From: Glaucostegus cemiculus
Taxonomy: Eukaryota
DNA length: 64,000 bases
Assembly: GCA_976551045.1 (NCBI GenBank)
Contig: CDPCPM010000091.1
Location: forward strand, 1,178,001-1,242,000
Reading direction: 5' to 3'
Position numbers and translations under genes: made by a program. How positions within the stretch are numbered: position 1 is the stretch's first letter; every line of letters begins with the position of its first letter. Positions 1-64,000 of the stretch are shown one piece after another. The notes below the pieces were generated by a model. The model made no database searches and was not told the DNA's origin. It saw only the letters and a list, made by a program, of their open reading frames with translations.

Positions 1-340
1 GGGCATATTTGAGGACTAACATCTTGTGGAGGCAGAAGGGATTTCATGGGTTCTGAATTGGTTCATTATTTCTTTGCTGTTGAAGAGGATTCTGCTATAT
101 TTTATTAGTACAGGAGGAACTAGTAGTGATACTGGATTGACTAAAGTCTACTGAAAGGGAAGTAATTGAAAGTTTGGCATTCAAAGTTACTATGCAAGTT
201 ACTAAGGGTAGGAATTACAGAGGCTCTATCTGCAAATCACCAGTACTTCCTGGATCCCAAGGTTGTTAAAGAGAATTGGAGGAACACATATGTTAGCTCC
301 TTATTTGCAAATAGTAGACAGGGATAAACCATATCGTTTA

Positions 341-504
341 AACCATAGAACAGAACAGCACAAAACAGGCCCTTCAGCCCACCAAGTTGTGCCGTCCTTC
401 AAACGTCACACAATCTAACTCTTTCCTCCCACATATCCCACTATTCCACATTCTTCCATGTGCCTATCTAACAATCTCTTGAACCTGTCCAACGTATCTG
501 CCTC
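341..504 (-). mobile_element. CR1-type LINE 3' end, 5'-truncated (same subfamily as 38721-39070)
   Basis: Near-identical to 38729-38888 (aaccatagaac...cagcacaaaacaggcccttc...gaacctgtccaacgtatctgcctc); ggttctat-type tail on the minus strand. Confidence 0.8.
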
Positions 505-689
505 AGGTTTAGCTGAATAACATGATGATAACAGATCTTTAAAAGATAAAAATTTGAGGGAAGAAAAATTGGCACTTGTAAAATGGACTAGTTAATAAAA
601 ACGTGGAATAGTTATGTTTGCTAATTGGATTTGAGTTTTGTAACAGATTGTACTTCAAATGGTGAATGTACTTAATGGCTTCCAGAGGC

Positions 690-1290
690 ATTTGACAGTA
701 CATAAAAATAAACTTAAAAGCAAACTAAAAGCACAGGTATTAGACAGATTGACAGCTTGAATAAAAAAAACTGACCAAGGGACAGAAAACAGTTGTGTGA
801 ACGGTTATTTTTCAGACTTAGCAGTGGAGTGGGGGGGGGGGCGGGCGCGGTGCGGTGCAGTGATATGTAATGGATACGGTAGTATCCCCCAGGGATTGGT
901 ATTAAGATCACTGTTTCTTTCTCTCATTATGTATTTTAATGAGTTGAACCAGTAATTGGACATAATTTCAAAGTTTGCAGATGATGCAAAACATAGAAAT
1001 GGGATAAATAATGAGGAACAAAATGACAAGATTAGTGGACCAAACAAGCACATGGCAGAAGAAATTTAGCAGTGAAACAATGTATATTGATTGGAAGAAT
1101 GAGGAGAGAAAATAAAACCAAATAGTACAAACTTATCCGGGTAGCGAACTGTGCTTGTAATCGTACAAATCCTTTGAAGGTGACATGACAAAATGAGAAG
1201 GCTGCTAACAAGTGAAAGATTCTTAGCTTAATTGATTCAGAGTACTTAATCAAGAAAAATAGACTGAACCTTTATAAAATACTGGGTCTC
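690..1290 (+). mobile_element. Degenerate CR1 LINE reverse-transcriptase fragment
   Basis: ccccagggattggta (PQG motif) and tcaaagtttgcagatgatgcaaaa (SKFADD motif), interrupted by stops and frameshifts. Confidence 0.7.
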
Positions 1291-1854
1291 TTAATGCATT
1301 CGTCTTAATTTTGTGACCTAAGATGGATATTTTGGCTAAACATTCATGGGGCCAGCTGAATAACTTACTGTGCTTAAGCACTAGCACTGGAAGAATTATT
1401 TTGCGTTAGCATGCATAAAAAATGAAACAAAAGGTAGATGCCGCTTTGTTAGTATCTGTAATTGTTGATTGTCTGAAATACAGCCTCAGCAATTAAAAAG
1501 CCAACCTTTTTTAATGTGGATCCCAACCCAAAATGGAAGGTGAACTACAAAGGTCATTCTTTTAAAAAAGGAATAATAAATCAGGACTACAATAAAAAAA
1601 TAGAACAGAGAAATAGATAAGAAAAGAGCATAAAAGCATGCAAGATGAAGGTATGGGATTAAATGATGCTTCGATTTACAATATAATTTTCCTATATTTC
1701 ACTTGCATTGGATCTGTATTACAGTGATCTTTCCTTGACTTTTAAGCAAGTATTATCTTTAGATTTATTTCAACATCACGTGAGCTGTGCTTTTTCAATG
1801 GCTGTCCTGATGATCCTGAAATTTCCCTGTGCCACAAACAGCTTGTGTGGAAAA

Positions 1855-2220
1855 TCATAGAATGGTAATAGCACAGAAGGAGGCCATTTGCCCTTACTAC
1901 AAAGTCATTGCAGCTAGTCCTATCCTCTCGCACTTTCCCTATGTGCTGACATTTTTTCTTTCAAGTGCTCATCCAATTCTGTTTGAAAGCCATAACTGAC
2001 TCTTGACTATCAGTCCATCGGGCAATGCATTTCAATGCTAAACCTTGCATTTAAAAAAAAATTCCTCATTTCTAATCACCTTAAATTTTGTCCTCTGGTT
2101 CTCGACCTTTCGCCAATGGAAACAATCTCTCCCTATCAGTTCTCCTTTGGAGCCATCATTATTTTGAATGCCTCATTCATACCTCCTTTTGAACTTTCTC
2201 TGCTCTGAGATCAGTCCCAG
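1855..2220 (-). mobile_element. Old CR1 LINE 3' fragment
   Basis: atcatagaatggtaatagcacagaaggaggccatt is the reverse complement of a typical CR1 3' terminus, followed by degenerate ORF2 end sequence. Confidence 0.55.
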
Positions 2221-2224
2221 TTTC

Positions 2225-2505
2225 TTAACCTATTTCTTCCCAGCTTCTGAAGCCATTTCCACTCTCTCCTCCCCTCCCCCATCTGTCTATCAACCCCCTC
2301 CTCTACCCCTCCCCCCCAACCTGGATCCATCTATTGCCTTCTGGCTTTTGCTCCATCACTTCCCTCCACATTTTTACACTAACTATCTCCCATCTTTCAG
2401 TTCAGATGAAGGGTCTCAACCAGAAACATTAACTATCCATTTTCTTCCATAGATGCTGCTTGACCCGCCGAGTTCCACCAGCATCTAGTGTGTTGCTCCA
2501 GTTTC
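2225..2505 (+). mobile_element. Penelope-like element 3' terminal fragment with degenerate hammerhead-like core
   Basis: Pyrimidine-rich segment, then cagttcagatgaagggtctcaaccagaaacattaac and gatgctgcttgacccgccgagttccaccagca, the same arm seen at 9479-9577 and after the GIY-YIG remnant near 63880. Confidence 0.65.
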
Positions 2506-5500
2506 TCCAGTGTTTTCCCATGACCTACGGTCCTCATATGTGGATCTATTCTTCTAATTTTTTTCTGTATGCCATCCAAGGCCTTCACATTCTCCCCAAA
2601 ATGGATGTATTGTCTGTCATATCTGAGCCTACTTTCTCTGCAGATCCCTGACTTTTGCAACTCCCACTCCTGCAGCAGAACAGCCCTGCAGTCACAGATT
2701 TCTTTCCTCGATCACAGGATCCCTGATCCTTCAACTTCTGTGTAACCTTTGGCATGATTGGCTACACAGTTCTCATACAGACCTCTATAATTCAGAATTG
2801 GACTGCTCATACAGTTCCATTCTTACCTATCCAGCACAGCCAAAAACTTTCCATCAGTGGCCTAGTCCTACTGTTGCCACAGCATTGTCTGCAACTTCCT
2901 AAAAATCTATCTTTGTTCTCCACCTCCTCATTTACATGTGTTACTTCTTGATGTTGTCTTCCATAATCATATCAAAGCTTTCATGTGTATCCTTGCAAGA
3001 CACCTTTCAATGAATTTTCCTAACTCTTCCACAACCATCCTGTTGTCAGGCTGTTCTCTGCCATTGTCTTCAGTGAATCACTTGGCAGCCCAAGAAGACC
3101 CAAGCTTTGCCTTTAACTACCATCACAGACTCTGCAATCTTGCAGCTCGTTCCACCCTCCTCCACAGCCACGGTTCTAACATGTATCAGACTGTTCAAAT
3201 TGTCATTACTGTGTTGAACTTCTGATTCTATTCTTCTCCATCACAAAGCTTACCTCCATAACATTGTTCCCCCTAAATGCCTAATCATTTCATGTGCTGC
3301 TGAAACCAAACTGCATGCTCCAGAGCCAAAATGGCTCTGGATCACCTCCTCCCTTTAATTTGTGAAGTCTCCTAATAGCCTTGTCTGTACCTATGTATGT
3401 GACCTCAAGCAATACAACTCCAACACCATCCGCCAATTTTTCCCTCCATTGCAGTTCCACAATTGGACCCTGTGGGATTTCCTCTCTAAGCCCCTCCTTA
3501 AGGAACTGCCTCACAAACCCACTATTCAAGTAGCTTCTAGTAGTCTTTTGTAATAACTTGTTTATTTGTCATTTTTGTTTACCTCCTTGCTGCCGTAGCT
3601 TCACAATTTTATTGTTTCTTTTTCTTCCTGCTCCCCCTGCCCCTACATACATTTACTTTAATTCTTATTTAGCAATATAGTATCTTGTCTCCAGTAATGT
3701 CAATTTAATTTTCACTTATCCTATTCTACTCATCCTGTCTGTGAAGAACCTTATTTCTATGTCGCCATTGTGTTTGGCACGTTAGCTCTAATCCTGTACC
3801 ATTTGACATAACTATTGCAAACTTTTGGCTCTGAATTTGTACTTGTAATTTGTATTTTGTATTTGTAATTTGTAGTAAATTTAATGCTATCATTAATCTG
3901 AGAAACTGACAGCAAATTTGGGGTTTCGTCACCACAGTCAAGTTGAAGTCACTTGAACTGACCTGACAAAGTATTTATAAAATGGTCCCACTATTAAATA
4001 TCTTGAAAATTATGTGCTTAGTACATCTCAAGAAGTTTTTAATAATGTACTCAGCCATAATTGCTGCATACTGAACTTTATGCCCCTTTACAAAAATTTA
4101 TTTTATGTATGTTTAGTGACTTTTCCTTAAATGATTATTTCAGAATACAAAGAAAATATAAAACAAATGCTTGAACATTTAGTGATCTTAATTTATGTAT
4201 GCTTCACTCCTTATTTGGCATTCTGCATATTTAAAAACTTAATTGAAAATGGCTTCCTGATTTTCCTGTGTGTGAGAATTGACAGCAGTAGGTGTGGGAA
4301 AAGAAGAATTTACCACAGAGACTGTCAGATCTTTGTAAGGAACTTTTTTTAAGCAGGAGGCGATGCTGCATTCCTGGCCATTATTTGTTTTTAAATTCAG
4401 ATATGCATTTATGTTGTCGGTATTTTATATTCAAGATATTTGTTTAGTTTTGTCATATCAAAATCGGATGGTCAGAATCTTTTGTTTTTTGAGTTGTGAT
4501 TATTTTTCAGCAAATACATAAAAATGATTTTACAATAAGAGTTAAACTGGTAACTTACTATCAAGCTTTAAAGTAAACCCTAGAGCTGAGCCAGTAGCAA
4601 ATGCACAATCTGTATTGAATGATAACAGTGAAATGTAGCTATCTTATTGTAAAATGTGGTTCTGCTTTGACTGATATGTAGGTTTCTTCTAATTTTGTTA
4701 CTCCTATGAATATTGAAGTGTGAATCTTAAAAATTGACCCATTTCCCTGTCGTCATCTCTCCTTCCAGTCTGCATTCATTTCTGTTACTTTTTTGTACTT
4801 GTCAGTAAAGTTAACATGAAGCAAGAGATTAGTCTTTTTTCTGCAAATTTACACATGCTGCTGGAAAATACTGCAATCAGTATTGCTGATCTTATTACTA
4901 AAATTATATAAGGAAATTCATTTTAATTTCTGTAACTTGGAATGTTGTCTACAAAAGAATTAATACAGTAACTTCTAATGTTCTACATTGTTTTGAATAA
5001 AGTATAACCACGTATATTTTATGAAGAAAATTATAAAATTAATCTTACAATTAAGTATGTGGTTTATCTATTTTCTAATAAATGCATTTTCAAATAGGGC
5101 TACTCTAAAATAATTTATTTCAAAATGTAATAATGCACTACAGATTGTCAAAACTGAATGATATAACGTAAACTTTTTTTGTTAAAAGACAAAGGTTCAT
5201 GAAATGTCATTTTTTAATTTCCCCCTTTAAACTTTTCTTTATAATGTATGGAATGCATATCATGTAAATAATTTAAATTATTATTTGCATGGAGAAACCA
5301 CTGCAGGGAAACTATTGTCTGTGGCCAGACATCTGATACTGAGATGTAATGTAAAGTAAAAACAAAAGTTTGGTTTTAATTGCATTGCTAAATTCTGTTT
5401 TAAAAATATTGTTTCTCCTGTTTTTTAAAGTGAATCCATGTCATATTGTTGCACTGTGGTATTGACTAAAGTTTATGATGAAATGCAAATTCAAACTATT

Positions 5501-5739
5501 GTGATGCTCATGTCTCAATTATCTTTATCCTTTGCTTTTCCAAAATCTGCTATTCTGTCCTGTATCCACTCACATTAAATCTGCTTTGCTAACCTACATT
5601 GCTTTTCCATTCTCTAATACAATAAATTTTAAATTATTTTAACTTTAAATTTCTCATTGCCTACGACATCTCTGTATTCTCTTCTAATCCTGTATTTTTC
5701 CCAGATACAGCCTCGTTAGAATCATTCACACTTTTAAAT

Positions 5740-6110
5740 CAAATGGTTCCAAATTCAAGTCCCACTTTAGAAATTTCAGCAACAGAATCTTGGCTGACAC
5801 TCCAATGTGGTACTGAGGGCAAACTGCACTAATGCAAGTGACAATTTTTGGGTGATTTGTTAAACTGGCACACTTTCAGTTCTCTCAGTTAGCTATAACA
5901 GGATCCTGTGATGCTAATTAGAAGAACAAAAGAGTGTCTGCTGTTGTTCTGAACAATATTTATCCCCCAAATAGTACTATTGTTTATTTTTGAGAGCTTA
6001 GTGGATACAATTATCAGTTTCCTTCATTACAACAATGACATGAAAAGTATTCCAATGACTTAGGGATGTCTGAAAGACATATTAAAGAGGCTTTATAATT
6101 ACATCTTTAA
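5740..6110 (+). mobile_element. Deu-domain SINE (SacSINE1/AmnSINE1-like)
   Basis: ttcaagtcccact, ggctgacactccaatgtggtactgaggg..ctgcact, gatcctgtgatgcta..gaagaa and caatatttatccc match the recalled Deu-SINE central domain. Confidence 0.7.
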
Positions 6111-7640
6111 GTTTCCATTTTCTGACTAATTTTCAGCACATCCTCACCACTCATCACTTGTCCCACCATCAGCAGCAAAGTCTTCAGCTGCTTAAACCTT
6201 GTTCCTCGAGATTCTGTAAGTAAGCTGCAATGTTGGTCTCTTCTTTCTTAAGCTCTTATTAAATAAGTTTGTTATTTGGACAGCCATACTAATCTTCCCT
6301 GACCGGCTTGCTGTCTGCTTTTCTTGGACCTATCTGCAAAGGTACCTTAGGGCATTTCTGATGTTAATAGACATTTATACTTGCTGTCACAAACAGCAAC
6401 AACAAGAGCATCAAACACGATGTTTTTAAATGCAGCATAATGGAGAACGCAGTTTGCATGAAGAGTCTGTGAAGCCTGACTGCCCTTAGAGTACTAAGCC
6501 CAAGTATCATCAGCAAAAAAATGTACTTCTATTTAAGAACCTTTGTGCATAGAAAATGAAGCATGTTCTCTGTTCCATACAGTCTGCAATCACTTCAAAA
6601 CTCAACCCACTGCATTCAGTTGAATTGCAACTGAATATAGTGAACATAAAATGGCACTCACTATTTCTGTTACAATTGAATTTTGTAAATAATATAAAGT
6701 AGTCATGTTAATGACATGGTTCACCATTTCAATTGTCCTTAACGATGAGTTCATGAAACTACTCTTGTAACACTTAGAATGTGCTTTATGACTTCAAAGA
6801 TTTTGACAATCATTTTACTTTCATTTCTCTGAGTAGAAAGAAAATGCTAAGTTTTTGGTTGAGTTTTCAGTTATGCAGGTGAAGTTTACTGTTTTAGTTG
6901 CTGTTCTGTGTGGTTCCATTCAATGAGGTTATTTATTCTAAAAGTAGAATTCCATAAAAATAACAAATGCATTCTACCATGTTTTGTCTATCACTCTTCT
7001 CAACCATTAATTTTTCATGTGGATTTTCTTTATATGTGAAAAATAGGTAGCAAAAGAATTATTCATAGATTGAGTGCTCTTAGAAATTTTTGCAGTTTGT
7101 TCTGGTTCCTCTACGAAATGAGTTGTGGCAGTTTCAATTGATTCATAACATTCCACCAGATCTTTCAAATTTGGCAGTTTCAGTTTTAAGAATATGTAAA
7201 AATGCTGCTGCAGAGTTGATAACAAATCTCCACCAAATTGCTTTGAAGCTGAAAAGCAAAGAGTATATTTTCTATTCTTGTGGTTTCTTCTATGTCATTC
7301 ATGTAACAAATCCGTTTTAATTTAATTCCACAATAATTTTGGAGAAAGTTGTATTTGTCAAAGGTCAATTGGAAAGAAGCAAGGGAAGATTAGCATGGAG
7401 CTCATTAACTTTAAAAATGGACTTTGCACATTTAGCACAAGGTGGTGCTACAGTATTGTAGTATATTAAATCTGCTGAAATTGTACTATGGCATCTTTAA
7501 TGATATAGTGGTTATTCAACAGAATTTTGATTTGGTCATCAAATATCTAGGCTACAATATCAATTTTTCAATGGGTGCTGCCAATAATGTAACAACTGAA
7601 AAGCAAAGGACAAACTTCACAATGTGATCTTTAATTACAG

Positions 7641-7721
7641 GAAAACTTGCAGACGCTGGGTACAGAAATAGAACGTCTGATCAAGTGCCAGCATGAATTG
7701 GAGCAGCAACTAAAGCACTGA
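7641..7721 (+). CDS. CCDC186: Coiled-coil domain-containing protein 186, last coding exon ([26 protein letters not shown])
   Basis: Acceptor ttaattacag ends at 7640; translation matches the recalled human C-terminus ([22 protein letters not shown]...); TGA at 7719-7721; convergent with ADRB1 as in human synteny. Confidence 0.88.
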   Translation, partial: [26 protein letters not shown]

Positions 7722-9040
7722 ATTGGCACAGTTCTCAGTTTAAGCAACTCCATTGTGAATTCAAGGGAACAGGTGCTGGACAGGCAGAGATCGTACATCA
7801 CTCATGACTCAGACAAGTATATCTCATCTGCCTTCGCAAGAGATAATGTTGCTTCTACCGACACGCAGGTTTGGAATATTCATTATGCTGCATTGAACTG
7901 ACTTCTGTGAAACATTACTTTCTAAAGCAAGTTTTATGTTAACACTCCAAGTTACCAAACAAGTAACTGTAATCTGCTACAAAAATAATGAATGAAGACT
8001 GCTACAATCAGCTCAGAATAGCGACTAGTGGATGTTGATCATTCTTCTATGCTCTTTGTTGTTCTTAAAAAAAAAAGCAATGAACGCCATGTATCCCTAG
8101 TTGAGAATGTTTTATCATGAAGGTTTTGGGACTATAGTGCAATTATACAATGCAACTCTGGACATTTTTAGCTGACAACCTAAGTTTTGACTTTAGTGTT
8201 CATTTAATTTCTAAAATTTCTAAATTCAAATAGGGCTGAGGCAAATAAAGTGCATATCCATCCTAATGTCTGCCAGATTTTACTTCCTGATTTTAATGCT
8301 GACAGTAAAGTAGAGCTTTTTAGGAACTGAATAATTTAATTTCTCTGAATTTTACATATATTATGAATGCATTATGTCTGATAGGCCAAATTGCTGGATT
8401 CTCAATCCAACACATAACTCGAATCTAATAAGAAGGTCAAGGTATTTGGCTATTGATTGAATTATTTTTCATGTAAGTGTATGATCTGTTGTTATAGTGG
8501 AATATTAACAATGCTGGTAATGAAAAATAATTTAGATTTTTTGAGATATTGTAAGAAGGGTAATTTCAGTTTGTTGAGGAGGAACTGAGGATAGTAAACT
8601 GAATTCTGTGATTAATAACTAATTTGTCAGATTACTTACAAATAGTATATATTTATTACTGTGTCCACTTCAAATCCCCCAAATGGAGGATAGCATTCTG
8701 ACTTTTGCCATCGGATGAGATCTGATTTCTATTAAGAATGCAATTTTTTTCCTCCTAGAAAACCTGTTGGAAATGCACTTTAAACTCAAATTATTGCCTT
8801 CCAAATTGCACAGTTACATGTCTATTATTACAGTGCAGACTTCTGTTTTCAATATTTCAACTTTTTTTTCCAATTCATTCACTATCTGTTGCAAAAGTGA
8901 TGTAGCTTATTTTGGAAATTCATTTGTAAAATTATGTTGTAGATACATTTCTGTATAAAGAGGACAGTTTTTAAAGTTTTAATCTATTATATGTATATAT
9001 GGCATATTGGATGAATAAATGACATTTTGTGTCTTATTTT
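7722..9040 (+). other. CCDC186: Probable CCDC186 3' UTR with poly(A) signal AATAAA at 9014-9019
   Basis: AU-rich, repeat-free sequence after the stop; AATAAA followed by a GU/U-rich tract; an alternative AATAAA near 8244. Confidence 0.5.
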
Positions 9041-9331
9041 GCTGCTATGTTAAATTATCAGATAAAAAACCCTCAATTTTAAAGGGTAGTGAATTCTACA
9101 AAATGTATTTGGTTCTTTTATAATGTGGGTATTGATCCATTGTTTTGGAAGCAGCACATATTTCTTCAAAGTGTGAAGAATGGTTCCTTTTTTTTGTTTG
9201 ACATCTATCCCATGTTTTTATAGTACAAGGGATGGAGAATGACAAAGGAGACAATCAATAAATTTAAGTAGCATTCCTTCCATTTTGAATTAACTGATTA
9301 ATTTTATCCAACAAGCGAAAGAGCAAAGAAA

Positions 9332-9578
9332 ACAGAGACACAAGAGATTCTGCAGGTGCTGGAATCTGGAGCAACACACAAAATGCTGGAGGAACTCGGC
9401 AGGTCAGGTAACATCAATGGAGGGAAGTAAAATAGTTGATGTTTCGGGCTGAGACCCTTCATCAGGACTCATGACCAGGTCCTGATGAAGGGTCTCGACC
9501 CAAAACGTTAACTGTTTATTTCCCTCCATAGATGCTGCCTGACCTGCTGAGTTCCTCCAGCATTTTTGTGTGTCGCTG
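9332..9578. mobile_element. Fold-back Penelope-derived insertion with two head-to-head arms and a 13-bp TSD
   Basis: Arms ~9370-9468 and ~9479-9577 are imperfect inverted repeats; aagagcaaagaaa is repeated directly at 9319-9331 and 9579-9591. Confidence 0.8.
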
Positions 9579-9619
9579 AAGAGCAAAGAAATTTTGTTTT
9601 CCAAGCCTCAAAGTTCTTT

Positions 9620-9870
9620 TGTGCTTTGCAACTACTGAGGAACATTACAAGTGTAATCACTGTGCTAATGTAGAAAATGTGGTTGTTCATGTGTACTCAG
9701 CAAGATCCCACAAACAACAAATAGATTGCTTGTTTCATTAATATTATGCATAGAATATAGACCCTGGCAGTGTCCCTGTTTGTTTTTCTTTAAACCGTGC
9801 TAGGAGTGCTTTTATGACTGCCTGAGAGAGCAATTTAAAGTTTCATCCCAAATCTTTGGCGATGTCTTCT
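9620..9870 (-). mobile_element. Deu-domain SINE, degenerate
   Basis: agtgtaatcactgtgctaatgtag...cagcaagatcccacaaac resembles the reverse complement of the SacSINE 3' half. Confidence 0.55.
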
Positions 9871-10959
9871 GTGATATTTGGAAAGTACAATTGCTGCCAC
9901 TAACAAATACAAACTTCCAATTTTGTTGGCATCTATTTCAGAAAAGAAATTGGTGTTTTTCTAGTCGGGTGCTTGGATTTGACACATTTATAGTCACTAT
10001 TGGTAACTGTTCAAGAGAGAACAATGTGAATAATTCACTCTACCAACGTTAGGGAATAAAAGGTTTTGAGGAAGTTCATTGGGGTGGTAATCAGAAAGGG
10101 CAGTGGGAGTGTACCTAAGGTGAAATTCCTTCTTAAACTCCTATTTATAAAGAATCACAATCGCCTAATTCATTTTTCTAGAGAAATTTTGTGAGCAATT
10201 GAATACCTCATGCATATATTGAATTGAGAATTTATTATTCTTATACATAGTAAAATTCCTATGGTTTTACTATGTCCAAGTTTTTAGTTTTCCTTTAATG
10301 AGAATGTGAGATGTAGATTGATGATCAAATTTGTTACATATAACATTTGAAATCAGCAGGAAGTTCATGTCATAAACATTCCCTTAAACGTAAGTGATTA
10401 TCTTTCTGATTTTTGAAATGTAAAATGACGTTCCCATGCTCTGCCTTTCAACTTCTGTAACTCCGATGCAGCATGATACTAAAGGTAATCATGTGAATGG
10501 GAGTCCCTTGTAGGCTGATTCTTGCTTCTGATTTCCCTGTCATTAGTAAAGAGCTGTTTTAAATCCCTTCTTAATTCACTTCTTTGGGACTTTTCTAACT
10601 CTTGGTGAAAGTTAGCAGAGAGAACAGGGAAATTTTTTGATGTGATTTAAGAACATCTGTCCCTTGCTTAACCAAAAGTCGGCCATGAGTCTCGCATTTC
10701 TTCATTGCTGTCCATGCTCATTTGTAATGCTTAAATTTGGACATGGTGGTGTGTTGATGGCTGTGGTTCTGCATTATGATCTTTATACTTTGAGGAAAGT
10801 TTTGATACCTAATAATATTTAGGCTCAGGAGAGAAGAAGAACTCTTTCATTTGAATCCGAGAAGGATCAGGAGCAGTTACAATTTCTTTATTAAATGCAA
10901 TGTTTGTATTGTTTCAGATAGTTGTTTTTTTGTCTGCTAATTACATCCTAAACCTTTGA

Positions 10960-11690
10960 CTTTTAGCTTTGCTAGGATCTCCACTATTCTGTGGAAGGAT
11001 GGTCACAAAGGAAAAGGAGGTTGGTTATCTCTTTAACAAAGGAAGAACTCAGTACAGTATGAGAAGAGATCAAGATGTAAAATATATTCAAATGGAGATT
11101 TTTTTTAAAAAGTTAGGGAAAGAAATCATTGGTGAGAGTTGTCTGTGGACACCATAACATTAGCTGCACTGCAGGATAGAGTATAACTCAAAGGAATATT
11201 GGGGTTAGAAAGAACATTACTGCAACAATTATGAGCAACTTTAGTCAATTTTTGACCAACTTAAATAAAGATTAAAGTAATATTGAGAATAAGTTCATAG
11301 AGTATACTTGGTAAAGCTTCTTAGCTAGATACAACATGGAACGAACAAGTGAGCAAGCTCTTCTGGATGTGGGCCATGTTCAATCAGACAAGATTAATTA
11401 ATGATCTCACAGCGAAGAGTGATTATAACATGGTAGAATTTCATACTCAGTTTGAGAGTGAGAAATTTCCATTCTGTAAGATGCAATATAAAACTGTGCA
11501 AGATGTGAGCTCATGGCATCAGGGGCTATATATTAACATGGAAAACAAAAAGAGAGTCAGGATAAATGGGTCATTTTTAAAATGGAAAGCTGTAAATAGT
11601 GGGGTGCCCCAGGGATCAGTGCCAAGCCCTCAATTATTTACAATGTATTAATGATTCAGAAGTAGATTATGCAAGGATAGATGGTAAAAC
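10960..11690 (+). mobile_element. Degenerate CR1 LINE ORF2 fragments
   Basis: Translation includes KRVRINGSFLKWKAVNSGVPQGSVPSPQLFTMY (RT domain) and SDYNMVEF (endonuclease end). Confidence 0.75.
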
Positions 11691-12356
11691 AATTTGTTCC
11701 AACCAGTCACCACTCCAACACATTGCAGACCGATACTCCAAATTATAAACATATGAACAGGCTACAATGAACTGTTTAGTTGCATGTGTCTGTCTTATTT
11801 TAAAGATTAGCTCATTCCTCTTCGTATCATCCAACAATTAGTAAAAAAAATATGGGCTGGCGGCTTGCAAACAGGATCTGCAGGCAGAACAGTATGGCAA
11901 TTCCCTTCATTTTATTAGAATCCTGGGGGTCAGATGTCCTAATGTGGAAAAGTTGAAGTTCTTTTCACTGATTGGTTTGGGCCAGGAATTTGTTATTATT
12001 TGCTTTCCCTAACATTAAGGATTTTTATCCCACACGGCTGCTAGTAGTTGCCAAATAGCAACATTACCAGAATCCATTTATAATGTTGTTGTTCACTGTG
12101 CATTCTTGTAGAAATTAGGTAATTTGCAATAAAGCAAGACCAGGAAGTGAGTGGTTAAGGGTAAAAGTGGTACGGTTATTTACCAGGCCACCCTGCAGAG
12201 TCTCCTTCTGTGCCTGGGACCTTGCTCACTTTGTGGAGGTGACAATCTACATTCAACCCCCTGCATTAACAGTTTCTAGAACCTTGAACGGTTGAGCTGT
12301 GTGACTTTGCAGTAACTACTGGGCCTGAATGACACACTGGGTTTAGTTATGCTGCT

Positions 12357-12640
12357 TTCCAGCAGGAGAGCCAACAGTGGGAGCTGGTGTCCAATGAGGG
12401 AAAGGGCACCTGTTCCAGCAGAAGGATGGAGCAGGGCTTTGGGTGCCTCCCAATGTTTGGGGAGCGGGTAGGCAGTAACAGGAGCCAGTATCATTCCAGT
12501 AGGAAGTTCCCGCTGGGAGTACCAGTAGAAAGCCTCCAGTAGATGGAACCTGTGGAATAGAGCTTCCAGCAGGAGGTACAGACAGCAGCCTTCCAGCGGG
12601 TGGGAGCAGCTCAGCATCGGGGATTTCCAGCTGAAGGCGT
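12357..12640 (+). repeat. Degenerate array of nine TTCCAGYAGRWGG-like motifs (CTCF-like)
   Basis: Copies start at 12357, 12413, 12494, 12507, 12520, 12534, 12564, 12591 and 12625. Confidence 0.6.
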
Positions 12641-13641
12641 ATTATTTCACCCAACTCAATTCCTTTTACGTCTAACCGTGGCCCAATTTCTGGTCTTCTA
12701 TAATAATATTTAAGGTAATTCTGAACAAAAATGCACACAAATAATTGTTCAAATTACAGCTATTATTGGCAATTTAAGCGGTTGTTGCGTTCTTTAACTT
12801 TCAACAATGTACTGTCTATATAAGTAAGCTTTGTGTTTTTTTTACTGACGGATAATGTCAAAACCTACCGCCAGCTCTTCAATGGCAGATAAGACCGGGC
12901 ACAATCAGCTCGTTGATGACCGAGCCGACACTGGATAATTGTAAGTGAGCTCGCGAGAAATACGCGAAGTTTTCTGCCAGTATTCTGCCGGGATAGACGT
13001 GAGGACGGCGAGGCGACGGTTGCGAGGTTAACCTTTCCCAGTTTGTTTTACCGCCACCGTCGTTAATCATCGAGGAATGTTAGAGCTGCCAAACAAACAA
13101 TAAATTTAGCTAGGAGTATTGGTAAATATCTTCGCACTAGCCTTTAGGCAACCAGCCTGAATATCAGCACGAAGTGAGCCCTAGATTTATATCCCAATGA
13201 ATTATACGATCTGGAAGACTAAGATTAATATTGTGCGACCGAACTACATTTTGTTTCAAACTTCGGTTGCTACACACGGTGTATAAACTGCATAAATCTT
13301 AACAATGTCACCTCCGCAGAAACAAAAGCATCAAAACCGCCTGTGTGGAAGCGGTAAGAATATTTTGTTTTAAATTTCGAGTGAGTTAAATTGCCGACAT
13401 TCGCCATTCGTGTTCTATCGCCCAAGACCAAGTAGCAGTACAAGTTTTACCCTTAAACGTGCTCAGTGGCATGGACGTGATACAACGCATTATAGATATT
13501 GCAAACTGAAACCGGCTCGTATGAAGAAACTGTACAGGACATCGTTTTTAGAAGCACTTTGCATCAACAGGCCTTATCATCGTCCACGCCTCATGCACTG
13601 ACTCTGGGTGATAATGCGGCCGTGGTAGACTCGGCGTTCAA

Positions 13642-14939
13642 TTTATTTCAAGATAATATAAACATCCACGTGAAATGTTTCATTGCGTTTATTGCACATA
13701 TACCAAATAGCCACACATTTAAAGATACTACATATAAATATTTGCGGAAAAAGCAGACGTTATGACAAGTACGTTATACACGACGGCACGTGAATTTCAT
13801 ACGGCGTAGGATAAACTTCTTTTTGTTTACTTGGCAAATGTTACAGTACAAAATGAAACACCAGTCCGATTTTCTCCGTTTTCCTCACCGAAACGAATAC
13901 TTTGTCTCCGAAAATCTAGCAGGAGATTCTGGCTATAACTTTACTAACTTTAGCAGTAACTTATATAGATAATGTCCATATTCGAGAAATACCAACTTCA
14001 AACACTTTCAGGGACTGCATGTAAATTAAGTTGGTCCTCCGTGGAATTTAGTTTATATTAAATAAGTAATAGTCCCATCTTCATCCATCTTGAGCACTGA
14101 GGTTGCAGGTTGGTTCACCTAGTTTTAAATATATAAAATGCGACTTGTTTAATATAAACAATGCGTAACATAAATATGCCTGTACACAAGCGTACAGCCG
14201 GAGGTAGTGTCATTCAACACAATCTTACCATGAATCTGGCAGCGTCCATTCCTGAACATCGATACTTCCAAAGCTCACATACAGCACGATAACAAGGTGA
14301 GGATAGGGATCAGAGAATACTGTGAGATAATAAACAGTCCTTAAAAAATCTTAAATCTCTTTGGAAAGTACAGCCAGTGTGGTCAAGTTGTTTCAAAATA
14401 AAACTTATGGTTGCTCTGTTACACGTATTCTAAAATGTTTAAAGAAACATCACACAAAAGTACAGTATTTGCTGTTTCTCGCCTAAGTGACATGACCATC
14501 TATGTTAAGGCAATCGATGTGGAAATGCAGGGGCCCTCGACGTTCTGATTATCGGAAATCTCTTTTCACTGTGGAATGTAATGTGACCAGGGCAAAACCA
14601 TTTTCACTGCAAAACTGGCCCAGCCTCACAGCTCGTTCCTTCAGTGTCCAGATTATCCCATCCATCACCCGTGCCTGCCCCGCTGGAGAATGCTGCATTC
14701 TTTGCCCTGGTCCAAATCTTAGTGTTGATATGAAGTAGCTTTTCATTTTCTTCTCCAATATTGCTAGGGGCGAACGCTTAAGGAGGAATCTTGCCGTGAA
14801 GGTTCTGTGGGGTTTTTTTTACAATGAATTGACGCGTACAGAACTAGACCGAGCGGGCAACGCCTCTCCAGCCACCAGGCTCCCCGTCCTTCGGGGCTGC
14901 TGTGCGCTCGCTTTCGGTGCGAATTTTCGGTCGGCCGTC
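13642..14939 (-). other. ADRB1: ADRB1 3' UTR with candidate poly(A) signals (AATAAA on minus strand at 13693-13688 and 13647-13642)
   Basis: tttatt on + strand at both positions; AU-rich elements between the stop and these signals. Confidence 0.55.
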
Positions 14940-16175
14940 CTAGAACTGCGACTCTCCATCTTCCTGACGGAGGTTGTCCTTCTGCGAGTCCACGTCGCCC
15001 CCGTTGCTTTCCTGCACCCTGCTCCACTCCGGCCAATTCTCCAGGCTGCTGGGATCCAGAGTACCGCCAAACATTCCCGAGCAGCGGGACAGTTCCCCAG
15101 AGCCCGAATACAGTCTGCTGTCCGCGGCGCTGGGACAAAAGAGTAACTTTTTAAAGGCCGCCCTGAAGTCGGGACTCTTGCAGTAAATGATGGGATTGAA
15201 AGCCGAGTTGACATAGCCGAGCCAGTTAAAAAACAGAAAGAGCTTGTCAGGGACTATGCCAGGGCGGAACGCCTTCACCACATTTGCCAGAAAGAAAGGC
15301 AACCAGCAAAGGGTAAACGTCCCCATAATAATCCCCAGGGTCTTTAAAGCCTTGTGGTCCCTGATGGCGATAATCCTGGAAGGTCTCCTTCGGCCTGCCC
15401 TGCCGTTTGGGATGAAGTGGCTGGTATAAAACCTTCCCTCACACTTGTCGATCTTCTTCATCTGCTTCTTGGCTTCTTGAAAGACGCGGGCATAGACGAA
15501 GATCATGATCACCAGGGGTAAGTAGAAGGAGATGATGGATGAGGCAACCGCGTAGGCTTTGTTGGTTACGAAGTCGCAGCAGCATGGGTCATTGTAACAG
15601 CGAATGGCATCGGGCCCGTCGTCTCTCCACCAGTGCATCATGATGGGGAGCAAGGAGATGAGGGCAGAAATCGCCCAGACCACACACACGATCACCCGCG
15701 CCCTGGCTTTAGTGAGCAAGCTCTGGTAACGGAAGGGAGAGGTGATAGCGATGTAGCGGTCTATGGCGATCACGCACAGAGTCTCGATGCTGGCTGTCAC
15801 ACACAGCACGTCAACTGAAGTCCACATTTCGCAGAAAACCGAGCCATACAGCCAGTTACCTCGCACCACCAAGGTCGCGCCGAGTGGGACCACTAGAAGT
15901 CCCATAATCAGATCTGCACAGGCCAGAGATACAATGAAAACATTGGTTAGGGTCTGCAGCCGCTGGTTCTTTGCGATGGCATACACCACCAACAGGTTGC
16001 CCAGCACTATGATCAGGACGATGACTGCCATGACTGTGCCCATGCCTATCACCCACTGTTCAGAGAAGTCTTGCTGATGAGGCTGGTTTGGACTTACCCC
16101 GTTTGCAGGATTGACAAATATTATTGCGGTGGATTTATTATTATGGCAATCCATAGAGGAGAATCCGTCTCCCAT
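14940..16175 (-). CDS. ADRB1: Beta-1 adrenergic receptor, intronless, 411 aa
   Basis: Class A GPCR with DRY, TM3 Asp (SVDVLC), TM5 serines (ASSIISF), CWLPFF and NPIIY; beta-1-type RLQTLTN, RYQSLLT, MHWWR, RRPS and TM7 LFLFFNW; ES-x-hydrophobic C-terminus; strong Kozak acaATGG; lies between NHLRC2 and CCDC186. Confidence 0.95.
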
Positions 16176-16294
16176 TGTAGGTGCCGCTTTGTGGAGGAGC
16201 CGAGAGCAGGCACGAGTCTCATTTGCACGTCTCCCCGCCGATGTTGCCTCCTTCCCTCATCCTGTTCCTTTGGCACCAGCAACAGGCGGCTTGC

Positions 16295-16350
16295 TTCAGA
16301 TAAGCGGCCCGCCCGCCCCCTTACGTTGCCCGGCGGATAATCCAATGAGC
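16295..16350. promoter_or_regulatory. ADRB1 proximal element cluster: GATA (agataag), GC boxes (cccgcccgcccc), CCAAT
   Basis: Motifs read directly 120-175 nt upstream of the ATG. Confidence 0.45.
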
Positions 16351-16702
16351 TGTTACCCTGCCCTCTCTCTGACACCACCTTCTCCCTGTCCAACAACCCT
16401 GAGAGTCAATAACACCGAGCAAACTTCTGAAACAATTGCCTCCGGATGCTTTGCAAGTTTTCTTTAAAAAGGATGTTTCCAAATTGCGAAAATGGGGGGA
16501 AAAATCCCCAGACTTTGTGGAAAAGCTAAAGGGTAAAAAAAATCACAAAGGTTAACACAAATTGTCAAAAGTTTACCAAGAAACGCCGTAGCAGTTAACA
16601 AATCACACCTGTTCTTCATCCCCAGTTTCTAATTCGCAAGTAGCAATCCCATGGAAATTAAGCTGCTAGAACTATTCAGACAGAAATGGTGAGTCCTTGC
16701 TC

Positions 16703-16710
16703 CTTTTATA
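16703..16710 (-). promoter_or_regulatory. Candidate TATA box (TATAAAAG) oriented toward ADRB1
   Basis: Consensus match on the minus strand ~530 nt upstream of the ATG, within the CpG domain. Confidence 0.4.
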
Positions 16711-19700
16711 TTTCGCTGGGCCAGCAACAGACTGCATGTACAGCTCGTTCCAACTTCAGAAGCCGTGGAATAAGTCCCACCCTTTTCCTCATCAAAACTG
16801 CTCGAAAAGATTCTTTGCGGTGTAGCTATTGTACACTCTGCTGTCCGTCTGAAACCCGTAACACAATTAAAGCGGCCGCCTCAGACCAAGAATTCCAACT
16901 CTTTGCAGCAAGTCGAGCATTGTCAGTGGCGTCCCCTCGTTGCACGTCTGCATGCAGACTGCGAGCCGCTCTTCAGATCTCGGGCTGTTTAAATCGAAGA
17001 TTGTAATAATGCAAGCAAGTCAGAGATGATGAACTTGCACTAGTCCATTAACCCAATTCCTTTCAGCCTATGTGCAGTAGACTTGTGTGCAGTGCAGATT
17101 TCGTTATCTCAGAAAATGTTAAAGGAAAAACAGCCTGTGTATTGCATAATTACGAAGATTGTCCTGAACGCCCAAAGGTAAGCCCGTGGAAAAAAGTAGA
17201 GTACTAAATCCAATCTCTGCTAGTCAACCATAACCAAATAGAAACCACAGATAACAATCGCCCTTCTTACTGTTCTGGAACATCTTTGAATCACGTGACA
17301 CAGGACACTACTAGAGACTGCAAGATTTTTGAATGGGCGTGCCAAATGGTCCTTAGCACTTGAGAAGTTTTGCTGGGATCTTCAATGAGGCATCTTTTTT
17401 AAAAAGTGTTTTTGACTTTTGATGTAATATTTCTGATAGCTACTTTACATACCCATTTTTCCAGCTGGAAACTATCCTCTTTCCCTATATTTTTCTCTGA
17501 GCTCTGCAAATTTCATATTCAAACTGATTCTATGATTACACTCTGCTAAATAATTCATTTAAATCTGTGCTTTCAAACCCTTGGTGCGAATAAGTAGGCA
17601 TGTTTTGAACATAATTAATTTTTCCCACACCCTAAGCATTGCAGCTCCCAGAAATAACCTTATTGTCCTTGTGTGACTGTCTTCAATTCATTGCTACCCT
17701 CTTACAGTCATTATGCCACAGTATGACCAACAAATGTGATAATTAAAAAAAATTGTTAACCAAATAATGTTGGGATGCATTTTAATAATGAGTTTGTATT
17801 TTGTTAAACAGGCAGCAGTAGCTTTTTTATACTAAAACTCACCTTTTGTAACAAAACATGTCAATCAAATTAAAGCGGTAAGTTTTCATTGGATGGTTTC
17901 TGGAGCAAATATATTTAAGACATTGCATGAAGAACTAAAAGATTAAAAAGCAGATAAAGTTTTTAGAATTCTTTGAATAAGTAGTAGTTACTTAAATTAT
18001 TTTAAAAGAGAATAGTTGCTTGACAAGAATATGTGTTATAAGGAATAAGCTGAAGAATGGGATTGATTCAGGTGTGTCATCTGGAGAAACTACTAATGCA
18101 GGCTCTCAGTAGGATGGATGACCTGTTTTTATGGAGTAACATTTTAAGGAAACTGGTCATCAAATTTTTGTGACTTATTATGAGAACTTCCTGCAAGACT
18201 TGTTCTGGAATTTCAGTGATCTTTTAGGAATGCTGGTATCCATGTAGCATTTATGTAGAGACCTCTTTTTTTGTGGCAAATTTTTTTTGAAATGAAAAAT
18301 GAAAAGATAAGCAAATCTGAAATAATGGATAATACTGTAAAGAGGAAAACCTTTTTTCCAAATCTTTGTCATGGGATAGTTTCTTCAGGGGCTTTTGACC
18401 CTCTGGTTGTTGAACTAGTAGGTTATCAATGGCCACACCAGACTTTGTTTTTAAACTTTTTAAGTTAAAGCCCTTGACCAAATGTCTTTGGCCTCTTACC
18501 ATTTTCCCTAACATTGAGCTCCTCACACCCCTTGGTTTGTGCTTTTAGTATATAACAAGCATGATAGAACAAGAAAAAAAACTCTGCTTATCATTTGTAA
18601 ATAACATTAGCAGGAGAGAGGCCACTGATTGACCTACTTATTGTATCTCTGTCAAGCTTTGTCTATCTATCATTATCTTTGTCTTTCTAATGCCAAGCCA
18701 ATTTTCTGATGGCTGGCTGGCAATTAATTCATTGTCCATTTATTTTCCCTAAGAGCTTGTGAAGTATAACTTTGTCAAATGAATAATGGCAATATAAACA
18801 TATTATTTTCACTGTCTTTAGTGACTAATATTATTCCTTACAAGATTTTCAAAACATTTGTGAAATGTGGCCTGAAATCATGCAGATTACTCTTTTGTCC
18901 CCTTTGTTCTTGAAATGACACTTTGTTCAGTAATGACCAGGACTCTCTTTTAATACTTATTCATCTTTGTCTTTCATGTTACCAAGAGGTTTGGCAGCAG
19001 TTCAACAGAATCTCTAGTCAGGAATACAAAGTTTTAATTCAGCTGTGATTCCATATTTCCTTATAAGACCATTTGGCCCTGCAAGTCTATGCCCGCTCAT
19101 GGAGCGATTTTATCCCCCCAACTAATTTTCCCTGTTTTCTCTTCTCCCTATATTTCCGTCACCTCCTACCAGATTTCACCACTAACCTATGCTGCTGGCA
19201 TAATTTAGAGTGTCCAATTAACCTACCAATGCACATGTCCTGGGATGTGGGAAGTAGCAAGAACTTCTGGTGGAAACCCAACTGGTCATGCTACCGGAGG
19301 TCAGAATTGAACCTGGATCGCTGGTACTGTGAGGGGGGTGCCTCTTCTAGCTGTACCATAGGGCTGCCCATGACCTAATGCATGTATTGCAAATGTAATG
19401 TATGTATTATATGTATACCATAAAATGTATTGTCCATTTTATGGTATTAGTTTGCTGAGCAGGTTCTGTTTTACATTTATTAATATGGTCTCTACTTGCA
19501 GAAATCACCCAAATGCTGTGTTCATACCTGTCTGATATAAAGAACATTGTAATTACTAACATAATACTAACCACCTTTTTATTTTTTTTGCCTTTAGATT
19601 TCTATCCATCAATTCCACAGGCTATAATCAAACCTCACTATAAAAATATAATTTATCCTAACCTGCCTTTAATTCTTTCCACGTTGTGGTGACAAGCTTG

Positions 19701-22089
19701 CTCCATAGAAATAAGAGGTGAATCCATATTGGCATAAGCAAATTGTTGATTATTTATACAGTTAATTAGCAGTTTAAATTTAGGGCTACAATTATTCTCT
19801 AATTATCTGTATTTAATTTACTAATACATAGTAACTGCAAATACAAATCTGCTGCACAGTATCAAATTTTACCTGTTCAGTAATTATGCAGAGAAATTCT
19901 GTGAACTGTGTTTTGCATTTGTAATGATGTTGAAACTGTCAGTGTTCTGTCAATACAGTACAAAACTGAGAACAATTTCTGGTATCAGCACACCAAATTT
20001 AACATATGGCTCCATAACTTAGATCCTGCTCCTCAACAGGGTGTGCTGTTGCATCCTCTAGAATGGAAAAATTGAATTGAGAAAACAAAATCAATTGTTT
20101 GCTAGCTATCCTCGCACGTTGCATGTGGAATAATAGAGTTTCCTATGGGTTGCTAAACCACACTTATTCTTCTTCATCTCCATTGTCCTGAAAATCTAAT
20201 TTAGTGTGGAGTTTAGTGCCCTCTGAGGGATGATTTCACAATGCTTAGGGTTAGAATAAAATTAAAGTATTTTAAAAGTTTAAGACATTTCAGTTTTGTT
20301 TTACCTTAATGTCATGTCTATGACCTAATCTTTATTTAGTTCTATTGGGGAAAAAAATGAGTTAAAATCTGAGCTTTCACTCTTGGGGTTACTCTCTGTG
20401 AGAATCCTTCAATGTGACTGGTATTGGAGATATTATATTTGCTGGACATCAGACACCTCTTTGGCTGAAATTCATGTCAAGGAAGTTGAAATCCGTATCG
20501 CAGCTATCACTAGAATTTTGTGCAGACTCTCTTCAGACTTAGCAGTTAGTGCCATTACTTCACCACAGACCAAAGAATCTGGGCTATTATTAGTCTGAAG
20601 TGTGAACATATAATTATAATCGTACAATTGTAAAATAATTTTTCCTTCAGAGATTGTCTTTAAACTGCACATTTATGCTGCTTTAAACTTCTGCATAATA
20701 ATTTAAGCACTTGGTTATATAATATTATTCTCAATAAATTCTTTGTATTTGCAATAACATAGCATGTTATTTTTGTATGATCTACATTATTCTTATGTTA
20801 TTTAATTGGGCAAAACATTAGCACTTCTCACGCCCACGGGTTCCTTTTATCCCTTCAGAATAATTTTCCACAACAAGGTTTGTGAGTGTATTTCATAAAT
20901 AGTCAGCTATCATAATAATTAAGCACTCAATATTATTTGGCTGCAAACACACTGATGCCACAAAACTTTGGAAAAACAGGGCAGCAATCTTTGCAACAAC
21001 GTGTTCTTGCATTTGTGGTAAAAGGCCTTTGCATATAATTGCTTTCCTTGCCAGATTTGGTAATTTTCATCGAATCTCACATTTTCCAAGCATCCTTTTA
21101 ATTTGTCAAATAGCAGAACTAAATTAAGAAAATTCTAGATAGTGATCGGAGTGAGTCAACGTTACTATCTCAACCACTGGCACACTAAACATGGACCTTT
21201 TAATGAGCAAGATTTTGAGCACTCCAAATCTACACTTAAATCTTTTTGCAGAACAATTTTGATCACAAATGTTAATTACATGGAGAATGTGATTAAAATT
21301 TATAGAACTTCACAGTGCAGAGGGCTACTTGAGTCAATATACCCGTGCCGGCTCTTTGAAGGGATAACAATTCATCTCATTCTCCACTCTTTCCCTATAG
21401 TCATGGAGTCATTATGATTTGGAATGCACTGCTTGCAATTTTGAATGCAATGCCCCTTTGGAAGTTCTTTATTAAATTTGCCCTTGCACCTTTACAGGCA
21501 GTGCTTGCTCAATCATAACAGTTCACTACATTAAAAAGAAATCTGCACCTTCAGTCATTTGACTCTGTTAATTACCTTAAATTTGTCTCCTCTGGTTACC
21601 GACCCACACAGCAATGGAAACGTGTTTATACTTGCTCTTTATCCCTTGTAATCTTTAGCATCTCCAATGAAATGTTGCATTGACCAAAGATAATAACCGG
21701 ACAAGGAGGATGGCTTTCCACAAGAATATATCTTGTGGAAAGGAGGACTCTCTCTCTGCCTGATCAAAGTTCATGAAAGCTGTGGTGGTCAAGTAGCCAT
21801 TGTGGATGCTACATCCAGCCATCAGTTGTGTTTCATTCTGAATAAATTGGTTTATAACAGTCATACATTCATAATCCTTTATGACTACAAATTGATTACA
21901 GAATCCCTTAATATTTTTCACAAGTTTAGCACTGTATACATCTCTGATGCACTAGAAATTTGTTCCTCCAGTTTAGTTTAGTTAAAGAGTAGCTTGCTTG
22001 TCTTGAGCTTGGCTCACAGGAACTCCATGTTAAAAATATCTTTCCAAAAACTCCATGTGTATGTGTTGTTGCTTCCGCTAATAGTTGCA

Positions 22090-23670
22090 AAATAGCAGTC
22101 ATGATCTCAAAACATAGTTTTGAGAAATATATTTTGGTGGAGATGTTCTTTGTAGGCAGGCCCCTGAGATTGAGAATGATTTGGTTCCAATCTAGTTTTG
22201 TGGATCCTGAGGTGGCTCTTGAAGCCGATGCGGGAACTACAGACTCCCCCACGGATGGGGCTGACACTCTCAACTGTTGAGTAGTTTGTGAGATGCTGCA
22301 GGGCTTCTGTGTGTTCCTGGTGATTCCTGGACCACTTGGTGCAGTTATGGGCACGAGGCTTCCCAGGAGTCAGTTGGGATGTTGCACTTCTTCAAGAAAA
22401 CTGAGCACATCCTCAAACTTTTTTCTTTATCTATCTTGTAATCTCCTGTGACAGAGCTCAGGATGGTGTCAGGGTGTCGGGCAGCCAAAACACATGGCCT
22501 GCTCAACATAGCCAATCGATAGTAGATAGGATCTCAGTGCTGGGGGTGTTAGCCTAGAAGGTGATGCTGATGTTGGTTTGCTTATCCTTCAAACGAACAT
22601 GGAGGATTTTGCATACAGATTGGTGGTATTTTCCCTGTGCCTTGAGATACCTGGAGGTAATCCAGGTCTCAGAATGAACAGGAGGGCAGGAATAATCACT
22701 GTCTGCTAAACCATAAGTTTTGTGCCACATCAGAGATCTAGATCTTCCAGTATCCTTTTCAATTATCCCCTTAAGGCTGTGCTGGTATATTGAAGATGGT
22801 GGTGAATTTTATCACTGAATGCTGGCTCCTAAGATGTGGGAAGTTGTCCATGTTCTCAAGGGTCTTGTCATGAACCTTTATTGTCCAATGGTATGTGGGG
22901 CAGCCGGGGCATGTTGGTGGAGGACCTTAGCCTTGTGGATGCTGTGTTTAAGGTCCGTCCTCTCATGTGCTTTGGTGAATGATTTAACAATGTCTTGGAG
23001 CTTGTCCTTAAACCATGCACAAATGCAAGTGTCACCTGCATCCTGCAACCCCACAATGGAGGCTCAGGGGACCTTGGTCCTCAAGTGTAGGTTGTCATAG
23101 GTTAAAGAGTTCCCATTAGTTTTGAAGATTTGCTCCAATTCTACAGAAAGTTTTTGGTGGTGATGTGCAGTATTGCATTGAGAAAGAGTAAGAAAAATGT
23201 TGCGGAAATTACGCAGCCTTTTTTGGACAGCAGCCTTCACTGAAGTTGGCCTTGTAGACCCATTGTTTAGTATCATGGCTTGCATGCTGTCGAGAAGCAA
23301 ACCATGATACTAACCAATGGGCCTCCAAGTGAACTTCTGTGGGTAGCAGAACTGTAGGAGGATGCTTTACAGTCCCTCCTGTTTGATGGAGTGAGGTTGA
23401 TGAAGGCCATGTGCAGTGGCTCCCTGCATTTTTCTTGGAGTTGTTGCACAGTGAAGCATGTATCCACTGTGCCTCTGGGTGGACATAATCTACACTGTGA
23501 TTGAGGGGAATGGCTGTTTGAGGAGGACCCAGGCTGTGACTTTCCCTGTGGCAGACAGCAGGGAGACTTTACCCCGACCAACCAGTGTATTTACCGCAGA
23601 GTGAATAGTGTTACTGTTGGTGTCAGGACTCATACTCTTAAAGCTCTTAAAGGGCCAGATGTCTGTTGAA
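22090..23670 (-). mobile_element. Degenerate RTE-clade (BovB-like) LINE
   Basis: Minus-strand translation RGTVDTCFTVQQLQEKCREPLHMAFINLT matches the RTE RT signature; many frameshifts. Confidence 0.75.
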
Positions 23671-24463
23671 AAAAAAATGTATGAATGAACCATTATAGAG
23701 TTATTTCTAGAATAAAATAATAGTGTAAACTTATTTATGATATGTAAAAATGTTTATGTAGATATATCGTTTGTAGATGTACATATACAATAGAGTGCAG
23801 AACTGAATATACCTTTTATTATTAATTTTCATGTTTTATAGTGCAGTATACCCATCTTTCAACATTCTAAGTTGCAGTTGTTGTGAGACCACATATCTGG
23901 TAATGCTCACATTTGTCTTGACTAAAACTAATTACCCAAAGGGAAGAAGGCAGGGTGTAAAAGGACTGTGTTGGAAAGGGAGGTATTGAGAGGGTGCACA
24001 GTTGTGCATCTTCTACACCTGGTCTTTATTAATTATGTAAGTAATGGTCATGACACACAATAGTTAAATGCACAGCTGACACCAGACCAAAGGACAGAGA
24101 TTTTAGAGGGGGGCAGTCAAAAGCTCATAACAAACTTCCACCTGGTCCAATTAAAAGCAGATGAAGTTCAATAGAAACAGATGTACTTAATTGGATAATA
24201 TAGGACTTCACAGTGTAAAAGAGAAAGGATATCACTGCAGTTAGACACTGAGGTGGGCCTCATGCAAGAACTGGTTTATACATTAGATCACCTGAAAGAT
24301 CACTGGAATTACATTGCCATTCGTCACAATCAGAAACTGTGAGCTGACAGTTTGGAATAGATGGTTTACGTATCAAATCATCTGAATTCAAAATTGCAAA
24401 GTCAGAGTCATTTCCTATTCACGGAATTGAGGAAACATTTGGGCAGGAAGACGGATTGATAGA

Positions 24464-24680
24464 GAAACAAAGGACTGTGGATTCTGAAATCTAGATGAAG
24501 AAGCAACAAGATGCTGGAGGAACTCAGCAGGTCAGGCAGCGTCTGTGGAGAAAAATAGATGGTCAACATTTCGGGACTGAAGGTATGAAGAAGAGTCCTG
24601 ACCTGAAACATTGACCGTCTGTATTTCTCCACGGATGCTGCCTGGCCTGCTGTGTTCCTCCAACAGCTCATTGTTTCTTC
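24464..24680. mobile_element. Second fold-back Penelope-derived insertion with a 15-bp TSD
   Basis: Inverted arms (gctggaggaactcagcaggtcaggcagc / gctgcctggcctgctgtgttcctccaac); flanks agacggattgataga (24449-24463) and agactgattgataga (24681-24695) match at 14/15. Confidence 0.8.
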
Positions 24681-26994
24681 AGACTGATTGATAGACTGAA
24701 CATATTTCAAAAAGAAAAAAAATCATCTGAAAACTGTCATAGGAAGATGATGGGAATGGAGTTTTGAAGGATGATATCAGATGAGATCACAATCAAGGCA
24801 CCTTGATTTTTAAATTAAACTTGTTTAAAACCGTATTACTCTTGAAAAGTGAACCAGTGACCGTAAGGGCTTTAAGACATGAAATAAACTTTATATATAT
24901 GCAACTCGTTCTTTCTTTTGTTATGTGAATATAATAATCTGATTACAGGTCATATAATGGATGTTGAATTTCAAAATTATTTTTTTTTCTAAATGCAAAA
25001 CGAATCACTATTTTCTGGCATTAGTGTAAAATACGTTGCTGTTTGCTAAATGCTATTTAAGAGGCAATCAGATGGGAAGTGGACCCAGAGGACTGTCAAT
25101 GGTGTGGACTTTTGTCTAAGAATGTGTTTAAATGCTATGCTCTAAAAAAAATTATACCTGTATGATGCCTATTCCTTAGCAACCTTTCTAACTCATGCCA
25201 CTATAATGTGGGTGTGAAACGTGGAGAGTATAGCATGATTCATGTCGAAATGAAAATAGCAATGGGGCAAACTGATGTAATTCTTTACTATTTGAACATC
25301 AGTGTAACAATTATGCTGCTTTTCTATGTAAGAGTGTTATTTCCATCCTTGTTTCACTTGGAAAAATAGGAAAATGTTGGGAATATTAGGTAGTTCATGT
25401 TTGGACTAATATCGACAATCTACTTCTGGTGAATTAGATGTAGTTTTCAAAAGGTTTATTATTTTATTCAAATCTGTTGAAATTGATTCGCATTGATTTG
25501 TAGGAAGTAAAACTAGTTAGTTTGAATGCTTTTAGGATGTCTTGAATAAACATCTCTTAATAATTCTGGTGGGGAATGTTCATCAATTTCACCAATTCAA
25601 TTGAAAAGTTGTCTATCAGATTTATTAAGCTAAAAGAGGTACAACTGTGATCTTAACAAAGGGATTAATTTTAACATAAATAGCATTGATGAATATACAT
25701 ATTTCAAACTGATGAAAATTAAGATTAAAATATAAATTCTTAAGTGAACATTAATCAATTATTGGTTTGTTTCATTTAAGAAAGGTTGGATTGAATTATG
25801 AAACTGACTTTGGTGTTTTCAGGGTAAAATTTTTGGCTAAAGAGCAATTAACTGCTGTCACAGTAATTGACCACTTTCAGTTTAGAAGCTTTCATTATGG
25901 AACCAGTAAGTTATAATCCTCCAATTTAAGGCCCTGTATCTTAACAAAGAGGCGTCATTCACATATTCTGCCTCATTGTGTGAGCGTTCCTGGGCAACAA
26001 CAATAAAAGGTAAAGTGACAGATGAAGGGATAAGCTACCTAAAGGTCTGTGTGGATAATGACAACCTTTAGATAAAATTACAGGAAGAAGACAAGCTAAC
26101 CATGTGAATCAGCACGTAAGTCTTGGAGATGTACCTCATCATGTTTGCTTTCATGATCTCTGCTTTATTGTAACCACAGCTTAAAACCATAGTTTAACAT
26201 GACTTAAATGTTCTTACAGTTGGATTTTTAAAACAAAATGTTTGATGCATTAAATTTTAAATGGGCTGCTATTTAACCTGTACACAAGAAGTCAAAGGTT
26301 TGGGAAGAGAAATCTTTGAACATCTGCCTCTGCAAAACAGAAGTATCCTAGCAATCGGGGCTTAAATGAAAAATAATAATTTACTGAACCTTAAAGGTAC
26401 CAACTGTTAATTTATTGTTCAATGCAAAAGGTACCACAAGCAATACTTTCTACAGATATGTTTGGTAAGAATGTGCATTTGAAAAAAATGCAGTGAGGGA
26501 TGTGTGTTAAAGTAACCTTTAGTAACTCTGTAAATAAGATCCTGAAATAGCTTGATAGAAAAACATAGCACCCAAGGTTTGGAAGATTCTTGGAAGTTCA
26601 TGGCTATCAGAAATAAGAAAGGTAAAATACTGGGAGTCATGTTGAGGTGAGAGGCCAAATAAGAGGTGCATGCTTCCCCCATCTGCTGCTTGTAGATCAG
26701 AAGAGAATGTGGAATGAGGTGAATGAGATATGAGAAGGCAGAGTACATAAAAGCATACATCATCTTTAATCATCTCTGCGCTGGTTCTCCATTAATGTCG
26801 GTGCATGTCTTCCAGGCACAATCACATTGCTGCTGGCAGTGATTTTGTGCCACCTTCTCGTGCGAGGCAGAGGGAAAGAGTGTTAGTGAGTGCAGATGGT
26901 TGATGGTTCCATCAGGTTTAAACAGCTGGGAGAGTGTGTGAGTTGTGCAATGTGGATGTGAATGCTGGAACAGTGGTAAGAGTAGGAGGGTGAA

Positions 26995-27405
26995 GTCATC
27001 AAGACGTACAGCATGGAAACAGGCCCTTCGGCCCCCTGAGTCTGTGCTATCAACCACCCATCCACACCAATCTTATATCAATCCTTTTTTTTTCCACTCA
27101 TATCCCATCATTATCAACTTCCCCCAGTTTCTACCACTCACCTACAGCCTAAGGGCAGTTTAGTGGCCAACTAACTTACCAACTTGCACATTTTAACCCA
27201 AAACATCAACAGTTCCTTTCCTCCCTCAGATGCTGCCTGACCTGCTGAGTTCCTCCAGCAGACTGTTTGTTGCTGCAGATTCCAGCATCTGCGGTCCCTT
27301 GAGCCCCCTGTCTACCAACTTGCACATGTTTGGGATGTGGAAGGACACTGGAGCACCAGGGGAAACCCACACAGTCACAGAGAGGATGTGCAAACTCCAC
27401 ACAAG
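26995..27405 (-). mobile_element. V-SINE (HE1-like) with CR1-type tail, interrupted by a nested insertion
   Basis: tgggatgtggaaggacactggagcaccaggggaaacccacac (reverse complement of the V domain); tail acagcatggaaacaggcccttcggccc. Confidence 0.7.
27192..27312 (+). mobile_element. Single-arm Penelope-derived insertion nested in a V-SINE, perfect 15-bp TSD
   Basis: taccaacttgcacat at 27177-27191 and 27313-27327 flanks the gatgctgcctgacctgctgagttcctccagca arm. Confidence 0.8.
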
Positions 27406-28064
27406 TGAGGCAGATGAACGTTAGATAGGGATTGTAATTGAGCAGAAATCATTAGGTGAATGCTGGAGATGTATAGTGTGGATGGAAATGAGAGATAAGA
27501 TTTATTGAAGTCTTTGCTGCTGTGGACCATGTAAGATTTTTCCGGCTGTTTTATTAATGTCCAGAAAGTGGCACTCCTGACATTGGCCCTCTTAGTCCCC
27601 ACCTCCTGCTTCCTGATGTACCTGGGTGGCCTCTGGGGCCCCTTTTCATAGAAACCCACCTCCTCCTGTTCACTTTGTCAACTATGGTGTCCAGAGACAT
27701 GCCTGAAAATTGTATTCGCTCTCAACAGAGTTTCCACTACCTTTTCAAGTTCTGGTATGACCCCTGAAGGAACTGGAAGGAACGAGCACCTTCCCTTTGA
27801 GAGATAAAGGTGTGGGTTCAATGCACGGACTAGATTCTGTGGGACCTATGCATTCACCCATCGAATAATCATTGCTTTGACAGTTTGCTTTGCATCAGGC
27901 TGATGCTACAATTATGAAAGAATCAAAGCACAAATTATATATGCAGATTAATCACCTATCTTATTCCAGCACAAGTTTTCCAACACCATCTAATTCCTCT
28001 TCCTAATTTTTTTTTTTACAACACTAAGCCTTCAAAATTATTGCATGGAGATTGAAAACATTAA

Positions 28065-28753
28065 GATTGCGGAGACTGAGGAAAGCGAACTCCCATCCCT
28101 CAGTTATGAAAACTTTCTATAGAGGGACCATTGAGAGCATCTTAACCCAATGTATCACTGTTTGGTTTGGAAGCTGCTCAGCTGCTGGGTGGAAGACCCT
28201 CCAGAGGATAGTTAGGGCTGCGGAGAGGATCGTAGGTGTCTCCCTTCCATCCATCGCAGACATATACAAGAACCGTTGTGTTAGGAAGACCAAAAATATA
28301 ATGGCGGATCCTTCTCACCCCTCCCATCATCTCTTTACAATTTTGCTATCTGGGAGGAGGCTCAAATGTATCAGGGCGAGAACGACCAGGCTGAGCAATA
28401 GCTTCTTTCCGCAAGCCATCAGGACTGCAAACTCTCTCATTCCTCCATCTTCCTTGTTAACACTAAGGGATGCTAGGTGCACAGAAATGCACCAGCACTT
28501 TAAATGCCCGCCACCAGCCCGTTCACTTTAATAACTATTTATTTAATTACCGGCCGTATTTAATTTAACCTGCCATATTTAATTTAATTTAAACTTCCGT
28601 AGTTTTTAATGTTTTTTTTGTTCAATGTGTCTGTGTGTCTCTGCTGTTTGTTATTTAATGGGACGAGCACTTGAGGAGGATGGTATCTCGCTCCTATGCA
28701 TACTATGTATGTATATGGTTGTGACAATAAAACTGATTCTGATTCTGAATTCT
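28065..28753 (+). mobile_element. Rex1/Babar-like LINE 3' end, 5'-truncated
   Basis: ORF LRRLRK..FYRGTIESILTQCITVWFGSCS..LQRIVRAAERIVG..DPSHPSHHLF..SGRR..RTTRLSNSFFPQAIR; ends aataaaactgattctgattctg. Confidence 0.8.
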
Positions 28754-30589
28754 AACAAGGTATTTATATTGGATTGAGGAGGAGCTGAAGGTTTCTACCA
28801 CACATACATGGCAGCATCACAGTGGATTGCGTCATATGTCCAGGATAGTTTGTTCATCTGTGCCACTAGTTTGCAGTCTTAATGTGTTGAACCAAATATT
28901 TAAACTATTTTGCAGCCAGACAGATGATTGATGAGCTGCAGAATTTCATTTCTCCTGGTGCCTGTGTAGGACTGGAAGGTGTATTGTCTTGCACTGGATT
29001 CATGTTATATAACTTTTGTAGTAGACCATAAAATCACCAAATGTTGATTTAATAAAACAATTCAACTCTGTCTCTCTCAAACCATTTATATTTTAGCTCT
29101 GATAATACACAAACAGGTTAAATATCAATGGAAATTCAAAACCATTTTTTAGTTGTTCTTGGCTAACTTTATTGAAGTTGAGTGGGGAGGTAAATTGTTT
29201 ATATGTCTTAACTGGGTGTATGTAGATTCCCTTAATGGTTCAACAAGTGTATACAACAAATGCATCTGGTGCCTACCTGAGCCAATCTTTGATGCTTTGA
29301 TCACCGAGGAGACAAAACTTACACAGTAAGAACAAATCTTACTGCTGATCTCTGTCCAGCAACCCATGGTGTAGATCCGTATTGCTCAACCTTTCTGAAT
29401 GAGAGCCAATCTGTTCATATTTGGTAACGTGTTGGCTCTCTCATAAGCAGCTAATGACATCACTGGCTACTCCTGTGTAGGATTTGGGACTGTCCCAGGT
29501 CTTCCTGGGAACTGCCATCTGCCTAGCAGTTGGCATAGTTACCTCAATATCATGAACTCTGTAATGTTGGCCACCACTCCCCACCCTTTAGTGGGGGTGG
29601 GGTTGGGAGGTAGAGAGGTCATGTGTCCCAAGGTGGGATCCTGAGGTATAAATCATCATGTGTGAATGTAAAGCTGTGCCAGGACTGTCGTCAAAATAAC
29701 TTGTGGGGCCCTATAAGTTCACTAAATGAAAGAGCATGAAGGATCTTCTGAAATGATAGTGTTTTACTTATTTGTTAATGGGATATGAGCATAACCAGCT
29801 TAACCAGTATTTATTGTCAATCCCAAGTAGTGCAGGGGCTGGATATATTGGCCATTTTAGAGAGCAGTGTCAAGAGTTAATCATGTCGGTATGTCTGGAG
29901 TCAGGGGCCAGACCACATAAGGCAAAAAAACACTACTGTACATTTTCAGTATACAGCTCTCTGGGTCAATGGGTATAGCCACGTGTGAATTAATTATTTA
30001 TTACTGTAATTTAATTGTCTTAATCTAGTATTAACTGTGTATTAATGCCAAGTATAAGTTAAGCTACTTTGGGCCAGAGTTACTATCAGAATAATTGTGG
30101 TCACAATTATTTATGCTCAAGCAATAAATCTATAAGTAACTGCAGACAAAAGGCAGGCTTACAGTTATCCAACTTACTGCAGATGCACTGTAAGAGGTAT
30201 TTTCATAGTCTTCCACACCTCTGCAATGGATTAGTGTGACGTTTCTGTATCTATGCAGTAGACACAAACTAAATTAGCCACAGAAAGATAGGGCGTGTCC
30301 TTTTAACTTGAAGTAATCCTTTAATGACATGATAAAATTAATTACTCTCAATTTACCTCCTCAGCACTGCACTATTACAAGCATTTCTTAAGGTGTTACA
30401 TTTTTGCAAGATAGTTTAAAAATATTAAATTTGTGGTTTTCTTTACTCTTCCTTTGACTTAGCCTCAATTTAGTGCAAGCTTTCTTCCCCACTTTTCATT
30501 TCACTTTCCATGCTTGATTTGACATTTGATTCATCTATGCTACTTTGCACTTTCTTCTCACTGATTCACTAACTTTAATATATGAGCAA

Positions 30590-30885
30590 GGTGGCATATA
30601 TTTCCCCTTGTTGGATGGGTCTAGAATGAATGTTTTCACGGTGTCAAGATATTTAGGTGTGAGATGAAGAGAAATTGTTCCCCTCAGCGGATGGCCAACC
30701 TGTGAAGTTCATTGCCACGGGGCTGTAGAGGCCAAGTTGCTGAATACATTTAAGAAGCAAATAGACACAAAGGCATTATGCAGGAAGAGCAGGAGTATCC
30801 TGTTGAGATGGATGATCAGCTGTTATTGTATTGAACAGCAGAGCAGGCTAGAAGGGTCAGATGTCCTACTCTTGCTATTTTTCTT
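30590..30885 (+). mobile_element. CR1 LINE 3' end, degenerate
   Basis: gagatgaagagaaatt...ggctgtagaggccaagttgctgaatacatttaag...gagcaggctagaagggtcagatgtcctactcttgct. Confidence 0.65.
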
Positions 30886-31156
30886 TGTTCTGTTGCAGTG
30901 TACAGCAAAGTATTTATACTGTGTGCTGCCCACAAATGTCAGACTAAGCATAATCAATAACGAGAATGTGAAAAAATTGTTGATCAAAATCAAGAGGCTG
31001 AGGGCAATACCTGGTTAGGCTAAAGCCATATCAGTCACGTCATTGTCATTTGGATTGTGATGTATTTAGCTTATCAAGAACACACATGCACATTCCTCCA
31101 ATGTCCTGTAAAGTACAGTGGAACTTTATACCCTGAACCATGAGAGGGAAAAAAAC

Positions 31157-31450
31157 ATAAGATCTTTATTAGTCACATGTACATCAAAACACACAGTGAA
31201 ATACATCTTTTGCGTAGTGATTTTGGGGGGGCAGCCCGCAAGCGTCGCCACGCTTCCGGTGTCAACATAGTATGCCCATAACTTCCTAACCCGTACGTCT
31301 TTGGAAACTGGGAGGAAACCGGAGCACCTGGAGGAAACCCACACAGACACGGGGAGAATGTACAAACTCCTTATAGACAGTGACTGGATTTGAAACTGGG
31401 TCACTGGCGCTGTAAAGCATTGCGCTAACCACTATGCTACTGTGCCTGCC
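31157..31450 (-). mobile_element. tRNA-derived V-SINE, subfamily with gtacatgtgactaataaa tail
   Basis: Head ggcacagtagcatagtggttagcgc, V domain gtgtgggtttcctccaggtgctccggtttcctccca; nearly the same as 38282-38570. Confidence 0.85.
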
Positions 31451-34400
31451 ATGACACAAACAGATACCGTGCATGACACAAGCAGAATAGCTGTAATAAG
31501 AAAATAAAGGTGCATAAGATACTCAAAGCTTTGATCATAAAAAAAAGAGTATAAATATTGAGTGAAGCAGTACTGACACAGGCACTGGATTGATGTGCAA
31601 AATACTCTGATTAGAAACAGGAAGGAAAAAAATAAGGACCAAAGAAGAGATTATCATTAGTAAGCTGCCAGCTGTCTATCTGGACAGGGTCCAGTAATTA
31701 TATACGAGCAACAGACTTTTTTTTTTGCTTTACATTTATTAAATCGTCAGTGTTGATTGTTGAATAAAGTTGGGGAAATTCTATCACCAATATGGAATTC
31801 TGTCAAGTACTTGGTTGGAAGCAGTGAACAACTCTTCCTAATTGAGTTTTAGCTGCCAGTGAAAGTTGGACAACCCTCACTATACCATATCTCACACCTT
31901 TTGCTGTTTATTTCATGATCCTTCAATCTACTTGGTTAATGAGATTTACTGTTGCTGGGGCCAGTTCACTCAGTCCCAGATGTCATTTTCCTTCCAGTGT
32001 CATTATCGGCTCAAACTCCCTGTAACCAGCCAAGCAAAGTATGGAATAATTTAATCATTTAAGAGCAAATCCAAAGAGGACAGATATCCTTGCCTACTCT
32101 GCCACAGTTAAAATTGGCCAAGTTAGATTTATTTTTGACTCAGCTATAGGTACTTGTATAATATTACTTTGTTTAAAAATTGACTGAAAATTCAGTGGAA
32201 GTCTTTGTTTTATAATGTGACATTATGATGTCTTATCCCTTCATGATAAGACATAAATACTTTAACTGATGAGAACAATAAATGGTGAAGATGGGGAGAT
32301 GCTTTTCATTCGATGCACTTCATCTATGATACAGGTACTACCATTTTCACATCATTTGATACATAGCATTGCAGTAATTTAGATTGCAGTGGTGAGTTAG
32401 CAGTCAGTGCTTTATAAGAGTACTCTTGTTTAAGGGGAACCAAGAGAGAGTATTCATGCTTATGGTAAAGGCAATAATATCAAGATATTGAAGTATTTTT
32501 CTGAAGATAGCCATTGAAATTTGTTAAGTTTAGGACTTATGACTTATCAAAGAGTTATTCAAGTCATAGAATTAAAAATATATGAAAGAAACAGACCAAC
32601 TAGTGCACTCTCAAGTAATGTGAAATAAAACACATTTAATACTTGTTGACTATCCCATTTACAACAGTTCTCTATAACTTGGTATGCTGAGGCATTTTGG
32701 CACATTTTTATCAGGAAATGAGTTCCAACTTGAATTTCACACAAATGGCAGTCTTTTTTAAAAAAGATTGATGACTTTGGTTACTAATTAAGTTTATAAA
32801 AAGACATTAATGTACAAAAGTAGCTGTGTTTATGACTCTCAGATTTTCAGAAATCTATAATATGCTTCTCAATCCAGCAGTAGAAAGAGATGATACACAA
32901 GTGGGAACAATGTTCCCCACATTTATCATACAAACATTTAATGTGCCTGTAACAAGATCCTTACTTTTCTAACAGTAGCATTAAACCATTTGCAATGAAT
33001 ATTGCCTGCAGTAACTATTACCCTCTGCTATTACTTTGATTTGTCTTGTTTTAGCTGTATGAAGTCCATTACTGCAGCATTAGGTTAGTTGCCAGACTTT
33101 TCTCAGCTGCATCCCATTTGAAAGCTCATTTGTACTTAAAATTAAAAAAATAGGAACAATGCTACATATGGATTGGTCAAGATCTTTTCTAAATTTTGAT
33201 TAAATTAGATTTGTTTGTCTGTGGGGATAAGTATATTTTTGTGCAGAATGTTATTATTAGCTTAATTCTGTTTAAATTATCTTAAAAATGTTTCAGTTTA
33301 AAAATTGATTAGTAAGTTATCAGATATTTTTCAAAGAATGTCAGGCTATAGAAGATGGCTGTAACTATTTTCAGAAAGCATTTGTTAAGAGCTTAGATTA
33401 ATAAGACTGTAGGTTAGTGAAGTCATCTGATGATCTTTACAGAAAAATATGAAGCAGAACATTCAGGAAAAAAGTTTGGTGGAAGTGACTGATAAGGTTC
33501 TCAACAATAAGTGAAGCAGATCTGGTTTTCTTTTACAGTCATATGAGCGGAGGATACGAGGCTGAAATTTGTACATTCTGTTTAGGACGGAGTTGACATA
33601 TTCTTTGCAATTTTGAGTATAAGATTATAGACAGAAATAGGAGAATGGATAAGGTAGACCAAAGATTCAATATAATGATACCAGGGATCAGAGAAGTGGT
33701 TGAAAAAAAAACTGTTGGCAGATTATAACCATACAGAAATTGACATATAATTATCATGAGGATATTTTGAAATGTCTTGATTAGAAAAGGTAATGCTTTA
33801 TTACAGATTGGAAAGGAAACTGTAATGTCATTTAAAAAGAGAATTTAGTGAGTTTTTGATTCAAGAAAGCATGTAAATAGAGAGAAAATTTCATTTGCCT
33901 ATCTAGCGCACATTGAAGCATTAGCACCGTGATGGTCTTTGCTTCCATATTATACTTTACACAAAGTGGAATCTGAAGCCCTTTTGACTGATTAAAAGTC
34001 TGACTTTGTTGCAGTAAAAATATTTAAAATTCAGCAGGAAATGCGCAAAGCAGTGTACCATGACTCGAACCTTTCTTTAAATCCAGAAGCTTGCATTGGC
34101 CAGTTTTCCAAAAGTAAGAAGCAGGAGAGCAGAAGTTTTCAGGCATGTTCGATCCCTGGAACACCCTGGAATGGTCCATTTTGTTTGATTACTGTTTTCA
34201 TTGTGAAAACGTTTGTGTAATATGAACAATCTTATGGGTGATGCCCGCTGGACTTGAGCAAACCAACACATTTTCTGCCAAAAGTAACACTATTATATGG
34301 ATACCTTGGACCAATGCCCATGTGGAGTGATTAAAGTAACTTGAATCTCAACCAATTACTGAATGAGTACTTTTTATATTAAAAACTGCATGATTTTATT

Positions 34401-35974
34401 CATGCCTTGAAACCCATTGAAAACAAAACTATTTTCATTCTTTTCATTCTTTAGAGATAAGCTTAAAAATTCCCAGACTGAGAGGTGCAGACAGGAGAAT
34501 CAAACGGCAAAGCCAATGTGTCTGATCCATGGGGTTTCCAATTTGCTCGCCATTATAACAAATGGCTAGAAAATCAGAAATACTACAAATGGAACATGCT
34601 GATCACTGTGCCCTGCTCTCAGATCCACAATCCCTTTAAGCAGAGCTCTGGGAGGAAGGTGGAAGTACAAGGCACATTGATGTAGTTTTAGTTTAAGTGA
34701 TAAAATAATAAAAATAATGCAAGAATTCAGAAGTCTCTGGTAAGTCATTAATGTAAAAAAAATACTTCTAAAATTATTTGACTTTTTACATGAGCTGATC
34801 CAATTTATCCTGATTTTATTGCAGTTGACATTTCACAGGGAAATGGTATTTTGTGTCTCTGTTGGAAGCTAAAATATATTCAAAGGTTTTCTCTTCTGAC
34901 TTTTGTCAACTTCTGGAAAAAATCTATGGGTTTACTGAAGGCCAGAGCAAAGTTAAATTAATGAGCCCACTACGTTACTTGTGAATAATCCACACTTCTA
35001 AATAATGACGATTCTCTGAGAGAGCAAGTAGTTACTATTTAATTGAATTTTCATTTATTACCTCATTTTGGTTTTGTATATAACAATGGATATTTACACT
35101 GATTCTCTATTACTGAAGAAATACAAGAATTGGTGCATTAAGGGAGACTTTTATAGAGATATTGGCTGTATTTCATAAAAATAGACAAAATGAAGGCTAC
35201 GTGGGGGTGGGGGGTGGAAACTGAATCTAGATCTTGTTAATAATAATAGCATGTGGTTGTATCCAAGAGATACAGAATAATATATACCTTTCTGATTTCA
35301 GATGGCTAATCATTTCCAATTAGATTGTGGGTGAGGCTGATTGTTCAATGCTCTGCTCCTTTGGCATACGGCTAGTAATCTCTGTCCTCTTTACTATAAT
35401 CGCTGGTAAATCAGCATGCACAAAAATACAGGATTCTTCCACTCATTTACGTCTACATCAATTAAAAATATTTCAATGAGCAACAGAGGGACACGAGTTT
35501 ACAAAAACATCTTTACATTGGTTGCTCTCTGAAAACAGGTGCAGAATGGACATAATTGGCTTCAGCCGAATTCCATCTATTTTCTTGCTCAATCTTCCAA
35601 CAGGCCTTGAGGGCAGGGATGATACAAGCTCCCATCTGAAGCAGGCAAAGGGCTTCACAAATACATTAAAAGGAGGGCAAATTGTGATTTTGCATTTTAT
35701 GCTTCCATAATGTTAGCTTTAGTTCACGTCTTTCAAACCTCATTGCTGGGGCATGTCAGGCAGTCATTTCAAACAGGACATTTTGGCAGAAAAAAGCTGT
35801 GATTTTGTGATAATGGTGCTATTGTTAAAGAACTGAATTCACCACCAGTGGTAGGAAAGTTATTTTTAAAAACTCCGAGGGACTGGATTAATCTACACTT
35901 GAAGATGCAGCTATTAACCAAAGTTAATTGTCATAGCTTTGTTAGGGCGATTCTGAATGAACAATTTTACTGAA

Positions 35975-36480
35975 TTTTGTTTTGATGAGGGCAAGTGCAG
36001 TTGAGCCTGTCTGGATGCACTTCAGTAAGGATTTTGACAAGGTCCCAATTGGGAAAGTGGGACCTTGGTTGGCACAGTAGCGTAGCGGTTAGTGCGATGC
36101 TATTACAGCGCCAGTGATGGGGGTTCGATTTCCGTCGCTGTCTGTAAGGAGTTTGTACGCTCCCCTGTGTCTGTGTGGGTTTCCTCTGGGTGCTTCGGTT
36201 TCCTCCCACATTCCAAAGACGTACGGGTAGGTTAATTTGGGTTTAAAATGGGCGGCGCAGACTCGTTGGGCCGGAATGGCCTGTTACCATGCTGTAAATA
36301 ATTTTTTTTTTAAATTTTAAAGATTAAAGCCCCTTGAATCCAGGGCAGGTTGGCAAATTGGATCCAAAATTAGAAAGCAGAGGGTGATGGTGAAGAGTTG
36401 TTTTTGTGTCAGATGCCTGTGATGAATGGTATGCTGTAGAGATCAGTGCTGGGACTCTTGCTGTTTGTTATATACATTAA
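35975..36480 (+). mobile_element. CR1 RT fragment interrupted by a V-SINE
   Basis: ttcagtaaggattttgacaaggtccca (FSKxFDKVP) before the SINE; ggatccaaaattagaaagcagagggtgatgg...gatcagtgctggga after it. Confidence 0.6.
36067..36320 (+). mobile_element. tRNA-derived V-SINE (HE1-like), full length, CR1-type tail
   Basis: Pol III A box tagcgtagcgg (36078-36088), B box ggttcgatttcc (36122-36133), V domain gtgggtttcctctgggtgcttcggtttcctcccaca, tail gggccggaatggcctgtt. Confidence 0.88.
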
Positions 36481-38281
36481 AGGGAACAGTGTTTGTCCAC
36501 AATTCTCCAACGCACCAATTTGAACAAATAGCTAACCTTGCTATCACCACTGAAATCCATTATGAGCTACTGCCTGGTGTAGATTTTCTACAGCCCAGTC
36601 AAGTGTGCTATAAGTCAGAGATTCTGGACAAACTTTCACTGTGTCAGTCACTCATTCAAATTAGGGGGATGTATGTGTTTGGAAAATTTTACGTGATCTG
36701 TTCTCTGAAGCAATTGTGCATAACGGAAAAATTCAGTCCCATATATGCTACTACTGAAAAATTGGAACTTTTATATTGATTGATTGATTGATGCAATGAA
36801 TCAAAATGTGTCCCTTTCACTGTAGGAACTTTGGTCGAAATCTAGTCAGATGGGATAGTATTTCATCTCTGTGACAGTGTCTGAATCAAAAGGAAATTTC
36901 AAACTCAGGTTCTGGTAGATGTGGTAAAAATAATTCTCGCATTCAGCAGCAGAGGCATTCATTTCCCCAGCTTAGAAGGCGTAAAGTGGAAATGTGCAAC
37001 ACCATACCAGTGCAGCAGTGTTGTTATGGCTCTTCAAATGGGATTTCAAAGCATTGCCTGAACAATTCATGGGATTCCATGCTGTGTCTCCTCTCTGTGA
37101 TCCTGATGGGTTAATGTTTCATGATTTACGTCATTTCTCCAGGTTTTGAAATTTCCTTATCAATCGTCTAATTTATCATTTTACAAAATAGCAAAATCTG
37201 GTTCCCTTTGCAGGTCATTAATAGCAAAAAGATCAGTCCTTGCATCACATCTCATAGCTCAGGAGAACTTAAGTCACTGTTTAAATCACTGAGTGGATAA
37301 TAAAAAAAAAGCAAATGCTGCATGTCTTAAGTCTTTCATAGTTTGAATTTACTGACCAATCAGTTTTCACTGCATGGAAATAAAGATTGCCTCGGGCAGC
37401 ACTGTGTTTTGAACAGAATCTCTTCTATATATACACCAGTGGTAATCAATTTCCACTATCTAATTGACTAGCTGTAAAACCTGGGAATAAAAAGCTAATC
37501 AACAAAGTTACAATGAGATGGGGTTGAAACAGACTATATTTTCTCTGAGCTGTACTTAATCCTGCAGATTATTTTCAAGTTTTGAGTATTTAATCATAAC
37601 CAAATGCTTTTAACTGGTCATGCATCATAATTACTTATTCTGCCTTCCAGAACAAAACTTCTTTAAAAAATTTAATAAATGATTTCTTCCTGGTTAGCAA
37701 ATGGGCAAAATATATGTATCAAATGATCTCTCAAAATCTCAGCCTGTATCACTAGATGTTTGCGTTTGATGAAAATCTTGTACCTTGATGATGTATTGAC
37801 GGGCTGATGATTGGGTATACCCATCTGCACAGTCCATGTGAGAGGTTGTCCTGGTATTTCCAAGTATATTTAGGAATCCATTGTTGAACATTAAAGTTCC
37901 ATGCCTGTGATTCTCACAACACCTACCACCGAGTCCCATATCCCCACCCCTCCCCACCCTTTCTGTGCTCTTAAATCCAATTAGATTTGTGAGCTAAGTA
38001 GTGCTTTATTCATAAGGTGGGCACAAACAAAAGAGGTGAGTTGATTTGGTTATCTTTTATCAAGTTTAAATCTAATTGAGAAAGTCAAGACGTAAAGCCA
38101 TCAAAAATAAGAGAAAGGATGCTGGGATTGAAATTGCATTTGTTTGGATGTCACTGGAGTTACCAAAATTATGAGAGCTTAAATTTCTGTTAAGAACTTT
38201 CCACCAGTTTTGCCATCTTCCACCCTTGAAAGTCATTGTATACATGGAGCGATCTTATTTATATATCATGGACATTGTTTT

Positions 38282-38570
38282 TAAGATATCTTTATTAGTC
38301 ACATGTACATCAAAATACACAGTGAAATGCATCTTTTGCATAGTGTTCTGGGGGCAGCCCGCAAGTGTCACCACACTTCCAGTGCCAACATAGCATGCCC
38401 ACAACTTCCTAACCTGTATGTCTTTTGGAATGTGGGAGGAAACCAGAGCACCTGGAGGAAACCCACACAGACACTGGGAGAACAAACAAACTCCTTACAG
38501 ACAATGGCCAAACTTGAAGCCGGGTCACTGGCACTGTAAAGCATTGCACAAACCGCTATACTACCGTTCC
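38282..38570 (-). mobile_element. tRNA-derived V-SINE, same subfamily as 31157-31450
   Basis: Shares tctttattagtcacatgtacatcaaaa...ggggcagcccgcaag...ggaggaaacccacacagacac with that copy. Confidence 0.85.
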
Positions 38571-38720
38571 TGTTTTATATCTGCTGTAAAACACAATCCT
38601 AGCCTTTCTTCATCTAGATTCATTGTGTATGTCCTAACCTTTACGAGTTCCTACTACAGGTAGGGAGCCTTGCTCATTAGCAGAATAGTTGGGAAATTGT
38701 CAGAAAATAATGCTTTTCAC

Positions 38721-39070
38721 AACCATAGAACCATAGAACAATACAGCACAAAACAGGCCCTTCGGCCCACCATGTTGTGCCGTCCATCAAACCTCACACG
38801 ATCTCTTTCCTCCCACACATCCCTCTATCCCACATTCCTCCATATGCCTGTCTAACAATCTCTTGAACCTGTCCAACGTATCTGCCTCCACCACCACCCC
38901 AGGCAGTGCATGCCATGCGCCAACCACTCTCTGGGTGAAAAACTTCCCTCTGACATCTCCCCTGAACTTTCCACCCAATACCTTAAAGCCATGCCCTCTT
39001 GTCTTGAGCATCTGTGCCATGGGAAACAGGCGCTGGCTGTCAACTCTATCTATTTCTCTCAATATTTTAT
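38721..39070 (-). mobile_element. CR1 LINE 3' end, relatively young
   Basis: Open frame YKILREIDRVDSQRLFP..TRGHGFKV..FFTQRVVGAW..LPG.VVEADT..FKRLLDRHM; tail of ggttctat repeats. Confidence 0.9.
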
Positions 39071-39991
39071 ACACACAAGATTGAATTTTATTTGATTTTC
39101 TAATGGAAGCTCATGTTTTGCTGTCATTGAAGGAATTGCTCAATGCTGTTAAATTCAAAGACTATATCATTAAATGATTAATTTTAAAATATAATATCAT
39201 AATAAAGTAAATCTGTGTTACTTTGATAAGAAATAAACAAATACATAATACTGGAAAAAACACTTCTATTTTGGAAAATGTTTTCAGATAAACACCTACC
39301 ATTGAAGTACTTATTATTATACCCAATATCCATCCTAGTTTCATTTTGGCAAAGGAAGTTAATTGAAATATTGAATGGTACAGTTTCATTATATTAGAAC
39401 TGAGGACAATATTTGTTGATCCATTAAAATGAATAAGACAGATAAGGAAATGCAAAACAAACAGGATGTCAGTAGAAGAGCCATAGAGACTAGAATACTA
39501 GACAGTTTAATTTGATTGCCAAGAAATGATGAGTCATTTAAAAAAGGTTTTGCAGGAAAGTTACAGAAAGGTGTATCACCATTCAAAGGTGTGTATATAC
39601 AGATATTACTGCATTATATGATAGTAAATAATATGAGAATAAAAATGGACATTTACAAGAATGAATATAATGAAAAGATGAGGGTCATGTGTAGCAATAG
39701 ATAGCCACCCTTGGCTCTGAAAGCTAATCGTTGCTATGTTAGCATTCTATCAGAGGTTACAAGACTTATTTATCAACAATATGAAGCAACTTTTCTCCAT
39801 ATTCACTTTTACTTAAGCTATTGACCATCACTCATTTGGAGTATGATCAAGGGAATTGAATGGCTTATTTCTATCATGATGACCCTATGCTTTACCTATA
39901 TAAGTTAAACTCAAAAAGCAAACTTCCCTCAGAATCTATTGGTGATGCTACAAGTGTAGGCATGAAGATTCTTGCTTCTGGAGCTAATGAA

Positions 39992-40018
39992 GCTCCATCT
40001 AGTGGTAGAAAGGTGCAG
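39992..40018 (-). promoter_or_regulatory. Candidate CTCF site (CCACTAGATGGAGC with upstream TGCA module)
   Basis: Minus strand reads ctgcacctttctaCCACTAGATGGAGCt, one mismatch from the CCASYAGRKGGCRS core. Confidence 0.55.
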
Positions 40019-40239
40019 CTGGGGGTGTCACTATTTGTGTGTCACAGGCTGATTATACCCATATAAGGACTGCACAGCTAAATTGCATAAATATTGAAGT
40101 TTTAAGATAGTTCTAACCAAATATTGTATGCTGAGTTAGGTAGTTGGAGTATTACTTGTAGTAATCACGAAGATATTTTTACCTGGTCTTTGTTATATAA
40201 AAGCTTGCATTTATATTTTCATATTCAATTATAAGATAG

Positions 40240-40575
40240 AAGGAGGCTTCTTCAAACGATCCAGTCTGTACAGGCTACAGAGCAATTCCTTTCCATGACC
40301 AATTTTCCCTGAAACTTATTCTCTGCACATTGCCATGAAACACTCCCCCCCCCCCCCCCCCCCCACTGCTGCCACACACACACTCGACCACTCATCTACA
40401 CACCATGAACAATTAACAGTGGCCATTGAGATATGGGAGGAAATCAGAGTAACTTGAGGAAACCCACACAGTTACAAGGAGAACATGCAAACTCCATATA
40501 GACAGCACTGGAGGTCAGGATTGAACCTGGGTCACTGGAGTGCGAGGCAGATCTACTAGCTGGTCCACCATTCAG
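40240..40575 (-). mobile_element. Degenerate V-SINE containing a poly-C run near 40344-40364
   Basis: gggaggaaatcagagtaacttgaggaaacccacacag...gcaaactcca...ggattgaacctgggtcactgg. Confidence 0.6.
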
Positions 40576-40579
40576 CCTT

Positions 40580-40990
40580 GCATCTCAGAATGTCCCAACA
40601 CTCTTTATAAGCGATGGAGCACTTATTACTTGTAGTCACTGTTATAATGCAGGGAACATGGCAGCCAAGTTTGCTCCCATGAATAGCAACTATCAGATAT
40701 TCTACTTTAGTGAGGTTTTTGAGGTCCAATTATTGTTCAGGAAGAAGCACCCCCACTCTTCCTGCCACACTTTCAACCATCACCACTTACGACCAACTCT
40801 TCAAAGTAGTGCCATAGAATATTTTACATATAAATGAAGGAAGAGGTGGGGTCTCTGCTTAAAACCCTCAGATGAAATGAAGCACACCTCAGAGTGCAGC
40901 ACTCCTTCCGTCCTCCCCGAGAGCTAGGTTAGGTTTTATGTGCAACTCTCTTGAGTGAGATTTGAACCAATTTTGTCATCTAACCTTAAA
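40580..40990 (-). mobile_element. Deu-domain SINE, degenerate
   Basis: tgtagtcactgttataatgcaggg, tcttcaaagtagtgccat, gcacacctcagagtgcagcactccttc: reverse complement of SacSINE-type sequence. Confidence 0.65.
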
Positions 40991-42929
40991 ATGAACTCAT
41001 CCAAGCATGAGGCAGCATGTCTCCAGCTGTAATGAAATAATTTGCTATTTAGCAAAGAATAAAGTACACATCCTCAAAATGGGGGGCATCAAGCAGTTTC
41101 AGGTGTGCTCTGAAAATGCACTTGAGCTACCTGCAGAACATACTGGCATCATTACCCATTGTCAAGAGTTTGGTGTATTTGCTGAAAATTGAAAAAGATT
41201 TGGAGGAAATATTGTGGTTAGAGCTTATTAATACTTCCAACATAAACTGAGGTCTTCTCAAGTAAGTTGGACTAAACAACACTTCATCTACACTTCAAGC
41301 ATGTCACTTCTACAACGTACATTCTCTTCCAATTGTCAAGTAATTGGGTGCAGTGAATGAGATATTTTTTCTATGACTACACAAAGTGACTTGAATGGTT
41401 GTCTGCATCTAGACATCTTTCTATTGTACTTGCATCAGGAAAACATGAATTTCAAGGCTTTGCAAATCTAATTAAGGGAATTAAGACCAAATAAATCCTT
41501 GCAGGAGACCAGAAGAACACAAAGTCTCAATATGATTTGAGCTGAAAAATTAAAGTAAATATAAATGGCTAGTTGCTGGATGTGGCTCAGATTCCATTTC
41601 TGAGCATTTTGTGGTCCCTTCTACACTGAAGGGATGAAATAAAGATTGGTTGACCACTTAATGAAACACCTTCCTCAGTAGACAAATGTGACCCTCATCT
41701 TACAGTTGCCTATCACTGTAATTCATTGCTACATTTCCTCTGACCTCTCACTTAAACTGTTCGAATGAAATTCAATGAAAGCACACGGTATTGTACCTTA
41801 TTTTTAGGTATTTAACTGCTAAATCAAATTCAATAAATACCAGTATGATCTTAATGGGAATCTTAACAGTCAACAATTAATTTTAATTGTAGTTAAGACT
41901 GGAATTTAGTTTACAAGGACTTTGATTTATCTATTTCACTTCAACTGATGCTTAAAAATACTGTATGCAGTTATTTTTCAGCATACTTTTTGAATTAAAA
42001 AAATAACAATTTTGAATAAAGGAACAAGTATTTACTGTTGTAATCAAAACATGTTGATATGTTCCTGTTTTAACTACAGACAAATTTTGATTTAAAACCA
42101 TTGTCCCCAGCTCATGGGCTTCATGGAATTTAATTTGATTTTATGCATGTTTTGGAAATCATTTCTTTAGCTTAGAGATATTGTTAACTGGCTGTCAGAA
42201 TAGAAATCATCTATTGTTTAAGGATCTTTGAGTTGTATTATATGTGCACTTACTTGGGATATTCAGCTCTGGGTAAAATTTTTATATAGTAATATATAGT
42301 TTGATATTACCTCCAAAGCTATTGTCTAACACAACCTAATAATGCAATTCCATCAATCAGCACTGATATTTTCACTCCCCCATCTTGTGTGGGTGGAAAG
42401 AAAATTATTGTTAAGCTGTCTGTGCTCATATGTCACATCACTGAATAACCTGCATATTAATTACCTTAAAATGTGATTCCGTGCAGCCATTGAACTGCAA
42501 AAGTCTAACATTCATCTTGGCGGTGTTTACTTTTTATGACTGATTTTTACCTTAAATAATATCTTTTAGTGAGCAAATCAATTGTTTTTGATGCAAAGTT
42601 ACCAACTGGGATTATTACTGATTTATTGCCTGAGGCTGATTGTGGATATGATTGAGAGAAAAATAGTTCAATTCTTCTATTCAGCAGGATAATAAGGAAA
42701 GTGCATGATTGATTTAAATCACAATGGAAGATTCAACATTAGCATGTTTTGAATAAGTAACTCCCTCTGAATTATAAAGACAGAAAATTCTGGGAATGTT
42801 TAACATGTCACACAACATGTTTTAGACTCAGAACTATTAAAGATTCACCTAACTTTTTGTGCTATGTTCTTTGGACAATTAATGATTATATTAATTTATG
42901 TTTGTTTTATTTCAATATTCACTTTCAAA

Positions 42930-43545
42930 AAGCAATCTATTCCATTGCACTTCCAGCTCGACTTTTTATTCTACGATGCCTCCTTTTTCTTCAACTGAGG
43001 CTTCATCATCATCACGTTTGTCCTATTTCCCACATTTCTGTTCTCAAACCTTTTAGAGGCCCAACAATTGCAAAGTGGTTCCACTCTCAGCAGCCTCCAC
43101 ATTTAACAGGTCACTTCCACCAGTTCCATCTCCAGCATAATGTCATCACTAAATGCATCTCCTCCTCATTGGCTGTTCTTTGACCCTGTTGTCAGCCCCT
43201 CCCCATTGCCAAATTTTGTATTTTTCCCTTTCCTGCCATTCATTCCTTCCAGGTGAAAGATCAAGTTATTTGTGCAGCTCAAGATGTGCTCTCTTCTATA
43301 CTGGGTATTGATATGTTGTATTGAATGCAGTTCGTGTGATCATTTTGTGTAATATCTCCACTCGGTACAGGAGTGTGACTCTGTGTTTTTGGTTGCTGTC
43401 ATTGTATTTCCTCTCTTTCTCCCCTCCGATCTCTCACTGTTTTAATGAAACTCAGTGGAAGCTTAAGAAGCCACATCTCATCATTTAATTAGATACCCTA
43501 CAGCATCCAGGCTGAACATTAAGTACATTTTAGATCACAGCCATC
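42930..43545 (+). mobile_element. Degenerate Penelope-like element, GIY-YIG endonuclease region
   Basis: ccttccaggtga, ctcttctatactggg (LLYxG), gtgatcattttg, aagcttaagaagccacatctcatc and accctacagc parallel the copy at 63390-63990. Confidence 0.55.
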
Positions 43546-43584
43546 AGTACTATTTTTTAGTAAGGCTACAGCTTTTTTAAAAGT

Positions 43585-44480
43585 ATTTATGGGATGTGGG
43601 TCTCACTTGGAAGTGCAGCATTTATTGGTTGTCCGTACTGCTCTTGAGAAGCTGTCTTGAACTAGTGCACTTCATCTTGTGAGAGTACTCGTACAGCATT
43701 GATTGGTCGGGAGTCTTAGGATTTAGACGAAGTAACAGTGATTCTATTGCCGAGTCAGGATGATGTACCATTTGGGGGGAACTGGCAGACCATGGCATGA
43801 ATGTGCACCTATCGCCCTTGTCCTTCTAGGTCTCAGGTCTGGGAAGTGCTGAATGAAGCAACTTTGATGAATTGCTATGGGACATTTTTTTTTTGTAAGC
43901 TGTGTGCTTATGGTGGTATGAGGGATGGTTTTGGTTGATGGACAGGATATCCTGGATGTGGTTGAGCTTCTTAAGTTTTGCCAGAGCTTCATTCAACTTT
44001 GCAATTGGAGAATATTCCACTTGTATCTTATCTATGGTGACAAGCCTTTTAATTTCAGGACATGAATCATTCACTGCAGGAATCCCAATTTCTGACCTAT
44101 CTTTGTAGTCATGGTGGCTGTCCAATTAAGTTTCTGGCCCATGGTGATCCCTAGAATGTTGACAATAGTATTGCTATGAAGTGTCAAGGGGAAGTGATAA
44201 TCTGTCTTTTTGGAGATGATCATTGTCCAGCATTTATTTGGAACAAATGTTCCTTGCTGAGACTTCATGGGACGTGAAGCCAATGTTGAGAGCTCCTCTG
44301 GTAGGTCTGTCCTGTGGTAGGAGTGGCCAACACCCAGAGATTATATGAGAGGAATCTGGGATGATGGCTTTGAATCTGATTTGCTGGACTAGTCTGTGCG
44401 ACAGGTCTCCCAATTTAGACACCACTTCCAAGATGCTTGTGAGGACTTTGCACGGTCAACAGACCTGGGAGTGTCTTTGT
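43585..44480 (-). mobile_element. Degenerate CR1/L2-group LINE 3' part
   Basis: Minus-strand fragments NILGITMGQKLNW and QVEYSPIA..LKKLNHIQD are typical of a LINE ORF2 C-terminus. Confidence 0.6.
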
Positions 44481-45241
44481 TTCTTAGTTTGCTCAGAATT
44501 TTTTTTTTGACACTGCTGAATTGCTTACTTTATGGACGTTATTGTAGATTGGATTCCGCCCCCCCCCCCCCACCCCAAAGAGATCTGATTCTTTAACTAA
44601 CAGAACTTTAATCCCACCACATCAGCTGTGGAATTTCACCTTTCATCTCCAAATCATCTGTGCAGGCTTCTGTTTCACTAGTTCAGTAAATTAACTGCCA
44701 TACCACTGTCCTCTACATTAGTATTGGCTCGTCTCTTGCTGTTTACACCTCCTGCAGAACTATCTTTTGCTTATCTGATACATTGTCACTTGTGCTTCAC
44801 CCTGTCATTGCTTTTGTCCTGTTAATTTCTCCTGCCTTTCACCCCCACACACACATCACTCTATTTGCTTTAAACCTGCAACACCTCCAACTTTTTCCAA
44901 TTCTGATCTATGGCACTCTACCTGAAAAGTTAAAGGAAAAAGTAAGCAGTGTCTCTCTCCACAGCTGTCTGGTTGTTAAGGACATTCAACATTTCTGCTT
45001 TTATTTGCTATTTCCATTAGCCAATGTATTTTAGTTTCCAAATTTTCAGAATTTTTAAATTTTCATGTACAGAAGTACAAGATGTGTTAGTTTACATGAT
45101 TCTTTATATTTAAATCAGTAAAAATACCTCCTGTGAAATTAACACTTCTGTTAAGCTTTACCGCAATTACCCAGGAAATTAAAGAAGCTATAATTGGAAT
45201 ACTCTGAACAATTTTGGTTCATTTATTTAAGGAAGTATGTG

Positions 45242-45566
45242 TAGTAAAATCTTGATAATCTGCCATCTGACTATTCAGGAATCCCAATGGTTCAGCATCC
45301 AACTCACCAGGTGATGCTCCCAGGCTTCTTTTCCACTCACTGGGACACTGGATCCTGTGATCCCTTCCCATGCTCTGGCTCCAGTTTCCATGCTCCCATT
45401 AAAATTAACTGGTTAATGGGAAAATTTATTTAATATCATGTAACATTTAAAAAAAATTACAAGTATGTTGGGGAATTAATAGAAATACTATCCAATGATC
45501 CAGAAAACCTGCCAGTCCAGCACCACTAGAGCATCGAGCACACCAGGTTACTGAAGCTTCATTGTA
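45242..45566. mobile_element. Possible old Tigger/pogo-type MITE
   Basis: Diverged termini tagtaaaatcttgataatc ... ggttactgaagcttcattg followed by TA. Confidence 0.35.
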
Positions 45567-45739
45567 CTTGGTTTGGAGGGAGTAACATGAAGGTTCTTTT
45601 TACTGATTTTTGGGATTATGGGATTGCCGTACGAGTGGAGATTGAGGAGACTTTGCTTCCAGGAGGTCCCATTCCCACTCTCAATTTTTTGTAAACCACC
45701 TTCTCTCTCTCTCTCATGCCCATTGACTGCTCTTTGATT

Positions 45740-45920
45740 CTATTTGCCACTAATCCATGCTATGGGGTCTTTACAGAAGCCAATTCACCTAACACATTTC
45801 TTTGGGATGTGGGAGGAAACTGAAGCACCTGGGGTAAACCTACATGGTCTTGGGGAGAATGTGAAAACTGCACATAGACAGCACCCAAGGTCAGTTGAAA
45901 CCCAAATCCCTGGAGCTGCA
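45740..45920 (-). mobile_element. Degenerate V-SINE
   Basis: tctttgggatgtgggaggaaactgaagcacctggggtaaacc. Confidence 0.6.
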
Positions 45921-47621
45921 CCAATCCATTCAAGGCAAAGATTGATAGATATCTGGATATTAGGTGATTAAGAGATTACAGCTGGAGTCGAGGGAAAAAT
46001 AGTGAAGCAGGTTTGAAGGACTGAACTTCTAACTATTTTTATATTGTTACATAGCTAAGTTTAATGTATGCTGTATTTAACAGGTAAAAGTTGATGTATA
46101 AAGTTTTAAATTAGCATAGTTCAATGCAGTTTGATTATAAATAAGAAAATACATTTGTCATAAAGCATCAAATGTTCCCCACACATGCAATCACAGAACT
46201 GAAAATGTAGCTTGTGACCAAAAATAAATCTACTCCAAATGACTTTGCACACTTGTGACAAAACAATTTACCATTTGCACAGAAGGGTTTTGACTTTATT
46301 GCTGGTGCAAAACTGTTCTTCTAGAAAGAAGTCTATACATTTATATAAGGGCATGTCTATCTTAAGAAATGCAAAGCTTTGCTACACCACCCTAAAGTAA
46401 ATTGGGAATATTTTATAAATCTTCAGAAATGCATAAACACAAGGAACAAGTAAATACAAAAGGTTTAACTTTCTTTGGTTTTACTTGGTAATATGCCAAT
46501 CCTGAGAAAGTAACAAGATTAATTCCATGCTGTCAACAGAGCTGGGTTTAATGACACCAAATTATTTTATAGTCCAGACTTTAAAATAATGTCTATCATT
46601 ATAAAGTCTTATCAGAACTCCAAATGGTTTTGTTTTTACTCATCAATTAAGTTCTGTAAATTTAGAAACTCTATATTAATATGACTTATTTAAATCATAC
46701 ATTTATGACTTCCTTTTTCATCCAATTCATCTGGTATTTTGATGGAAGCTTCAATAGATATAAATTAAAAATGCATACTTCTGCAGCTGTAAACTTTTTA
46801 ACCACATTCACTTTATATGGCACTTTAGTACTCTGCTTCTAAGTCACATCTGTTTGTATTTTAAAAATAAAATTACACTGATTGTGACTGTGAGATGCCA
46901 CAAAGGCTTCTCACTGCTGCAACTAATTTTTACTGATGATTAGTAAAATATTGAAGCTGAGCCAAGACTTGCACAAAGCTCTTTCATGTATTTGATAAAA
47001 CTTCAGTTACATAAATTTCCCTTGTGGTTTTACCTGAATACTATCACTATATAAAGTGTTTTAACAAGAAACTTTCAGTTACAATTTGCAGAATAACCAT
47101 ATATATATTTAAAATATTATTGAAAGCAAAAAATTCTTTAATTGAAATATTATGCTTAGCAAAGTAAGTGAGATTAATGTTTGTGAATTCAGCATTTTCT
47201 CATTTCAGGAAAGGTTTCCATAATAAAACATTCTTAGGTCTGGTGCAGTACAGCAAGGCGCGGAATAAAGCTTCCTTGATTTTTCCCAAAATGAGTCATA
47301 ATTGCAACTGCAAAAGATCAATCACTATTTCCATATCTGGATTAACTTTCTTTGTCACAGATATAATACTGTTAGTTTCAATGCCAAATAATGCAAGCTG
47401 GGAATTTTCCAAGAGTAGGCCTCTCCCAACTGAATTTAGACTGCTCTAAGTCATGTCAAGATTTTCAAACTCATGTTGACGGAGATAGGTGTTCTCTTTA
47501 TTAACTCGTTATATCAATATTAAAATTTACTCAGCTATTCGATGGGTCAAACCTAACCATCAATTTGTTTTTAATTCTTTATTTACCTGGAGTGACATTT
47601 CTAAGAGTTACCTGTTTTTAT

Positions 47622-47878
47622 TTAAACTCTGAAGGGAAGGTCCACTTTTGAAATGGTTTCTTGACGAGTGCTGGAGAATTGTAATGGTTGTTTAAATGAG
47701 ATTCCTTTCATTTGACAATTATTGTCCTGTTTACTACAAAAATAGAGGCACACATCTATTGATAACACGAGTTCATCTGTCTGTAGTCGAGCAGGAACCA
47801 CAAAGATGACTTCAGGTTCATTTTCAAGATTAGCAATTTCCCCAGTTATCTTCTGGCCCACAAAGAGCCACTCGTGCC
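47622..47878 (-). CDS. NHLRC2: NHL repeat-containing protein 2, last coding exon ((G)HEWLFVGQK...VDLPFRV*)
   Basis: Acceptor tttacag; phase joins the upstream exon as GAA G/GG; matches recalled human GNEWLLQGQ..LYYCS..CMMKAILFSQPLQ. Confidence 0.88.
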
Positions 47879-48523
47879 CTGTAAATTTTTTAAAAAGCAT
47901 AAATAGAAATTAAAGGTGATGTAGGATTACAAGGTCACACTTAAAGATGATATATAATTTAACCAATATTATAAGATGGGCCAAAATATTCATAATAAAA
48001 GTTATTCCTCAATTAATCACTACTGTGCCCCAATCAAGACCAGACTCCAAAATGTGCACTAAGTTCTAAAGGCAACACATTCTAGGATACTAAAGTCTCT
48101 TTCATTCCCTTGGTTTATTCATTTTCTACCTTCAATTTTTTTTTTACATTAGTTCCATTTGTTCAAGGCCGTAGTGTTGAACTGCAGCACTGCAAAATGA
48201 AAATCTAAACCAGGATTACAGAATTTTGTTTTAAACGGAAGAGTATTAACAGGTGATTGCAGCTTGAAAATGGAACTGATAATCAATAAAAACATGATTT
48301 GGGCTGGATCTGTGGAAATCAATAAATTGATTATATATTGCAGATAGATGTTTGTGTCAGAACTGACCAGGTTATAGGTTAGTTAGGTTATCCATCTCAT
48401 CTTTTCTCTTTTCATAAACACTGCCTGATCTTCAGGGTATTTCCAGAATTTCTTTTTTTTTGGTTTCAGATTTCAGCAGGAACTCTGAACTGCACTTTAT
48501 GGCTTCACATGACACTTTGCCTA

Positions 48524-48572
48524 TTCTCTCTCTCTGTCTCTCTCTCTGTCTCTCTCTCTCTCACTCACTCAC
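48524..48572. repeat. (CT)n/(CACT)n microsatellite
   Basis: Read directly from the sequence. Confidence 0.8.
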
Positions 48573-48659
48573 AAACTGCCTTTATTAAATCTGTTAACCA
48601 GATGACTCTGGTAGCTATAGGGTAACCTTGGCCTTGCGCTAACAGAAATATTTCCTATG

Positions 48660-48830
48660 TATTATTCACCCTCTCCCTTCTCTGCAACTTAAGACCCTCT
48701 TTGCCAGTTCTGATGAACAACCTCTGACTTGAAATATTAGCTCTGTTTCTCTTTCCACAGATACTGCCTGACCTGCTGCGTTTTACTGTTCTATTTTTAT
48801 TTCAAATTTTCATCATATGCAGTTATTTTG
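48660..48830 (+). mobile_element. Old Penelope-derived terminal arm
   Basis: ccagttctgatgaac...tgaaatattagc...cagatactgcctgacctgctg. Confidence 0.55.
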
Positions 48831-49472
48831 GTTTACAAAGAATAATGTTTCACTTTCCCAAGAAAAACTTACTGCCATTTGTGGTACTCTATAGAATCCA
48901 AGGTATTTCTGGACATTTTGAGAACACTTGATAATTGGGGTAGATATTTTGGTACCACGAAATACTAAGTGCTAATGTTGATATGGATAACACTGCTGTG
49001 GGAGAACCCAATTCCTCCCTTTCATAAAGAAAGTGTGTAGAAACCTACTTCAGTCACTTGAAATAGAATGGTTCTGATAATGGAGACAATTTTGTTCCAA
49101 CGAGGGATAAAATGCTTCTGCTTATGTCAGGCTTGCATACCAGTACTAAATACAGACATTATTTTATTTTTGCAAAATACTTGAAAGGAGACAAAAATAG
49201 ATGAGTTTTACTAATTTTTGTCAAAGCAAATAATAAGCTCATTCTCTTAAGGGGCTTACAAACCGTCCTGAAATTTTAGACAGAAATTATGTATCTAATT
49301 ACATCCTTACAATCCATTATGCCTCAAGATTATCAAATTCACTATTTCACATTGTAACAAATAGCCATATTTGGTATATTTAGGATTGCTTATTTGCAAA
49401 ATGATTGTTGTAGTTTGATTGTGTGGTTCAAATGATTATGACAAACTACAATAACAACATTTAAAACATTAC

Positions 49473-49683
49473 CTTCTGCCCAGAGAGCCCAAAAACTTGG
49501 TGCGCCCTCTGTGAGTTTTGCTCCTTCTGGAAGTTCAATTTTCAGACGAAACTGCAGTGTCTGACCTGGTCTAACAACTAACGGAGACTTTTGCACTGAA
49601 GTGGCAGATTTTGGCAACCTAGAACCTTTCTTTGGTTTTATAGGTAGAGAAGAATCTACTGCATCAGGACAAGTGATTGGCAG
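49473..49683 (-). CDS. NHLRC2: NHLRC2 penultimate exon (LPITCPDAVDSS...LPKSA...GQTLQF...KLTEGAPSFWALWAE/G), 211 nt
   Basis: Acceptor ttcttctctag, donor G/gtaatg; homologous to recalled human LPKSAP..GQTLQFKL..KLTEG. Confidence 0.9.
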
Positions 49684-49859
49684 CTAGAGAAGAATGAAAA
49701 ATAATAAAAATTACAACCACCACAATGACCTCACGTGAGTTTCTAATCTAATTTTTAAGGTAATTTAACTTTAAATTCAGCACTCAGTTGTTTGTGTAGA
49801 AAGCTGATTTATGGTGTGCCAAAGGTTTTGATATTGATAGAATTGTGAAAGTCTGGACC

Positions 49860-50820
49860 AGAAGGGCTCAGTGAGGTAAGGTGTGTGGGGAGAGAGGTGG
49901 GTGTTGGTGAATTAAATGTGAAAAGAACATACAGAAGGGATTAAGAGCTGTATGCAGGATTGGAAACTGGAAATTTTCATACCCTGGACTGGGAATCAGT
50001 GGTTAGAAGAAATAGTATAATCTGGTTTATGATCATGGGCTGTACCAAGTCTGGGTTTGGATAGAGGGAGTGTGTTGGGACATATGTATCGCTGCATGAT
50101 GAATGATGAAACACATCCACGTTTAGAATCTTGACAGTGTGGGGAAAGGAAGCAAAATTCCAGAGGTAAATAACGTCACTGAGCAAATACTTTGGTCTCT
50201 TGGCTGAAGCAGTAAACGACCAGAAGCAATGGCATGGCATTGCTGTGGTGAAACTGGATATGATATTTTAAGGAGAATCAATGTTGGCCACTTTTCGCCT
50301 CCAGTGAAACTAGAAGACTGGAACCACGACTTTTAAGGCCAGGTGGCTAAGGGCTCTGCAAATTCCTTCTCTAACAGAGGACTGACACCAGGTTTGTGTA
50401 AGGTCAGGAGTTAGTGATCTAAAGTGAGGAGAGAGTGACAAGTTGGGAGGTGGCTTTAGGGCAGGCTGGAGGATTGAAGAATACAAGGTGAGCACAGAGT
50501 TAGACTTGGAATGACTAGGGGTGCATCTAAGGAATTAGCTGCATGCTTTTGCTGACTATGCAGAGCATCTAAGGGAGAAGAAAGCAAATTGAAATCACAA
50601 GTCATCAAGAGGAGAGAGACAATTCCAGCAGAAGATAGACATTCCATGGACAAGTCAAAATATTTTTTTGGAAATTATTTAAGCCCTTTAAAATCTTTGT
50701 GTTACAAGTGATATACCTGTACAGATCAGCAAGCTGAAGAGTGTCAGGATTTGCATTAGCATCAAGATTTGAAAGAAGGCTACATGCCCAGAGTGTGATG
50801 GATGCAAGATGCAAACTAGA
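49860..50820 (-). mobile_element. Very degenerate LINE (L2-like) fragment in an NHLRC2 intron
   Basis: Purine-rich + strand with no intact ORF; weak similarity only. Confidence 0.35.
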
Positions 50821-51454
50821 TATTCTATATAAATTATTTAAAAAGCTGCTTCAGACAGAGACAGCTACATCACTAGAGTGAAAGGCAAAGTATTTACCAC
50901 TAACCAATGAAATGCAAAAGGTAAAGCTTCTTTCTTGGATCATTGAAAAATATTGGCAGTTTCTCATTGCTTAACAGTGAATGTAAAACTCTGGATAACT
51001 CGTAACTTTTTTAAACAATTATTTTGTTTTATTTTCTCGACAGCTCTACTAGAAAAAGCAGAAATCATGAACTGCAGATTACAGCCAATCTATAGTAACA
51101 AAGGGCTAAATTTGATAATGAATAATTACTTTGTAAAATTCAAAAGCACAGATTGGATCTTATACAAAGAATAATAAAAAAGTCCATGTACACGGTAAAA
51201 CAAGGTAATATATTACACTGTATTCAGAACACTCCCTTTCCCATTAGAATTTTTTCACAATAGGGTATCTTGGAAGAGTGGTTATTGGATCATCCTTTCC
51301 TCTACATGCAGGATGCATCTTAGCTGTGTCATTTTGAGCCTACCACATCCTCAAAACATCCTTTGCCTACAAAAGACATTTCTGTATTTGAAACAAGATA
51401 TAAAGTAATTTGTGTTAGAAACTTGACTTGCCTCTGGTGAAAAATGTAACTTAC

Positions 51455-51664
51455 CACAGAGACTGTCTTCATTTCCAAATCTAGCACTTTAACTTGGTGA
51501 TTGTTGGTATCAGCTACATAGAGGACATTCCCATTTTCACCAACACACACATCTCCTGGCTCATTAAAAGTAGCTTGGTTGAAGTCAGGACCAACTACAT
51601 TGCTGGCTTTACCAGTTCCTGCTAGTGTAGTACATTGCTTTGTTTTTGGATCTATTACTTTGAT
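51455..51664 (-). CDS. NHLRC2: NHLRC2 exon ([18 protein letters not shown]...FNEPG...[23 protein letters not shown]), 210 nt
   Basis: Acceptor ttttgtattcag, donor gtaagt; NHL repeat LYVADTNNH. Confidence 0.93.
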
Positions 51665-52339
51665 CTGAATACAAAATATGGAAATATATATTTAAATGCC
51701 CCATAAAAGGAAACATTTAGGTAATCACAAGAACATAAAGACTATTTACATTTTTTCATAAGGAACTTATTAGTTTAATACTGTAAAAAGAATGTGTATT
51801 GCCATGTCCCTTGACATTCATAATAAAGCATACATGCTATTATAAAATGAGTTATCTGTAACAACTTGTGAGTATCTATAGGATACCGATGTATTGTTGA
51901 ATGATCAAAAGGCCTTTAATTCAAGGTTTTCCCATCATACACAGTCACTTAAATATAGGCAATTTTTGGTAAGTTTGCTAACAGGGTCTGAAGCCCATAG
52001 AGCTTATTAATCATTGAGACTCATGAATTTGCAGTTTTCATTTCCTTTCTATTTTGATGCCAGACTTACAGCCCTACTGTATCTGAAGTGGTTGCTATAA
52101 ATTCAGATTTCATATTAGATATACATATATATTTAAATCAATGAAAACATACACTACAGAACAAGACCTTATTAACCTTCATCATATATACAAAGATGAA
52201 AAGTTTATATTTCAAAGAAATATTTTGATATAATACCAGTATTATTCATACTTGTGAACTGGTGATAAATTTTATCCTAAACCACTTCATTATACCTAAA
52301 AGAAAAAAGAAAATAAATTGATTGACAATAAAGACATGC

Positions 52340-52462
52340 CTTGTGATTGTAGGAATCTGCAACGTAGAGTAGATTCCGTTTTTCATTCCAAGCTACTCCA
52401 AGGGGATGCTGCAACTTTGCATTTACTCCAATACCATCAAGATCTCCAAAAGCAAACAGATT
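52340..52462 (-). CDS. NHLRC2: NHLRC2 exon ([41 protein letters not shown]), 123 nt, GC donor
   Basis: Acceptor aattttcag; nearly identical to the recalled human sequence; ends AAG/gcatgt, in frame with the next exon. Further upstream exons were not found in the window. Confidence 0.93.
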
Positions 52463-54894
52463 CTGAAAATTAACAAAACATGCTTTACTTTATTATAAAT
52501 AGTTTTAAATAGTTTGAAATGATTTTTAGGATAGAAGTTGGATCTAATTGTATCTGTTTTGCATGTCCAACAAGATTGCCTGAAAAGCATCTTAAGTAGT
52601 AATTAGTTTTCCTATTTTTCAGATAGTGTAAAATGGACTTTAGGCTCTTTGTATTTGGCACTGAGAGATTTGATACTAATGTTAAGGATCTGGCCAATCC
52701 TGAGTAGTGAGAGCTTCTCAAGATTTTCCAGGCATGAGTGCAGAGATCATTACTGAGAAGGTAAGATTTTTAATTCATGCAGAGGGAAGATGACAACTTG
52801 TGCTCCTTCTAATAGTACTGCACATTTAATACTGCCAGCAATGATTGGCTTGTCTCCTTGTCTCTACCCTTTCCTGGTATTTATCTGAGGGGCACTGCCA
52901 ACAGGTCAGCCATAGATTTGGAGAAGAGTGTAGAGGTGCCTTGCCAAATTACTAAAGACAAGTACACAGACAATTTCTGATCAATCTTGGGTCACCCATT
53001 GAAAGTGCAGAAATGTACAAATGACTCCAGATAGATACCCCTGTACCTAAAATAACAAAAACTTCTAAAAGTAATTGAAGTGAATCCAAATATTATAATT
53101 ATTTGTATTCCTGCATTTTAATTAGTTCCTCCACCTCTCTTTAGTTTGGTTTCTGTTACAGTATTTTCCCCCCAATCTTTTTAATGAACTGGGGACAGAT
53201 TATGCTCTGAAGTGGAATATCAAATAGAGTGAGGTGTCCAGAGTTACTTTAAATTATCTGTCTTCACTGCTACAAAATAAATGGATTCAACTATCAGACC
53301 ATTTACATGAATAGTTTGTTTAAAGTATGTGAAGGAAATGCTTTTCAAAAGTATTTACTTACAAAATTGTACACTAAGAATGCATTAGCAGGCTTGCTAT
53401 CTAGGTGATATATTTAACATAATTTTCTGTCCATTAAATTCAAATACAGCTGAGCAATGATCTACCATTACCAGATGTATGACTGGGAACAGTGCTAAAT
53501 GGAATCATGCTGAAAAATAAACTTTTCACGCCACTTTAGCTTGACAGAATAGAAGAAGGTAAGTGAAACTCCCTTTTTTCACTATCATCAAGATTCGAGA
53601 CCTCCAGAAGATGCAATGAGATAGCAATTGTAATCACATCAGGCCATTTCAAGCACTGATTCTGAAACCAAGGCAAAATGACTACTTACGGATAAGATTT
53701 TGGTTTTCCAAACAATTTGGGCTAAGGTAGATCACTAAAAGGGTACTCGCTCCAATCTTAAAAGATCTTCAGATCATTGCTGACCATTAAACTTGAAAAG
53801 TTCCTTGTATGATTTTTACCGCATAGCAGAATAATCAAGTTAGAAATATTGGAACATATTAAATACAAGATGAATATACATTATAGTCAAAATACATAAC
53901 AGACCAAAATTGAAATGGATATCAAAACTGAAAATAAACAGTAAATGAGTCACTTATCATACTTGTATTTTTTTGGTCATTTCATAATTAAGGATTCTAA
54001 ATTTAACTAATATTTACAAACTGGCCCAAATTTTCCATTCAATGGTAGGAAGCTCACAACCTTGTAAAACTCTGCCTAAAAGACTAGGTGGATCATAGTA
54101 TGACTGTCCCCATTTCTAAACAATCTGGAACTGTGGCTTTTGTAGGGGATCTGTAGCATCCAACAACACTGATGTTATTAAGCAAGATGAGCAGCCAATT
54201 GGATTAAAGAATTCTTAGATAGCACACCAGGAAATAAAAGCTGCCAACCATACTTAATTTCTTAAAACGCTTTACAGAAAATTAAATAAGGATTCAGACA
54301 ACAAACTATTGGGATTAAGGTAGAAAATGAAATATAAATAAATTCTAAAACTAAAGTTAACACGTGTAAACCATTAAAAGGTTTAGTCTCTATTCCAATG
54401 GAGCAACAACTTGCATAAATAAAGTTAGTTGATTAGGGCCAGAGAGAATTATCAATAGTAATAATAGGTCAGATCACATCAGCATCTGCTGCTGGTTCTG
54501 ACTGGAAAAATCAAATTCTGACACTGAAGTCCAAAAAGGCTGTATGTGTCAATCTGATTGGGCACTGGCCGACACGTGAAGTTTAATGGAGGGGCTGAGC
54601 CTTGCTGGGATTTGCCTCTTGTATCCTGCACAGGGTCAGATATGGCACACAGTCTGAGATCCCAGTAATTTCAATGGGAATTGTAGAAGAAAACACTAGG
54701 AGGTAAAGGGGACTTAACTTTTTTTATTACAAAAAAATTATCTTGCTACGCCGTAATGTTAATTATTTATAATGTTTAATGTACTTTGGTTAACTAAGTA
54801 ATTTTTGAGAAACTATTCTACTGTAAATCATTTTTAAAATGTCTCTGAATGTCAAAAACATATTAATCTTGAAAGATTGTTAGGCAACTTGTAC

Positions 54895-55852
54895 AACTGG
54901 CAAAGCTCCACTCCTAACTCCATCTACGAGTTTGCAGATGATACCAACATTGTGGGCCGTATCTCAAACAGCGACAAGTCAGAATACAGGAAGGAGATAG
55001 AGAACTTAGTGGAATGGTGTCATGACAACAACCTGTTCCTCAATGTCAACAAAACGAAAGAGTTGGTCATTGACTTCAGGAAAGGGGGTAGTGTACATGC
55101 ACCTGTCTCCATCAATGGTGCTGAGGTCAAGAGGGTTGAGAGTTTCAAGTTCCTGGGAGTGAACATCACCAACAGCCGGTCCTGGTCTAACCACATAGAT
55201 GCCACAGCCAAGAAAGCTCAACAGAGCCGCTACTTCCTCAGGAGGCTGAAGAAATTTGGTATGTCCCCTTTGACTCTGACCAACTTTTACCGATGTACCA
55301 TATAAAGCATCCTATCTGGTTGTATCATGGCTTGGTATGGCAAATGCTCTGTCCAGGACTGCAAGAAGGTGCAGAGAGTTGTGGACACTGCCCAGTGCAT
55401 CACGGACACCAGCCTCCCCTCCTTGGACTCTGTCTTTACCTGTCATTGTCTTGGTGTAGCGGACAGCATAATCAAGGACCCCACTCATCTGGGACATTCT
55501 CTCTTCTCTCCTCTTCCATCGGGTAGAAGATACAGGTGCCTGAGGGCACGTACCACCGGACTTAAGGACAGCTTCTACTCCACTGTGATAAGACTATTGA
55601 ATGGTTCCCTTATACAATGAGATGGTCTATGACCTTATGTTCTATCTTGCGTGACCTTGCACATTATTGCACTGCACTTTTTCTGTAGCTGTGACACTTT
55701 ACTCTGTACTGTTATTGTTTTTACTGTACTACATCAATGCACTTTGTACTAACTACGTAACTGCACTGTGTAATAAATTGACCTGTACGATCAATTTGTA
55801 AGACAAGCTTTTCACTCTACCTCGGTACAAGTGACAATAATAAACCAATACC
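54895..55852 (+). mobile_element. Rex1/Babar-like LINE, 5'-truncated RT C-terminal half plus 3' UTR
   Basis: FADDTNIVGRISN..YRKEI..WCHDNNL.LNVNKTKELVIDFRK..FKFLGVNI..FLRRLKKF; a single stop separates this from AWYGKCS..DPTH.GHSLF..PSGRR; tail aataaaccaatacc. Confidence 0.88.
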
Positions 55853-56899
55853 AACTTTGCTGGTTCTCAAAGACTGCGAGGGCATTTCAGGGGCACGGCC
55901 TCCTTACCATGCGGGCCAAGTCCCAATCATCCAGATCACACTGCTGGGATGCAGAGGCCTAATAAATTAAGCTGACCACATCTGGGTAATTATAGGCATG
56001 GGCCAAGTAAAATAATCTGAAGGACCAGGCCAGCAAGATTTGGCCTGCTGTCATATCATACCATTAAAAATTATACCTTCATTCAATATCTTCAATAGTG
56101 TGCAAGAGACTGATGTTAAACCACTCATCTTGTGTTGACCATAATGGGCAAGACTCCATCATTGTACCCAAAGGAGGTGGATAACACCAGTAGCAACTTC
56201 TGAACCTTGTATTTCTGTGATTAACACATCACAAAAATACTTGAATTACTTTAAAAAAAAATGAGATCCATAGAATACTTAAGACTTTGCAAAGGCTTTA
56301 AAAAAAAACTGTTTCTGGAGTGGGAGTACGGACATGGAATTCCCTGTCATGGGTGGAGTCCGTAAACTCTTTGAAGGTTATTAGATAAGTGCCAGTGGGT
56401 GGACTTTGATGACTAAAACGTTGATTTTATTTTCACTTAAAAATTTACTTGTTCAATGATTAAATTCTCTTACCTCTGTAGTTCTAAATTACAGTGATAC
56501 AAGGTGTTAAACAAGTGGATTTTAGCCCTCCATTTGAATGGGTGGCCAACTAGTACTGGTAAATTGAAATCAGGTTACTCAAAGGTAATGGTACCCAGGA
56601 AGATAATTCTGTGGAAAGCACGATGTATTTTTAGTATAGTGTCCTTGGAGTGCAGTTTTTGATGAGTAGTAGGCATCAGTAACAGAAGTAAAGAGATTAA
56701 TCAAATTAAGCAAAGGTTATTTTAAGCTTGGTGATGTGCTTCAGCTAAAGTGCATGCGAGTTGATGGAAACTATTGGGATCCATAGTTAGCATACCTGTT
56801 TTAAGTGACTGCAGCTGAAGGAACTTCAGTTCAGAACTGATGGTCTAGAGTATGAGATTGCAATGAATCAGAAAAGGGGACAGTTATCTAAAAACTTTG

Positions 56900-58245
56900 C
56901 ACCTGGAGATGGTCACACCCCTTAGATTAAGTATTTGTAGAAATGATCAGTTAAGGGGAGCAGGAAGGCGTGATTGAAAGTGAGACAGGTGTGGGAGCAG
57001 GAAGGTGTGACTGTAAGTGAGACAGGTATGGGAAGGTTGTGCTGCAGCAACCTCAGCCCTTGGACATATCCAATAGGCTCTAGGTTCTTATTTAGATGAG
57101 TGCAGAAACTGCAAGGTGGATGAACGAACTGACCAAGGCACTATGATACAAGGAGCCAATCAAGTTGGGGAAATGAAAAATATAGTGGCATTAGAGGACA
57201 GTTAATTTCAGAAGATACTGTTCTCTGCAGTCATGAGCACACTGAAGAGTGTATTGGCTGCCTGCCTGGTGCCAGGATTAAAGACTACTCCTTGGGGCTA
57301 GAGAGGAATTTGAAGTAGGAGGGGAAAGAATCGGTTGTCATGGTTGATGTGGGAACTATTGACAGTGTTATGACACAGAAGAAAGTTCTGCAGAAAGAAT
57401 ATGAGAAGCTAAACGTCCAAATTAAAGAGCAGCACCACAGAGATAATAATTACTGAATTGTTACTTGAGTCAAATGCAAATTGTCACGGGGAAAATAAGA
57501 TTAAAGAATTTGATGCATTGCTCAAAGACTGGTATGAAAGAAATGGGTTTCAATTCATGGACTAGGTGCCTGTACTGGAAAAAGGGGAAGCTGCTCCATT
57601 GGGATAGGTTTCACTTTAATCAGTCTGGGACAGGTATTCTAGTGAATCATATAAATAGGGCTGGAAATAAACTAAATAGTGGGGGACTGAGAGGACATTT
57701 AGCGTAAGAGTAGAGATGTTTACTCCAATTGTATTTGGCCCTTTTTGAGATGGCAACAGGAATACTGTGTACAAATCTGGTCTTCCTAAAGGAGGACCTT
57801 TTTGCTATAGGGTGAGTGCAGTAAGGTTCACCGGATGGATTCCAGGGTTGGTGGATTTGTCATATGAAGAGAGATCATGTAGGCAAGACCTAAATTCTCT
57901 TTAATTTAGAAAAATGTGAGGTGATCTCAAATGTATGAAATTCTTACAAAGATTTACAGGGCAGACATGGGAATGATGCTTGAACCAAAGGTCACAATGT
58001 CAAAATAAAGAGAAATACTGTCACCTTGAATGTGGTGAATCTTTGATTTTCACTACCCAATTGGACTATATATTGCTCAGTACATTCAAGACAGAGACAC
58101 ACAGATTTTTAGGTATTAAAAGTTATGGGATTAATGTAGGAAAGTGGTGCTGAGGTAAAAGATGCCATGTGGTCCTAGTGAATAGCACAGGGGCTGAATG
58201 GTATGAGGGGCTGAATGGCCTACTCCTGCTTCTGTCTCTTCTACC
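56900..58245 (+). mobile_element. Degenerate CR1 LINE: ORF1 esterase (SGNH) remnant joined to ORF2 3' end
   Basis: tgcctgcctggtgccaggattaaagac (CLPGARIKD), gttgatgtgggaactattgac (VxVGTxD), 3' end gaggggctgaatggcctactcctgcttct. Confidence 0.75.
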
Positions 58246-59564
58246 CTTCTGTAATTAGGTCGTGCTTGAACATTCAAGTGAATAGATAGTAGGTTGGACA
58301 GAAGGATGAAATTTGATTGCTCAAGTGAAAAATAACATCAGCATAGATCTGATGGGCCAATTAGCCAATTTCGTTTTATATAGCAAATTGACTGGAATAA
58401 TTACCATTTTACCCTGACTCACCTGTGATTTTAAAAGCAGAATCTCAAAACAACTGCTGAAATTTAGAGACACACTCTCAGCCAGATCTACTATTACTTG
58501 TGCTTACTGTAATCACAGAAACAGCTAAACTATGCATAACATTATCTTGACAAACTCCAACCTTACTTATGTGTAGTTCATACATCCTTGCTACTAAATA
58601 AAGTCAAGTAATGTGATCACTTGGAGCACAAGATGTTAGTTACTAATTTATTAGTCTAATACATTGACACTGATGCACATTGCCAAATTCCAATACCAGG
58701 AAAGAATTAATGGATAAGTGGAAGGATGAATAATAAAAGTCATTAAATTTTATTTTCTCCAAATGGATTCTCCACTAAGGAAATAAACAAAACGGATGAA
58801 AGCAAAATGCTCAGTCTCATTTATAGATCAACACCACCACAATCCATGAACTTAGTCACGGTTTCAACATATCTGCATGAGAGGACTTTATTTAACTTTG
58901 GAAACTTCAAACTTTCTAATAAGTTATTATTTTTTCAGTTAATTAAAATAGGGTTATTTGCTTCATCTAACAATTACAGCACCAGACTGAGGAACCTTAG
59001 TTATTTTGCCTTGTTTGGTCAGTCATTTACTTTGGAACATCTAATAAGGATGAATGTTTAAAGCATTATAAATAATACATTTTTATTTGCCTTTCAGGGT
59101 TTATGAAATCAAAATAACTTCAGGGAAAGGAAAGCTACCATAAAACTACCTCTAGAGAAATATGGGCCATGATTTTGTAGTTAGTGGTGAAACAACAGTG
59201 TTTATTGCTGACTTTGAAGAAAGCTGCTCGCAAAGATCTAGCAAACCCTTTTCCTCTTGTGTCTGTTGCTGTTAGGTTCTGTACTACCCATGCTAGCAAA
59301 ATCTGGAAGTAACAAGCTGGTTTACTTTCCATAACTTGACAGGAAGCAAAACAAAGGCAGGATATATACATGAAGCTTTCGAAGAAGTTGAAATATAGTA
59401 AACATATTTAAAAATATAATAGAATTTTTAATATTTATCTGAGGCAATTACAATACATACAGAACATTTTCATTTAGAGGAGCTTTTACCCAGTAAATAT
59501 GGCCCAGACTTTACAGTTGAATCATGATGAAGCTGTTGGTGTATGTTGCCATTACACTTGAAAT

Positions 59565-59628
59565 TGACAGCAACTTTGGGATTTCCCCTCAAATGTAATT
59601 TAATGTGGAAATCCCAAAGTTGCTGTCA
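59565..59628. repeat. Perfect 22-bp inverted repeat with a 20-nt loop
   Basis: tgacagcaactttgggatttcc (59565-59586) / ggaaatcccaaagttgctgtca (59607-59628). Confidence 0.92.
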
Positions 59629-62600
59629 GTGACTCATCCCACTCCCACTAGCTCCATCTTTGTAGACTACTCCAGCACAATAAAGGGAATTTAGTCAAAA
59701 TGACTAAAATTTCATTTTTTTAAGCAAACTATTCCAGCTGTAAAACATCCTGTTATACTTAAATGTTATACTTTGGCTGCTCTGTTAGTTTGATTACATC
59801 AGGGGTGCTAAGTACCATGGCTCCCTTTGTTTTGACATTTGACAGAAACTGATGTCAGAAGAAGGGAAATGTTGACCCCAAAAGGAATCTAGACCTTTAC
59901 AGGCAGCTTCCTTCAAAACCCAAGGTGAGTGCTGCTTATCACAAAATCCAGGCCAGTAGTTTACTATGGCATTCAAAACTACTTATATCTCATGCAACAC
60001 ATGTATTTTACAATATTTGTTTCTAAAAGCTAAAAGTTCTCAAAATTTGCCAATATATGCTGTAAAATGGATTTATGCTTTTCTAACATAAATTGGTGAA
60101 TTTTGAGAACCTTTAGGCAGTGAATTATTGACACCTACTTCTGGTTCCCTGTGTTTGATTACATGTGTATTTTCGAGAAACTAATCTCAATTTAAAAGTC
60201 TAACGACAGAGTGTTCCCTGCATTCCATTCTAATAACTGCATAATCCAGGCACTTCTTTTGTTGCAACCTCTTAATTTCTTAGGCTGCCAAAGAGCCCCC
60301 AGTTATTGAAGAAGATGGAAGACCATGTGCATTAAAAATTTAACACCTTTAGTACTCCACCTTATCCCTAATCTACCTGTCAAGACTATTGTGCCTTGAT
60401 GAATCCTGAGAGTTTTTCTAGAATTAACCAGAGTTAGATCTCCTCACTTTCAGGCTTCACAACTATGTTATCAATTGTTGAGATTCAAAATGAAATTGAT
60501 TTATTTGCAGAAAATGTACTACATAAGTAGATCACAATACCAGGCTCAGTCTGGGCTCTGCACAAATTATCTTTATCTCAAGGTGAAATATGTTAAGAGA
60601 TAAGGCTGAAGTGGCAGTTGTATCTTGAATGTAAAAGAAGGACCTAATTCCCTTAACGCAACAAACGGGAGCATAGCACTGATCACTTGACAAACAATTC
60701 AGATGGAGTGGTGTTATAAAATATATAATATTAAATAGTAAAATGTAGCTGCTGAGATCAGACCAAAAATTTATACACATTTCTCGGAGGTGAAACATTT
60801 GAATATTGTGACCTTGAAGTGCTCTGATGGGGAAAAAATATATGCCTTAAGCAATCTGAAAGATGGCAGTTATGAATAATTACTACTATGACATAGAATT
60901 GTTGATGTATGAAGTTTAACCCTTCTTTACATCTTGTTTCAAGAATGTGATAATAATGAAATTGAAATAATGATATAAACTATTAAAAGTATATGGATCG
61001 ATTCATCAGATCAAAACATTAATTGTTTTTTAACATTCTAATGGAAGACACACTGTGTGATGCAGCACTTTTGTACATAGAGCTTAGATACATACATATG
61101 CAGCTTCCTGACAACAGGCTCTGATTAGCTAATTATCCATATATGGGTAGACGTGCAAATGCTTCAGCATGTAAGTGTGCAGAGACAATCAATATCACTG
61201 TTAATGACTAAAAAAAGATGCAAGGGGAATGAGATAGAACAATATATTACATAAAGCAGAAAGGAAGATTATTATTATGGCAATTCACAGAAGGGCCCTG
61301 TTTAACAGTGTCCTTTATGAGTAACGAAATGCCTGAAACAATTTTGAAAAATGGTATATTTATTGTCTGAATCCTTCAAGGGAATGGATATCCGGGTCCT
61401 GTCAGTTTTGGGCAGCAACCAGTCCGTTAAGATTATCCCTGTCTGCTAAGGTTACACCTAATGCTTTCAGGTTATCTAAGATAATTTATGGAAAAACCCA
61501 CAATGAGCCTGGTGCTGAGAGGTTGCCAAGCTAATATTGGAGAAGAAAGGAGTAGTTCAGATATAAATTTTGTAAAGCCTTTATAAACATTATGTAGTAG
61601 ACTTTAAATATTGGTGACAGCTATAATGGGAGATCCAGCCATTTAGTTTTAGAAAATATCTGGCAGCTTGTAGCTGGAAATGTATCCTGGGTTAGCAGCC
61701 CAGAGGTTTGCTTGTCTTCAATCTAGTACAAGATAGGTCTGTTCTTGGTTATGGTGTGGAGTGTGGAGAGCAGAGGTACCTAATGTAAAGATGGTTTAGG
61801 TTGTATCTGAGCCTAGAGGAACAAGCCCCACAAAAATGAATATAATTTTATATTCTGGACTTCTCCTTGACAGGAGCATTGGTGCATAATACGGAAAGCA
61901 TAGTCAACTCGTCTTTACAGTACTGCCCTGAAATGACAAAATGGGCCCTCTGTTTGATCGACGTAGTTAAACAGCCTATTGCTTGAATAAGTTGGGTACT
62001 CTTACTCTTCTGGATCTGGTGTTGGCTGGAATGCCAGGAATAAAATGTTCTCTCTTTCATCCTGTTTTCACACAGCAACTGCAGTGAAAGTCGGCCACCA
62101 TTTACTGCCTAAATTAAGTGAAACCATCGCAAAAGCTGTAGTGCACTCAACATTATAGCCATGAAGCCAGAGTCAGGCAAAATAACCTGGTGCCAAGTGA
62201 TGGGGCTCTGTAGTACCTGATACCATTTGTTGCTTGGTGAACTGAATGATCCATATGCCTGCTATTCTAGTCAATACAAACTTCAGAAAAGCAGATCATA
62301 CACAGGAATTGTAATCTTACAGCAGTACTGGGAAGAGCATGAGTGAAGAGGGATGCCCTGCTGGTATTGTATTGCATTTTTCCCCAGAGAACAACAATGC
62401 AGCTAACTAGGAACAAAGCAGCAGTCAAAGTCAAAACTGTGTTGATTACGCAAAAGACCTGAGAAGATAGCAAAGCTGACGACAAATAATAAGGAAGTAG
62501 GCATTTTAGACATCTATTTTGGTTGTGAATATATCAAAGGGTAAGCATGTTATGTGATATTACACATAAAAGCACCAGCACAGCTCAACTCCACGATATA

Positions 62601-63389
62601 TGTGCTTAGAAATGCAATTGCATAGTTTTATTCAGCACCAGGTGATTAAAAATTAATTTTTCTTTCTGGAATAAAACTTGATAATGATCATTTCTATGTC
62701 ACATTGCATCACTCAGGAAAATCAACAGGATGCTTCTAGGCTTGACCCAATCAAGCCCTTGACAACATTTCTATATCAAAAGTACGAAGGACAATATCAC
62801 TTCCTATGCAATGCTCGTTTTGCAGTACTGCAGTAAGAGTCTGACCATATTATTCTGCTCCCCCTCCCCTTTCATTATACCCCATTGCACTATCAAGCAT
62901 AGAATATGGTCATAATCCTTCTCCCCTCACCACCTGGCCTCACCCCTGATCACAGCAAAGCAGCAAAGGTCTCTGATCTTTCTTTGTCCTCTCACTCTGC
63001 CAGACCATAACAAGTTCCAATCCCTGCTTCCCACCTTTCCACTCAACCACAGCATTGTAATCCCTCTGGTAATACATCAATCTCCATCAACCACACCACA
63101 TGGATATTCCCCAATCAACTCTATCTGATCCATGGTCTCCAGCCATCCCTGACCCACAGACCTCTACCTGAGATTTGACACCAAGACAGCACATTTTTAA
63201 CTCAGATTGGACTTTGTCACCAAGAATGAGTTAGCTTGGCATTTCAGAAACAAATCAGCTGTGCAATTAATATTTCCCCCAAAAAATTATAAAATAGATC
63301 CCATTTCAGCATTTAGCCCTCTGTGACTCTGGTTTCTCCTTCCATCTCTCCCTCCTTAGTCCACTTTACCACTCAATGGCATGTGATGC

Positions 63390-63995
63390 AATGTCTTTCC
63401 CTTCTCACCATTAGCAACCCAAATAGTCCTTTCAAGTTGAGCATGATTCACTTGCACTTCTTCCACCTTAGTGTTCATGACATGGACTCCTCTGCATTGG
63501 AGAAACCAAATGCTATTTGGGTGATCATTTTGCAGAATTCAGTCTACAAACAAAATCCCGAGCTTCAAGTTGCCTGTCACTTTAATTCTCCATTCCACTC
63601 CCACACTGACCTCTCTGTCTTTGGCTTCCTACATTTTCCCAATGAAGCTCAACAAAAGCTCAAGGGACACCACATTGATTTTTTTTCTCTCACTGCCCTC
63701 ATTCATCTCTTCTGGCTAACTAATCTCCTCTTACATTCCTCTGGGTAGATTTTCTATGATTAACTAGACAGCACTGAAATCAATTGTGTTACCTAGTCAA
63801 CCTCAGTGTCCATCCTAGCACAAATATTCCCTTTGTTTTCTCCACCTCCACAACTTAAACCATGCTTGTTTTATCATTTTAGCAGTTCTAATGAAGAGTC
63901 ATTGAAATGTTAACTCCGTTTTTCTCTCTCTCTCCCTACGGATGCTGCCTGACCTACTGTGCATCTCCTGAATTTATAGGTTTTACTTCTGATTT
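63390..63995 (+). mobile_element. Penelope-like element: GIY-YIG endonuclease remnant plus 3' terminal arm
   Basis: attggagaaaccaaa (IGETK) and PELQVACHFNSPFHSHTDLSVFGFLH..NEAQQKL, then cagttctaatgaagagtcattgaaatgttaac and gatgctgcctgacct. Confidence 0.75.
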
Positions 63996-64000
63996 TTGGC

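Follow-up and report, generated by a model that had tools for sequence, protein, structure and literature searches.

A short insertion with two inverted hammerhead motifs is very probably a truncated Penelope-like element

The insert, its borders and the neighboring transcript

The window, that is, the whole stretch of 64,000 nucleotides that was analyzed, has a GC content of 37.8% and a CpG observed/expected ratio of 0.27 and is vertebrate DNA. It holds the beta-1 adrenergic receptor gene (14940-16256, minus strand), an exon of NHLRC2 (51329-51691, minus strand) and the short last exon of a gene upstream of the insert described here (7641-7721, plus strand). A first, sequence-only reading of the window had labeled this last exon CCDC186, a putative assignment that fits the human gene order; a Pfam search with its 25 amino acids gave no match. 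Decayed LINE-type reverse transcriptase (RT) fragments were seen at 28028-28531, 54838-55526 and 11421-11639 (RVT_1 and PF09004 matches), and imperfect palindromes unrelated to the module under study at 23238-23341, 59565-59628 and 60030-60116.

The insert consists of 247 bases (9332-9578) between two 13-mers, 9319-9331 and 9579-9591, that are identical at 13 of 13 positions. Its border-anchored repeat score was 13, a value reached by none of 400 random border pairs (maximum, 8), in support of the earlier claim of a retro-insertion with a target-site duplication (TSD). The last three A residues of the left 13-mer overlap the end of the family and likely represent microhomology. Between the repeats lie two arms in head-to-head orientation. 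The left arm (9369-9469, minus strand) is an inverted, 5'-truncated pLTR end, which carries a one-sided 3' extension of 37 nt, defined by alignment of the arms and referred to here as the tail (9332-9368, minus strand). The right arm (9479-9578, plus strand) is likewise a 5'-truncated pLTR end and has no tail. Tails of the same 37-nt type were also found on copies at 24464 and 27311. The two 5' ends meet at a junction (9470-9478) that contains two short palindromes; it is unlike the pyrimidine tract found upstream in the family except for the letters CCA, nor does it read as that upstream sequence in reverse complement. Aligning 9369-9468 (minus) with 9479-9578 (plus) revealed 14 differences, with 10 transitions and 2 indels among them, so that the arms are about 86% alike. 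The hairpin of the plus strand folds at -170.6 kcal/mol (z = -18.6), and none of 200 shuffled sequences folded as well. What had been described as a palindrome of about 250 bp with a 13-bp direct repeat is thus a perfect repeat around an incomplete palindrome, the left arm being longer by the 37 nt of the tail. Immediately to the right of the insert, the interval 9634-9720 showed raised read depth in all four sequencing runs of relatives, suggesting a further low-copy repeat.

RNA evidence came from one run of a relative, organism B, of which 18% was read, at low depth. On one strand, depth was 5 to 14 at 7720-8937, 3.3 at 8938-9024 and 0.08 at 9025-9111, and it was zero at 9112-9285 and again from 9721 on. 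The depth ends at an AATAAA followed by a GU-rich tract (9014-9019, plus strand), likely the poly(A) signal of the upstream gene. In this run the upstream mRNA thus stops about 300 bp short of the insert, though nascent read-through may extend further. The insert itself showed high RNA depth on both strands, which derives from other copies of the family. Our best explanation is that the insert lies outside the upstream mRNA and has no function of its own. The sequence-only reading had predicted a double-stranded RNA (dsRNA) of about 100 bp just past the 3' end of CCDC186. The position past the 3' end of the upstream gene holds, but the dsRNA is hypothetical, none from this locus being seen in that run, given the two intervals of zero depth.

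Two minimal hammerhead motifs and their decay

Each arm contains a minimal hammerhead (HHR) motif. The core CTGATGA was confirmed at 9482-9488 on the plus strand and at 9465-9459 on the minus strand, and the order of elements is the same in both arms: the 5' strand of helix I (GTC), CUGAUGA, a bulged A, helix II, GAAA or AAAA, a 2-nt loop, UH and AAC. Helix II comprises 4 bp (GGGT/ACCC) with a 4-nt loop, and both its G10.1-C11.1 pair and the bulged base are present in the two arms, whereas the palindromic positions 15.2-16.2 are found in the right arm only. The left motif (9435-9468, minus strand) retains all core bases (CUGANGA, GAAA and UH, the latter as UC at 9439-9438); its ACGU palindrome is lost, leaving loop 3 non-palindromic. 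The right motif (9479-9512, plus strand) has lost G12, replaced by A at 9502, and reads UU at 9508-9509, with U at position 17. In both arms the closure of helix I fails, as pair 2.1-1.1 is C.A, a place at which three other copies have U-A. Helix I is GTT/AAC or GTT/AGC in three other window copies, and GAC occurs in the arms at 24.5 kb and in the read consensuses; GAAA and UH are also present in other window copies and read consensuses. Reverting CpG-type transitions had been expected to yield a GTC/GAC helix I. Neither arm carries the required G, both showing C.A, and the GAC is found in other copies instead. The arms of the insert fail the hammerhead test at helix I although their family carries the motif.

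When the window was scanned with a minimal-HHR descriptor, the left core was found at one deviation and the right core at two, in agreement with the proposal of a minimal type I hammerhead of the Penelope-like element (PLE) kind on each strand. In 20 shuffled windows, the background was 0.25 matches per 64 kb at one deviation and 3.5 at two, corresponding to 0.001 and 0.015 per 273 bp. A chance occurrence at the insert is unlikely, while across the window such motifs are not rare at two deviations. The Rfam scan that had been suggested as a check found no hammerhead: the whole window gave no match at the gathering threshold, and none of the eight sub-threshold matches on 9200-9700 at E <= 10 was a hammerhead. 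These eight (five miRNA hairpins, two snoRNAs and msr) were dismissed as generic hairpin matches. The Rfam models presumably do not cover minimal hammerhead motifs.

Among five copies of the family, 79% of cells were paired, a level that 55 of 500 shuffles reached, and one pair was changed on both sides; covariation was not significant. The density of differences between the arms is much the same within the HHR (5 in 34 nt) and in the rest of the arms (9 in 66 nt), which indicates neutral decay. A single transcript of the insert would contain one sense core, buried in the hairpin at an opening cost of 29 kcal/mol, and the two cores are therefore unable to help each other. Judged from sequence, both ribozymes are probably dead, as had been supposed, the right one through G12>A, the U at position H17 and the helix I mismatch, and the left one through the helix I mismatch and the loss of the ACGU palindrome. 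The two HHR motifs are decayed passengers, a by-product of a head-to-head inverted pLTR.

Two further features of the arms were observed. Between the HHR and an ATG, at 9513-9534 (plus strand) and at the same place in six other arms, most arms hold a 19-nt pyrimidine tract ending in YAG. It resembles a further splice acceptor, accompanied by a branch-point-like TTAAC/TTGAC that overlaps the 3' strand of helix I, and may be an alternative acceptor of the PLE intron. In the left arm, a frame at 9307-9462 (minus strand) is open from an ATG inside the hammerhead core through the tail, owing to a 1-nt insertion at 9429 that is missing in about half of the RNA reads (107 of 220). A protein search with this frame returned two candidates, none at E <= 0.1, and the idea that the tail encodes the start of an open reading frame (ORF) was dropped as unsupported.

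Other copies in the window and in relatives

A profile was built from six arms, leaving the copy at 63.9 kb out of the training set. Searching the window with it recovered eight matches with E < 1e-7 plus a ninth with E 0.14, whereas the reversed window gave no match; two of the eight lay outside the training set, namely 48712-48782 (E 4e-9) and 63891-63974 (E 3.4e-8). One more fold-back of the family lies at 24449-24695, flanked by a 15-bp repeat with one mismatch (14/15). Its left arm is tailed, its right arm untailed, and its center differs from that of the insert; in this old copy, the arm opposite the tailed one extends about 15 nt further 5'. Counting TSD-flanked palindromic copies, as had been proposed, thus added one within the window, but with another center, and a monomer is TSD-flanked as well: this 5'-truncated copy with a tail (27177-27327, plus strand) sits between perfect 15-bp repeats (15/15). 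The region around it (27100-27420) adjoins, and probably lies within, another repeat family, with copies near 31300, 36150, 38420, 40430 and 45800. A longer monomer (2330-2504, plus strand) includes upstream pyrimidine-rich pLTR and the HHR motif, with no tail and no TSD found. In all, flanking repeats of 13 to 15 bp were present at three of five insertions tested (null maximum score, 8 in 400) and were not found at the copies at 2.3 kb and 48.7 kb, for which borders were guessed. All five short arms in the window start within the 5' two-thirds of the HHR, at about -3 to +21 when the G of helix I is +1, the scissile bond being at +31. Of the eight window arms, three continue a long way upstream, and one of these three reaches an endonuclease frame. 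No head-to-tail tandem units were found among the window copies. An exact 29-mer of the arm had no match in viral and metagenome contigs, and a degenerate HHR pattern had none in metagenome, genome and viral contigs.

The endonuclease frame belongs to the copy at 63.9 kb. There, a diverged HHR module (63883-63974) lies 200 bp behind decayed and frameshifted GIY-YIG-like frames (63472-63682) and, like them, on the plus strand; the whole feature spans 63472-63974. The frames match the C-terminal part of protein P0001 with 56% identity over 48 amino acids (tblastn 4e-12, within the window), and they also match P0003. Pfam GIY-YIG gave a weak match on P0001, below the cut-off (E = 0.008), and no match on the window frames. 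P0001 is a chimera with an RT part of another, unrelated type. A search with P0001 returned 1070 proteins; among the 120 of them listed, the similarity followed the RT part and none matched the endonuclease part. A word-based protein search with the endonuclease fragment yielded no candidate. The window and the protein searches yielded neither a PLE reverse transcriptase nor an element of full length; the RTs returned by the searches were of other types. The insert has no endonuclease ORF, and indeed no ORF is left in it. The endonuclease motifs may be of the Neptune type. By sequence, the link between the module and a PLE endonuclease appears good, but it runs through a diverged subfamily and not through the direct parent of the insert. 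A second, more decayed GIY-YIG-like fragment was seen at 43272-43512 (plus strand), with no HHR module found behind it.

Reads of relatives were then compared with the locus, four of 24 sequencing runs being aligned to 7720-10320 at 80% likeness. Organism B differs by 3 to 6.5% in the flanks. Its left contig passes the left repeat and reaches 24 bases into the insert before it stops, and its right contig starts 30 bases inside; both overlaps are below the 31-letter bar. Contigs entering the insert from both sides are the pattern expected of a filled site, and organism B probably shares the insertion. The search for empty orthologous sites that had been proposed brought none to light: the joint of 9331 to 9592 was not among the 15 joints listed, a further 781 lying beyond the listing, and pieces from organisms A and D do not reach the insert junctions. 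The 13-bp repeat is a putative TSD.

Summed read depth on the insert was 4 to 5 orders of magnitude above the flanks. This is not a copy count, but it signals a very large and abundant family. In runs X2 and X12, from two relatives, 8 of the 16 contig pieces listed cross the center, and no two of these agree in net length offset (range, -11 to +5); none of the eight pieces listed for run X1 crosses it, and 185,894 pieces lay beyond the listing. As the contigs spanning the center vary in length, the palindrome looks rebuilt at each insertion and not copied as a unit. In addition, for three runs out of four, X2 being noisier, the consensus of loose ends upstream of 9479 is a pyrimidine tract that ends in CCA before GTCC, which means that the usual neighbor of the core is the pLTR and not a mirror arm. 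Joints between opposite strands (9374-9383/9557-9567) were dismissed as evidence for fold-backs, because reads that fit either arm can yield them.

Origin of the insert

The comparisons that follow draw on excerpts of the cited papers. According to Craig et al. (2021; PMC8557442), PLE insertions consist of an inverted 5'-truncated copy with a 30- to 40-bp tail at one end, and Arkhipova et al. (2013; PMC3846280) described head-to-head pLTRs with junction palindromes, 8- to 10-bp TSDs and a 31-bp tail. The insert resembles these EN+ PLE insertions in its head-to-head inverted truncated copy, its one-sided tail (here 37 nt), its putative TSD and its junction palindromes. It differs in that both copies measure only about 100 to 140 nt and contain no ORF, and in that the putative TSDs of the family are 13 to 15 bp long compared to 8 to 10 bp in the rotifer cases. 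The shape of the insertion has therefore already been described in print for PLEs, and the locus is ordinary.

The ribozyme motif fits as well. Cervera and De la Pena (2014; PMC4209133) reported minimal HHRs in metazoan PLEs, including dual motifs that lie on opposite strands at a distance of 100 to 700 bp. Activity was low even in dimers, and in the Penelope element of Drosophila virilis an intron was reported to end at helix I. The family shares with the minimal type I HHR described there CUGANGA, the bulged base before helix II, G10.1-C11.1, GAAA, the palindromic 15.2-16.2 and the lack of a real helix III, and, as in D. virilis Penelope, an AG resembling a 3' splice site abuts helix I. Compared to the Schistosoma mansoni HHR, helices II and I of the insert are shorter (4 bp versus 7 to 8 and 3 bp versus 4 to 5), and unlike the dual HHRs of that study, its cores are only 17 bp apart and both damaged. 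Sharks and rays are not named for minimal PLE HHRs in the excerpt of that paper. We found no publication on this PLE family in cartilaginous fishes; Repbase and Dfam, which lay outside the search, probably hold it, and the supplements of Li et al. (bioRxiv 10.64898/2026.07.22.740005) may list chondrichthyan families.

A mechanism is suggested by the work of Frangieh et al. (2024; PMC11167929) on a PLE protein for which a dimer is predicted. It nicks both strands and extends them, with RT starting at two internal sites, and HHR cleavage is not needed. Like the insert, Poseidon PAc of Anolis shows two 3' ends separated by the tail, an A/T-rich target and an HHR that is uncut in the template. Its RT start sites lie 111 to 118 nt into the ORF; no ORF start was found for the family of the insert.

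Taken together, the insert is very likely one dead-on-arrival insertion of an EN+ PLE, cut to the last 100 to 140 nt on both sides. A PLE RT-EN protein would have nicked the two strands of an A/T-rich target with a stagger of 13 nt. PLE RNA that had not been cleaved would have served as the template, each 3' end priming reverse transcription at one or the other of two internal start sites separated by about 37 nt. Neither cDNA would have gone beyond the 5' edge of the hammerhead, and the ends of the two would have been joined via a short spacer; later, neutral decay of the arms, mainly by transitions, would have inactivated both ribozymes. Each arm spans the scissile site (5' ends at -3 to +21, cut at +31), so the templates were uncut there.

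Within this PLE reading, the second arm could also have arisen by fold-back self-priming, with a cDNA or antisense RNA copying itself, and not by a second target priming. Self-priming is the preferred interpretation of junction palindromes in the excerpt of Arkhipova et al. (2013), the center of the insert holds two such palindromes, the starting points of the arms lie at most about 3 nt apart, and position 1.1 is an A in each arm. Set against this, the junction is not the reverse complement of upstream family sequence, and the fold-back at 24.5 kb, in which each arm has sequence that the other lacks, would need a later deletion under a single copy-back; given the age of that copy, it is a mild argument for two primings. 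We consider self-priming a serious but less probable route and moderately favor twin priming.

The template may also have been special. Under a more speculative version, which we regard as rather improbable, the stubs would not be random truncations. Their template would be a discrete RNA of about 140 nt whose start is the edge of helix I that resembles a splice acceptor; this RNA would be a minimal HHR-headed PLE parasite, copied twice by a dimeric PLE protein, once per nicked strand, with no ribozyme cleavage. Going further, a short non-autonomous unit, either an HHR-headed RNA of about 140 nt or the whole palindrome, could be mobilized in trans by PLE proteins. This is in keeping with the 5' ends of the five short arms, with the upstream tract and CCA before GTCC, which resembles a 3' splice site or an RNA start, and with the depth on the insert, which is no copy count; moreover, animal retrozymes have been proposed to be PLE parasites (bioRxiv 10.64898/2026.07.22.740005, excerpt). 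However, the clustering of 5' ends rests on five arms and is biased by the short reference, the centers of fold-backs vary between the two in the window and among the eight offsets in relatives, and three of eight window arms run far upstream, one to the endonuclease frame. As for retrozymes, the animal non-LTR type (PMC7229834; bioRxiv 10.64898/2026.07.22.740005) is, like the insert, short, non-coding and PLE-related, with a type I HHR, but it forms head-to-tail tandems with canonical HHRs and circular RNA, in contrast to the head-to-head pair and minimal motifs found here. We thus judge mobilization as a short unit unlikely. The proposal of the sequence-only reading, a mobile unit of its own that derives from a ribozyme and bears one core per strand, is not supported, given the monomers and the fold-backs with other centers in the window and in relatives.

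Selection for a dsRNA or cleavage element in the read-through or termination zone of the upstream gene is a very improbable reason for the persistence of the hairpin. Its place about 300 bp past the mRNA end, its probable presence in organism B and its folding energy of -170 kcal/mol would suit such a role, but the one RNA run of a relative shows zero depth at 9112-9285 and from 9721, G12 is missing from the sense-strand core, and the arms have diverged by about 14% without compensatory changes, the 10 transitions giving 6 G.U pairs and 4 mismatches on the plus strand. Finally, a MITE or other DNA-transposon derivative, which the long inverted arms and the flanking repeat might recall, can be dismissed: a MITE has equal terminal inverted repeats and moves only as a two-ended unit, whereas the arms are unequal, the module follows a GIY-YIG-like frame and the TSD-flanked monomer at 27177-27327 largely refutes a two-ended unit. 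The insert is very probably a truncated EN+ PLE insertion and neither a retrozyme nor a MITE.

As a single locus, this decayed PLE stub outside the neighboring mRNA matters little. Its value is that of a clean, minimal example of PLE insertion geometry, in which the putative TSD, the two alternative 3' ends and the uncut hammerhead all fit the reported in vitro behavior of the anole Poseidon protein. The abundance of the family could let a genome-wide census decide how inverted pLTRs form. If the stubs do come from a discrete short template, tallying 5' ends and pairs of arms would read out PLE integration itself, telling twin priming from self-priming and showing what part the HHR plays.
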